Source: Psilocybe cubensis
Lineage: Eukaryota
Length of the DNA: 64,000 nt
Assembly (NCBI GenBank): GCA_017499595.2
Contig: CM038998.1
Coordinates: 2,728,001-2,792,000 of the forward strand
Reading direction: 5' to 3'
Made by a program: the position numbers and the translations under genes. This document shows positions 1 through 64,000 of the stretch, piece after piece. The notes below the pieces were generated by a model, which searched no databases, was not told the DNA's origin, and saw only the letters and a program-made list of their open reading frames with translations. How positions within the stretch are numbered: position 1 is the first letter of the stretch; each line of letters begins with the position of its first letter.

Positions 1-205
1 GGCTGCGGCGCGTGGATGGCAATGTACCATGCAATTTAGGGTGCATGACCAAAGCGCATAAACTGTGCCGGGGACCCGCGTAGCGAGTTTGATGGGTCGA
101 TGGAGCGCGGTTCCATTTCGAACCGAGGATTATTCCACGGGTGAGGAGAGTCCCAAGCAATCGGCGCCATCGTTGACATACAGCACCTAGAGTAAGAACA
201 TCCTT

Positions 206-226
206 GGGGGGGGGGGGGAGTGTTAA
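206..226 (+). repeat. G-rich polypurine tract followed by TGTTAA, resembling a PPT/3'-LTR junction of a degraded LTR retrotransposon
   Basis: A G-run ending in AG (206-220) directly precedes TGTT at 221, the same layout as AAGGGGGAG|TGTT in the intact copia element at 26081-26093. No pol sequence is recognisable upstream and the LTR end was not confirmed. Confidence 0.3.
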
Positions 227-1559
227 TCACTATCTCCAGACATTTGGGCATGGACAAGATGCTGCTCTCAATGGGCACCATGCTAAAGATCTCAACAGCC
301 AAACACATGTTCTTCAACATAGACACAAATTGCGTAAATCACTCAACCCACCAAAGTCCGGAACGTCAGCATGCAATTCGCTTTCGAAAGACCTCACACG
401 TGCGGGTACAGGACCAAGAACGGTAAATAAACTGATAGTGAAGAGGCCATTAAGGGCGGTCAGCGGTCAAAGAAGCACTTGTCGACGAGCTAAGTGTATG
501 TAGTCAGTACGTGTTGGACAGTTCAATCTCCGCTCAAAACCTTCAAGCTTCAATCTAAGCTTCAGCGCTTCAGCGTTTCAGCTTCGCCTCCCTAGTCATT
601 GTCACTCTCCATTGGCTGCTTTTGCGTCTTCCCAGAATGAGCATCCCCTATCGGCATCGTCACATTCTCCCCATATTTCCTCACACGGAAAGTCCTACTC
701 ACCAGGAGCCACAGAGGCTCTCGAAATCATCTTTCAACCCTGTACACTGACACGCACACAGCAGGACATGTCCCCTGACCGACACTTACGCTCTGCAAGC
801 CACAATCACAAACCCTACTTTTCCTCCCCTTTCCGCGACCTCTATGACTATCGATGCTCGCCGCAGAGTTTACCACGCAGGAGTGGTCCCTACACACGTC
901 GTCTGTGCCTCGTTGACGACGGCCAGTACTGCGAGGATGAGAGTGAGCGGAGTATGCTGTCACTATTTATGCCTCACGTTCATTCCCTTCGATGGTCCGA
1001 CACGAAATAGGTAGGACGTCGAGAAGCTCACGGTGCGTTTCACTGCAATGACACCGGGCAGATAACGTTCGTCAGACTTTTTTTTCTTTCGGCTGCATGT
1101 CCCACTCATCTCTTTCGACCCCGTACACCGCCTGAAACCCAACCATTGACCTTAGAATACTTGGTGCAAATGCATTATCTCCAACCTCTCCCACATCACT
1201 CTCACACCCGCATTCTCCCACTCTTGCGTTCATAACCTAGACCACGGTACGCTCCTCCCTTGGTTCTCAGAAGAAGGCTCGACAGCACAATGCGCAATGT
1301 GTTCGATTACTTTCTTGATGGACTCGCAGACAGACGCGGTAATGGACACCGACGACGAAGAGTGAGAACGCACCTCCTCCCTTCGAACACCCTAATAATG
1401 AGTCGTAGGGATGCTGTATGCTAGTATATAAACTTGTTTGAGTGTTAACCTACTATCCATGACTCTCAGGTGTGTTTGGCCCAAACGACGTGCACCAAGC
1501 CACCTGTGATAGTCGAGTCCCATTACCCGTAGAGGATAATCTCACAAGGACTATGCACA

Positions 1560-2470
1560 CCAGAGGAGTGTGGTTACCCTTGAAGCACCTCAATTCTGTG
1601 AGTATGTTCTATTTCTGCTGTCAGTGTCGCCTCTTGAATTGAGCATTTTAAGGCTCCGGTGCTACCGACAAGATTCTTGAGATTCCATATTGGATGCGCT
1701 CAAATGACAAATTATAGGACAAGACGGTGGACACATTCCACGGTTTATCAGCTCTGGAAGGCTGCTACAACACAACAGAAACGTTGAAATCCTTCGCGAT
1801 AGAAGCGCATACGTCCGACGCGTTAGTCAGCTTCATCAAACAGAATGGATTGGCACATGAAGTTGATTTGGTCGAGGGTGGAAATTTGACGTTGTTGAAA
1901 GACAAAACAGGAGAGCAGGCTTTTCGGGATGACTGAGAGAGAGGGTCAAGAGCGCTGGGTTGAGTGAATAGACAACGAGGAGCTGAGCAAGGTCAGCCCA
2001 CTTTTACTTGTCACATTTCGATCTGATTCAACCTGCGCGCAGAAGTACCATGTGGACCCTAAACTTGAATAGTCGACCGTTCATCAACCAGGGCAGAATC
2101 TCTGGCCATGCAAACTTGTCACCCATCTCTTCAAAGATGTCCAAACTTCTTCATCCACCGGCAGGTCCAGAGTGCCAGTCGCGCTGCATACCAAGACCCC
2201 CGTCACGTCCATCACGACGATCGAAAATCATCGCAATCGCCTTCGGAAGAGCCTCTCCGTCGTTGGAACTTGCACACACCCCGGGGAAATATAGACTATG
2301 AGTATGTCGTACATGCCACTAACGGCTATGCCATACATCTGCTGCCCTCCCTCGATAGACTCGATGAAGAAGACGCAGACAGTCATGTTGAATGCGGATT
2401 GTATGAAAAGCCAGGATCTGTCCCGTATATTTCGGCTGGGTACTCCGGACACGGAAAGCCTCGAGCATAC
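1560..2470 (+). pseudogene. Degraded FAD-dependent oxidoreductase (DAO family) pseudogene
   Basis: Motif remnants VVTLEAPQFC/intron/SGAT, EVDLVEGG, NLWPCKLVTHLFK and LHTPRGNIDYEYVVHATNGYAIHLLP lie in different frames. In-frame stops at 1934-1936 and 2070-2072; both termini missing. Confidence 0.7.
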
Positions 2471-2547
2471 GCTTGGCTGGTCTACTCCTCTGTTATGTAT
2501 GTCGCTACATTTATTTTGCTCGATTGTCAGCGCCGAAGTCTGCTGCT

Positions 2548-2722
2548 CTCTTTCCTTTGTTCGCTGCAGCGGGCCTCTCACCTCTTGCAGTAATCTTCAC
2601 TAGCCCGTAGTCTATGTTATTCAGTCCATACAATTTAATTATGTTGATTTTTTTTTTTTTTCAAAAACCTGGTGTAGACCGTGTTACTGTACAGAGGCGG
2701 GGGAGGGAAATCAAGGTAGGCT
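2548..2722 (+). repeat. ~170 bp direct repeat, copy 1 (copy 2 at 6151-6308)
   Basis: CTCTTTCCTTTGTTCGCTGCAGC...TCACCTCTTGCAGTA...CAATTTAATTATGTT(T)nCAAAAACCTGGTGTAGA...AAATCAAGGTAGGCT is shared with copy 2, with scattered substitutions and indels. Confidence 0.95.
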
Positions 2723-2909
2723 GACTCCGAAGATGACGACTCAGATCTCAGACCTTAACCTGTGATCCAAACTTGAAACGACAAAGCAACTTCATCATCC
2801 CTCCGATGCCCCTCTACTTCTTCTTCGGAGAACATTTATAATTTAATTCTCCCTTTTGACTTTTCTTTACTCCGTCCTCTTTACAAATTACTCCAATATT
2901 TTATTTCTT

Positions 2910-3778
2910 TCATTCCTTCGTTGAACATACATGACAATCGGCTCTCCACAACAATAAACATATACCTACAGATGGGCTCAAACTACGAAAAGCAATCACT
3001 CAGGTTTGAACTTACTCCTGCTGTACAAACCATTCTCGTAGGCCGTATACTTGTCGGAAACGGGGTCGCAGAATCGCAAATGTGAGCTATTGAACAATCA
3101 ATAACCTCGGGTTCTAGAATGATGTAAAAAATCATACCCATAGTATGAAACCAATTGCACTCGGAACAATGACTACAGATAAAATCCCCGCAGCGGTAGA
3201 GTCCAAGCCATCGCCTGGGCAAAGTTCACCAGACCTTGACAATATTGGAGAAGAGGTGCTGAACGCGGCGGAAACCATTGAAGTCGTTGAGGATAATGTA
3301 GTTGAACTTGAGGATATACTTGCACTCCGGGTTACCAAAGATTCGGAAAAGGATGTAAACGTAGTGGACTCTTGTGTAATGGTGGATATAGGGAAGATTG
3401 TTGTGAACACCAGAGATCCATCGGCAGACGATGCTCTGGTAGCGTCAGATGGTGTGGGTGTCACGTCAAGAGTAGAAATGGATATATCCTGAGGATCAGT
3501 GGGGATAGGTGGTGTATTCTTGTGTATCGCAGGAGGTATAGAAAGCGAAGTCGGCGTGGAAGTAGGTAGGCTTGGGCTAGAAGCGACTACCCCAGTCGTG
3601 GTCCAGTCGTTATTGAGTTCGTCTGTGCGCCGTTGAAGGTACACTGGATATCGTAATTCATGAGCATCTTTAGAGAGCGGAAGCATCCTATACCTGAGGC
3701 CAGGGGGTATATGGAATACAAAAGCAAAAGGTGGACGAGTCCAAGAAGGTGTAGTAGTAACGTTAACTTTTCAACCAT
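2910..3778 (-). pseudogene. 5' fragment of a membrane-protein gene resembling the N-terminus of CSC1/OSCA/RSN1 (DUF221) proteins, truncated after the first TM segment
   Basis: Spliced reading: MVEKLTLLLHLLGLVHLLLLYSIYPLAS (signal-like), Ser/Thr-rich stalk, GILSVVIVPSAIGFILW|LTFAILRPRFRQVYGLREWFVQQ, then unrelated sequence to a stop at ~2910. GT-AG introns are retained. Family call is by motif recall. Confidence 0.5.
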
Positions 3779-3857
3779 GAACAGATAACCCCAATAAGGC
3801 AAGTCACCTACTTCTGATCCCGGCTTGTTATTCGCTTACAGACTGGTGGGTTTGGTA

Positions 3858-4500
3858 TTAGTCTTTGCAAACACCTATTGTTCGGGGGATAAGAGGGTCG
3901 AAGATCGTACTGTTCGATGGCCATGCCTCTGTAAACACGTTTTCTCCCAAGGAACTTCCAAGTTCGGGCACATTTGCCTTCACCTGGAATAATACAACAG
4001 TTTGGGTGTTGCCATAACTATAATTTAATTCGGGTTCCGTTAGGTGTCTTTTATTCTCATGAACATACCTCGATGCTGCTGGTATGAGGTAGAACATCTG
4101 AATACCAGAGCGTCGACAAGTCAACTCGTCTCCAATAGTAATTGTCAACCTTTGCCCATCCACTAGATATACAAACACCGACGACTAATTTACACAGTAG
4201 ATAGACTAGCGTAGAGAGGTGAGCTTCACTCACCCGTGCGTTTTAGCATTCCAATTATCCAGTGGATCATGAATTTATCACCTTGAGAATGCACTGATTC
4301 CTATACGACCAAGCTCCACACCAGGGTTGTATGGTCCTGATGTTGCTAAGTATTTTTGATGTTCAATACCATGTGGTTGAACATGCCGCGTGTGATCCGC
4401 GCGTGATCCGGCCACTGTTTGGGAGCGTAACGCTCTTGCTTTCCATAAACCGTACTCTTGAGTTACCATTTTGGGCAAGTAGTCCAAGGCAATCACTCGG
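3858..4500 (-). pseudogene. Degenerate gene fragment of unknown family
   Basis: Minus-strand donors (GTGAGT ~4233, GTATGT ~4067) with plausible acceptors and short ORFs; stops present and the frame could not be fixed. Confidence 0.3.
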
Positions 4501-4752
4501 CTTTCCCTGTTTGCCAGTTTAAGGATAACACAATCACTCTGAAAATCTCACCTTTTTGATGATCAACTTAGGAAATAAAAACTTCACAAAACATACAATG
4601 CATCATATTTAGCAAGTAGTATAGGCTACATTGTATTAAGTTTGCACAACATGAATTTAGATATGCACTAAAATTCACCCCACACAATTTGGTCAAGTAA
4701 TGAACAGTTTGATTCTCCAAGTTCCACAAGTCTAAACTAACGCAGAAAACAA

Positions 4753-5455
4753 CTACTCAAGCACGATTTCGAGATCCCTAATGACGTTCACGGCTATTTC
4801 ATCGTTCAACTTCATAACCCCTTTCACCCCCCCGGTCCTCGCGAGCGCAGCCGCCTCGGTGGCAACGCGCTGGAAGGCGCGACGACGGCCTTCGACATCG
4901 TCGATTCGAAGCTGAATGTCTTCACCCGAGGATGCACCGGTGGGGTAGATAACGGCGTCGTTTGCGAAATAGAGGCGTTGGGCCAGGGTTAAGAGGGCCA
5001 CGTTGCGAAGATACGACTCGCGGTGTGCGAGATATCCACGTTCTGGACACCGGGAGTTTGACCATAAACACACAATACCAAAAAGTAGAGCAATACGCAC
5101 CTGAAGTGGGATCATCCGAACTACCCTTCCTACCGACATCGCCCTGGTCTCCAGCATATCCAAGAGAGCCTAAAATGTATCGAACCGCAAGCGCTCGACA
5201 CAATTTGATCCAAGGAAAATCACTGTACTCACTGAAATCCCCTCTCTCCTCCTCGACGACGACGGCACTAACAGGCCTGTGTTCTACAAGTCAAACATCA
5301 GCAAGTAGTAGACCAAATACAATCCGAAAATACACTTACCAGCGTCCTTTGTTGGAAAACTCATTTGCCTGATACGTGGCTCGGAATGCGAATTGAGTGG
5401 TAGCGATTGATAGGGAGCAAAACGCAGGCGATAAAAGCGAAGAAAGAAAGGTTTA
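4753..5455 (-). pseudogene. 3' fragment of an unidentified gene (last four exons, 5' part missing)
   Basis: Clean spliced frame ...RATYQANEFSNKGRW|PVSAVVVEEERGDFS|SLGYAGDQGDVGRKGSSDDPTS|ERGYLAHRESYLRNVALL...DLEIVLE* with three GT-AG introns. Upstream of ~5455 the frame hits TAA with no start codon or acceptor. Confidence 0.6.
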
Positions 5456-6150
5456 TTTCGAATTTGATCCCATTTTCTGCTTTTATTACTTCGACGCGTG
5501 CAGATGTCTGATTAACTATTGATGGAACGCCCAATTTAGCCACACAGAACAGCGCGACTGAACGCGACCAACAGAGTCATTACTAGTACCACAAATGGAA
5601 GTTTGGATAATCCGGTCTGACGCGCGTCCACCCAATTCGACTTCTTCATGATCAACCACTTAGACCAACCTAAGCTACCTAACTTACCTTGGACTACATT
5701 GGCGAAGGTGGGGAAGTCAAGGGGAGGCCCGTGTTGTGGGGGACCCGGAAGGTGAGTGCACATATCCAATATTGTTCTTGGCTTCGTTTACTGACTCTAC
5801 AGTCGTTGTAGCTAAGCGCTAACCACTCGTACTCGCATCCGCACGGACACACGCACACGCAAGGACACCCGCCGCTACTGTTCCGCCCTCGTCTTGACGA
5901 CCAGAAAGCTGCTGGTCTCGACTTTACCACCACCGACCTTCATCGTCTTGACGCCGCCGCCGCCCTCTCGTTGACCAGCAGCGATGCCGCCACCGACCTC
6001 TCGTCGCCACCCGCCCCTCCCGTATCGTATCGTCTCTGCCGCCGCCACCCCTCTCGTCTCGACACCCCACCCGCCCCTCCCATCTCTACACCGCCACCCA
6101 CCCCTCGTGCCGCTGCCTCTGCTCTCTGTTGTCGTCCGCTCCTCGCCGCG

Positions 6151-6308
6151 CTCTTTCCTTTGTTCGCTGCAGCCGCCCTCTCACCTCTTGCAGTAGTCTT
6201 CGCTACTTCACTTGCCCGTAGTCTACGTTATTTAGTCCACACAATTTAATTATGTTTTTTTTTTTTTCAAAAACCTGGTGTAGATTACTGCACAAATCAA
6301 GGTAGGCT
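6151..6308 (+). repeat. ~160 bp direct repeat, copy 2, preceded by a C-rich low-complexity tract (5930-6150)
   Basis: Direct alignment by eye to 2548-2722. Confidence 0.95.
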
Positions 6309-7577
6309 AATGATCCAGCCGACGGATGGCGGGGATCGATAGCCCGAGATCACGTGGGATCAGTCGGCAAAAGGCTCAAGAGCAGACAACTATTGGACCA
6401 GTTTGGGACCAGTACGGGTTAAGTACAGGCGCAGTACAAGACAGGTACTTGTTTATTATTTTATGAAGTTCATAACTATAAAATTTACGAGTGTTTTTGT
6501 AGATATCACAAAAGAGTCAATTTATATTGAATGTTTAATTGTCTTCTTCACAAGCGAGAAACAATTGCAACACATAATATATTCGGTGGTCGTGGATTTC
6601 TAATTGTCCTAACCAAGCAATTTAATACTAAATATTGACTTAGTTCGGATCGAAAAGTATAAATATTTGGTCGTTTTCATTGATCGTGTAAATTCATTGT
6701 CACATTTGAATTTTAACAATTAATTTTTGAACACTTTTTCGCCCGTCGTTTAATCAATATTCCTAATCAAATTTTTTCTACATTTGTGACCATCAAAAAT
6801 GAATTCTTGCGCGTAGTGCAAGTATCTACTACTACATACAGCAGAAACTATGACGGTAAATTATTCGCTTGCCTTGAAAATTCGATGCTCATGAATAACA
6901 GACTTTGTGGAAAATTGGAGCTGCATTTGGTCAGTCAGCAGTGGTCTTTCTCCTTGTCTAACTGGCCTAACTGGCTATGTTTATAGTTGCCACGGGGATG
7001 ATAACGGGGGCGTTTGGAAGTGAGTGTTCTGTATCCAAGTGAGCGATGCTTGAACGGAACAAGGCCACGGCCTTCGAAACAGGGAAGGAATAACGCCAGC
7101 CAATATCCACGCGTGGGAAACGGCGTCTAGCTACGCTGTAGGTGCATTGTTGTCTGTCTGTTGTGCACGGAGGAAATAACGCGGAGACAGATCTACAACG
7201 GCCTTGGACTGCTGGCTGTATCGCTGCACCCGCGGTTTTCGGGACACCGCTTTGCAGGGCCTGCGATTGGATGTGGCGGCCTTATATTTTCTGCAAGTAT
7301 CTGGGCGCTGGTGCTTGGAGGAGACAAGTAAGCATAATTTGTAGGCGATGGACGCAGCTGACTTGAATGGCGAGGACAGACTGAGGGCACTGGGCCCCAT
7401 AACGCCGCTGGGAGGGATGGGGATGATTGCGGGGTACATATCATTGTTGTTGTAGTAGTAATGAAGAGACGCGTCCACGTGACCAACGCGTTCGTGTAAA
7501 CTCCGACAGACATGAGGCACATCAACAGTGTGGGTATGTAAAAGGCCAGCGCTGGCGGTGCTCCTTGGCTGCTCGCC

Positions 7578-9424
7578 ATGGACTCGACATCCCCTCCCCT
7601 CGCTTTTTTCCCCTCCGCCGCTGCCTCTTTCCATCCTGCCCCCTATGCTCCCTCCGCCGCCGCCTCCTCCTCAAGGCCTCCTCCCCGCTCACATCTTCGC
7701 AGCGACTCTCTCGCAGTGCCCCCGCTTGGCATGGACCCTTTGCCCTCTGACCCAGGTGTTCTTTTTATTCATCCTCCTTTCACCACTTTTCCGGGGTCAG
7801 ACAAGTGTCCAGATGGTTTGACCTTCAATACTCTCGCCGAGAACAGCGAGTGGTTTCTCGACCCCCGCGATTTCATCACTGCAGCTAGTGCCCCAACCCC
7901 CAATCAGATCCCTTATCCGCCCCATTTAGAGCCCCCTCGTGGCTGGTGTCCAGCTAAGAAAAAGGATCTCAGGGATCGTGGTTCAGAGGGCTGGCCAGAG
8001 GGCGAGGAGCCCCGCCTTCGATGCACTTTCTGCAGGCGCACCTATGCAGGTGTCAATGCGAAGAGTATGTGGCGCCGCCATGTTTTCGAAAAGCACAAGA
8101 TTGCGATGGCCAATCGCAGGGATGGCAACGTCGACCGTCCAAGAGGTCGAGGTTCTGGCAGTACGTATTCCTTTCTTTTCAGTCCCTTTCATTCATTAAC
8201 TTTCGACCAGAGGAGAACCGTCAAGCTTCCAAGTCTCGCGATGAGTCTCATGACAGTCTTGTCACCATGGTTGTAGCCCCCCAAACCGCCCCCGAGAATG
8301 TCTCCTCCAAGTCTCGTTTCCGGAGCACAAATGCCCGACCTGTCCTTCAGGCATCCAATAAACGCGGACGTGACCGTGAGACCAAGAAAGATAAAGAAGA
8401 AGATCCCCCTGCATCTTTGCCATCTCAACCCTCACAGCAAGAAACTTCGGACCAGAGCGAGTCTGAGAGCGATTCCGAGCCCCCTGCTGCATCCGCAATA
8501 GTTAGTCCTCCACTGACACCTCACCCTGATACTTCATCGGACCCACTCAACGTTGCTCATCCGAGCTCTGACGCGCTTGTGCCCAACTCTCCTACTTTCA
8601 TTCCGACAAGGATACCAGAATCACCATATAATCCCCTCCAGACGCCCTCATTTCGTCATTCTCCTCCTCGCCTTCCCTCAGAACAGCCATGGCGATTTCC
8701 CAGTCCAAGTCATCCATTACATGCTACTCGCGACATTTCCCTCACTATGGTTGCCTTACCACTGGCTAGCCCTATCAAGGGCTTCACTACCAGCAGTCCT
8801 TCGACCATGTTGGCCTTAAATTCTTCTCCGATATCGAGTCCATCAAAAGTATTATCCCAGTCCTTTGGTTTTGAGACCCCGGCTCGATCGACTGCGTCAT
8901 TCGCCAAAATCGTCAAACGACCCCAGTTTGTGAAAAACCAAATGTCTTCTCCCTTGTCGTCTGTCACGACTTTATCTCATGCGACCAAAGAATGCCTTCC
9001 AGTGTCCTCGCCGTTCAAAAGACCCATGGCAACCCCTCATAAACGCCACTCTTCAGAGTATTCTGATTCTTGGTTCGCCGATAGTTCTTTGACCTCGACC
9101 TCGGGCTCGTCGCTCTCAAAATCTGTGACTGAAGACATTTTTTCTGTCTATGATTCGTGGCCAACTATCTACGGAAACCATAGTCCTATACTTCGCAGCG
9201 GCCCATTACCTCCTCTCGACAGATTGAGTTTTGGACTTTTGGAACCATTTGGGTTCAACAAGGATGATGAACTCGATACAGATTTCAGTTCCCTTTCTTC
9301 TGATCTCGAAGAACCACCTAAAGGAAAAAGATCCGCCATGAACGCTAACGTCGAAACTTCGACCAATGCATCACCCCCTCTTAAGAAAAGAAGGATGTCT
9401 CAAGAAACCTCCAACACCACCTAG
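7578..9424 (+). CDS. Hypothetical protein with a single C2H2-like zinc finger and a Ser/Pro-rich C-terminus (putative nuclear regulator)
   Basis: Exons 7578-8160 and 8211-9424 (GTACGT...CCAG intron). CTFCRRTYAGVNAKSMWRRHVFEKH motif; NLS-like PPLKKRR near the C-terminus. Confidence 0.85.
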
Positions 9425-10067
9425 GCTTTCGCCACGCAATCGCTGTCTACTTCTGCTATCTTATATTGCTATGTCAATTTCCACATATTGTATGTCATTT
9501 TATCCATCGTTTGTTTTGATATCCATTACTTTTTTTTTTTTCTTCTTTCAAACTTTCTTTTGATACAATACGCGGCGACGCGTTTCCTGACTTGATTTTT
9601 TTTTTCTGATTTCTGTATATCTACAATTCCCCCTGCTGTCCATACTATTTGCACCAGGATGAGGGAAAGCGTTCATGGAATGTAAGTCGACATTATTACC
9701 TTACACAATGTACTCGGACTGGTTTTGGTTTCCGTAGCTATCTTGCTCAGTTATTTATGTTTTCTTGTTGGTTATCTATGTAACTTGTAGGGTTTCCAAA
9801 TTGAAGAAGAAGATGTTTAAAAAATGATATGATATATGCAATCGGGCCTTATCTGTATGCGGCTGTTGTGGCAAACGCCCAGACTGTGATGATTCCACAT
9901 GCCCACGCCAAACAGTGATCATAACCGTTTCAACATCATTTCTTGTCACCAGCAACTTACTTCTCCTTGGATCCATTTTCTCTTTTTTGTATCATTCTCT
10001 CGACATTACGACTTCCACCTTGTATATCCCCAAACCATAACTTTACGAGTTCACGTACCATAGCAAC

Positions 10068-11047
10068 ATGCAAGCCATTAAATGTTTGACCTTCTTCATG
10101 TGCCCTGGAACATGGCTGATCAGTAATTTCTCAGGTGTTGTCGTAGGAGATGGTGCAGTTGGGAAGGTACGCACAACGAGACTGCGAGTTGGCCGTCCCT
10201 TTTCTCATTTACGTCTAATCACCCAGACATGTCTTCTTATTTCCTATACCACCAACGCCTTTCCCGTACGTTTATTTCCTACTCCCCCGGCATACCGCTG
10301 GTGTTGACTGTCACCGTCTTAGGGAGAGTATATACCAACTGGTTAGTCTCCCGCCTCTGCGATCACTTGGGAAGAATGTTCTCAAATTATACCCTTTTCC
10401 TCAGTTTTTGACAACTATTCGGCGAATGTAATGGTCGATGGCAAGACGATCTCGCTCGGCTTGTGGGATACTGCCGGACAGGAAGATTACGACCGTCTCC
10501 GACCTCTATCATACCCCCAGACAGACGTCTTCCTGATCTGCTTCTCTCTTGTGAGCCCCCCGAGCTACGAGAACGTGAGGACAAAGGTATGTTTTCTGCC
10601 AACTCAAACATACGTCGCGACCGACCCGCTTTCAGTGGTATCCCGAGATCTCCCATCACGCACCCTCAACTTCCATCGTTCTTGTTGGCACAAAACTTGA
10701 TTTGCGCGAAGATCCGGCTACTATTGAGAAGCTGCGAGACCGGTAAGCAGCCGTCCGTGCTCCAACAAATGGCCATAGTGTTCATTGTTCATGCTTAGTC
10801 GCATGGCTCCTATACAATATTCTCAAGGAGTTGCGATGTGCAAGGACATCAAGGCTGTGAAGTATCTCGAATGTTCGGCACTCACTCAGAAAGGATTGAA
10901 GACCGTATTTGACGAGGCTATTCGCGCTGTTTGTGAGTAATGATGGCCCCTATTCAGAATAGCGCAATGTCTGATGCGCTGCGTTCTTCAGTGAACCCGC
11001 CTCCCCAGGTCAAGAAAAGTAGCAAGAGGTCGTGCATCATTGCGTAA
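10068..11047 (+). CDS. rac1: Rho-family small GTPase Rac1
   Basis: Spliced: [40 protein letters not shown]...[24 protein letters not shown]...GTKLD...[17 protein letters not shown] and the MQAIK start indicate Rac rather than Cdc42. Confidence 0.96.
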
Positions 11048-11758
11048 AGCTATCATTGGTATCCTTCTTATTACCCTGTCGAATTTGGATTTTCTTTCCG
11101 TTTATCATATCACGCCATTTATGTTTCTGCTCAGCCTTTTACGACTTTGTACTCATGTTTTCTTCGATTTTGGATCCACATTCCATTTACCTGGATACCA
11201 GAAATCCATTGCTCTACGTTTACTTGGTCATTCCGCCTTTATCATTGAATTAGAAAGTACAACGAAGTGTTATTTCCTAAAGAATGGCTTTTGTATCTGA
11301 AGGCGATGTCACGGCTACAGTCATTATTGTGACGGCCTACACCTTCACACCTACTATCATGTAGAAGGACAATGTTTTTTATGATATTTCGATCCCGCCT
11401 CTTTCTACAACCACCAATGAGCTGTTCTGCGAGTGTATCGCGTGGATTCGTCTCTAATGAGGGTGTGTGAGAAAGGTAGTCATCTGAGCCATCAGGAACA
11501 GTGATGGATATGTTCAGAAATCACTGGTGCATATTTACAATTCATTTCTCACTGTCAGGTCCTACCAGCGGTACTTGTTGCCCTTGCCCTTCCTTTCTTT
11601 CCTTTCTATCTTGGCTATCGTCGACCTGCTGCCCACCGCTGCCGACCATTGTTCTCGTCGGTGCGCTGGCCTTCGAGGTCGGACAGGGTATGTAGATTGT
11701 CCGTCGTGGACCATCCCTGCCAACAAGCATACTCCAGCCTCTGCCTAGTCTCCCCAAT

Positions 11759-14700
11759 ATGTCCATCAACAGAAAGAATCGATACCCACAGGGCCCTCGG
11801 CATGTCTCTGGTGCGTCACTAGACACCAATGCCTCTGGTATTGCAGAGAGCACCATTAGTCTTGGTCTATCCAGGTTCCCAGAGCCCCCTTCCTCCATTC
11901 CATCAACTCCCTTGCGCACAAATTTTGAAGCTGCTTCACCCAGCAGAATAGCATTTGGCTCCCCCTCCCTTTCTCCCATATCTCCTTTGCGCAGAGCCCC
12001 TCCACCCCCACCACCTCCGCGAGTCCCCGTCATTCCTTCAACCGACCCTAGTCCTTCATTAGATCCTATAACTGCGTCATCATCACATCCCGTATCCCTT
12101 GCTTCACAACCGGCCTCGTCCAGTGCGTCCGCAGTGGACTGGAATGACGGTGCATCTAGCATTGGCCTTGACGCCGCAGAAGACCGACTGTTGCCTACAT
12201 CATTCATCACTTCTCTCTTGCAGGAGAACAAGGAACTGAGAAAGAATAAGCGATCCTCTTACTCCAGTGATGCGTTCAGTGGGATCTCAGAAATGACATA
12301 TCCTCCTATCGTGAACCGGCCAGAAAGTAGCAATAGCCGTTATGTGTCTGGCAAACCGGGGCCAAATCAAAGACTCTTGGACAGCCGATCACCTCCTCCT
12401 AGTTCTTTTCCTCGACCGTCCAAGGCCTCAACAAAGTCGTCAAACCGGCAGTCTGATGGCTCGGACACCCTTCATTCAATCCAAGGCTATCCGTCTATCG
12501 GAAAGGTTGTCAACGGAAATACCTCTGGAGGTATGTATGGTCCCGCGCCACCCTACAGTAAATCGGCATCAAGTCAATTATCGGCAGGAAGTATGGGAAG
12601 CGTTGAGAAGGGATATCAAAACAAGCTATCCACGGCTTATGAAGGCGACGAACAGATTCTGGAGTACGCGAAGGCGCATGATTGGCCAGTCCTAACGGAG
12701 GCACAACGACGATCTGCTAGAGATGACACCTCTAAGGATCCTCTTGCTCGAGATTCCGTACATTCACTGAAAAGCATGGCGCCGTCATTTATGTCAAAGA
12801 TATCCGGTATTTCTTTGCGACACATCCTCCCTTGGAGAAGAGTTAAACCACTACCGCCTGTCCCTCTCATACCCAACATGACTCTTGCTGCCCAAAATGC
12901 TCAAAGAAAAGAAGAAGAGACTGCCCCCCTTCCAGACCTCGTCAATCGCGCAGATATTCTTCGTGAAATGTTGGACAACGGGCACCGTCCGTATGACAGC
13001 TCCCATAATAGTGTCTATCAGAGTCTACCTAATCCTGCCGCTATGCGGTATGATCAATATGAAGCCGAGGCCAGAAGACTTGGGTTCCAAGGCGGTAGCG
13101 TTCAAACGACTTCCATTCACGTAGACCCATCGCCTACAGTTGGCCGCCGGCGTACTAGTGCCCTTGCATTTGCCTCAACCAAGAAGAAGCGGATGTATTT
13201 CATTATTTCTGTTGTCCTGATCGCTATCCTTGCTGCAATTGGCACAGGTGTCGGTATCTCAATAGGGAAAAAGAAATCATCTCAACCTAGTTGTACGGGT
13301 AATTTTGTTGGTACTGGGTGTACGTTGGGTACGTATGCATATTTCCATGTTAGTTTAGTTTTTACTAATCCAACACAGATGCCACTTGCGTTTGCACCTC
13401 GACAAGTGGATGCAATGGGCTAGCTCAAGCACTTATAGATTTGATACCTATCGTCAATCAACAGCTTCAGGCCAACTTCACCGCATCCTCTGTTTATTCT
13501 AATATCTGGATGATGCAGGGCAGTCCGACAACTAACAATTGTGCTTCTCAGGCTATTTTGGTTGACGTTGGCAAAGGTCTCGACCAGGTCATGTTTCCGA
13601 ATCGTACGCAATGGGCCCGAGCTGCTATGATGTGGAATGCCGTACAGACTCAGGATATGGATTCAGCGCAGAAAATGACACAGTTTGTTCAATCACGTCC
13701 GTGGAATGATATCTCCAGCAGCGATGGTCCGACAGCCAATTCTGGAGGCGCGTTTTCAGCAACTTTATCTGGTTATAATTATGATTTTGCTGCACAAACT
13801 GTTACTCAACCATCTGGATCGTTTGCTGCCCTTAGTCAAGCTTCTAAGGCTCAAATATCAAGGGTCAGCTCAACCGCCCAGGCTGCCTTGGATCGGATGT
13901 ACTCTATCGCTCAAGGTACGTTTATTTGTGGTTGGATATGGATTCAATTATTGATACCTATTACACAGCATCATCTATTCAACAACAAACTGCTTTGAAG
14001 AAATATTGGACTAGCGTTCTGCTCCAAAGGGCTTCCGATCTTCCTACCTTCAAAAGTGCTTTTAGTGTTGCACCAATTCTGCTGCCTTTTAATGCTTCAG
14101 CACCTTCAATACGGAATCTCTATTCTTCGTCACCTTCATCACTGTTCCCACCTCCCTTGTCCTGCTACCCTGGACTAAGTAGTTCTGCCCTCCAGCAGAT
14201 TAACTCCGTCGAAACCTCTGTTTTCGGCTTGCAAGCAGCGTCAAGCGCCTCTCAATTTGATTCGGCATGCTATCCTGATCGTCCTATATATGGAGTCCTT
14301 GACGTCCTGCGTCTAAGGTTGCCATTTCTGGATACGCGATCAGGAGTTGTCCGAGAGGCAGCGGTGCTTACGCGAGATGCTACCTCGAGGGCGGTTATTT
14401 ACAAAGGAGAACTTTTGAGCACTCTGCTCAGCGGTTCGTCTAGTAATACTGCTCCGTTTACGCCTGCTCAATTGGACCCGCGTCAATTTGGAACCATTAG
14501 CTTGGCAGACCATGTCATTCTCCAATATCTTTCGTCTATTCCAGATATCACCATAACCAACGCTCTCGTGAGGTTTATCCTCGATACTGCGACAAAACCC
14601 CCTGCACCACCTGATATCTCATCTTCATTATATCAGTCGCTGCAATCAATCCCAGCGCTAGAAGTTGCTATATTTGGTCAGGTTCCTCCTTCTGACCTCA

Positions 14701-14984
14701 CTTCAACCGTGGCACCTTTCACAAACCCCTCCGGCTCTTTCTTTTTCGGGTCTGATGATGCATCTGCTCTGAGAAACTGGACTATTAATACCGTTAGTGG
14801 GTCTGTTGTTTGGACCCAAAATGCAACATCACCACTTATCGTCCGTGATAAGTCCTTGAGCAACACCACCATTACTCAAACCTGGAACGCCATTTCTCTT
14901 GCTATTACTCATAACATACCAAATATCGGACTCGCCAACATCACTACAACATTTACCAACACGGGAGATTTCTCTATATCATAG
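11759..14984 (+). CDS. Hypothetical single-pass (probably type II) membrane protein
   Basis: Three long exons joined by GT-AG introns at ~13328-13378 and ~13916-13968. Ser/Pro-rich N-terminus, KKKR followed by TM MYFIISVVLIAILAAIGTGVGISIG, Cys cluster CTGNFVGTGCTLDATCVCTSTSGC, several N-x-S/T sites downstream. Confidence 0.85.
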
Positions 14985-15351
14985 TTTTCATGGAATTTTC
15001 TGCCTTGCTTTCGTTGACATTTTTTCTTATTGTTTCACACATTGCTGGTTTCTATGATTGTGTGTTATTGTGATTTTAGCTTGCTTGGAATTATGCATTT
15101 GATTTATATGGTTATTTACTTGAGCATGTACCTATATCCATCCAGGGTAAATACGAGAATGATGGAGCTAGGAGCACATAGAGCACGTGAAGGGCCCCGG
15201 TTGTCTTCTCTCACCGCAGGCGCTCACTTTGAGTTGCAAAGGGTCAAGCTGACAGAATGATCCCACCTTCTGCCTGTCACCTCTGCCAGAAGCTCTAATT
15301 GTGCACATCCATCGCGTTCATCTTGAACTCAGACAAGTCCACACTTCCAGA

Positions 15352-18300
15352 ATGCCGCGAGTGCCTCAACCGTCCACCAATGCGGCTCGGGCATCGTCTG
15401 CCTTAGTCACGAGTCCGCACCCAAATGTGCTGAAGAGAAATCAGGTTAGTTTTGTTGTGCTACATATCGCATACGGGGAGCGAAACAATAACTTTGTTGA
15501 TTGAACAGGCTTGTCATCAGGTAGGATAATTGAACGCTATCGCAATGCCACCATAGACCTCTGACTGTTCGGGTATCCTATAAGTGCCGTCGAAGAAAGC
15601 TGGTAAGTGTTGCATCGACTCCACGGTATATGTTTCCTCTAACTGATCACCTTAGAAATGGTACATTTATACCGTCTTTGTGGATTACAGAAGTCTCATA
15701 TCTCGTAACATTAGTGATGCCAAACGACCTTGCTCTACCTGTGTGCGTTCGCATACCCATGCGCTATCACATGCGCCTCCAGGAATGACTATGCCTCCGA
15801 ACCCGGAATGCACATTCGATGATGGTGCGACACTACTTTGGGTTCCTGGAATCTTCCTCTAACGATATGTTATCTCAGTCGCGGAAGTCAGCGCAACGGT
15901 CACTGAAGGGCCAAAGAATAGATATGAACGATTAGAGAACAGAATTAGTGAGCACCGAATTGTTGTAACAAAGCTTGTTCATCTAAGTGAAGTCTAGATG
16001 AGCTAGAAATGCTCTTACGGCAAAAAGAAAGTGGATCTCAATCTCCTTCCAACTCTAATCCCATCTTCTTCCCTGAAGATAACGCAGGTTCCCTTTTGTC
16101 AGGTTTGATGTTCACCTTTCTGTCTTACTATATACTCTGTTTCACCTTGGTTGTGCAGGATCACCGCCAAATGGTCACCAGCCTCACCTTTCTCACAAAA
16201 TGGACCCCGAATTATCACCTATCAGTCATCTCTCTCAATCTCCCCCCCAGCTTTCTAGAATAGCCGCTACCTCTTTCTCGCATTCCAATGATACTACGTC
16301 ATATCGTTCCGATGTTATGTGGCCCAACTGGCCACCATCTCTGCCAGAACCAGAACTATTGAGGCACCTGTGAGTTTTATCATTTGAAGTCCACACTATC
16401 CCATTTCATTGCCTTCTAGCATCGACGTGTTTTTCGTCTTTCACCCACACGCTGGTCGCATGTTTCATCCTCCGACTTTTATGCATTCCATTTCGTTGCC
16501 TCCGAATCACCCTAAATTTCCATCGCTTCCTGTATTACATGCCATATGTGCTATCGGAAGTCTCTACACAGCTGCAGTAACTTCACCACCGCTCCCGAAT
16601 TTTGATGAAATTTCTCCAGGTATGATGGTTTACGTGGCTATATGAAATATTCATTATTGAAATTTATCATAGATGAAATATTCTTGGAAAAGTTGAGAGT
16701 GAAAGATCCTCGACCTGATTCATTTGCAGAGAAACATGCCCGCTTGGCAAAAGAAAGTGCAGAACGGCTCAATACTCTGGGACAGGACCTTTTTCAAGTT
16801 CTGCAAGGTAGGGACTGTATTTCAATTTGGCAATGTGTTGCTGACTTCTCTGACATTAAGCCAATATCATATTGACATGGTTCTACTGGTCTCATGGAAG
16901 GTAAGCAGCTGGTGGTGATTAGATGTATCTGATGATTTAACGACCATTTTTTGCCTAGATGGGTCGATGTATGTCTTTAGACACCGTAGATTTTTTTATG
17001 AATTGTACTTATATCTTGTTCAGATATTCGTGGCTTCGGGACATTCAATGCGTCTAGCTGTGCCCCTTGGTCTAAATATGTGTCCGCCTTTCCATTCTAT
17101 TGGAAAGGCAGAGAGGCCGCCATCTATTTTGCCCCCGGCTCGTACAGTTATCGAAGATGAAACAAGAAGGAATACATTTTGGCTGGCGTATGCTGCAGAA
17201 CGCCAACATGGCCTGGGTAATGGCTGGGCTCTCAGCCTTGATAACCAGGATGTTTCCCAATTACTTCCTGTCAGAGGAGATCAATTCTTACAAGGGGTAT
17301 GCTTTCCGATTACTATATTACTGCTATCGTGACAATCTAATAACTTGTTGTAGGTCCTAGTGCAGCCTGTTGATCGGCAGTGGGCACAGTCAAGAGACGT
17401 ACTCCTGACACATCCAGAAAACCAGACAGATTCATTCATTCTGTATATAAAAGGAACAATATTGATAGGTAAGAGATATAGTTTTACATTCTGATAATAC
17501 TCGATTTAATCCAGAATGATCAGCTTTGGTGAAGGCATTTAACCTCAGATTCAGATCAAAGCACTTCTCCGGTGATCCGTCGGTTGTGTCAGTGTACAAT
17601 GAAGATCCATCAGCCGCTGATGAACCTGTTGACCCGCGAAGCTCAGCGGCCTTCATTGAACTCGATCACATTGTTTCTTCCTTCCGCGCGTCTTTCCCAA
17701 GTCATCTTCGAAATCCGATACGCGACAACCTTGTGGACAATCATCTCTATACTGCATGTCTAATGCCTCACGTGTATGTAATTATCCATAAAGAAAAGGA
17801 ATAATGATATTGACACTGTTATATCTAGGCTTACCATAGTTCTTCATGATCCACACGCCGACGTTCGCAAGTCTGGTTGTATATCAGCTCTCAAAATTCT
17901 TACAGCTGCCAGAGCTATTTTGGATCTGATATACAATGTATGGTCAACAAGTTATGACATTACTCTTTTGGATTCGTTTTGCACCGTAAGCTTGTTTCCT
18001 AATCATTTAATTTGTTGCTATTTAGTTAATTTTCTATAATCAGTTTTGCTGGTTTGTAGGTGGTCGGGTGCTCGTTAGGTTTCTGCAAGTGGCAATGGAT
18101 GCCAACAGTGCCGACCAAATTTCTACTTTGCGATCAGAAGTTGAATTCATACAGTATGTTCTGATCCTATTTCCCAAGTTCTGATATTGAGGGCCTGTAC
18201 TTTTTTCAGCTTGGCTATATCCAAAGTTGGAGAGCGAATACCTATGGCATACCGATTTTCGAAAATGTTGGAGAGTGTAATAATCAAGCACTGCGGGTCT

Positions 18301-18453
18301 GCACCAAGGGCACAAGCAGATTGTAACTTGCCTCGGGCACTAGAACCCCACATGCTTCAAAGTTTATTCCAAGAAATTTGCCCTACCCCAGAAGATAATA
18401 TTAACTTGACTGAAGCTCTTCATGACCCTGGGTCGTTCTTGACGTCCACATAA
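15352..18453 (+). CDS. Zn(II)2Cys6 fungal transcription factor with fungal-specific TF domain (paralogue 1)
   Basis: Spliced LKRNQ|ACHQ|CRRRKL|KC|DAKRPCSTCVRS...PECTFD; middle-homology motifs LHAICA, RRNTFWLAY, TDSFILYIK. Confidence 0.92.
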
Positions 18454-18692
18454 ACTTTCCTCTGCTACGATACCATTTCTGTTCTTTATTTGATTTTGCT
18501 TTGATTAGTCTGTATATTTAAATACCATCAATTGTATATTCTTTGGGTTTCACCTCGATCCTTGTTGTGCGCTATTTGCCACAACTCCATATTGTAAAAG
18601 TAACGGAAGCTGGAATACTTACATTAAATGTGACCCGATGCGCGGAGAAGTCAACCCGACTCATAGCGAGCGTTTAGCCTCACACTTCCACG

Positions 18693-19801
18693 ATGAGCAG
18701 CAGCAACCTTAACGTAGCCGTTTTAGGCCCACTGGGCACATATACACACGAAGTATGTCATTTGTCAACGTCTCTGTGAATCCGGCACTGAGCATTTCCC
18801 AAGGCGGCCTTCAAGGTCTTTGGGAATGAAGTCGCGTATGAAGAACGTGACACAATTGCTGGTGAGATAGTTCTCGGTGCCCTCAACATACCTTGAGAGT
18901 CAAGCTTTTTACGCCTGTTTAATCTAAGGTGTGTTCGAATGCCTTGATCCGCAGCTCCCACTGGGAGTGATTCCCCAGGAAAACTCTATATTCGGACCCG
19001 TTGTCGAAACATACGATCTTCTGAGAACATCCGAGCAGAGCTATGTTCGAGGAGAAATAACCCTCAAAGTCGAGCATTGTTTAGTGGTAAAGAGAGGTGT
19101 TAGACTAGATCAGATACGAAAAATTATGAGCCATGAACAGGTGAGTCAGGTCTCACTTGTCAGAAGTGCACTGTTAAGCTTCTCCTGCAGGCCTTAGGCC
19201 AATGTCGTGATTTCATTGCACGAAAGTTGCCTATGGTTGAAACTGTTAAGACTCCATCCACGGCTGCAGCTGCCAAAGCACTGTTAGACAACCCACCTGA
19301 CTGTGCAGCGATCTGCTCCAGTATATGTGCCACTTTATTCGATGGGTTGGAAATTCTCTTCAATGGCATTCAGAATGAACGATGTACGTGGATGTACAAT
19401 GACCATTTTTTCCTAACCAATTGACCGGAACAACAGCAAATTTCACTCGCTTTTTCATAATTGCATACTCGCAATTCACAGAACTACCCCCGGTCATGAC
19501 ATCAAACCGACACTTCAAGGGTTTAATCCGCATGTCAGTTCCACCTCCTCAAGCCGTTGAACCGGAATCCAATAGAGCTCGGGGTGTTGTGGAGTACCTG
19601 AAGTTACTAGACGCTTTCACAACGCGTATAGACAGGCGTCCGGCTTTGGACACGACACCTTTCAGCAGTATATACTTTATTGAAGTGCAAGGAAATAAGG
19701 CGAACGGGACAACTTTCAACTCTTGGGCTCTTGAGTTAGAACAAGTGACATCAAGGATAAATTGTGCTGGTGGTGACGCTTCGTTATTGGGTGTGTGGTG
19801 A
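18693..19801 (+). CDS. PHA2: Prephenate dehydratase
   Basis: VAVLGPLGTYTHE, IPQENSIFGPV, SHEQALGQC, STAAAA, NFTRF motif and C-terminal LLGVW. Confidence 0.9.
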
Positions 19802-21636
19802 TCAAAATGTTGATGCTGTAGATGTATTCAAGTAGAGTGTGTTCCATTGTTCTTAATCTAACTCATGATTTTTACCCCTCGAGTGTTGACTATGCTTAAA
19901 TTTTCTCTGTGCCCTGTAAAGTACAAATACCACGGAATTGTAACTTAAACTACCACCTCTACCTACCATCCGCGCAGATTTAATGCATGACTTTACAAAC
20001 AACGGGATTCTGAACAATTACCGGCCGATTGTCAATAGGCATGTGTGCGGGTATACAAGTCAATATAAAATCGGACTGTATTACAATTTACAAACGAGTC
20101 ATAATGACAAAATTGTGTTTCCTGCTGTTACTTAGCTTAAACGTCCCCATGGCTCGTCTGAGGCGTTTCATTGGCAGAGGCGAATTCTCTTCTGTGGTGA
20201 ACAGTATCTGAGAAGAAATATGGCTATGGCATCAGGAATTAATAGAGAAGGACGAGTAAAGCAACTTACATCCAACCTCATTGTCAGGGAAAGGTCCATA
20301 GAATCGAGTGCGATCTTGGGGAAATATATACCTTAAGGATGTATAACAATCAGGATTCCTATTGAACATACCATATCGGTATAACGGCATTCCTGTTCGA
20401 AGCCTTTCGACGAGATCAGCATTGGACGTAAAATATCGTCCAAATGCAATGGCATCATGATCGCCCTGTGTCATAGAGATGACCATGAGGAAGGCAATTT
20501 GGATGTAAAACAGTAACCTCACTCGTTCTATACCCTCCCAGCAATTACTTGGATTGTATCCACCAGCAACCATGCACGGTGTCGTACCAAGTGCCTGTCG
20601 AAAGGGATATAAAGTTAACTGCTCCGGAGTAAATTCGGGTCCATGCTTTTTGTCATTTGTTGTGGACGCCAATGCCCGTAGTTTATCTTGCTCTGAACGG
20701 ACTTCATCGAAGCCTTTACCATGACATGTAAGTGAGAAAAAGAAAAATGGGAGAGGGAAAAAATTGTACGTGGTTCAATAAGATGTACGTATGCTAAACC
20801 CATTGTGGACAGTTCTTTGCATAAATAGGTCCATTGGTAGAGTCGCTGGGTACCACGGGTTTGATTGAAAAAGCCAAATGGACTGAAAACAGCGGAAACA
20901 AACGGTGATTAGTACTAATCTCAACAATCGAGGTTCCTGAGCAACACTAACGAAAGGCGAACAGCGACTTTATCAAAGCCAATAGCAATCCCAATATCTG
21001 TAGTCAGCTCAAGCAGGAAGCGACAACGGTTCTCTGGGGAGCCACCGTACGAATCTGTGCGATGGTTGATATTGCTGTGAAGAAATTGTTCTGGTAGGTA
21101 TCTTTAATCGGAGATTATTAGAAGTTATGAATTTATTCCGAAGTAATCGACTGACCCATTAGCTGCATGTATCTCAATGCCGTCAAAGCCGGCTGCTCGA
21201 GCAGCCTTCGCGGCGTGGACGTACTCGAGCTTGACTTTGTTGATGTCGTCTTGAGTCATTGCTTTTGGTGTTTCCCAATCTATAACCTTGTTAAATTTGG
21301 TGTCGGTGATGGGAACTGCAGAAGATGATATGGTGTGAATTCCCGTGCGCAGTGAGTGCGTATTCCGCCCCTGATGCCATACTAGCGATGAGATATCAAT
21401 AACAACGATCAGAGGTTTGAGTGCTGATTTTGAAAGCAGCTTACACTGCATGACGAACAAGCCACCTTTCTGGTGGACCGCATCCACGACCTTCTTCCAT
21501 CCCAACTGTTGCTCATCAGTAAATATACCTGGAACCCCATCCACACCGGAAGCCTGGATGCTTGTCGGTCTGACGGAAGTTTGGACAACTTAGCTAGAAT
21601 GTTAGACTGATAATATGAATAAACATACGTGGCTTC

Positions 21637-21817
21637 TGTTGGAATGATAGTCGGCGAGCGACTTGGTCGCTAAGTCGTTATCTTCCTCTTGTAGTTTATC
21701 TTATCATATTTTTTCTAGATTATTCTACTATAGGTTCCGTAGTTACTGTAGGTACAACCGTGTAGCTACGTCGTGAATCTACATCTTTTACCACCACTGC
21801 GCATTATACTTACAACA
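21637..21817 (+). repeat. 5' LTR (181 bp)
   Basis: No differences from the 3' LTR found by eye; TGTTG/CAACA terminal inverted ends. Confidence 0.98.
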
Positions 21818-21829
21818 GGTTATGGGCCC
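21818..21829 (+). promoter_or_regulatory. Primer-binding site GGTTATGGGCCC (initiator tRNA-Met half-molecule type)
   Basis: Immediately follows the LTR CA; same type as the Drosophila copia and yeast Ty5 PBS. Confidence 0.85.
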
Positions 21830-21912
21830 CGAGAGGTCATAACTAAAGCTCGCTTTGTTCTAAACTCGTTCTATTCTTATCGATCTATATCTAAACTTGT
21901 ACTCGACGTCAA

Positions 21913-24900
21913 ATGGCTGACTCGACAACCGCGGAAGTCAACATCGGCGGATATCGCATCGACACACTGAAGGCCCACAATTGGATGCCGTGGAAGCGGC
22001 GCATGCTAGCAGTACTGGTGGACCTCGGACTGGAGAAATACGTGGACGGCACGTCGCTTCGACCAGGATCAGCGAAACCGAACGCACCCACGGCGGAAGA
22101 AATCGCAGCTCAGACAGCGTGGGATAAGGGAGATGCGAAAGCGCGATGCAGGATCGAACTCGCGTTAAGCGATGCGGAGATGGTACACGTCCTGGGAGCG
22201 CGCACGGCGCGCGAGATGTGGACGCAGTTGTGCACAGTGAAGGAATCCAAGGGACGACTCGGTGTTTTGGCGACACGACGAGCACTTTTCCGGGCAACCG
22301 CAGAGGAGGGATGCGACATGGCAGAGCATATCGCAAAGCTACGTCAATTCCAGGAGGAGCTGCACATCATGGGCAGCATTGTATCGGACGAAGATTTCGT
22401 CATGATTTTGCTCACCTCGTTGCCGGAATCTTGGGAGAATTATGCGTCATCCTTTTTGGGCTCGAGCGGGAATCGTCCTACGCTCACTTCGCAAGAGCTC
22501 GTTGGTGTTCTCCTTGAAGAAGCTCGTCGTCGGAAGGAGCGTGGAGGTGATGGTGCCGGAGGGACTACGCTTCAAGTTCGTGGAGGTCAAGGGTCGTCGG
22601 ATGGAAAGGGTAATGGTTCGAGGGATGGCAGCGGCGGGAAGGAGTGCTATAATTGCCACAAGATGGGGCACATTTCGAAGGATTGCTGGGCGAAGGGCGG
22701 AGGTCGTGAAGGAAAGGGTCCGAGGGGGCGGAAGACGAAGAATAGAGGGCGGACGAATCAGGCTCGGGAGGACGTCAACACTACGCTCAACGATGAGGTT
22801 GCGTACCACACGTACTCGACGTCAAACTTCTCTCGTTACGACTGGCTTTACGATTCTGCAACCACCAGTCACGTTTGTCCCGTCCGTGAAGCCTTCATCG
22901 AGTATACGCCACTCGTTAATTCCTCCGTTCGTGGTGTCGGAAAGAGTCCAGCTATCATTGCAGGCCGCGGAACAGTCATCCTCAACTTCGATGTCGACGG
23001 GCAGACGATTACTCATCGTTTGAAAGACGTTTTACACATCCCTGAAGCCGAAAATGCTTTGATGTCGCTCGGAAGGTTTGAGAGGGATGGGAGGAGCTCG
23101 TCGTTTAAGAATGGGAAGGTTCTTTTGATGGATGCGAAGGATAAGGTTATTGGAAAAGGGTCGAAACGCGGTCAGATGTATATTCTTCACGCTCGCGCTC
23201 AGCTTAATTCAGGGGAACAGGTCAACTACGTCTCGCCAAAACTCACCTGGGATCAATGGCATCGTCGTTTTGGCCATATCTCAGTGTCGTCGTTGCAGAA
23301 ACTCGTCCGGAACGATCTTGTCGTCGGTCTTTCCGTGGACGAAACGTCTATTCCATCCCCATCGTGCGAGGCGTGCATCCAAGCGAAGCAGACGCATAAA
23401 CCTTTCCCTGGAGAAGCAGAAAATCGATCCACGGTTCCTGGAGAGCGAACCATGAGCGACGTATGGGGTCCTATCGGAACACGCTCGGTAAATGGATTTT
23501 ATTACTACATTACGTTTATGGACGACGCGAAGCGATACAACGGCGTGGTTTTCTTGAAGGACAAGAAGGAGGCGGCGAAGGCGATTGAGAATCATGGGGA
23601 GCGAGTGAAGAGGAGGTTTGGGCAGTATCCGAGGTACATTCGCATGGACAATGGCAAGGAACTCGTGAACGAGCGGATTAAGAAGTGGGCGGCGGAGAGA
23701 GGCATTGAAATCGAGACGACGGCGCCATATTCCCCATCTCAGAACGGCGTCGCAGAGCGCTACAATCGTACGCTGTTGGAGCTAGCACGTGCGATGATTA
23801 TTGCGAAGAATTTACCTCTCTTTCTCTGGGACGAGGCGGTCAATTACGCGAATTATTTACGCAACCGCGCGCCTACTCGAGCACTCGACGACAAGACACC
23901 ATATGAAGGCTGGCACAACAAGAAACCGGATGTTTCTCACCTTCGGGAGTTCGGATGCGATGTATGGGTGTTAGACGAGACGAAGGGGCTTTCGAAGCTC
24001 AAGCCACGGTCGAAGAAGATGGTATTCGTTGGTTTTAACGAAGGCTCGAAGTCTGTGCGTTATTACGATCCCAAATCGCGCACAGTGAAGTCATCGCGAA
24101 ACGTATCGTTTAACGAAAACGAAACGCCGCAGAACGTCGAAATTCCTGGATTATCGTCTGAGGGGGAGCGTAACGAATCGACAGACGTTAAATCCAGCGA
24201 AAACGAGCCAGAAACCGTCAAGAACGAACCTATTTCGTCTACAGCATCGATTCCACAGCCCAGCATACGTCGATCAGCTCGTGAACACAATTTTGTTGAT
24301 TACAAGAAGGCAAACAACCCGAATGCTCGTTTACCGACTACACGATCCCAAACGACTCTAAACGCACCACAAATCGCTACAAAATCGACCGAGACCTCGA
24401 GCGCAAAGTCTACAGCAACGGAGCAAGCAAACATTGTCAAAGAACAGCTGTGGGGCGCGATTTTAGACGATTCGGAACGTGTCTTTGCCATGCGCGAATT
24501 GGACGTACCTCGGACACTTGAAGAAGCTTTGGAAAGCTGTGAGGCAGCTGCGTGGAAGGCAGCTATGGACGAAGAAATTGAGACGCTTTTACGGATGGGT
24601 ACTTGGGAGATGATGAAGATTCCGGATGGAAGGAAACTGGTTGGATGCCGTTGGGTCTACGCGAAGAAACGGGACGAAAACGGGAACGTCATCAAGTACA
24701 AGGCCCGACTAGTCGTTCAGGGATGCTCTCAGAGACCTGGTACAGACTACAGCGAGGACGGAACATTCGCACCAGTCATGCGATTCGACACGCTACGCTC
24801 GCTACTCGCATATTCGGCCGTACACAATCTCAAGATGCGTCAATTCGATATAAAGGGTGCATATTTGCATGGTTACATCTCGGAGGAGATATATATGGTC

Positions 24901-26082
24901 CAACCACCCGGTTATGACGATGGCACTGGTCAGGCATGCCGTCTCATTCGTTCGCTTTACGGTCTCAAGCAGGCAGGAAACGTATGGAACCATGAACTCG
25001 ATAACGCTCTCACTTCATTCGGTTTTACGAAACTCAAGAGCGATTACTGCTGCTACATCCGTCGAGCTGAAAACGGCGATTTTACGATTTTGGTTACCTG
25101 GGTGGACGACATAATCAGTTTCTCAACAAACGACTCGCTCAACGACCAGCTGGAGCGAGAATTAGGCTCGAAATTCGACGTTAAATCGATGGGTCAGCCC
25201 TCGATGATGCTAGGATTCAAGCTCGAGCAAAAGGACCATTACATTTCGCTCTCGCAAGCACACTACATCGACAAACTCCTCGAGAAGTTTGGTTTACAAG
25301 ACGCGAACCCCGTTTCGACGCCTATGGACCCGAACGTGCGATTGGATAAGGATGAAGGTGTTCGGGAGGATGGAGACGGTCAGGGGGAGGTTAATTCGCG
25401 TTTAGGATTCAGTTATGCAACGGTCATCGGCTCGCTCATGTATCTGGCACTCGGAACTCGTCCAGACATCGCGTTTGCGGTATACAAACTCGCGCAATTC
25501 ACCAGCAAGCCGAAATCGACTCATTGGACCGCTGTCAAACGTATATTTCGTTATCTGAAGGGCACGCGCAATCACAAACTTACTTACGGCGGCGATTCGC
25601 AAGTTTTGGACGTAAATCTCAATGTTTATTGCGACGCCGATTGGGCTGAAAACTACGATCGGAAATCAACTAGCGGATACGTGGTTACGATAGCAGGCGG
25701 CGCTGTGGCATGGAGCTCGAAGAAACAGAATACGGTCGCACTTTCAACCGCTGAAGCCGAATACGTTTCCACAACGCATGCGGCGAAGCAAGTCTTATGG
25801 CACCGCTCACTCTTCACGGAGCTCGGTTTCCACATTCCATCAACGTCAACCATCTTTACCGACAATACGGCAGCCATTTCGATTGCGCATCATCCAGAAT
25901 TCCATGCCCGTACGAAGCACATTGACATTGCATTTCATTTCCTACGCGACTTGGTGGAGAAGAAGACGCTCGACACGGTTTACATCAACACTTCAAACAA
26001 TTTGGCAGACGTTTTCACAAAGGCTTTACCTCGCGTTGCACACGATGGTTTCACGTTGCAGTTGGGAGTTTTGGCCGACTAA
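21913..26082 (+). CDS. Copia Gag-Pol polyprotein (1389 aa)
   Basis: Order is gag, zinc knuckle CYNCHKMGHISKDC, protease WLYDSATTSH, WHRRFGH..CEAC, integrase (SDVWGP, RMDNGKE, NGVAER), RT (YGLKQ, WVDD), RNase H (YCDADW, AEAEY, TDN, ADVFTK). Confidence 0.99.
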   Translation: MADSTTAEVNIGGYRIDTLKAHNWMPWKRRMLAVLVDLGLEKYVDGTSLRPGSAKPNAPTAEEIAAQTAWDKGDAKARCRIELALSDAEMVHVLGARTAREMWTQLCTVKESKGRLGVLATRRALFRATAEEGCDMAEHIAKLRQFQEELHIMGSIVSDEDFVMILLTSLPESWENYASSFLGSSGNRPTLTSQELVGVLLEEARRRKERGGDGAGGTTLQVRGGQGSSDGKGNGSRDGSGGKECYNCHKMGHISKDCWAKGGGREGKGPRGRKTKNRGRTNQAREDVNTTLNDEVAYHTYSTSNFSRYDWLYDSATTSHVCPVREAFIEYTPLVNSSVRGVGKSPAIIAGRGTVILNFDVDGQTITHRLKDVLHIPEAENALMSLGRFERDGRSSSFKNGKVLLMDAKDKVIGKGSKRGQMYILHARAQLNSGEQVNYVSPKLTWDQWHRRFGHISVSSLQKLVRNDLVVGLSVDETSIPSPSCEACIQAKQTHKPFPGEAENRSTVPGERTMSDVWGPIGTRSVNGFYYYITFMDDAKRYNGVVFLKDKKEAAKAIENHGERVKRRFGQYPRYIRMDNGKELVNERIKKWAAERGIEIETTAPYSPSQNGVAERYNRTLLELARAMIIAKNLPLFLWDEAVNYANYLRNRAPTRALDDKTPYEGWHNKKPDVSHLREFGCDVWVLDETKGLSKLKPRSKKMVFVGFNEGSKSVRYYDPKSRTVKSSRNVSFNENETPQNVEIPGLSSEGERNESTDVKSSENEPETVKNEPISSTASIPQPSIRRSAREHNFVDYKKANNPNARLPTTRSQTTLNAPQIATKSTETSSAKSTATEQANIVKEQLWGAILDDSERVFAMRELDVPRTLEEALESCEAAAWKAAMDEEIETLLRMGTWEMMKIPDGRKLVGCRWVYAKKRDENGNVIKYKARLVVQGCSQRPGTDYSEDGTFAPVMRFDTLRSLLAYSAVHNLKMRQFDIKGAYLHGYISEEIYMVQPPGYDDGTGQACRLIRSLYGLKQAGNVWNHELDNALTSFGFTKLKSDYCCYIRRAENGDFTILVTWVDDIISFSTNDSLNDQLERELGSKFDVKSMGQPSMMLGFKLEQKDHYISLSQAHYIDKLLEKFGLQDANPVSTPMDPNVRLDKDEGVREDGDGQGEVNSRLGFSYATVIGSLMYLALGTRPDIAFAVYKLAQFTSKPKSTHWTAVKRIFRYLKGTRNHKLTYGGDSQVLDVNLNVYCDADWAENYDRKSTSGYVVTIAGGAVAWSSKKQNTVALSTAEAEYVSTTHAAKQVLWHRSLFTELGFHIPSTSTIFTDNTAAISIAHHPEFHARTKHIDIAFHFLRDLVEKKTLDTVYINTSNNLADVFTKALPRVAHDGFTLQLGVLAD

Positions 26083-26270
26083 GGGGGAGTGTTGGAATGA
26101 TAGTCGGCGAGCGACTTGGTCGCTAAGTCGTTATCTTCCTCTTGTAGTTTATCTTATCATATTTTTTCTAGATTATTCTACTATAGGTTCCGTAGTTACT
26201 GTAGGTACAACCGTGTAGCTACGTCGTGAATCTACATCTTTTACCACCACTGCGCATTATACTTACAACA
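26081..26270 (+). repeat. Polypurine tract (AAGGGGGAG, 26081-26089) and 3' LTR (26090-26270)
   Basis: Purine tract abuts TGTTGG; LTR matches the 5' LTR. Confidence 0.98.
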
Positions 26271-26930
26271 GCTTCTGTGATGAGCAAGCCACCCTGCGTG
26301 GCGCGTTGTGCGTAATATTCCACGTTTAGTATGTCAGGGTACCATGTGCGAGCATATTTCGTAGATTTAGTAGCACGGTTGCGTGTCAGGGGAGCAAGGA
26401 CGACGCTACACACATAAAATGCGGTCAGAGATCAGTGAGCTGCAGCTAATATTAGTGCGCACCGGTGCTTCAGCCTCATATTTCCTAGTACAACGGGAGT
26501 GAATAACTTGGACGAAGATGGCGACGACATGGGGTAAAGTCGACTGAGATATTAGCTTGGGTGGACTGCAATTGGAGAACAAAGGGAAAATCCAGGGAGA
26601 CAACATAGCTGCTTCGCCGTGAATATATATTCTCAGCATATACAGATGTGTGAGAGAGATAAGCTTGGTGAAAAATGACCAACAGGGGCAGAAAATATGG
26701 TCGGAAATTCGATGGGGTCGGAGAGACATTGCGAAAGGAAGGCGGAAACCGAAGCCGCGGTCGCGCTGATAAGATAGCGCATTGGAACTCCGCGATTCCC
26801 AAGCGCTTATCCAAGTGACCTTGCTTTTCTCCCCACACACTACATTCACGATATATATACGCGAGTTCTACCATGTCAAGTACCCATTTCTATCTCACCG
26901 CACCAACATCTGCTTCGTTTTGTTGCCACT

Positions 26931-29006
26931 ATGTCTGTCGTCTCGCTCGCTGTCAAGGAGGGTAACCCTGTTACCGAAGACACCGTTCGTCGCTTGGGCA
27001 AGAAGATTTCGACCGGCATGGAGTTCAAGAATGAACAAGATGTCAAGGACTATACAGCTATTTTAGCCGCCTTCCATGACTCAGTGGACTCGATTTTAGC
27101 GATGGACGACTATATCCCACCTTCACTCAAGCCTGACTTGGAGCGGTTCCCTAGGGAGAATATCAGTTTTCCTAAGAAGGGCTCTGATGCACGTCTATCT
27201 CTCTTGAATCGTTGCTCTATTCTCACCTGGACTGACAGGATAACCCTCTCGGTGGATGGGCCTGCAAATTCACGATTGAAGACAAGAGGAAAAACTCACG
27301 CAAGGGCTTGCTCGAAGGTAAGACAGTTGTCCTAAAGGATTGCATATCCGTCGCCGGGGTACCTTGTACGCTTGGAACGTACGTCCGTCAAATATATGAT
27401 TTTTAGCATTCGCTGATCGTGTATTTAGCGATGCCATATCTCCGCCATGGACCCCTTTTGTGGACGCCACAGTAGTGACACGCGTGCTTGAAGCCGGCGG
27501 AATTGTAAGCACCTCCTTACGTGACCGTTGTCCTCTGTTCACATCAGATGTCGTAGATTGCTGGAAAAGCCTCAACCGAATCTATGTGCCAATCAGCATC
27601 ATCCTTCACCTCGGTCACTGGTCCCGTTGACAATCCCTATGCTCCTGGCCGAACCTCTGGAGGTAGCAGTTCAGGTTGCGGTGCACTAGTAGCAGACGGT
27701 TCATGCGACATGGCTATCGGGGCTGATCAGGGCGGTTCCATTCGCATGCCCAGTGCATTCTGTGGTCTAGTGGGAATCAAACCTACGTTAGCACATTGAC
27801 CTAAACCTTTCCTAAGACGATGTGCTAACCTACATGTTATAGATTTGGACTCGTTCCATACACCGCTATCGCATCCAATGAGTGGCAACACGACTATGCT
27901 GGTCCGATGTGCAGGACTGTGCATGATGCAGCGCTCCTCCTCCAAGTCATCGCAGGGGCTGATGGTCTGGATGATCGTTCTGGTGCTGGGTGTCCTTTTC
28001 CTCTTGATGTGCCTCCATATCCGTCTTTACTCTCTATCCCTGGAGCGGACCCTGTTGTACCCTTGAAGGGTAAGCGGATAGGTATTTTGAAGGAAGCATT
28101 TATGATGCCTGTGCTCGACCCAAGAGTCGCAGACAAAGTAAAGCAGGCAGCAGAATTGTTCAGAGACCTTGGAGCCACTGTGGAAGAGGTTAGCATACCG
28201 TTGCACTCTATCGCACCTACAATATGGATGGTTGGTTTCCTTTATTCATCGCAAAATTCCTTTCATTGACCTGTCATTTAGGCTGCAAATCGTTATGCAG
28301 GAGGAAAGACAAGACTGGGAGAAGCCAGCGGACATAGACAATATTATCAGAATGACCTGCACAATCTGTATGTACTCATTGCTTTAATCTTCTTTCCATT
28401 CTCAGTAACTTGCAATAGATTGTTCCCCTTGACTCAAGAGAGATGGGAGAAGTTTATCCCTGCGACAATCAACAGCCAACTAAATAGTTTGTATGGATGG
28501 GAAAATATGTCAGGAGTCTATGGAAAGGTGAGGTCCTCTTTATCTACAGTACGGGTATACTCATGCTGACGTTTTATATAGGCAATGAACAAGCTCATGG
28601 AGATTCAACACGCGTACAACGCCGCACTGGATAATCTTGATTGTTTAATTCTTCCCACAGTTGCTTTTGTACGATGCTGTTATCTCCTTCATCTTCCAAA
28701 CTCAAGTTTACAACATTAATTTAGGTTGCAAATACGCATCCTTCCCCAAATGCCACTGCGCTTCAAAAGATTCAAAAGTCTGTTGGGCAAGGGCTGAATT
28801 GCTGCACGTTCAATGGAACAGGTCATCCCGCTCTGACATTGCCCATTGGGACGCTTCCTCCTGCTGAATCAGATTGGGTGACGGAGAAAGACGCAGAGCT
28901 GAAGCTACCAGTGGGAATGCAGATAGTGGGGAAATGGTGGGATGAAACGGGGATCTTGCAGATTGCCAATGCATGGGAGCAAAAGTATAACTGGAAGAGT
29001 CGGTGA
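26931..29006 (+). CDS. Amidase-signature family amidase
   Basis: [74 protein letters not shown]; multi-exon, first intron GC-AG. Confidence 0.93.
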
Positions 29007-29309
29007 GAGTACTTGATGCTATATTCTTACTTTTCGTATTTCTTTTTTCTATGTAGTATTGCTGGTCTTGGGTATACCAATATTTATCTACGACATCAAT
29101 CAGAACTATGCTGTTACTCACACCGTCTTTGGATAAGTTTGAAACCCTCCATTGAGGACCACCAGCTAAGTCTCTGACGTCACATATATAACCCCTTTTA
29201 GACAACAAGAGTGACTATGATTAGTCACACTCACAGCATTTGTAATGAAAACTTAAAGCACTCGATTCGATGTGACCACAATATCCATTGTATACACCTT
29301 ACCTGCTAA

Positions 29310-30400
29310 ATGACAACCGCCAATCCATTAGCTGGTCCATCAGCTCTTCGTGATGTTATAAACCCCCAGTTCCATCAGAACAATTTCCCTGCAGAGACGT
29401 ATATAAAGACAGAACTAGGTTTGAAACTAGACAAAGGTACTTCGTTGATATATTGTGTCGCGACACGTCTTCTCAGTCTGTAATATCGTTTTAGACGATC
29501 AAATATGTAGATTGGCTTTAACCCCTGCTGGTTGTCCACTTGGGCCTCTTCATTGCCCTTTGCGTCATACGACACCTTCTGTTCAAAATTTCCAGCCGCC
29601 GAGACAGTTGCCTTCGCATCCACGGGAAAGAGAGCGACTGTCGACTGTGTGCAAGCATTGGTTGAGAGGTCTTTGCAAAAAGGGAGATGCCTGCGAATTT
29701 TTGCATGAATACAACTTGCGAAGAATGCCTGAATGTTGGTGGTTCGCAAAATATGGTTACTGTTCCGCTGGCGACGAGTGCTTATACGCGCATCCCAAGG
29801 AGCGACGAGTAGAATGTCCTGATTATAGCCGTGGGTTCTGCAAGTTAGGTGAGTTGGATAGCATTAAATGTAGTAATAATCTTACTTGATGTATTACAGG
29901 GCCGACATGTCCTCGAAAACACATTAGAAAAGTAGCATGTCAGTCGTATTTAACGGGATTTTGTCCTCTAGGACCAGAATGCCCAAGAGGCCAGTAAGTC
30001 ATAGGGTCACAAATTCAAACGCGAACTACTGAGATTGAATCAAATTTACAGTCCAAAGCCGAACATGCCACCAGCGAAAGCCTATGAACCTCCTTCACCT
30101 CCATCTGCAAAAGATCTAGGTCCCCCTCCACCAGGATATGGACGTTATGCTGACTTTGACCGAGGTGGCGGCGGCATCAATTCAGGTCCTGGATCTGCCA
30201 ATATCGTCAATGGTCCTCCCAGACGGAACCTGGATGAAGTATTATGTTTCAAGGTATATTGCGTCACTTTTTTGGGGTATTTTTCACTTATACTTCAATC
30301 CTAGTGCGGTGAGAAAGGACATTATGCTAACCATTGCCGAAATCGCAATGTTCCGGGCAACCGTGGAGGCAGCGAAAGATTAAAAAGATTTGGGGATTAG
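29310..30400 (+). CDS. YTH1: mRNA 3'-end processing protein Yth1/CPSF30
   Basis: VCKHWLRGLCKKGDACEFLHEYNLRRMPEC, tandem CCCH fingers and a C-terminal zinc knuckle CFK|CGEKGHYANHC. Confidence 0.95.
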
Positions 30401-30619
30401 CGCAGACGCCTTAACACCTGCTTCGTGTATTGTAATTATCATTTTATCCCTGTTCTTTATCGTAGTATACAATTATCTTCGAAACAAACGCGATTCACAT
30501 GTAATATTGAAATAAAAACTGACACCGGTCACTCGGCACATTGTCAAAAATAGTAATTTGTTATTGGTACTGAAAGATAGCTTTCAACCCTTTAACCACG
30601 TCTTCCAAGTCATTCAACC

Positions 30620-31521
30620 ATGGGTTGGCAAAATACGTTCACTTTAGGGAAGAGAGCAAAAGGCTGCCACTTGGTCACAGAGGAGGTATTGAACCATATC
30701 CGGTCTGGCCTCGAGGGCGTCAAGGCTAGCTGTTTTTGCTTATTGCTTCACTTGAAAACTTGACTTTTCGAATACAGGTTGGAATGTTGTACCTTTTCAT
30801 GCAAGTCTTCCGCAACGTATTTAAGCAATCGCAAGCACCGACCTTTGCCTCTTGACAGTCAGCATACGTCTGCAGCCTTAACCGTCAACGAAAACTATGA
30901 TTCAGGTATATCCGATATTCCAGTAAAGCATCCTCCTACAACTCACTCTCACGATGATCTTGCGGTCTACCGCTTCCTTGCAAATTTCAGATGTTCGAAA
31001 AGGTGAGCTTAAAAGATCTTTAGCGATGGTCAGTAATCAACATGACAAGACATGGATATGGCACTTGATCACCTCGTTCCTGAATCGTTAAATTGGAGGC
31101 ATACTGATGAAGGGCCTGAGTGAGTATAGCCGTTAGCCATTACGAACACGGAATCTTCTGATAGTTTGATTACTTTCATGGCCAGTGATTCGTGAGTTCA
31201 AAGCAAGGGTGGATGTTATTTATTAGTTCTTTGACGTGATTTTAGGGTTTCTCATACGAAAGCATCTCTTGTTGGGTCTTCGATCACGATCCCTATCACA
31301 GATGGACGGCTCAACCTAGGGACCTGGCAAGGTCGGATTTATCTGATATTGACGATATATATTGTGCTGACTTTGATTTTGAATTATAGGTATTTATTTG
31401 ACGGAATTTAGACACTATCCGCACAGCCGGCGTATTGTTGCAACCATCTTGTGGGTCCAATGCCATAAACATCTGTGCATGTATTAATGAATCGGGATCC
31501 AATGCGTCCGTTAGATCCTGA
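30620..31521 (+). CDS. YjbQ/UPF0047 family protein
   Basis: [65 protein letters not shown]. Many small exons; the last exon boundary is uncertain (alternative stop at 31487). Confidence 0.88.
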
Positions 31522-32271
31522 ATTCACTGTTGGACATGTCATTAAAAACCAATGAGTTGCCACGCTGCCGAATTAACTTTGAATGCGTGTTCGAGACAAG
31601 TTTCGACTGCATCAATGGCTGTGGTGGCAGAGCTTGTGTAATCAGAGTCGCACAGCGTCTGACCAACGGTTGTACCAAATTTGCAATGTCGATAGAAGAT
31701 CAAGAGGGTATGAACATTGTCTCTGAGAGCGCATTTGATCAATGGCTTGCACAATGAGAATAGTTTGTAGTCACAGATTGAGTGGGAAGGTGGGTGTGGC
31801 TGCAACGCACTGGTTGCCTTTGCGACGGGGTTTCAACACAGGATGTAACGCGATCTACTAGGAAGATAAGGCCAGGACTAAGATTACTCTTACATCAGAA
31901 TTGTTTTCACAAGGCAAGTTGGCGCATCTTTCACGGAAAGAGAGGCACATGGGCGGGCTGAACAAAAATGGGGTTATGGTGTTGAAGTGGTGGGATCACA
32001 CATAAGTGTGTAATAAAGGAAATAACTCCGATCAGTTAGTGTGACTGGTAACTTGCCCTGCTTCCACTTGCTTAAGTATCCTCCACAAAGGAACCGCACC
32101 GTTCTTGCTTCTTACCAATTCTCAAACGCGTATCCATCTCAACTATACACCAGCCCCCTCCTCTGGCTGGTCTTTGGCCGATTTGATTCCATTTCTCATC
32201 TCTGTTCTATACAGCACCCCACGCCGATCAATTGCTGCACTTAATCAATTCCACAAGCTGCCTGTTAGAAT

Positions 32272-35072
32272 ATGCCCAAAACTCCTAGTACTAACACCAC
32301 ACGGCCTGCCCTTCGACGGAACCAGGCATGTGTCTTCTTATAGAATGTTATTTTTCCTATTAATCGACAATGTCAGGCTTGCCGTTCATGTCGGAAACGA
32401 AAGTTGGTATGTCAGGCGTGCCGTGCCATGTCCTGCAGACAGAAATTCAACCTTTTTCTTAGAAATGTGATGCTGCTCGTCCTCATTGCGGTACCTGTGT
32501 CAAGTGCGTTTCCCAAAGAAGCTGTTCGCATGTCATACTCAACGGGGTTGTAGGCAATGGCAAGCGCTTGTGAGCGTCCCAGCACCAGTCGGCTATGCGT
32601 GAGTTGCTGCGCATCGTTGAGGTCCAGTATTACAACCAACTTTGCAATTTAGGCATCCAACCGAGCCTCAATGCTCGTATGATCCAGTAGAGGGTTTGCG
32701 ACTGGCGCCTGACACAGATCCAGTCGAAAAAATTAAAGAATTAGAGGACCAGATTGGTGCGTATTGTGTTTCTGATGCTATCTCTCTATACTTACTAATC
32801 TTTCGCGTAGCGGAACTAAAGAGCAAACTTTACGACAAACAAAACGCCTCTGCCTCACCTAGTAGCACTAGATTGACACCTCCCGTTCCTGCAGGAGATC
32901 CAAACGGCTTTACAGAATCCGATGGAGGGGGAATCGCTTTACCACAAGCGCCGCTTAATATAATCGATCTCATCGCCCCCGATAGTCCTCAGACGAGGTT
33001 TCGCAGCTCTAGTGGTAGCCCACAACTACAAAAACCGGGTACAGATCCCTTCATGGATTTATTGTTCTCCGGATGGAATCCCGACCTCCCAGATCCTACC
33101 ACATTAAACCATTAGTTGGTTATTCATCCTAATATGCGGCCTCCCTGCTAATATCACTTTAGCATAGATGTCTTTTTCAGATGTGATCCTTGTGGATCCC
33201 GTGTACTCCACAAGCCTTCATTTTTGGCATCCATGCAACTATCTCCTAGAGATCCCGGGTTTCCTCACTCGGCAATACTCCATGCTATAGTTGAGTGGAA
33301 TATTTTATGCTTTATGAAGGCTCTACTGACATGCAACAGTGCGCAGCAAGCTCAAGATGGTCTCCTCAAAATATTGTGACGTTACCTGATGGTACTCGTC
33401 GAGACCAGTTCGCCGAGTTCCATGCAAGCAAAACGCGACAGTATATTGATAAAACTATGGCAAGTGGGGAGGACATTTTTTCTGTTATGCAGGCATGTAT
33501 TCTTCTATCTTGGTATTTTTATCAAGAAGGTCGTTGGGTGGAGGTCTGGATCTTTGCCGCCTTTCAAACTCGTGTCGCTGTGCCTCTTCGCTTGAACTAT
33601 CCTGGGACATTTTCGACACATGGAAACAGCTCTCCTGGTGCCTATTTAGCACCGCCCAAAGACTTACGCGATTTGGAATCCAGACGACGGACGTGGTGGA
33701 TGACCATCATATTTGACCGAATTGCATCTGTCGGTGGATGGATTCATGCGGTCGATGAAAGAGATCTCGGTACAGAACTGCCATTGCGGACTGCAGACTT
33801 TGAGTCAGAGGTACGTTATATCTTGTACTCTAAGCACACAGAGCTGACTGGGGTCGGCGTGACAAAGTCTCCCATCCCGAGCAACCCGCAAGACCTGACC
33901 ACTCCCAACCTATTCACTGAACATCCTCCACATTATACAGACTCGTTTCTTCTACTCATTAAAGCAGTCATGCTTTTTGGAAGAGTTACTGATTTCAACG
34001 TCAGGGGTAATCTAAGAGCTCCTACAGCGCCAAGCAAGAATCAGAATCCATTTTTCTTACCTGGCTTCGAGGAACTTGACAAACTAGTTTGCTCAGACTT
34101 TTTGGAAAGTTTGCCTCACATCTACAGAAATAACACTGGGGTAACCGAACAACCCGATGGCACAAGCAGCTCATTGGACACAGATCTGTACATGGTTCAC
34201 ATCATCCCACATGCGTAGGTGTTTCTCAACTCAAAAGTATCAAGTCTCATTTGATTCTTCATTGATGTAGTGCGACAATTACACTTCATAATCCCTATAT
34301 CGATTTCACAGACCCACAAAATGTGTCGACTGCACGATGTGTCAATTCCGCGCGGTGTATTTTAGGAGCATATTATGTTCTATCAGCGACATCCTTAGAC
34401 ATCACTAGACTGCATCCGTTTGTGACAGTACGTACTTCTGGTTTTGTCTTTTCTATCCCAGATCTCTGAGATGATTGGCAGATTTGTTGGTATCTAGCTG
34501 CAGTAGTGCAAGTACAGCTTTGCAAATACTTCATTGAAATCAATGATTCAGAAAGGGAATCAACTGTATGGGGAGAAATTAACGTCCTTCGGTGAGCTAA
34601 CTATTCCTGTACGAAGATCGCTGGTGCTATAATATTTTCTATTAATTTTTATAGGTTCGCCATGATGGAATATGGTCAGAGATCACCCATCGGAAGTATG
34701 TTTGATCCTTCCACCACGGTCTGTCTGTTTTATGACCAATACTTGTTGACAGCTCGTCAGGAAAGGCTATTGCAGGGTCTTATGCGAGAGATCGTTCGCA
34801 TGACTGCACAAAAGCAACCTCTGGAAGTTGGTGTCCCTCTTTTCCCATTTTCGCACACCACTTTGTTCCAGAAGGATGTTGGGTCTGGATCGCAGAGTGA
34901 AGAAGGTTCCACCGCCGCTCTGTTACCAGTTAGTCCACCCTACGAACAACAGTCGCTACCTGGACGCCATTCATCCGTACATCCAACATCCCCCAACGGT
35001 AGCCTTTTGGGATCAACTTGGCCAAGGCGCGATGCCTCGGGCTCCCCGGCGACGAATAACTACGCGTTGTGA
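32272..35072 (+). CDS. Zn(II)2Cys6 fungal transcription factor (paralogue 2)
   Basis: LRRNQ|ACRSCRKRKL|KCDAARPHCGTCVK...PQCSYD; LHAIC, EGRWVEVW, RRRTWW, TDSFLLLIK. Confidence 0.92.
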
Positions 35073-35491
35073 TACTTTTTATGATTTACCTTTATCTCTC
35101 TCCTTGACGTTCGGACAAGTTGAATACTTTGTGTAGTTCTATTGCTTTCTTCCATCGGATTTTATGTTGTACCCATCTATACCTAACCCCTTTTCTCATT
35201 AGTACACTTTGGTATCTATAACGAAATGCAAGAAAATACCTGTTACCTAGCCAATGTTCTGAGTAAACACTTGCTGCAAACTGTCCACGTTTAAATAAAA
35301 CAACCGTCGGATTTGATAAAAATACAATAAAAACGGCCTCTATGGAATTGCAAATTTCTTTTATAAACCCGGGATACAAATGGCAAAACCACGTTGTTGA
35401 GGGCGAAATCCTTCTGTGCGGGTAGGAATCCAAGTGGTATAGGTCGGGGCGGCAGCAGCTCGTCTCAGCATAGTATAGTATTCTGGGTGTG

Positions 35492-36310
35492 TTATGCTGT
35501 TTCATTCCACCGTACTTCCTCGTTGGCATCTGGGGATTTCACAGTCTGTTTTTCGTGTTTCTGGCGAAGTGCGTCCCATGAAGAGGCAGTTGCGGAGCGG
35601 CTATTGGCGTTTCGAATTTGATCCCATCTGCTTATTGGTTTGGGTATAGGAGCCTGAGGTGAAGATGGAGAGTCTGGAGCTGTTGGCAGCATGAGGCCAG
35701 ATTCTGGGAACGATAGATGAGAGGGGTTGTAGGGACGAAAATAATGAGCTTATATACCGTGCTGGGGCACCTGGGCTCCATAGACGTTGTCAGTGGGTGA
35801 AGGTTCGTAGATCCGTTGGATGATAGGGCCGTCCGGGACGTAAGAGTCTAGTTTGCCCTTGATGTTTTCCATCGCACGATCAAAACCACCTGGGTTTTCC
35901 AGGGAGCGCACAAAATTGTAGTGTGCATTTAAGCAGAGAAATTTGCCGACAGTGTAGCCAAAGAACCCAGCTGAGAAAGCGGAGAGGCCCTGTCTCCTGC
36001 GCGTCCACTTAGTACTGATAGGACGCAGCAAAGTCAATGATGCGATTCCCAGGGAACAGAGTATCTATCGAACCAAGTAAGTGGGCAGGAGATGAGATAA
36101 GGAAACAAGACAGACGGGGTAGTAGCGGCGGTTGTTGGGGAAGAAGTCGAGGGACGCATCGTAGTCGCGGGTTGTGATGTTGCCCGCTTCTTTTTCGGGG
36201 AGAAGGAGATCTTCTATCTGGTACCTAGAGCGAAAGACACGGTCCATCCAGGCGACATTGTATTTGAATACTGCGCGGGGCTGCTTGGGTTGTGTGTCGG
36301 TGTCGTCCAT
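35492..36310 (-). CDS. Hypothetical small membrane protein
   Basis: Three exons (MDDTDTQPK...RYYP | ...SAGFFGYTVGKF... | ...SRWDQIRNANSRSATASSWDALRQ...) with two hydrophobic segments. Confidence 0.7.
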
Positions 36311-36439
36311 GGAGGAGGAGGAGAGAGGAGTAGGATAGTCACGTGGTGAGAATGATGACCGTGGACTGTCCAAGGCGCCTTGGACAAATTTCAGAGCTTG
36401 TTAGCTGTCCAGCACGTCCTGTTAGGCGTCCTCCCAGTC

Positions 36440-39400
36440 ATGAACGACCTTCAGCCAGACCCCGCCTTCAACTCCAGGGCGCCTTCTCCCCTCGACGCCA
36501 AACTTCCCCCGCCACCACCCGCCGACATCGACGAGCCCCTAGCACCCCCTCCGCCTGCAAAACAAGATACCTTGCCTTCCCTTCCGCCCATACAGGCTCC
36601 CCAGGCTCTCACTTTACCCCCACTCGGCTCCCTGGGTGCAGGTCAGCCCTTTTTTGTTTTTCACATCCTGTTATCGTCTCAATCATCTCATCTAGGCCTC
36701 AACGCGCCTCTGACTCCAACGACGCCTACCAGTCCGTCCGCCACAGACGGCAAGTCCAAGCGCGCGAACCCCCTCACAGATCTTGTCGATACAGAGAAGG
36801 CGTTTGTTGACCAGCTGACGGGCATCATTCGGGCAAGTAACCATGGCTCATCGCCGCAGCGAAGTCCTGATTGTCTGGTTTCTAGAAAGTCGCTGCTGCG
36901 TGGTCGCGCTCCAATTTGCCTCCACCCGAGCTGGATACTATGTTTAGGAGTATAGAAGGCATTTACAAGGCAAATCGTGGTCTACACGCTGTATGTTTCC
37001 GTTAACTGCAACCCTGGATTGCTGTTTACGTATATACACTCCCAGAAACTGAAGGATATTAGTGCAGATCCAAAGTCTGCCGGGGAGTTGGGTGGATTAC
37101 TGATCAAATGGGTGCGCAATCCACCATGTGAATTATTCGTTTTTTGTCTTACACGTTCACGTCAAGATTGATGACCTGAAGAAGCCCTACGAAACATACT
37201 GTAGCAAGTACTGCAGCGGTTTTGACACATGGCAACCCGTCCAATCAAACTCGCGCCTGGGTCCCATTCTTGCGCAATTTTCTTCCGCTAATCCAGCTCC
37301 TTCAAATGGCGGTATATGGACTCTTGATTCTCTTTTTCTCCTTCCAAAGGCCAGACTAAAGTACTACCTCAAGTTATACAACCGATTACTTAAAAACACC
37401 GATAACCGTCTCCTCATCGGTGCTGTTGAGACTCTGAATCATTTGATGGACATTTTGGACAGCCGGACTTCAGTCAAGGTCGGAGAACAAGGATCGGATG
37501 CACCTGCCATACCAGCACTGGAAACTGAAGATGAAATAGTCATCGACATGCGCAATCATACTTTGAGTCCCTCGGCTCCTGCAAAGCCTCCTTTGCGTCT
37601 TGCGGATAACGACACAAATACTGGCAGTGAAACAAGCTCGAACCGTGGTAGTGCATCTGGGGGGTGAGCTCAGGAAACATTTTGTACGACTTGATCGTTG
37701 ACGGTATTTGTTAGTGAACGTTCTTCGCGGGAATCGCAAGCGACCTCAACAAGCCGTGCCTCTACCCAAACACTCTCATTGCCCATTACAGATCTCGAGC
37801 GTAGACTTTCCACCGAACGTACTCTGGATATATTCACTATGACATCCAAGGTATGGTAGTTTGTTCAACTCATTCGTAATATCAATGCTGCAGCTTCGTG
37901 TATAGGCGGTAAAACTACAAATGGCTCCAGCCTCTCTCACTTTCACACGTGAATTTCGAACATCGTTGGACGTCGTTATTCGTTTTACTCCGCGAGCGAC
38001 AGGCGTGGAAGTCGTTCATTACCAGGGGCACATATTCCTTCTTTCTGACCTCTTCCTCATATGCGAAAGGATGTTGCCGGAAGATCGAGACAAGCGGAGC
38101 TCTGTTGGCGCTGACATGTGGCTTTGCTATCCTCCTCTTGCTGGAAAGGTGTTGAGGGTATCTGAAGTTCCTGGACAAGGTGAGTGTACAGCAATATCGC
38201 CTTTTATTCTTCACTGCATGGATGATATTTTACCTTTGCCTAGACAATGCCTTGCAGGTCGCAATTATGAGAAAAGAATACCTCATTCTTGAGACCGATT
38301 CCATGGACAGCAGAAACCGGTTAATGACTCAATTCAAAGAGTGCACTGAATTCTCGAGTTCCCGTGCGTCCATTTTCTTTGACAACTGCCTTTAAATTTA
38401 ATTTTTTTATCAACAGTACCTCCACCTTCAAAACAACCCCCGCCACCTGTCCCATCTCTTAGTGCCTTTACGGGCAATCACCCTGCGTCTGCGCCTTCCA
38501 TCGATCCTCAGACTCAAGGAAATGCCGGTCCATCAGAGTTACCTCCTCAGCCTCCCGCATATCCCTCTTCTGACGGAAAACCACTTCCTTCCCCTTCAGA
38601 ACCCAGAAGCCGACCTGAAACCAATTTGCCTCCAGCGCCAGGTCCACCTTACCTTAGGAGCTCAGCCTCTGCTCAACCCTTTCCTAGAGGTCCACCGCTC
38701 GGCTCCAACACTATCATCCCACCGGCTAGGAGTACTAGCTACCTTCCAGGTACACATGGAGAGTCTTCGAATGGTCCAAATTTTCCCCCAGCGAATGGAA
38801 TGTATGGACAAGGACCAGGAGCTTACATTGGAAACCCTCAAGGTGGCCCTGCTCCATCAACACAACAGTCTATGTATCCTCTCCATCCAGTCAACGGGCG
38901 CCCCAACTTCCCACCTGGTGCGCTTCCCCCACCTAGGCCTCCATCTGAACCGAACATAGGTCCTGGTCCTATTCATAAAGCTCCCTCAATACGCTCTCTT
39001 GGATCGCAGTACTCTCAAGGCGAATCATTTGCTCCTCCATTACCCCGGTACCCTCCCGGCCAATCTGGTCCCATGAACCAAGGGCCGCGAACCACATCTT
39101 ATGCCGGTGGAATGCTCGCCCCTCAGGCTCGGCCTTTACTACCATCTGCACAACTTGGCCAGCGTTCTGTTTCGATGGCAGCCGAAATACCATTTACCGA
39201 ACCCAGCCCGCCCAATTCACCGCTGCAAGAGCCACAACATATCGGTCCAGTTGTATCAACAATCTCAGCGCAAATGAAGTGCAAAGTATTTTTACAGCAA
39301 CATCATGCGCAATGGAAGTCACTAGGTTCAGCGAAGCTCAAACTATATCGGCAGGACCCAACAAACGTCAAACAACTTGTTGTTGAAGCTGATAACAAAG

Positions 39401-39597
39401 AGAAATCGGTATTGATCTCCACTATTGTTCTCACTGATGGAGTGGAGCGAGTGGGTAAAACGGGGGTTGCTATTGAGTTGAGTGATAAGGGTGCTCGAAC
39501 AGGTATCATTTACATGATCCAGCTACGGAACGAGGCCTCAGCAGGTGGGCTATTCGATAGCCTTTTGGCTGGTTCTGACAGAGCAGCGCGTGGTTGA
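36440..39597 (+). CDS. Dbl-homology (RhoGEF-like) domain protein with PH-like regions and a Pro-rich linker
   Basis: LTDLVDTEKAFVDQL, PYETYC, LDSLFLLPKARLKYYLKLYNRLLK (DH-like); IFLLSDLFLIC (PH-like); conserved-looking C-terminal domain. Confidence 0.8.
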
Positions 39598-39794
39598 TGT
39601 TTTTATACTTTAAATAGCAAATTCATTCGGGACGGACGTTTTGGTAGTTGTGCTGTCGATAATTCACGGGACGAACTTTTTATACTATACCTAACATTCT
39701 AATTTGCACACAAGCCGTGCCTTGCACACTCTTTTTAAATTTATTCCATCTATAGGAGCGACTGATGTCTACACCTCCAAGAACAATGGTATCA

Positions 39795-41509
39795 TTACCA
39801 GTTCAATTCGGCCACAAGGCAAGTGTGATCGCTGCCTGAGACGCGTTTTAAGGGAAGTCCGGGTGTCATGTCACTCTCCGAAAGTGGCGATAACAACCCA
39901 GAGACAGCAATCGGCCTCTGTTGAGCTTCGAAAAAAAATATATAATCTATAATGATCATTTAACGAAAAACAAATTAATCGATTTTGATCAATCGTACCT
40001 AGGGTGAGATGCCAATAATGAGTGTAGCTTGTGTATTCCGGTTCGTCGTAGCCGTTTCGTCCCAGCGGTAACTCAGTTCGGGTTCCAAAAGTCGGCAAAA
40101 TATCGCCATTTCCTCTTATAGTACGCAGTCCGACGTTGTACGCGCTGACAGGTTTTGGCAAAGTGGCAAACCATCTCTCGATTTCGGAGATGGTGAGAAT
40201 ACCATCTTCTGGTCGGGGAGGCCTAGCATTGACAATTACTCTATCTGGATCCACGTCCTCCGATTCGTCCTCAATTGTAATTGAGGTGGCATTTATGAGA
40301 ATGCTGGGATCTATAGATGAATGGACAACGCGAGAAGGCTTGATTGTGTCCTTCTGGGGTGACAATAGTGTGTCCCCAGTTACTAGAGAGTAGGCAGGAT
40401 CATTTGGCGTGAAGTTAAAATCTACAGATTCGTTTCAGCAAACTAGTTCATTGAGTACATGAGATTCCAGGTCACCTCCTGCTATGATTGATGGCCAACT
40501 GTCGAAGGAGAGTTTGCTTCGAAACGTAGCCACCTCTCTTAGTAGTATTCCCACTTGTCTGATAATTCGATTAGGCCATTCCTGATTGTAAAATAAGTAA
40601 ATACCTGATTTTCTCATAGGTATATCTGTATTCACGATTAAATATACGAACGCACTAGAGATAGTGTGTGTAATTGATTGCAGACCTTGGATGCCAAAAG
40701 AGGTGGGTTGTCGCCACGATCATTCCATCCTGTGGATCACGCGTACTGCGAAGGGCAACCATAAATCCTATGTTTCGTGTTTTGAATGACGCTCCAGTAA
40801 CGTTATATTGAGCATCTGCTCCTGGAATTTCGTCGTCGTAGAAGACAGTTTTCTTGGACACCAGAGAGTACGAGTGTTTTTTGTAGGCAATCAAACATCC
40901 ATGAAGTTTACGGGGACCTGAGGCATAACAATGCTCATAGCCAGCCTTTTCCAGCATAGGAAGTAGTTTGTCTAAACGATCAACTTCCTAAGGAACGAAG
41001 AAAAACCTTCAGAAATTGTAATGTCCTGATGGGCAGAAGATCATTATTATTTACTTGAAAACAGAGGACGTCTGCATTTTGCCGCAAAATTTCTTCGTGT
41101 ATTAAAGGCTCTCTTTGCCCTACTTTTAGACAGTCACTGTTAGGAAAGAGCTCCCTTCCTAGCAGGAATTATCAGTTTGCACATCGAAAGATTTGCTAAA
41201 GAGCCGTACGGATCAAACATTGAGCCAGAAGCTTGGGTTACAATTCAGCTCGCACCCAATGTCAGAACACAGACAAGGTCAGCAATAAAGACATACATTC
41301 CATGTCATTACTTTAGCTTTATGAGCCGGCGGATTCGGTCGCTCTATACGCGGATTATGGATCGGCAACCATGCTCGAGCAAGCAGCGAAGTTGGTCTAT
41401 CAGCTGTAGGGTTTCCCTGTTGGGCCAATCTTTCTTTCTTCTCTTTCCGAGCCTTGGCTAAAGCAAGTTGTTCGGGAGTCAATTGGTGTATTTTAGCATG
41501 AGTAGCCAT
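39795..41509 (-). CDS. Endonuclease/exonuclease/phosphatase family RNase (Ngl/CCR4/Angel-like)
   Basis: VMTWN|LLAQ, LCFQ|EVD, VATTHLFWHP, AG|DFN, LDYIF and GSDH motifs. Confidence 0.9.
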
Positions 41510-41748
41510 TTTTCGCAAGGTTTTAGATGATATGACAAAACGAGTCGCGAAGGAGAAAATCGTATTTTTAGTAGGGCCAGAAGTGACTCTCCTGTCAAGT
41601 CAGGTGCCGGGTTAAAATCCGTGTATGGGGAATCATGTGATGAACAATTTCGATGACTATGGCAGCAAGTAAATTGCTGCCCTCCTCTGAGAACCACATT
41701 CTCCACATTCTTTACAATCCCTTGTTCCGTGGCCTTTTCGACTGATAT

Positions 41749-44700
41749 ATGCAACGCCTCTCTGCGGCATTTAAGTTTTTGTCTTCCCGAGGATCATTTC
41801 ACTCATTTCGACCTAAATTTCCACACGAATTAAGTCAACCTAATTACCGGCGAGATTTCCTCTTTCGGGCGGCACACTCAGCATCCCAAGCTCTGCAACC
41901 CACGACTTCTACCCTTCTAACTACAATGTCACAACCCTCGGAAAGTTTTGGAAATTACGACTTGATCAAACGCGTCAAATTAGACTTCACGGATGTCGTC
42001 GTGTCTAAGTGGAAGAGCAGGGAGACCGGCCTGACGGTTATTCATCTTGATTATGAAGGTGAGTTCATGTCCATCTCCACTTGGTGCATGAAGGATTTAT
42101 CTAATATTTTGTTTAGCTCCCATTGTAAACGGTTACTTTGTGATACCAACAGAAAGTCAGCCTAATCCGGATATTTTACCTTGAGAATCACTCATATATT
42201 GTTGCAGTTTTCGATGACTCCGGATGCCCACACACGCTAGAACAGTATGTAATCTATCAGTAATCTGGATCAGGTTTTCTTTGTTAAATTCTTACTTTGT
42301 TTAAATTAGTTTAGTATTTATGGGGTCTGAAAAATATCCATACAAAGGTATTCTAGATCTTCTCGCTAATCGTGGATTTTCGAACGGGACAAATGCTTGG
42401 ACGGCCACCGATCACACTGCATACACGGTGTCTACTGCAGGAGAACAAGGTTTCCTTCAACTTCTTCCTATATATGTCGACCACATATTATATCCGACCA
42501 TCACCAATGCTGGGTGCGTCGTCAGATAATATTTAGAGATTAATTTTGACGTTGTGATAAAGTTTTGTGACAGAGGTGATCATTGACGATCCTACATATC
42601 TTCCATCCTCTGATATCTTTTCATAAAAAGGTCCATCACATCGACCCCAAAGGAGAGGACTCAGGGGTTGTTTATAGCGAAATGCAAGGGAGAGAAAACA
42701 CTTCTGGTGACCTTATGGCTCTTCGGTTTGCTCGGTTATATATGTTCCTCGTGTTTTCATTGTTAACCTCTGAAATATCGTAGAGCTCAAAGGTTACTTG
42801 ATCCCCCTGGTAGCGGATATCGAAGTGAGACCGGAGGGCTAATGGAAGCATTGCGCGTACTCCAGCCCCAGCAAAGTGAGCTTGACATTCCCAACAGACC
42901 AATTCCATTAATTAATCTACTCCTGTAGTTCGTAATTATCATGCAAGATATTATGTACCTCATAATCTTGCATTGATTGTAGCTGGAAAACTCTCAAGCG
43001 GAACAACTTCTTTGTTGCGTGTCGTTCAGGAACAAATCGAACCCAGTCTCATCCGTCACAAACAAAATCACGGCACGAGGCCCGCTGGATGGAAGCGTCC
43101 TTTCGTGGAAACTCCAAGCGCGGATCGCAAGCCTATTTCGGTCACTACGAAAGATGTTGTAGAATTCCCAGAGCAAGACGAGAGTACGCAGCCAAATAAT
43201 TTTTCTTGTTACATCTTGAACTTGATGTCTTTGATAATAGGCATGGGTGAACTTGTCATCAATTTTATGGGTCCACCTCCAAATGCATTTCTCGAACGGA
43301 AGGCGCTCGAAATCCTCGGCACATATCTTACTTCCTCTGCAGTTGCTCCTCTGAATAAAGAGTTCATTGAAATCGAATCGCCGCTTTGGTATGTTATTTT
43401 GCGTCTCCAGTGACAGCGATATTGTTAACTTTTTTCCCGAAGTTCGTTCATTTATTTTAGCGAGGATGTTCGCGCCACATCAGTAAATCTCCCTATATAC
43501 ATTGGCTCAGTTCCAACAGAACATCTTTCTACCTTTGACGAGAAGCTAAAAGCAAGCTTACAAAAAGTCATTAATGATGGTCTCGATATGCAGAGGATGG
43601 AGATGGTCCTTAACAGGGATGAGCGCCAGGTTAGTCAAACAAGAAGAAAATACAACGCGACTTACTCTCCGTGGTCTTAGCTGCGCAGCAAACTCGAGTC
43701 AGCAAAAGGGGACACTTTTTCAAATACCATAATCTCAGATTTCTTGTATGGCACTGAGAATGGCTCTGAGCTTCAAAAGTCAATGGATGAAATTAACCAC
43801 TATATTCAAATGCGCACTTGGAACAGTGACCAATGGACAAGCCTTCTCTCTAAGTGAGTTTGTCGCTTTTTATTTATTTTCTCGTTTAACAACAGACAAG
43901 ATATTATGTGGAACCAGCCTCGGTTGTCGTGATTGGGAAACCTTCGGCTAGTCTTGCTGAGAAATTGGAAAAGGAGGAAAAGGAAAGAATCGCAAAGCAG
44001 GTGCAACAACTTGGTCCTGAAGGTCTTAAGCGCGCCGAAGCAGAGCTTGAAGCAGCTAAAGCGGAACATAGCCAAGAAATTCCTTCTGAAATCATTACTT
44101 CCTTCCCAGTACCGGATGTGAAAAGCATCTCCTGGATTCCCGTCCAAAGTGTACAAGAACCTGGAAAAGGAAGAAAAGTCGCCTTTCCTTCCACAGACGT
44201 CTCTTTGTCCAAGCACATTGAATCTGATGGCGAACCTTTACCCTTTTTCGTCGAGTATGATCATGTGGAGGTATGTCTGTTTTTCTAGTGGATGAGAATC
44301 CCAATTGATGGTTTTCTAGTCGGATTTTGTTACTATTCACGCTCTTTTTACATTATCCGGATTGCCTAATAGACTTCGACCGTATGAGCTTTCAATTTGC
44401 CTTCCGTTCATCAAACTAACATCTTCTAACAATTTTTTTGACGTTAAGATACATGTATGCGTACCTCTCAGCGTTTTTCTCCTTGCCCGTGAAGAGACAG
44501 TCTGGAATCAAATTGTCTCATGAAGAGGTTATCAACCAGTTGGACAACGAAACCGTATCCTATGAGATCGAGCTAGGGATCTCCAATAGCTTTTCTGATA
44601 TGGTTCGAGTTAGCATCAAGGTTGAAACTGCTTTATACGAAAAGGCGGTTGAATGGCTGAGGGACCTACTTTACGGCTCCGAGTTCGACAAAGATCGGTA

Positions 44701-46205
44701 AGTCACAGTTAATCGCAATTTTTGCATTGATTGACCTTTAATTAATTATAGACTCCAGGTTGTTCTTGCCAAAATTCAACAAACTCTTCCGGAGCTGAAG
44801 AGAGATGGAAATAACGTTCTTTCTTCATTATGGTCCACTTTATTATATGCGGAGAATTCGACTTCTAGCCATACAGGAGTCCTTCCGCAAGCTGAGCTTA
44901 TCCCCAAGCTCGTTAAAGCACTTCAAGAGACGCCCAATGATGTTATTGCTGATTTCGAGGAAATTAGAAAGCACAGTATGTTCTTCGTTATGCTTTTTTA
45001 CTGTACTGTTGCTTATCTATAGTCAGTTGTCGATCCGGCTGGAGTAAGATTTTCGGTGACCGGCAATGTTTTGAATCTAAATGCGCCCAGAAGTACTTGG
45101 GGAAAATACTTCTCGATACCGGTGAGTGTCTTAGCGGGGAAGCAGGGCAGCTTTCTCAACGATAGCACAGTCAGTACCGTTGGCGCCTGTCCCCATGGCG
45201 TCAGAAACCCTCAGTGAGACGGGGAAAACTTTGTCCAAGAAGGTTGGCGTTGAAATTATATTTTACGTTGTTCATATTTTTGAACTCTTCGATTCTAGGC
45301 AATTGTAATGAGTCTCCCGACAATCGAAAGCTCTTTTGTAATGCACACCGCAAAAGGAATTCAAGGCTTTAACAATCCTGAATACCCTGCTATTCGGGTT
45401 GCCCTAGAAGTACTCAACGCTACAGAAAGTTACCTTTGGGTCAGTAATTGTTAGTTATATACATTCTCGGTGGCTCAATAACACTTATAGCGGTATATCC
45501 GTGGTTCTGGATTGGCTTATGGAGCATATACTTCATTGGACGTGGAAGCCGGATTTGTCACATTCACTCTGTATCGAGTAAGTTGACACCGTCTATTCCT
45601 CATTGCAAATCTGAACTATCATTTAGAGCTCAAACAGCATAAAAGCATTTGAAGAAGCAGGTAAAGTCATTCGGGGGCTCGTGGATGGTTCTGTATGTCA
45701 CTCCGTATACTTTGTGTGAGCAAAGATCTAACTGGTAGTAACAGATTGAATTCGATGAGACCATTCTTGATGCCGCAAAGAGTACCATAGTCTATGGTGT
45801 TGCAAAGAACGTTTCGACTCCTGGTAGAGCTGTAAGTTGAAGTACGGTATTGACACCTATCAGGAAGCCTTCTGACATTTTGAATAGGCTATTGTCTCAT
45901 TTACCAATCAAGCTTTGAAAGGTGTTCCAAGAACATATCAAATTGACTTGCTCGAAAAATACCAGGATATCACGAAAGCAGATATTCTGGAAGCCTTGAA
46001 AAGGCATTTTTTGCCATTGTTCGATTCCGCGTCCTCGGTCGCCGTGGTGGTCACTTCACCCGTGAAAGCTGATGAAATCGCAACACAGCTGACTACCAAA
46101 GGATTTGATGTCACACAGAAATCTATAGAAATAGACCCTAGTGAAATGGAAGAAGATGACAGCGGGAGCGACAGCGACAGCGACTCTGGAAGTAGCGGGA
46201 GATGA
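41749..46205 (+). CDS. M16-family zinc metallopeptidase (inverzincin)
   Basis: DDSGCPHTLEHLVFMGSEKYPYKG (HxxEH), NAWTATDHTAY, GVVYSEMQGRE, IRGSGLAYGA; many introns. Confidence 0.92.
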
Positions 46206-46247
46206 TTCTAGATAGCTAATATTGTCAAATTAAACTAGCGGAACTAC

Positions 46248-47576
46248 TCATGTTTTGGTGCTGTCCTGATCTAACTCAACAACACGTATTTTATTACTTT
46301 CGGCTGCTTGTCCTGGCTTTAGTTCAACATCACGGAGAAAATCATTGTCCACGATGAATCGAATGGCTTGAGACAGATTGGAGACGGTGACTCTTATTTC
46401 AGGGAGGAGTAACTGCGGAAAGTAAATCCGGTGTATAAGACTAGAACACAAAAGAATACACTTACATTGCGTAGGAGAGTGGGACGTGAGCCAAATGGAT
46501 TCTTAGGCGGTAACTTGGGCTCCAGCAAGGGTTTCTTCCCATTCATACCTTTTGTAGAACCTACGGGTAACGCAGATCGCGTACTTTCCTTGACAGTCGC
46601 TTCAGCATCTTGATCCACTGAAGGTGCCGTCTGGGGAACAACTTTAGAAGAGAGTGATTCAGGTGCTCCATCATCATCATCGTCGTCGTCAGACACAGAC
46701 CCAGAATCGGTTGCAACAGACTCTACAGGAATACTCTTTGCGGACTCAACCACACGATCATCGTTCTTGGCCTTTCTAGGCCATCCAGAATCTTGTTTTC
46801 TATTGTGTCTATCATCCTGTCTCCCCCGACTCTTGTGATGCTGGGTGGGCCGGCTATCGTGCCTCGTGTCATCGCGATTGAAATGGTGAGAGGAGGGTTC
46901 GGTTTTGGGGCGCTTATTAAAATGGCTACTGTCTATAATGTCAAGCTGGCCGCGCTCTGCAGCTTCTTGAAGCTTGCGCTTTTTATCTTCCACACGGTTC
47001 GCTGTTGGGAATCGTCGTTTGCGTTCTGCTATCCAGGCTGCCAGCACCTCGGGGGTGTCTAAAATGACATTGGTCCCTTGGATTGGAATGGGTTTTCTGC
47101 CAGTGAAAAAGTTATTTTTAGCCCGAGGTGGTGAAGACAAGTTGAATGTATGCGCACCCTTTCAGACTTGGGTCAGCATCCCACTCGGACTTTTTTTTTC
47201 GCTTTTCCCACCCAGGAGGGTATATGAGATGGCGGTCCATCATATGTATTTCTACTGTTTTGGCAGAGCCCGAAAAGGTGCACCCTGGATGGGTGCAGCG
47301 GTTGTTACCTGGCTCGTACCAGATTGGCCGAGGAGTAAAATGTCTGGCTGGCCCTGTGTGCGCTGATTGACTGGCATAGTTGGAGTTGGTCATTGAGGCT
47401 TGGGCTGGGTACAGCTGGGTGGAATACGGAGCAGCAGGAGACTGTGAGTAAGCCTGAACATAGTGGGAGTTGTAGTATGCTGGATACGAGGTGACAGGGT
47501 AATATGTGTTCCGGTTTGAAGAGGATGGCTGTGGGGGAAGAGGAAGAGAAGGATGTGGAGGCGGTAAAGAAGACAT
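46248..47576 (-). CDS. NUFIP1/Rsa1-like box C/D snoRNP assembly factor
   Basis: C2H2-like CTHPGC...HMMDRH; LDTPEVLAAWIAERKRRFPT; C-terminal LLRN|LLLPEI...LSQAIRFIVDNDFL. Confidence 0.82.
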
Positions 47577-48121
47577 GACGATCGCTTCTCACTTTCAAAT
47601 TGCAATCTCAGCCAAAATGTTTACAGAACCATCACATGATCTTTTCTATGAAGCGCGTCAGAGATAATTTGTTTTTCGCGAAGCAAATTGGCTGGGGTCA
47701 TTTCATGGCATTTTGAGAGACTACTCTATGATATACGCAGCAAGTACAGAAAGAAAGCAATATCATAAATGTGAGTCATTGAGCACGTAGTAAGGACAAC
47801 GGAGGGACGAGGAATACGGGTGAGCATGACCGAACTGAAAATGCGCATAATCGGAAGTAGTACAGCATGAACGTTCGATGTGTTTTGGAGAACGGAAGAT
47901 GTGGGATCAAGAAAACGGAGGACAAGAAAGGACGACGAAGGAGATAGAGGAAAGAGCGGACAAAAGATGTAAGAAAATTTGTGATAAAAGCGGAAAAAGA
48001 GAATGGCAGAGGTCGAGATTGTCGAGGTCTACCCGATCTCGCCAATGCATCCTGCCGCAAGTCATCCACAGACGTGACGGATGTTGAGGACGCTTGACTT
48101 ACTCAACCGCCTCGTACGGAA

Positions 48122-49248
48122 TCAATCCTGGATCTCGGCTTGTTGTTGAGCTTCCCTTCCAACCCTCCTCTCCTTCTCGCTCTCCAATTGGTTGTAGAGC
48201 AAGAACAAGGCCTTTTCGTTGGCCTCGGGAGTACCCACAATGGTGAACATCCTTTCGCCCGTCTCGTCATGGGGAGCCTTCGCAATGGAGATTTTGGAAC
48301 CGGACAAACGGCGAATTTCGGTGATTTTTGTTCCACTCCGTCCGATGATGCAGCCCACCATGTCAGACGGAATGGAGATATTTTGAGTGCGCAGGTTAGC
48401 GGCAGCGGGCGGATTCAGGGCGGGGGTGTGAGCGTTGGTAGGAGATCCCGGAGGGGACGCGCGGCCACGAGGATTGGCATCCCCATTTCCACGGCGAGAA
48501 CCCGCGTAAGACGAGGAATAGCTGTGTCCACGACGATTGCCGCTGCGGTCATCGGTTGGTCCTGGGTGGAAGAGAACTGTTCCAAGGCCACGCTCCCAGT
48601 CCTCCAACAGACATTTACCAATCTCCTCCACCGCCCGTCCGATGGCCTCGGGGGAACCCTGGACTTCGACGATACGCTCAGTAGACTGGGGAAGCATCTC
48701 CTTGGATGCAACCATACGGGCACCAGAGCCATCCTGAATGGCTTTTATTTTGAGACCGTTGCGACCGATGATGGTGCCCATCAAATTGTGCGAGATCAAG
48801 AGACGAATGGAGGTGTGGAGAGAAGGAGAAGAAGTCGTAACGGGAGAAGAAGGGGTCGAGGCGACGAGCTGGGCGATAATGAGATTGTACGCCTGTACAA
48901 AGAACGCATTAGAAGCAAAAAAGAGGGCACTGAAGAGAACGAACCTTGGAGACGGCCTCGACAGAGCCGGTGACTGTGAGAACACGCTCATGGACGCCGG
49001 GAATGACCTTGCTGACACCAGCCTTGACGCCGGTCTGGTCTCTGAGGTCGGCGACATTTTTTCCAGCCTTTCCGATGATGACGCCGGCGTCCTTTGTGCT
49101 GACGAGGGCGCGGAGGGTGAGAGTATCATGGGGCGAGGGCGAGGGCGATCGGGACTGGGCTGGGGAGGCTGGAGACGATAAGCAGGAGGGTGTAAACAGG
49201 GACGAAAAGGTGCTCACCGTTGTCGTGTCTGGAGGAGTCGGAGGGCAT
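48122..49248 (-). CDS. Three-KH-domain RNA-binding protein (hnRNP K/Rnc1/Hek2-like)
   Basis: GVIIGKAGK, GTIIGRNGL and GCIIGRSGT KH signatures; two coding introns. Confidence 0.93.
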
Positions 49249-49509
49249 GGTGGATGGGGGGAAGGAGGAAGGGAGGAGGAGAATTCGTAAAATCGCTGGT
49301 AAGAGAAAAGAATAATAAATCGAGTTATTCCGTCCGAAATCTCTTTTTCTGCCTCGGAATTGCCCGAATCGTCCACTCAATATAATTCATGAATATTTCT
49401 CATTTTATCACTCCGTAAAAGTGCATGTCTCAATACCAACACTATCGCTAGTACATAGAATCCATAATGCGATTCCTCGCCCCATATCTCGAATTACCAT
49501 GTATCTACT

Positions 49510-50289
49510 CTAGTATCCCAACTGCGTGAGCTGTTCGAAAGATGATGCCGTGTCTGCAACCGCCTTTTGGCGCAACTTGACAGCAGCCAGCTACACACTA
49601 GTCAGTCTTTACTCAAATTTCCTGGCGTCTACCTCCCGCTTACCTTGCGCTCGTGGAATGCCTGTGCCTTGATCTTTCTCTTTTCCTCAAGACGATCAAC
49701 AATGTCCTTGTATCCCCACCCAACCTCGTGCGAGAGACGCTGTCGTGTCCACAGGTGAATATCATGTTCCCTCGAGGGTCTTTGCTTGCCTTACGGCTGG
49801 CTTACCTTGACGGTGCAGTATTTGCGGCCGGGCTTCAGCCTCAATACTCGCAGAGCTTCGGGGACCACCATCCTCTTCTTCTTGTCGTATGGTGGGGGGA
49901 CTCCCTCGAACAGCTTGAGGCGCTCGAGGGCAGCGGCACCGCGGGCGCTCTTGTGTGGGGTCATGCCCCGGATCGCCCGGTAGAGGATCTTGGAGGGTGC
50001 GCGGTGATGGAATGGACCGGACTTTTTGGGGTTCACAATGTGGCGCTTGTGGAGGAAGTTGTGGTAGCGGAGCTATTGCATCTCAAAGTTCAGCTGTATA
50101 TATCTTTGTTGTATCATATAGGCCGCATACCTTGTTACGGAAGAAGCTACCGGAAATGTTGATTTCCTCACACCTCACCACCACAATTTTCTGACCAGAG
50201 AGGATCTGCTTGGAGATGATTGAGGCCAATCGACCAAGGAGGTGGCCCTTGCCATCAATAACGATGGGTGTCGACGAAAAGGTGGCCAT
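49510..50289 (-). CDS. RPL16: 60S ribosomal protein L16 (uL13/L13a)
   Basis: [49 protein letters not shown], ...QLGY*. Confidence 0.97.
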
Positions 50290-50298
50290 TGTCGTGAT

Positions 50299-50421
50299 CT
50301 ACGCGTCCAAAGGGATTAGTTTTTTCGCGCAAACTCGCTTGCAGATTCTGTACGGACCTGTGGGGCAGAAAAAAGGGTATAATTTAGCGTTTGTTAATGA
50401 GCCCAGCCAGACGTTTCGTAC
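50299..50421 (-). other. Two abutting 5'-UTR introns of RPL16 (50421-50358 and 50357-50299)
   Basis: CAAG|GTACGA...GCTAAAT...CCCACAG|GTCCGT...ACTAAT...CGTAG|ATCACGACAATG on the minus strand. Confidence 0.65.
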
Positions 50422-50843
50422 CTTGAGGAGTTGAACGTTTACGCCGACTTGGGGAACCAATGTGGCTTAACAGGCCTCAAACCTTATCTGTCTACTGCAC
50501 AGTTCATTTCGGCTATTTCCGATATCCACTTTCTGAACCTCTACCGGTCTCCCTCTGCCAAAATTCTCCCCTCTGAAGCTTTTTTTTATTCAGTTTTATT
50601 TTTCTCTTGCTCTTTCCAGTGTTTTGAATGGTTACAATGAATGTCCTGGATTATAATCGAAATTACAGACCAAGTGCATATTTATTTGCACTCCGCGCCA
50701 GTGTATGTCTATTTATAACGATATTATATATTTATAAATGCCGGATATTCGGACAGTGCCGGGTTGACTTAGCAATTGGTCACGGTTGGCGAGTGGATTT
50801 TGGAGTTGCAACTCAACTTGACTTCAAGTAGCTTGTATTCATA

Positions 50844-51445
50844 ATGTCGCTCGCTCGTCTCATTCCAAGGGCTACCACCGTCTCTCGCATTGTCCGAACT
50901 GCCCCAACTCTCCAAACCAGATGGGTGCCCCGCGCCATGTACTCTGCTGGCGGTCCCTTGTCCAAGGACGTCATCACATCCCGCGTTCTCGAGACATTGA
51001 AGGGATACGAGAAAATTGACCCGGCCAAGGTGCGCGTCTTCGCCAATGTTTCTGCTGGTGCTCTATATTCACTGGACGCGTTTAGTTGACCACGTCCGCA
51101 TCTTTCCACAAAGACTTGGGGCTCGACAGCTTGGATGCAGTGGAAGTGATGATGGCAGTTGAAGAGGTATGTGTGGACGTGTTTCTCTTCATTGGACACT
51201 GCACGTTAAACACTAAACCCACTTAGGAGTTCTCAATCGAGATCCCTGACGCTGAGGCTGACGAAATTACAACGGTCCAACAAGGTACGTGTGGCTACAC
51301 GTTGGGGACTTCACGGCAATTCCCAATTAACCTGCTCCTTAGCCATCGACTATATCGCAAAATCTCCTGACGGTAAGGGCCCTCTTTTGATTCCACATTC
51401 TGCTTTAGGCTAACCGCTTGTCTTTTCCGCGTTGCAGCTCACTAA
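50844..51445 (+). CDS. ACP1: Mitochondrial acyl carrier protein
   Basis: Arg-rich presequence; DLGLDSLDAVEVMMAVEE|EFSIEIPDAEAD. Confidence 0.95.
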
Positions 51446-51842
51446 ATGTTAGAGAAGAATCGCTTGCCGCTCGGAATAACCCGTACTGTACATTGCTTCC
51501 ACCAATCCCGATTCTCTTTAATAGCTATTCTGGAGTCTCTTGACTTGAGAGATGATCGATGTGACGCGGTACGATCAATAGAGATGTTACCTTTTTGCTT
51601 TTCTTTCAATTTGGAAGCTCTCGACAGAGTTCCGTCAAATCATCTGCTTTAGCGGTCGCATGAGTCCTCTGCTTTCCACCTCATAGTTCGGCGACTTCCG
51701 ATGCAGGAGCTACCCCATCTCGGTCATATAACCAGATGCTGGGTCTTCTCTCAATGGCCTTGTCTACCTATAAGAAGACCAGTGGCACAAGTAGTTTGAA
51801 ACCCACTAATTGGACACAAAGACACTCCCTGCTATACTAATC

Positions 51843-53163
51843 ATGTCAGGCAAACGAGAAATAATTGTTGAACGTCCCTGGCTCAAAGTCGGTTGCACCC
51901 TAGGAGAGGGTGCGCGTTGGGCCAGTATTCTTATACATTAACTCATACCTAATAGGTCCGCTGTATGATCCATCAACCTCGCTTTTGCATTTTGTCGATA
52001 TTTCGGAGAAGAAGGTAATCGTCACCCTTTACGGCCACCCTTTGATCCCCACTCATCGTCCGAGATGCCAGGTTTTTCACGTTGATGTGCACACTAATGA
52101 GGTTACATTTGAAAAATATGACGAAGCTGTGAGCTGTTTAGTCCTACGACGCTACGCAGAAGGAGTACGTGGTATATCTCTGGCACACGCTCGAGCTCAA
52201 CGTCTGCCTTCAATTAGTTGGCGTGTGCAGCTGCACAAGGCTTTGCATTGTTAAAGGAAGATTCAACTATTTCTTACCTCCATAAACCTTTACCTTCCGA
52301 ACATACGCCGTTTACGCGGTTCAATGACGGTGCCTGCGACAGTAAAGGTCGCTTCTTCGCCGGAACTCTTTATAACCCAGCAAAGGGTATACCCGGGCAG
52401 CTTTTCAGGTTTGATCCTACGACAAACACCTGTAAAATTGTAGATGAAGGTCCATTTACGGCACGTTTGCTTCTTGAAGCTTGTTTTAGCGTTTCTGATG
52501 TCATTTTTATCATAGGATTCCAACGGTCTAGGCTGGAGCACCAATGAGAAAACTTTGTGAGCGCCTGTTCTTTTTTGTCTCAACTCCAGAAAAATGACTT
52601 GCGCCTATTTAGTTATTTCACTGATTCGTTGGTCAACAAGATATACGCCTATGACTACAATGACGGGGAACTGAGCAACAGACGAGTTTTTGTGGACGCC
52701 ATAGAAAAGGGATTTGCCGAAAAGACGTACTGTGACGGTCTTTGTGTCGACAAAGCTGGAGGCGTTTGGAGTGCACGGTAAGATTCATACATTGATTGAA
52801 CTGGGCACAATCGCTCACTCCAAGTGTTCAAGATGGGGAGGGTCTCGTATTGTACGGTTCGACGAAGAAGGAAGTATCGACTTCCAGATAATGTTCCCCA
52901 CTGCCTTGAATGTTACCTCTTGCTGCTTCGGAGGTGGGTACACGTGTTGTTGTCACTGGCTCTTGAGGTCCACCATACTATTTGAACATAAACTTCTATA
53001 TATAGGGCCCAATAACGATACCATGTTCGTCACGACTGCTCACTGCGGAGCCATAGGAGGAGATGCAACTCGTCAACAAAACTACCCTGATTCAGGACAC
53101 ATTTTTCAAGTGGATTTAGCAGGGTTGTTTGAAGGCGTAGAGAGAGGCCAGTTCGCGGGATAA
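51843..53163 (+). CDS. SMP-30/gluconolactonase/regucalcin family protein
   Basis: LGEGPLYD, RFNDGACDSKGRFFAG, SNGLGWS, DGLCVDKAGGVW, TSCCFGG. Confidence 0.93.
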
Positions 53164-53425
53164 TTAAAAGGAGCGATTGTGAACGTTTTGATATTTCTGG
53201 AATATCGTATACATCGTCGCTTGTTGTTTGTTTGAATCATGTGTGTAGTGATGAGTGCGTAGGTCGGGCGAAAAGTGAGGTAGATGTTGAAGAAGCGACG
53301 CAGACAACATTGCCGGTCAAGTGTGATTACGTAACGTAATATTTTGGCGGACAGGCCGGTTCAGACCCATTTCCTTCAGGACTTCCGTCCATCTCCTACC
53401 TCACTAATTCTCGCGACGGGTCATT

Positions 53426-54443
53426 ATGAAGCATGGAGTCGCTTTCCGAAAGTTCTCGAGAACTTCATCACATAGAATGCTCATGTTGCGGTTAGCCATT
53501 ACAGTCACCATTTGTATTGACGAACTTGCCACTAACATACAAATTGGCCATAGAAATCTAGTCACTTCATTGTTTGAGCATGAACAAATCAAGACTACTT
53601 TGCCCAAAGCTCGTGATACAGCCAGACTAGCTGAGAAGGTCTTTATGAATCATGCGCCTGGTTTCCCAACGTTCTCATAAACTGTACAGATCATCACCAT
53701 GGGCAAAAAGGGCGACAATGGCGCGCGCAATCGTGCCTCCGCCTTCTTGCTTAAACCTACAGTACTGACGAAGCTTTTTTCTACGTTTGCTCAACGATAC
53801 GCGGAGCGACCAGGTGGATACACGCGAATACATAAGTTTGGTAACCGACAAGGAGACAATGCCCCACATGCTATTCTGGAACTCGTCGACAATCCACGGG
53901 ACTTGAAATGGGAAATGACTTCGAGAGCCGTCGGGTGGGAACTGTTAAAGGACAAACTGCGTACTTCCAGCCCCGATCAACTCTTGAACGAGGGAGGGGA
54001 TAAAGCTCTGCAAGTTCTTCGATCAGAACGCAATATGAGCGTTGAAGAGAAAGGTGTACTGCGATCGACGACCAGGTGGAACGTACAAAAGATTCTCCGC
54101 TACAGAGATCAAAATGCAATTACCGAGTTGAGCAAAAAAGCGTCGAACTACGCGGTAACTTTGCTTCGTTTGAAAGTTGTGACGCTTGCTGACTCGGAAG
54201 ACACAGGATGAATTGCTTGCTACTCCTTTGGCCTACAAATCCGTTCATGAAGATTTGAAGGAACACAATCGTTTTGCACCTCCACCGCGCCGTCGTGCTG
54301 GCGACAGACGTATTGGCGAAGAGCGACCCGCACTCGTCGTAGCACGCGGCGCTCTCGCGCCAGGTTTCAAAACACGAACAAAATCACCTGTATACACCAT
54401 GGAAAATGCTCTGACAGAAGGGTTCAAACAAGAACGTGCTTAG
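53426..54443 (+). CDS. MRPL8: Mitochondrial ribosomal protein bL17m
   Basis: [41 protein letters not shown]...[20 protein letters not shown]. Confidence 0.92.
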
Positions 54444-55011
54444 TGACCTCCATAGCTTCCACTTTACTCTCAACTACACACTGTTCCTGTTCCTGTAACA
54501 GATGAGGGACTTGTAGTTGACCGATGTAATACAGTATTATTTTACCACTTTAATCCGACCTCGTTTATTTATTCTCTGATGTTAACTGGTTTTCGATATA
54601 TAGTACCTGTTTTCAACCAAGCTCTTCAAAGATTTCGACAAAATGCAAACAAAATGATAGAATATTGTCGAACAGGGTCCTTGACCCTAAGCGTTACATT
54701 TGCTCCTTATCGCCGAAGTCCGGGTAGAAGGAAGCTCGCGACTTTTTCGAAGGCGTGCCGGCTTTTCTTGAAAATGACCTTATGACTTGGTGTCCTCCCA
54801 AGTCAGTTGAAGCAGATACGAACTACCCCATAAATTAATGGTATCATTGATTATCATAAGAATATTTTACAAGTATAGTAATTAGGTTGACACTTCTTCG
54901 AAGTTTTGCGTCCCTAACCCTGCACACTGGACGGGTTGGTGAGTGAAATGGGCCAGACTTTGGAAGGATGACCAACCATGAGAGAGAAAAATGACGATCT
55001 AATTGCCAACC

Positions 55012-55439
55012 CTAGGCCTCGTTCCATATGCTAAATCGATGGTCCCTCCACAAGCGATCTACTCTTACGCCGCTCACAGCTGACGAAACCGACGATGTCA
55101 AAGAGTCAGACGTTGGGCTTCCCGTAAATAGTTGGGAGATGGAACAGGTTATATCCTTCCAAGACTTTGCCCTGGGATAGAATAGAAGCATCAGCCCCAT
55201 CCATTGTCGTGCATTGGACGATAGGTTACTCACGTCACATTGGCCACTTTGGTGCGAAATTTGACTGCATATTGGTAAGAGGATCCCGATTCGAGGATGA
55301 GGGTAAGACTCTCTGTAGGATGGAGCAAAACAACGCGGCCGGTTTGTCTGTCATAGTCTCTCAGAAGTTGGATGGAGACTGGATCATGCATGTCATTGGT
55401 GAGATCGAGAAAAATGTCGTAGTTTTCGAGAGCTGGCAT
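55012..55439 (-). CDS. Uncharacterised small protein, paralogue A
   Basis: Two exons, MPALENYDIFLDLTND...KVANVT|AKSWKDITC...WNEA*, GTGAGT...CCAG intron; similar to 58722-59124. Confidence 0.8.
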
Positions 55440-56131
55440 GGTTGATTTGGGAACTGTAAATTGAACAAACTGGTAGAAACGGAATGCTAGCGTCACGGAC
55501 GCTGCTGAGAAGAAATTGGAGAAAGATATAAAAATACAATTCAGTGTAGGAGAAGAAGGAGGGAAGAACCAGATTCTGCACGTCCTACGACGCGTATTTA
55601 AACACCAAAGTGGATGGGCTCAATAACCGAGGATACAATAATGTAGAGCAAGATCCTGAGGACGACCGTCGGCTACCAGTTGACAATAAAATCAGCGATA
55701 CAAATGCAGGCCGGTTGTGGGCAGATAACAGCAGTAGTAGACACAAGTGCGAATGCCACGTTCAGTACTTTATTGTCTTAGCTGAGTGAGAAGATGATCT
55801 CTGTCACAGGGGCCACCAGGGTGGATCACGGCAAAGATCCAAGGGAATTGAGAAGAGTCGACACGCAAAAACAACGAGGCTGCGTGTATTCTCTCCAGCC
55901 AGAATGCAAGGACTAGAATCTGGGGAAATATGTGGCCATCCTAGGAACTGCTTGCCTCATGTACAACTTCTGTTATTCAACGCGGTCCGACCACCATCGT
56001 ATTTTCAATCCTATCACATGGTCCTCTCATTAGTAAAAATATTCAAAATCTGGCTAATATACATCAAGTGTCCCAAGTCTTCCTATCCTATAAATATGTT
56101 CGCAAAACAAACAGTCGTTACTCTGTCATCA

Positions 56132-57343
56132 TCAGTTCGGCAGTCGTGGGGTTTTTCGCTTGAAGGAGCCTTCCGCTGTCAAATGCATCAGTATCCGAGA
56201 GTTTTGGCATAGCAATTGACAAACCAGCGCCCCTGGTCTGCCCAGAGCTCATAACGTACCAGGATGAGGCTGGGCTTGCATAGGCCGTTCGATGTAATGG
56301 TCATCTGGAGACCCGTAGTAATTATTCGTTGGAGTCGGAACGGCTTCTTGAGTGTAAACATTTGTAGGGTAGGCTGGCTCCTGCTTCTGCGGATACCCAC
56401 TATATCCATAGTTGACAGTTGAAAATCCATCTTTGGGTTCTCGGTACTCTTCGCGCAAGACGTCAGAGGCACTGACAGAGCTTTGATTTCTTATGTGCGT
56501 ATAGTTTTTGTCCTGGCGTCCATAGTTGTATTCACCAGAGGGTCGAGAATCCCATGGATCGTTTTGTTCGCCGAGTGGAATGTTTTCAGCTGATGTAAGT
56601 GGCTGAGCTGGGTCGTAAACCTGATCATAACGGTCATGATCACGGCGCTGGGACGTCCCATACGAAGACAGAACGATGAAAAAGTAAATCTTGATCAAAA
56701 GAAATGAGTTTCAATAGGATGACTGCCGCATTAGATCACATACATGAACCAATGCAAGGAAAATGAGCAATCCTCCCATGATGCCAACGTCTACCCAAGG
56801 AAATATGGTGCAAAGTGTATCCCCTTCGCTCGAGACATTGGTTTGTGCATTTGCGGGAGGGAAGAAGTCCTTGATACATTGAGCTTTCGCTGTGCTATGT
56901 CTTGTTGCTGACATTATTGTCCAAGCAGCGCCAACAGAAAAGGCAGCAGTAATAGCAATCCCATGAAGGGTAACGTATCGCCGATAGACAGTAGGCTTTT
57001 CCTGTAATTTTTCATTGGCGCTAATGGGATAGGCAAAAATTCATAATACATACCCGAGAAACTCCCAAGATCCCAAGCAATTGCACGCCAGCGGCAATGT
57101 AGCAAAGTATAGCAAGAACCCATTTTGCAAACGAGGGATTAGAGGCGCCAACGACTGAGATTCGATGTCAGTCATTATGAAAACCACACAATGATGCCCG
57201 TCCCGCTCACTGGATGGAGTTGAGATGGCGACAGTCCCAACCACGATGGCAAGTACCATCTGTTCTATTAGAACAGCGTATATTCCTGCATTTACCATAG
57301 GAATGGCACAACAGCAATATTCTCGAGATTTAGAGGTCTTCAT
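56132..57343 (-). CDS. Hypothetical four-TM membrane protein with N-terminal CCC motif and Tyr/Pro-rich tail
   Basis: MKTSKSREYCCCAIP, four hydrophobic segments, a Cys pair in the large loop, last exon AEGSFKRKTPRLPN*. Confidence 0.82.
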
Positions 57344-57421
57344 GGTTGAATGAAGAAAGAAGTCTTACGGTTTACAGTCGCCGTCACTGTAACCGCAATG
57401 AAATGAAAGGGGCGGTGTCTG

Positions 57422-57442
57422 TTACGTCAGATGTCACGTGAT
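57422..57442. promoter_or_regulatory. CRE-like TTACGTCA and E-box GTCACGTGAT in a 165 bp divergent promoter
   Basis: Motifs at 57422-57429 and 57433-57442, between ATGs at 57343 (-) and 57509 (+). Confidence 0.4.
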
Positions 57443-57508
57443 GTGCAATCTGACTCCAAGGTCTCTGTTGGGGAAGCTAAGGTGGGATTCAACTTCCTCG
57501 TCACAACC

Positions 57509-58265
57509 ATGCGCCTATTCTTCCTTAGCGTAGCATCCCTAAGTATTGTTCCCCTTTCCCTGGCACTTGTAGCAGCAGACCAACAACCACTTCAAGCTGT
57601 GGGAGGTCCAGTTCATACGACTGACAGCTGGAGCTGGAAGAATTGCGGTGCGTCCTCAAGCGCTTATCATGCCTCTACTGCAGGCTTCTGATATACAAAC
57701 AGGATTGGAAACCGACCCAGTTCAAATTCATTCCATCTCTGTCTCTCCGGACCCTCCAGAACCCGGCAAAGACTTGACCGTTACCGTCAATGCCGAAGTT
57801 GTGGAAGAAATAGTGGTTCGTGGTTACTTGATAAGAGCGAGGTTCATTAAATAGCTGATACAACTTATTAGGAGGGTGCTTATGCCGATGTTACTGTGAA
57901 ACTCGGGCTGGTGAAGCTGTTGAGGAAGCAGTTTGATGTTTGCGAGGAGGCGTGCGTCATTTGTTGTTTCCGTTAATTCCTTTTAAGTGTGCCTTACTCT
58001 TTTATTTAGCCGCAATGCCAACGCGACTATTCAGTGTCCTGTGAAAACAGGGCCTTATACTGTTGTGCAAACAGTCGCTTTGCCCAAGGAGATACCCAAA
58101 GGTCAGCTAGTTCTCTTCTACCGTTAGCAAGAGTAACATTATTAATCTTGGTATAAAACAGCCAAGTTCAACGTCGACGTTCTTGGTTTTACTGCTGCAG
58201 ATGAGGATATGCTTTGCGTTAAACTGACAGTAGATTTTCTGAAGAGATTCCCTCGTCTGTGGTAG
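57509..58265 (+). CDS. NPC2: ML-domain lipid/sterol-binding protein (NPC2 / PG-PI transfer protein)
   Basis: Signal peptide; WKNC, ISVSPDPPEPGKDLTV, GAYADVTVKLGLVKLLRKQFDVC, IQCPV, LPKEIP. Confidence 0.9.
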
Positions 58266-58721
58266 CTGTACCACTTCGATGGTAATCTTCTCCTTATGTA
58301 CTATGGACTTCAGTCTTTCTGACGACAGATGACGACATGACTGTTCCCGCGGTTACCCATTTCTTGCAATATCCTTCATCCAATGAATAACATTTAGTTC
58401 GATTAATTTGAGTCGGGGCGTGGTTATTTTAATAAGTCCAAACCCTTTCCCACTTATCCAGAATCGACCGTGACCTCTTTGGGCTGGTGGAAACATATCT
58501 ATCAAAAGACAAACAACGCACTGGTCGGGCAGGGTTATTTCCGGAGTTTGTCATGAGGTACAATAAGCATATTTACCGGATTTGAAAGAACAATAAGGTA
58601 GGGATAGTTAGAAGTCCCATAGCCAGCTGTGTGGTGGGTATTCGCAGTTGAAGTGGTAATTTTAAAGCTCTGCATATAACACGGTTCGGCGACGTTTGCT
58701 CTGCTCTGACCTTTGACTATA

Positions 58722-59124
58722 ATGCCGACCTGCACACTCCCTTTTGAGATTTTGCTCGAATTTGTGAACGATACAGAAGAGTCCTCCACGCTGCACCTGA
58801 CTCGCGGGGGTGACGACACCTTTTCAGCCAATGCCACAATATTGCTTCAACCATCAGAGAGCATTTCTTTGGTCCTGAATGCAGGGTCTATATATCAGTA
58901 TATATTAAAGCAAAAGAACCGAAAGGGACATGTTTCGTGAGTGGCCGGTGGTTGGTGTTAAATATCATGAAGTAATCATGCTTTGTTGTTTCTGCAGAGT
59001 GAGAGTGTGGAAAGACGTCCGAATCACGGCTACAGATGTTTTTGTCAGGAAGACATACAATCTATCGCCCGGAATGCCTGCCCTGCCGTCGCAAGGCATC
59101 ACTGTTGTGTGCCAGACCGGCTGA
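58722..59124 (+). CDS. Uncharacterised small protein, paralogue B
   Basis: Two exons, MPTCTLPFEILLEFVND...KGHVS|VRVWKDVRIT...QTG*; same intron position and phase as paralogue A. Confidence 0.8.
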
Positions 59125-60091
59125 AATCACATACTCGGCACAAGAACAGAATAGATAATAGGCAAGATTGATGGGTGCTCAAAGGTATAGTAGTCTGTCA
59201 CTCACCTTCAAATTGGCTTTTGTTCATATGCGCAACAGGTCAAAAAATATTTGAAGTTCGAGGGCGAGAAACGGGTTTGTGGAACGTGCAATCGAAATAA
59301 ACATCAAGTCTTCGTACATAAATTTGATAACTTTGGAGAGCAATGAAAGCCAGACCCGACCGATTGGAGGACCTCCCTGAACCTCCTTTCTTGGTAGTTT
59401 ATAGACGTTGGAACGATTGTTTATTCCTTGGCAGCTTTCGATTCAAATCGTACAACCAATAAAGATAGCAAACTTACTTGAAAAAGGTTATACATATCAG
59501 TTGGTCCTATAGTATCTTATTGTACGCGAAATCTAATCAAATCATAAGGCTTAAATATATGCAAATGCTTCTGAGTTAGATGACTATCGTTAGCGGTGGC
59601 TTGAGTGTGTTGTGCACTCAAGCGTCATCCAAAAGAATAAAGATAAAATCGCATCTGAGTGTTTGATAAAACGATTGCCATCTTTTTGTGTCAAACCTAG
59701 AAAGCGAATTATGGACCCAATTGCTCAGTTTTATTGAAAATCATTGAGAGTCCACTCACTTGAATTGTCAACCAGCAAAATGTCAGAAACTTACCTGGTA
59801 ATAGTCATAAGCCCAGATTTTGAGGGATCTTGATACTTTAAAACTATTCAAACTTCCAAGCGTTAACACTCTTTTTAAATTTGATGAGATGGATTATGGC
59901 CGAAGAACTTGCCTGTGTATGTACTGCTATAAAGCAAGGGCGTTGACATCAGAAAATTCATCATAACCCCAGAGGCGGCTTTCCGGGCCGAAGGCCTATT
60001 TTCAAAGTCACTTTTCAAACGAACTTGGCAATACTCTCAACGCAAACCCACAACTGGCAAATTTCTCGCTTCATTGACTTGAAGCCTAAAC

Positions 60092-63031
60092 ATGCCTAAA
60101 AGCGCAAAGAAAAAGAAGGATAAGGTGGCCGATTTCTCGGTATGTCACTCCCATAAATTCCAGACGGGAAACAATTGACATTATTGTATTGCACAGAAAG
60201 CTAAGCTGAAGCTCGGTAAAGGGAAAGCGACCCCGACCAACGCGATCGATACATCTTTCAAAGCGAGATGTGAGTATACTTATGGTCGTCATTCTAGTTC
60301 TGACTTTTTCAGGGAATCATAGCGATTGCCTTGCCATCCCAGAGTATTGCGATTGAGAAAGATTCGTCCCAGCCGATCACTAGACGACAATTGACATTTG
60401 ACGATCTCATCTCTCACCTCAAACATTATAATTCCGGAACAAGGAAGGGTGCGTAATGTGATATCTTTTCGCTTTATATATCTCACTTAACTTTAGACGC
60501 ACTCATCGGTTTAAAGGAGTTGTTCGACAATAATTGGGACTTGATCAACTCATGTCTGACCTCGCTCATAAATGCGCTTGTGCGACTAATAGGTGACGAG
60601 GTATCTATATCTTTTAATCTCTCAATATTGGTTGCGCTGATGAAGGGTTCAGGATGCTAGTGTTCGGAAGCAACTATTGTCGCTTTTGGCCTGGCTGTTG
60701 CCGCGAATCCCCCCAGTATGTTCTCGTATCGTCTACTAGTCTGTCGCAAACCAACATACGAACCATAGGAAGACCTCCTTCCCCATACACCTTCTTTGCT
60801 ATTATTCACTACATCCGCACAAACTCACATCTTTCCAGAGATCAGAATCGATGCGATACGGTTCTTAAATGTGTTGCTCGAATGTGTTCCCGAAAGCGTA
60901 GTGTCAGGGTGGTGTGCAGAAAGTGAAGGCCACGGAAGCCGTGTTTTGAGCGGATATCTTGGTATTCTCAACGCGGGTACCAAATACGGAGAAAATAATG
61001 GTAGGTTTAACATCTTGTTCATCCCGTTATATGCGTCATGTTTAAATATTAGGTCCATTGAAGGCAACGTCAACTGCCAGCGTTGTGCTCACACCTGCAG
61101 TATGTCTTTTAAAGCTCATTTATAATATTAATAGAGTAACAACTACACTTCTCAGTCCAAACTTGTCGTCCTTCGATCTCTCTCGACTTTCCTCCAGGTA
61201 GCATTATCTCCCCAAGAAAGCCAATCGATGTCCGAATCTTCGAGTAGTTCGAATGCTGCACTTGATGCTGTTTTCATGAGCAATGCATTTCCCTCGCGGG
61301 AGGCGTTCTACTCGTTTGATAATCTTCTCTGCTCTATATCGCACTCTGCCAACGGAACTGGCCACCGAAAGTGGCTGGCTGAAGTTCCCGGAGATGAGGA
61401 GTTTGCGGATATCTTTACCCAATCCTTTAAACTACTGGAAAACAATCCGGGGGAAGGTTGGACACTACATGACTTGATGCCGACAAACGATGTATTGGGG
61501 ACACAACACTCTAGGATGGCCAGTACAGAATTTGTAGCTGTAAGTATTGCGGTCTTAAGGGCGCTGGTATCTTAATTGCGATTTACAGCATTTAGCCAAC
61601 ACTTTACACTCAACAATCATCGAAACTTATCTTGACTGCGCACCTTCTGTCTTCTCTCCGGGGCCGACTCCGTCAGAAACAGAAGTTCAACTCATTGTGA
61701 CTATCGTTCGCATAGCACAGAGCTTATATCATGTCATTTTACGCTCTCCACAAAATGTACGTCGATAAACCGTCATGATAGGCTCGAAATTATGTGCCAA
61801 TGATCGCTCCAGGTTGACCAGGAACACATCTCACGGTTGGAAAGCATCATCAATTACATGGCGCCCTACTTCCCTGCATCTACAAGAGATAACAAGGTCA
61901 GATAAAGGTCGCTTTTCATAATTCATAAATAAACCTGATGATATGTATCTGAGCATAGTTAGACCAAGCATACGAAGAGTTTAATCTGATCTTCTGCGAG
62001 CTAACCTCTTTAGCGGTGAACGCTTCTGAAATCGGACCATCGCAATCCAATCAGAAGCGGAAGGCGCGAAAAGGTCCTTCATATTCGAGTGGCAAAGCTA
62101 AAGCATCATTGCAAACGCAGCGGGTGACGCAATACATCACCCGTCGACTTCGAGGCGAGGCTGCTTCCCCGGCCCAGATTGGCGTACCCATCAACCCCAC
62201 AGCTTACCGCGCACTATTGCCAACAATATGGGCGTTGATCGGTAGTGCAGGCACAAGCACAGATGAATCCAACGAGGTGATCCTCACCACGCTTGACCAT
62301 GCGCTCAAGGTGTCATCCAAGTCCGCGTGTAAGCGGCTGACGGTAGAATTTGTCGGCCGTCTCATGTTGGTACGTTCTGAAGGATGCTTCAGAAGTCACA
62401 TATTGGTGTTCTGAACGTCATTGCATTCGCGTTTTTTTTTTCGTCTAGTTGGGACTTGAGCCGCACTATCACGGTTCCTTGAGTGCGGACAGGAATCCAA
62501 GTTTGAAGTCAAAATTTGACGCATGGTTGGTGCACTTGCCGCAGGTCCTCTGGGAGCTCGGGAATTCAAACTTGGCTTGCACAGAGGTAAGTATATTAAT
62601 TTACAATATGGGACGCTGAATGTCAATCCAATCCAGACCATCTTACGTGTGGTTCTCCGCGTATTGCAACGCCGGTCGAAAGGAGCGCAAACAGAGGTCG
62701 GATTTCTAGTTGCTATTTCAAGTCCGCACTACTGACAGAGGCCCCCATACAGACAATCACTATGCTTCAATCAAGGCTCGTTCCTTACTTCTACATGGAG
62801 CATCCAAGCCGCGGAGCTCTACCAGGACCATACCGAAAACTACCACCTTCCTCTGCGTCACACGTGAGGCTTCTCGTCCTCGATGTGGTGTACACCATCA
62901 TGGCACTAGGTAGACAGGAGGGTCATGAGTTTGAGGGTCTCTCAAAGGCAGTTGGATTGGCGGTCTCTGGAGAAGATGAGCAAGGCTATTGGGGTCATAT
63001 AGCCTCCTTTCCTTCTATGAATAAAAAATAA
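60092..63031 (+). CDS. IPI1: Pre-rRNA processing protein Ipi1/Tex10 (Rix1 complex)
   Basis: MPKSAKKKKDKVADFS|KAKLKLGKGKATPTNAIDTSFKAR|SIALPSQSI, HLKHYN, SAQTHIFPEIRIDA. Confidence 0.88.
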
Positions 63032-63512
63032 AACCTTTCTTGAAAAGGGAAATGGTTGTAAGTAACATTGACCGGATGCAATACCCCTGGGCCTGAATGG
63101 GGTTGACATTATCACTCTATCTCATCAACGCAACAAGTTTGCATTTGTCGATTTGTTTATTTCCTTGTAACTACGCCTTGGCCGACTTGCGGGTGCAAGG
63201 GCGTAGCAAGATTTAAAGAGCAATATACATGACCAGAGCAAGTATGATAAAAAAGAGCGAGCAAGCTCGATATCTAATTAACTATAAAAAGAGGAAAGCA
63301 AATATGAGGGCAGCAATGGATGCATAGCATACAAGCTTCTAATCCAGCCTTTTCCGAGTCGAGATTGGCTTGCAAATGGAAACGGAAAGGAAAAGAAACG
63401 CCGCGGGCGTCGCGCGCATCGGCAAGTGGGAATAAAGAAGGACAGTTAAAAAGAATGGAGAGGCCGATGGCCCCACTTGAAATGAATCGAATGTTCAAAA
63501 AAGAACGTGCGT

Positions 63513-64000
63513 CTAGTCGTTCCACACCCAGGTCATGCCGGAAATGCGACCGACAGCAAAGTCTGCGAGTTGGTTGAACGCAGAGGGCGAAAAGTCAAGA
63601 TCGGTGATGGCGCAGCCTGTGCATCTGTCTGTGAGAGTGACGACGACGCTCTTTCCTTGATCTGGATCAAGGCGGCTATTAATACGAATGAACAAAGGAA
63701 CAGGGTGAGAACATACAGGTAGCTGTGACCGTGCGACCGCACATGGGGTTGTTATTGGGGTTCACACCATTGTAACCACTGATCAATGATTGCGGTTAGA
63801 GTTGAGGATTTTCGTCGGAAACGCGGTGCAACATGACCGCAAAAAAGCAACGTACGGGAAACTGTCGAAAAGCAAATGGGAGACTGCGGCGATATGGTCG
63901 GTATCCTTGTTCGTGATACCACACGCGCCCAGACCGGCTAAGAAACGGGTGTTCAACGGTGGGCCGCATAGAGAGAGAGAAACACGCACTGGAATAGAAA
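63513..64000 (-). CDS. Loosenin/expansin-like DPBB (RlpA/barwin-like) protein, 5' part outside the window
   Basis: GLGACG, IAAVS, NPNNNPMCGR, SVVVTLTDRCTGC..DLDFSPSAF..GRI..TW.W. Confidence 0.9.

What the first reader, a model, noticed from the sequence alone, without database searches (positions are those of the whole stretch)
50290..50430. RPL16 5' UTR has two abutting introns separated by an apparent zero-nucleotide exon (recursive-splicing / twin-intron candidate)
Seen: on the minus strand the leader reads CTCAAG|GTACGA...GCTAAAT...CCCTTTTTTCTGCCCCACAG|GTCCGT...ACTAAT...GCGTAG|ATCACGACA-ATG. Each half has its own donor, branch-point-like motif and acceptor, and each is typical intron size for this genome (64 and 59 nt). 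The first AG directly touches the second GT, so removing the upstream intron creates AAG|GTCCGT, a good donor. Established: recursive splicing at AG|GT sites is known mainly from very long animal introns, and stwintrons are known from ascomycetes. Inference: a ~123 nt intervening sequence is removed in two ordered steps in a highly expressed ribosomal-protein gene, possibly as a regulatory device. Removing the downstream intron first would instead give CAG-ATCACG, also resolvable.
Basis: partly seen in the sequence, partly recalled or inferred. Interest (0 to 1): 0.72.

Follow-up and report, generated by a model that had tools for sequence, protein, structure and literature searches.

The report
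Back-to-back introns in uL13 leader
The untranslated leader of a mushroom ribosomal-protein gene holds two very short introns that touch with no exon between them, an arrangement kept in many related fungi; it is a rare but already described way of removing an intervening sequence in two cuts.

Summary
The sequence is as described. On the minus strand a 64-nt unit (50421-50358) and a 59-nt unit (50357-50299) abut at CAG|GT, 9 nt upstream of the uL13 (RPL16/RPL13A) start codon.

RNA-like contigs confirm the three coding introns (53, 66, 58 nt). They stop before the leader, so this species gives no direct RNA evidence.

The case rests on comparison with metagenome relatives:
- Of 24 genomic agaric-like uL13 loci, 10 show the same zero-gap two-unit leader. 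One more shows it partially.
- These fall in six diverged lineages. Unit interiors are unalignable (33-36% identity), while the unit ends stay invariant.
- Interior shuffles match the inner site in 0-12 of 5000 trials.
- Other states also occur: a 2-nt gap, a single intron, and a clade with no recognisable upstream donor.

Most likely these are two abutting U2-type introns with a zero-length exon, removed in two reactions. The order of removal and any regulatory role are untested. It is not a stwintron.

Zero-length-exon splicing is already documented in Cryptococcus, S. pombe and Candida-clade snoRNA host transcripts, so this is a new member of a known kind.

Side finding: the leader intervening sequences are about 7-fold depleted of ATG.

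The parts
50422..50466 (-). Inferred leader exon 1. The 3' end at 50422 is fixed by donor 1; the 5' end (transcription start) is not mapped.
   Evidence: This block is about 80% alike between the window, L005 and L006, while the units are far less alike. It ends in CAAG in all two-unit and single-intron relatives. There is no RNA cover in this species.
50358..50421 (-). Unit 1: 64-nt intron with donor GTACGA (50421-50416), branch-like GCTAAAT (50388-50382), a pyrimidine tract and CAG (50377-50358).
   Evidence: Donor score 5.6 and acceptor score 6.0, both mid-rank among 51 coding-intron sites.
50356..50359 (-). AG|GT junction, the zero-length exon: the last base of unit 1 is 50358 and the first base of unit 2 is 50357.
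   Evidence: A zero-gap junction is chosen by the automatic parse in the window and 10 of 24 genomic relatives. It is invariant in the alignment of 9 rows.
50299..50357 (-). Unit 2: 59-nt intron with donor GTCCGT (50357-50352), branch-like ACTAAT (50320-50315) and acceptor TAG (50301-50299).
   Evidence: Donor score 6.2; acceptor score 3.5, which is weak and has little pyrimidine tract.
50287..50298 (-). Nine-nt leader part of exon 2 (50298-50290) and the start codon (50289-50287).
   Evidence: The leader is 7-11 nt in the two-unit relatives.
49510..50289 (-). uL13 coding region: exons 50289-50131, 50072-49806, 49739-49644 and 49590-49510, separated by introns of 58, 66 and 53 nt.
   Evidence: Joints in two RNA-like contigs; Pfam PF00572; translation.
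50494..50513 (-). Conserved upstream motif (GCCG, a short spacer, then ACTRTRCAGT); a likely promoter element.
   Evidence: Read in the upstream sequences of most relatives. Its function was not tested.
50462..50467 (-). Conserved AGCCAC motif, about 40 nt upstream of donor 1.
   Evidence: Present in the window and 18 of the 25 relatives listed, within 330 nt of the start codon. Its function was not tested.

Best explanation
The 123 nt between leader exon 1 and the 9-nt leader of exon 2 of the uL13 gene consist of two separate U2-type introns of 64 and 59 nt. They touch at CAG|GT, so the exon between them has zero length. Each unit has its own donor, branch site and acceptor, and each lies in the narrow size range (about 47-70 nt) that this intron-definition splicing system handles. 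The intervening sequence is therefore removed in two splicing reactions, not one. Two orders are possible. If unit 1 goes first, the leader's AAG is joined to GTCCGT and a good donor is regenerated, which is classic recursive splicing. If unit 2 goes first, CAG is followed by the leader and unit 1 is an ordinary intron. Both routes give the same mRNA. U1 pairing at donor 2 covers the last three bases of unit 1, so the two spliceosomes probably cannot assemble at the junction at once, and the steps must be sequential (inference). What is shown: the sequence anatomy, and long-term conservation of the inner junction. What is inferred: that the region is transcribed and spliced in this species, that both units are used, and the sequential order. 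The arrangement is most simply a frozen accident kept by selection for efficient splicing of a very highly expressed gene, not a regulatory switch.
For: Anatomy. Unit sizes match the coding introns: 53, 58 and 66 nt in this gene, and 47-70 nt in 47 of 51 distinct coding introns of relatives. Conservation: an automatic parser was free to choose any gap of 0-12 nt. It chose gap 0 at the same architecture in the window and in 10 of 24 genomic relatives (L001, L002, L005, L006, L007, L009, L012, L016, L017, L018). L008 shows the junction and unit 2 before its contig ends. These loci form six lineages on a coding-sequence tree. Among the six lineages the unit interiors are 36% and 33% identical (gaps counted). 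Each unit keeps its start (G at +1 and +5; GT in unit 2; position 2 of unit 1 is C in L009 and T in the other 8 rows) and its final AG in all 9 aligned rows. Interior shuffles reached the real inner-site score in 0, 6, 2, 12, 5, 8 and 11 of 5000 trials for seven representatives. Exon 1 ends in CAAG and is followed by a good donor both in these loci and in single-intron relatives. Two intron-free (cDNA-like) contigs of relatives carry leaders with no pyrimidine tract. L019's leader resembles exon 1 of L005, L006, L012 and L016 (z 2.1-3.4), joined directly to the short leader. Precedent: zero-length exons are spliced recursively in fungi.
Against: There is no RNA evidence for the leader in this species. 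The two RNA-like contigs end at 50291 and 50285 and show no joint there, so the transcription start, the fully spliced junction and any intermediates are all unseen. Acceptor 2 scores low. Five relatives (L004, L010, L015, L021, L023) keep the pyrimidine tract, the YAG|GT junction and unit 2 but share no GT or GC donor upstream. A tract plus AG|GT can therefore persist without being an acceptor. Introns of 111-191 nt with no inner AG|GT exist in the first coding intron of L014 and L024-L026, so long one-piece introns are spliceable in some relatives. The cDNA evidence is weak. L003's leader aligns as well to the 3' end of unit 2 of its sister L009 as to exon 1. L019's best match in the window itself lies inside unit 1 (z 5.0). 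The genomic architecture of both cDNA species is unknown. In L020 the zero-gap parse is only the third and fourth best. The splice-site matrices come from only 51 introns at three orthologous positions.
Confidence: 0.6

Rival explanations
1. There is one ordinary 123-nt leader intron, removed in a single step from donor 50421 to acceptor 50299 using the ACTAAT branch. The inner AG|GT is used rarely or never.
For: The mature mRNA would be identical, so nothing seen here excludes it for this species. One-piece introns of 111-191 nt exist in relatives. At loose thresholds, AG|GT triples occur by chance about 4.5 times per shuffled window.
Against: It does not explain why the inner acceptor-plus-donor, with a branch-like motif and pyrimidine tract upstream, is kept in six lineages whose interiors are saturated. 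It also does not explain why shuffles almost never reproduce it. A strong inner donor and acceptor inside a short intron would be expected to be used.
Confidence: 0.12
2. In most mRNAs only unit 2 is an intron. Either transcription starts in or near the pyrimidine tract of 'unit 1', or unit 1 stays in the mature leader, so the tract plus CAG is the end of a first exon rather than an acceptor.
For: Five relatives (L004, L010, L015, L021, L023) keep the tract, YAG|GT and unit 2 with no shared upstream donor, and their tracts differ almost only by C/T changes. The leader intervening sequences are strongly depleted of ATG: 2 seen against 13.5-14.7 expected, while coding introns show no depletion. 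That fits sequence that is often present in translated mRNA.
Against: Donor 1 after CAAG is conserved and strong in the window's own clade (GTACGA, GTGAGA, GCGAGT), and the same exon end is used in single-intron relatives. L006, L008, L009 and L022 carry an ATG 17-47 nt upstream of the start codon, which by position falls in unit 2, so unit 2 at least is not tolerated as leader there. The leaders of the two cDNA-like contigs hold no pyrimidine tract.
Confidence: 0.15
3. There is no leader intron in this species. Transcription starts downstream of 50357, or even of 50299, and the splice-like signals are relics.
For: None positive. Nothing seen in this species shows the leader to be transcribed or spliced, so the reading is not excluded.
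Against: Relics would not keep four splice sites and two branch-like motifs intact across six lineages. Relatives' cDNA-like contigs have leaders of at least 34 and 195 nt.
Confidence: 0.04
4. This is the first reader's stronger reading: the two ordered steps are a regulatory device, with timed or conditional removal or retention of one unit tuning uL13 output.
For: ATG depletion of both units would let partly spliced mRNAs still be translated. Long conservation is compatible with function.
Against: No isoform data exist. Lineages have replaced the arrangement with a single intron (L011/L013 inside the two-unit clade), with a 2-nt exon (L022), or with a dead donor, apparently without harm. Conservation is explained as well by selection for efficient splicing alone.
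Confidence: 0.08

Closest known systems
Recursive splicing at a zero-nucleotide exon in Cryptococcus neoformans BOT1 (Burke et al., bioRxiv 10.1101/224170; passages read)
   Same: It is a basidiomycete case. An annotated single intron is really two introns flanking a zero-nucleotide exon, and the final product is one exon-exon junction.
   Different: That case is 375 nt split into 210 + 165, and was shown directly by spliceosome-bound junctions, branches and 3' ends. Here the sequence is 123 nt split into 64 + 59, lies in a 5' leader, and is inferred from conservation only.
Zero-length exon in the S. pombe SPNCRNA.445 (snoRNA61 host) intron (Chen et al., bioRxiv 10.1101/226894; passages read)
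   Same: A 3' splice site lies immediately next to a 5' splice site in a short-intron fungus, and those sites are conserved in sister species.
   Different: That is a 336-nt intron of a non-coding snoRNA host, confirmed by spliceosome profiling and RT-PCR. Here it is a protein-coding ribosomal-protein gene with units of normal intron size and no snoRNA; Rfam found nothing.
snoRNA polycistron hosts of Candida-clade yeasts and Debaryomyces, with exon sizes of zero or one base (PMC5033589; passages read)
   Same: Neighbouring short introns are separated by 0 or 1 nt and are removed by recursive or ordered splicing. States vary between species (0 versus 1 nt), as they do here (0 versus 2 nt).
   Different: Each of those introns carries a snoRNA, which explains why it exists. 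Here the units carry no known RNA.
Drosophila ratchet points / zero-nucleotide recursive splicing (bioRxiv 10.1101/006163 and PMC8605326; abstracts only)
   Same: A juxtaposed acceptor and donor, (Y)n-CAG|GT, regenerates a 5' splice site after the first step.
   Different: Those sites subdivide very long introns (tens of kb). Here the whole sequence is 123 nt, so length subdivision in the animal sense is not the reason.
Stwintrons of Pezizomycotina (PMC6616335 and PMC5639578, passages read; others from the listing)
   Same: They are complex intervening sequences of two U2 introns in fungi, removed by consecutive reactions.
   Different: In a stwintron the internal intron interrupts the donor, branch or acceptor of the external one, which only forms after the first excision. 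Here neither unit interrupts the other, and either can be removed first.
Single-nucleotide exon in Arabidopsis (PMC4674806; listing and abstract start only)
   Same: It is an extreme micro-exon between two introns, comparable with the 2-nt gap read in relative L022.
   Different: It is a coding exon in a plant and is not zero-length.

Membership tests
Abutting U2 introns / zero-length-exon recursive splicing | A 3' splice site immediately followed by a 5' splice site (AG|GT) inside the intervening sequence | tested here: met
   CAG at 50360-50358 is followed by GTCCGT at 50357-50352. Acceptor score is 6.0 and donor score 6.2, both mid-rank among 51 coding-intron sites.
Abutting U2 introns / zero-length-exon recursive splicing | Each part has its own donor, branch site and acceptor, at spliceable spacing | tested here: met
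   Units of 64 and 59 nt, with branch-like motifs 26 and 17 nt from their 3' ends. The gene's coding introns are 53-66 nt. This is met by sequence only.
Abutting U2 introns / zero-length-exon recursive splicing | A 5' splice site is regenerated after removal of the upstream part | tested here: met
   Exon 1 ends in AAG, so the join gives AAG followed by GTCCGT. Exon 1 ends in AAG in all two-unit relatives.
Abutting U2 introns / zero-length-exon recursive splicing | Intermediates, separate lariats or branches for both parts are observed in RNA | not testable with these tools
Only assembled contigs could be laid, and they end at 50291 and 50285.
Abutting U2 introns / zero-length-exon recursive splicing | The final mRNA joins the flanking exons exactly | tested here: inconclusive
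   Not seen in this species. The cDNA-like contig L019 of a relative joins exon-1-like sequence to the short leader. L003 is ambiguous.
Abutting U2 introns / zero-length-exon recursive splicing | The inner splice-site pair is conserved in related species | tested here: met
   Zero-gap junction in the window plus 10 of 24 genomic relatives, in six lineages with saturated interiors. Shuffles matched it in 0-12 of 5000 trials.
Stwintron (spliceosomal twin intron) | An internal intron interrupts the donor, branch element or acceptor of the external intron, which becomes functional only after the first excision | tested here: not met
   Both units have complete GT, branch and AG signals in the unspliced sequence, and neither lies inside a signal of the other. 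The definition comes from the abstracts of PMC8469720 and PMC6616335 and passages of PMC6616335.
Ribosomal protein uL13 (RPL16 in yeast, RPL13A in human) | Ribosomal_L13 domain and close identity to named uL13 proteins | tested here: met
   PF00572 at E 2e-08 on exon 2. Exon 2 is 100% identical to a cluster named from Psilocybe cyanescens and 96-99% identical to Mycena, Lentinula and Marasmius proteins named 60S L16/L13a.

The most novel reading that the evidence does not exclude
The leader is a three-state device and not just two introns. The pyrimidine tract that serves as acceptor of unit 1 would double as the 3' end of an alternative, pyrimidine-rich (TOP-like) first exon, or as a transcription start, which is the state fixed in the clade that lost donor 1. 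Because both units are kept free of ATG, fully spliced, half-spliced and unspliced leaders would all be translated, but with different leaders. Overlap of the two splice sites at the junction would then force an order and let the cell set the ratio of the forms. That would link splicing kinetics to translational control of a ribosomal protein in mushrooms.
Probability: 0.1. Interest if true: 0.7.

Novelty: new member of a known kind. Interest (0 to 1): 0.45.

Why it matters
If both units are used, zero-length exons are not only a way to cut very long animal introns into pieces. They would also be stably maintained for long evolutionary times between two introns of minimal size, in an intron-definition fungus and in one of its most highly expressed genes.

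The relatives give a natural series: 0-nt gap, 2-nt gap, a single intron, and a dead upstream donor. That series could be used to study three things:
- how overlapping 3' and 5' splice sites compete;
- how introns are gained, lost or exonised in untranslated leaders;
- how small an exon can be.

There is also a practical point. Gene predictors and RNA-seq junction callers will annotate such a leader as one 123-nt intron, so cases like this are probably under-counted.

The ATG-free state of the leader intervening sequences, if general, would mean that unspliced leaders are translated often enough to be under selection.

Tried and rejected
RNA in this species:
- The run search listed no holder on record as RNA.
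- Two runs guessed to be RNA (X1, X2, one study) gave one contig each. These bridge the three coding introns but end at 50291 and 50285, with no joint and no loose end.
- The two other runs laid nothing.
- The leader is therefore simply not covered, and I draw nothing from that.

Origin by tandem duplication of an intron:
- Unit 1 versus unit 2 within seven loci gave z of -0.3 to 1.4, so no similarity.

Origin by duplication across the exon 1/intron border:
- Exon 1 versus unit 1 gave z of -1.2 to 0.4.
- This model is rejected as untraceable.

Which unit was lost in the single-intron relative L011:
- No assignment was possible; the best z was 2.4.

A 4-nt micro-exon (GTCC, then GTACAG):
- The second GT is simply positions +5 and +6 of the GTNNGT donor.
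- By my reading of the sequences printed, the hexamers starting there in relatives are not consistent donors.
- What is conserved is the donor at the junction itself. This alternative was not scored separately.

Hidden RNA gene in the units:
- Rfam found no match at E up to 1 in 49300-50900.

Window-wide scan for further abutting pairs:
- At strict thresholds it found none, not even this site.
- At loose thresholds it found 12, against a mean of 4.5 in 20 shuffled windows.
- The others were not followed up and look mostly like ordinary exon-intron borders.

The 54 more distant loci (L027-L080):
- They were only printed and read by eye, not parsed or counted.
- Most look ascomycete-like, with an intron after the first few codons, or are intron-free contigs.
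- L028-L030 and L077 appear to have one leader intron.

Hand-made site table:
An automatic parser replaced it.

Literature:
- 'UTR intron' + 'ribosomal protein' + 'Agaricomycetes' found no paper.
- 'recursive splicing' + 'basidiomyc' found three papers, none on mushrooms.
- 'uATG' + 'UTR introns' + 'depleted' found one unrelated paper.
- I therefore found no description of this leader in the searched library. Subscription journals and supplementary files were not seen.

Full report
**What is there**

On the minus strand the gene's start codon is at 50289-50287. Upstream lie, in order:
- a 9-nt leader (50298-50290);
- a 59-nt unit (50357-50299: GTCCGT, ACTAAT 17 nt from the end, TAG);
- directly touching it, a 64-nt unit (50421-50358: GTACGA, GCTAAAT 26 nt from the end, a pyrimidine tract, CAG);
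- sequence ending in CTCAAG at 50422.

The coordinates and letters of the finding are correct. Exon 2 carries Pfam Ribosomal_L13. It is 100% identical to a protein cluster named from Psilocybe cyanescens, and 96-99% identical to proteins named 60S L16/L13a of Mycena, Lentinula and Marasmius. So this is uL13 of an agaric.

The neighbours are an acyl-carrier-protein gene, divergent on the plus strand, and a KH-domain gene downstream.

**RNA in this species**

The run search found no holder on record as RNA. Two runs guessed to be RNA hold about 0.4 of the sampled words. Laid on 49400-50700, each gave one contig. These skip 53, 66 and 58 nt with GT..AG ends, confirming the three coding introns. 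They end at 50291 and 50285, with no joint or loose end. The leader is therefore not covered, and this says nothing about its splicing. No further read-laying was allowed.

**Relatives**

A scan of metagenome contigs with the first coding exon returned 80 loci.

The 26 closest (89-100% identical peptide) were analysed:
- 24 are genomic, with coding introns present.
- 2 (L003, L019) are intron-free, cDNA-like contigs.
- The other 54 loci were only read by eye and are not counted.

From the 24 loci and the window I took 59 coding introns, 51 of them distinct. Of those, 47 are 47-70 nt and the rest are 111, 154, 182 and 191 nt. I built donor and acceptor matrices from them.

**Automatic parse of the leader**

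An automatic parser looked for the best one-intron and two-intron reading upstream of each start codon, allowing 0-12 nt between two units. Results for the 24 genomic loci:

| State | Loci | Details |
|---|---|---|
| Zero-gap two-unit leader, ends equivalent to the window | 10 (L001, L002, L005, L006, L007, L009, L012, L016, L017, L018) | Unit 1 is 50-77 nt, unit 2 is 52-69 nt, leader 8-9 nt |
| Partial two-unit | 1 (L008) | Junction and unit 2 seen before the contig ends |
| Two units separated by 2 nt | 1 (L022) | 61 and 60 nt |
| Ambiguous | 1 (L020) | Zero-gap parse only third and fourth best |
| Single leader intron | 6 (L011, L013, L014, L024, L025, L026) | About 56-74 nt |
| Junction kept, no upstream donor | 5 (L004, L010, L015, L021, L023) | See below |

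The window itself parses as 64 + 59 nt with gap 0.

The last five loci keep a pure pyrimidine tract, YAG|GT and a 46-47 nt unit 2. The parser's upstream donors for them are non-homologous. Their alignment shows no shared GT or GC between an invariant 17-mer and the junction. By my reading, the CAAG that precedes donor 1 elsewhere is followed by GA in all five.

**Is the inner junction more than chance?**

- Within each of seven representatives, dinucleotide-preserving shuffles of the interior gave an inner split scoring as well as the real one in 0, 6, 2, 12, 5, 8 and 11 of 5000 trials.
- Across six lineages the unit interiors are 36% and 33% identical with gaps counted, which is effectively unalignable.
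- By contrast, in all nine aligned rows each unit keeps G at +1 and +5 and its final AG. Unit 2 always begins GT. Position 2 of unit 1 is C in L009 and T in the other eight rows.
- A quick maximum-likelihood tree of 600 coding columns puts the two-unit loci in one clade of 15 rows. The single-intron pair L011/L013 is nested inside that clade.
- That 15-row clade is sister to the single-intron group L014 + L024-L026.
- The group L020 plus the five donor-less loci lies outside both. Support values are moderate and the root is arbitrary.
- As a caution, a scan of the whole window at thresholds that admit this site finds 12 such triples, against a mean of 4.5 in 20 shuffled windows. Conservation, not the single sequence, carries the argument.

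**Transcripts of relatives**

L019's leader ends in sequence resembling exon 1 of L005, L006, L012 and L016 (z 2.1-3.4), joined directly to an 11-nt leader. That fits complete removal of whatever lies between. However, its best match in the window is inside unit 1 (z 5.0), which I take as chance because L005 and L006 do not share it.

L003 is sister to the two-unit locus L009 on the tree (support 100). Its 34-nt leader aligns about as well to the 3' end of L009's unit 2 as to exon 1. It is ambiguous.

**Mechanism**

The best reading is two abutting U2-type introns with a zero-length exon, removed in two reactions. Either order works on paper:
- Removing unit 1 first regenerates AAG|GTCCGT.
- Removing unit 2 first leaves an ordinary intron ending in CAG before the leader.

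U1 pairs with the three bases before a donor, and here those are the acceptor of unit 1. Simultaneous definition of both units at the junction is therefore unlikely, which implies sequential removal. This is inference from general spliceosome knowledge and was not tested.

Selection for fast, accurate splicing of a very highly expressed transcript, in a system tuned to about 50-70-nt introns, is enough to explain the conservation. Nothing here shows a regulatory role.

I found no trace of the origin. Unit 1 and unit 2 are not alike, and exon 1 and unit 1 are not alike.

**A side result**

The leader intervening sequences of 11 lineage representatives (1152 nt) hold 2 ATGs, against 14.7 (base composition) or 13.5 (dinucleotide) expected. 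ATG is the most depleted of all 64 triplets.

The coding introns of the same loci (1846 nt) hold 37, against 29.6-41.1 expected. Fisher's test gives P = 2.7e-6, though the lineages are not fully independent.

In most loci the ATG-free run reaches beyond the conserved AGCCAC motif. The exceptions are L006, L008, L009 and L022, which have one ATG 17-47 nt upstream of the start codon; by position it falls in unit 2. This suggests that unspliced or half-spliced leaders meet scanning ribosomes often enough to be under selection. It also keeps alive the rival in which unit 1 is often part of the mRNA.

**Comparison with what is known**

- The arrangement works like recursive splicing at zero-nucleotide exons.
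- Fungal precedents exist: Cryptococcus neoformans BOT1 (375 nt as 210 + 165), S. pombe SPNCRNA.445 and one other, and snoRNA host transcripts of Candida-clade yeasts and Debaryomyces with exons of 0 or 1 nt.
- It is not a stwintron, because no splice signal is interrupted. The stwintron authors list abutting introns as a separate class.
- New here are the setting (the leader of a ribosomal-protein gene in Agaricales), the minimal size of both units, and the range of related states in relatives.
- My searches found no description of it. Subscription journals and supplements were not seen.

**Verdict**

The two-intron reading is well supported by comparison but unproven at the RNA level. The stwintron label is rejected, and the regulatory claim is unsupported. 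This is a new member of a known kind, of moderate interest.

Noticed in passing
window 50299-50421 (minus strand) and the leader introns of L001-L026: The leader intervening sequences of uL13 are almost free of ATG: 2 seen against 13.5-14.7 expected in 1152 nt. Coding introns of the same loci are not depleted (37 against 30-41 expected). ATG is the most depleted of the 64 triplets.
   Followed up: partly
L004, L010, L015, L021 around 1390-1500; L023 around 660-775: One clade keeps the pyrimidine tract, YAG|GT and a 46-47 nt unit 2 but has no shared upstream donor; by my reading GA stands where relatives have GT. The tract varies almost only by C/T changes. It may be an exonised intron or a pyrimidine-rich leader or start site.
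   Followed up: partly
L022, about 135 nt upstream of its start codon at 1501: Two leader introns of 61 and 60 nt appear to be separated by only 2 nt (confirmed). This is a possible 2-nt exon and a neighbouring state to the zero-length exon.
   Followed up: no
window 50494-50513 and 50462-50467 (minus strand): Two motifs upstream of exon 1 recur in the upstream regions printed for relatives, as read by eye: GCCG, a spacer, then ACTRTRCAGT; and AGCCAC. AGCCAC (or its reverse complement) was counted in the window and 18 of the 25 relatives listed, within 330 nt of the start codon. In one clade it appears as its reverse complement inside an invariant 17-mer. They are likely promoter elements of this ribosomal-protein gene.
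   Followed up: no
L014, L024, L025, L026: first coding intron: The first coding intron is 111-191 nt in these loci, against 50-70 nt elsewhere. It has no functional-looking inner AG|GT, so long one-piece introns exist in some relatives.
   Followed up: partly
window 48125-49213 (minus) and 50843-51226 (plus); proteins P0005, P0017, P0022, P0026, P0040: Public gene models fuse uL13 with other domains: PF00550 acyl carrier protein in P0005; KH domains in P0022 and P0026; PF08450 in P0005, P0017 and P0040. ACP and KH genes are the window's own neighbours of uL13. The fusions look like annotation errors, and the ACP and KH fusions imply conserved gene order in Mycena, Amanita and Astraeus.
   Followed up: no
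window 15520, 16102, 16900, 17468, 18928, 39544, 40619 (plus); 40605, 37504, 24230, 18892 (minus): Eleven other AG|GT sites pass the loose two-unit scan. Most look like ordinary exon-intron borders with a chance upstream pseudo-unit. None was checked against gene models or relatives.
   Followed up: no
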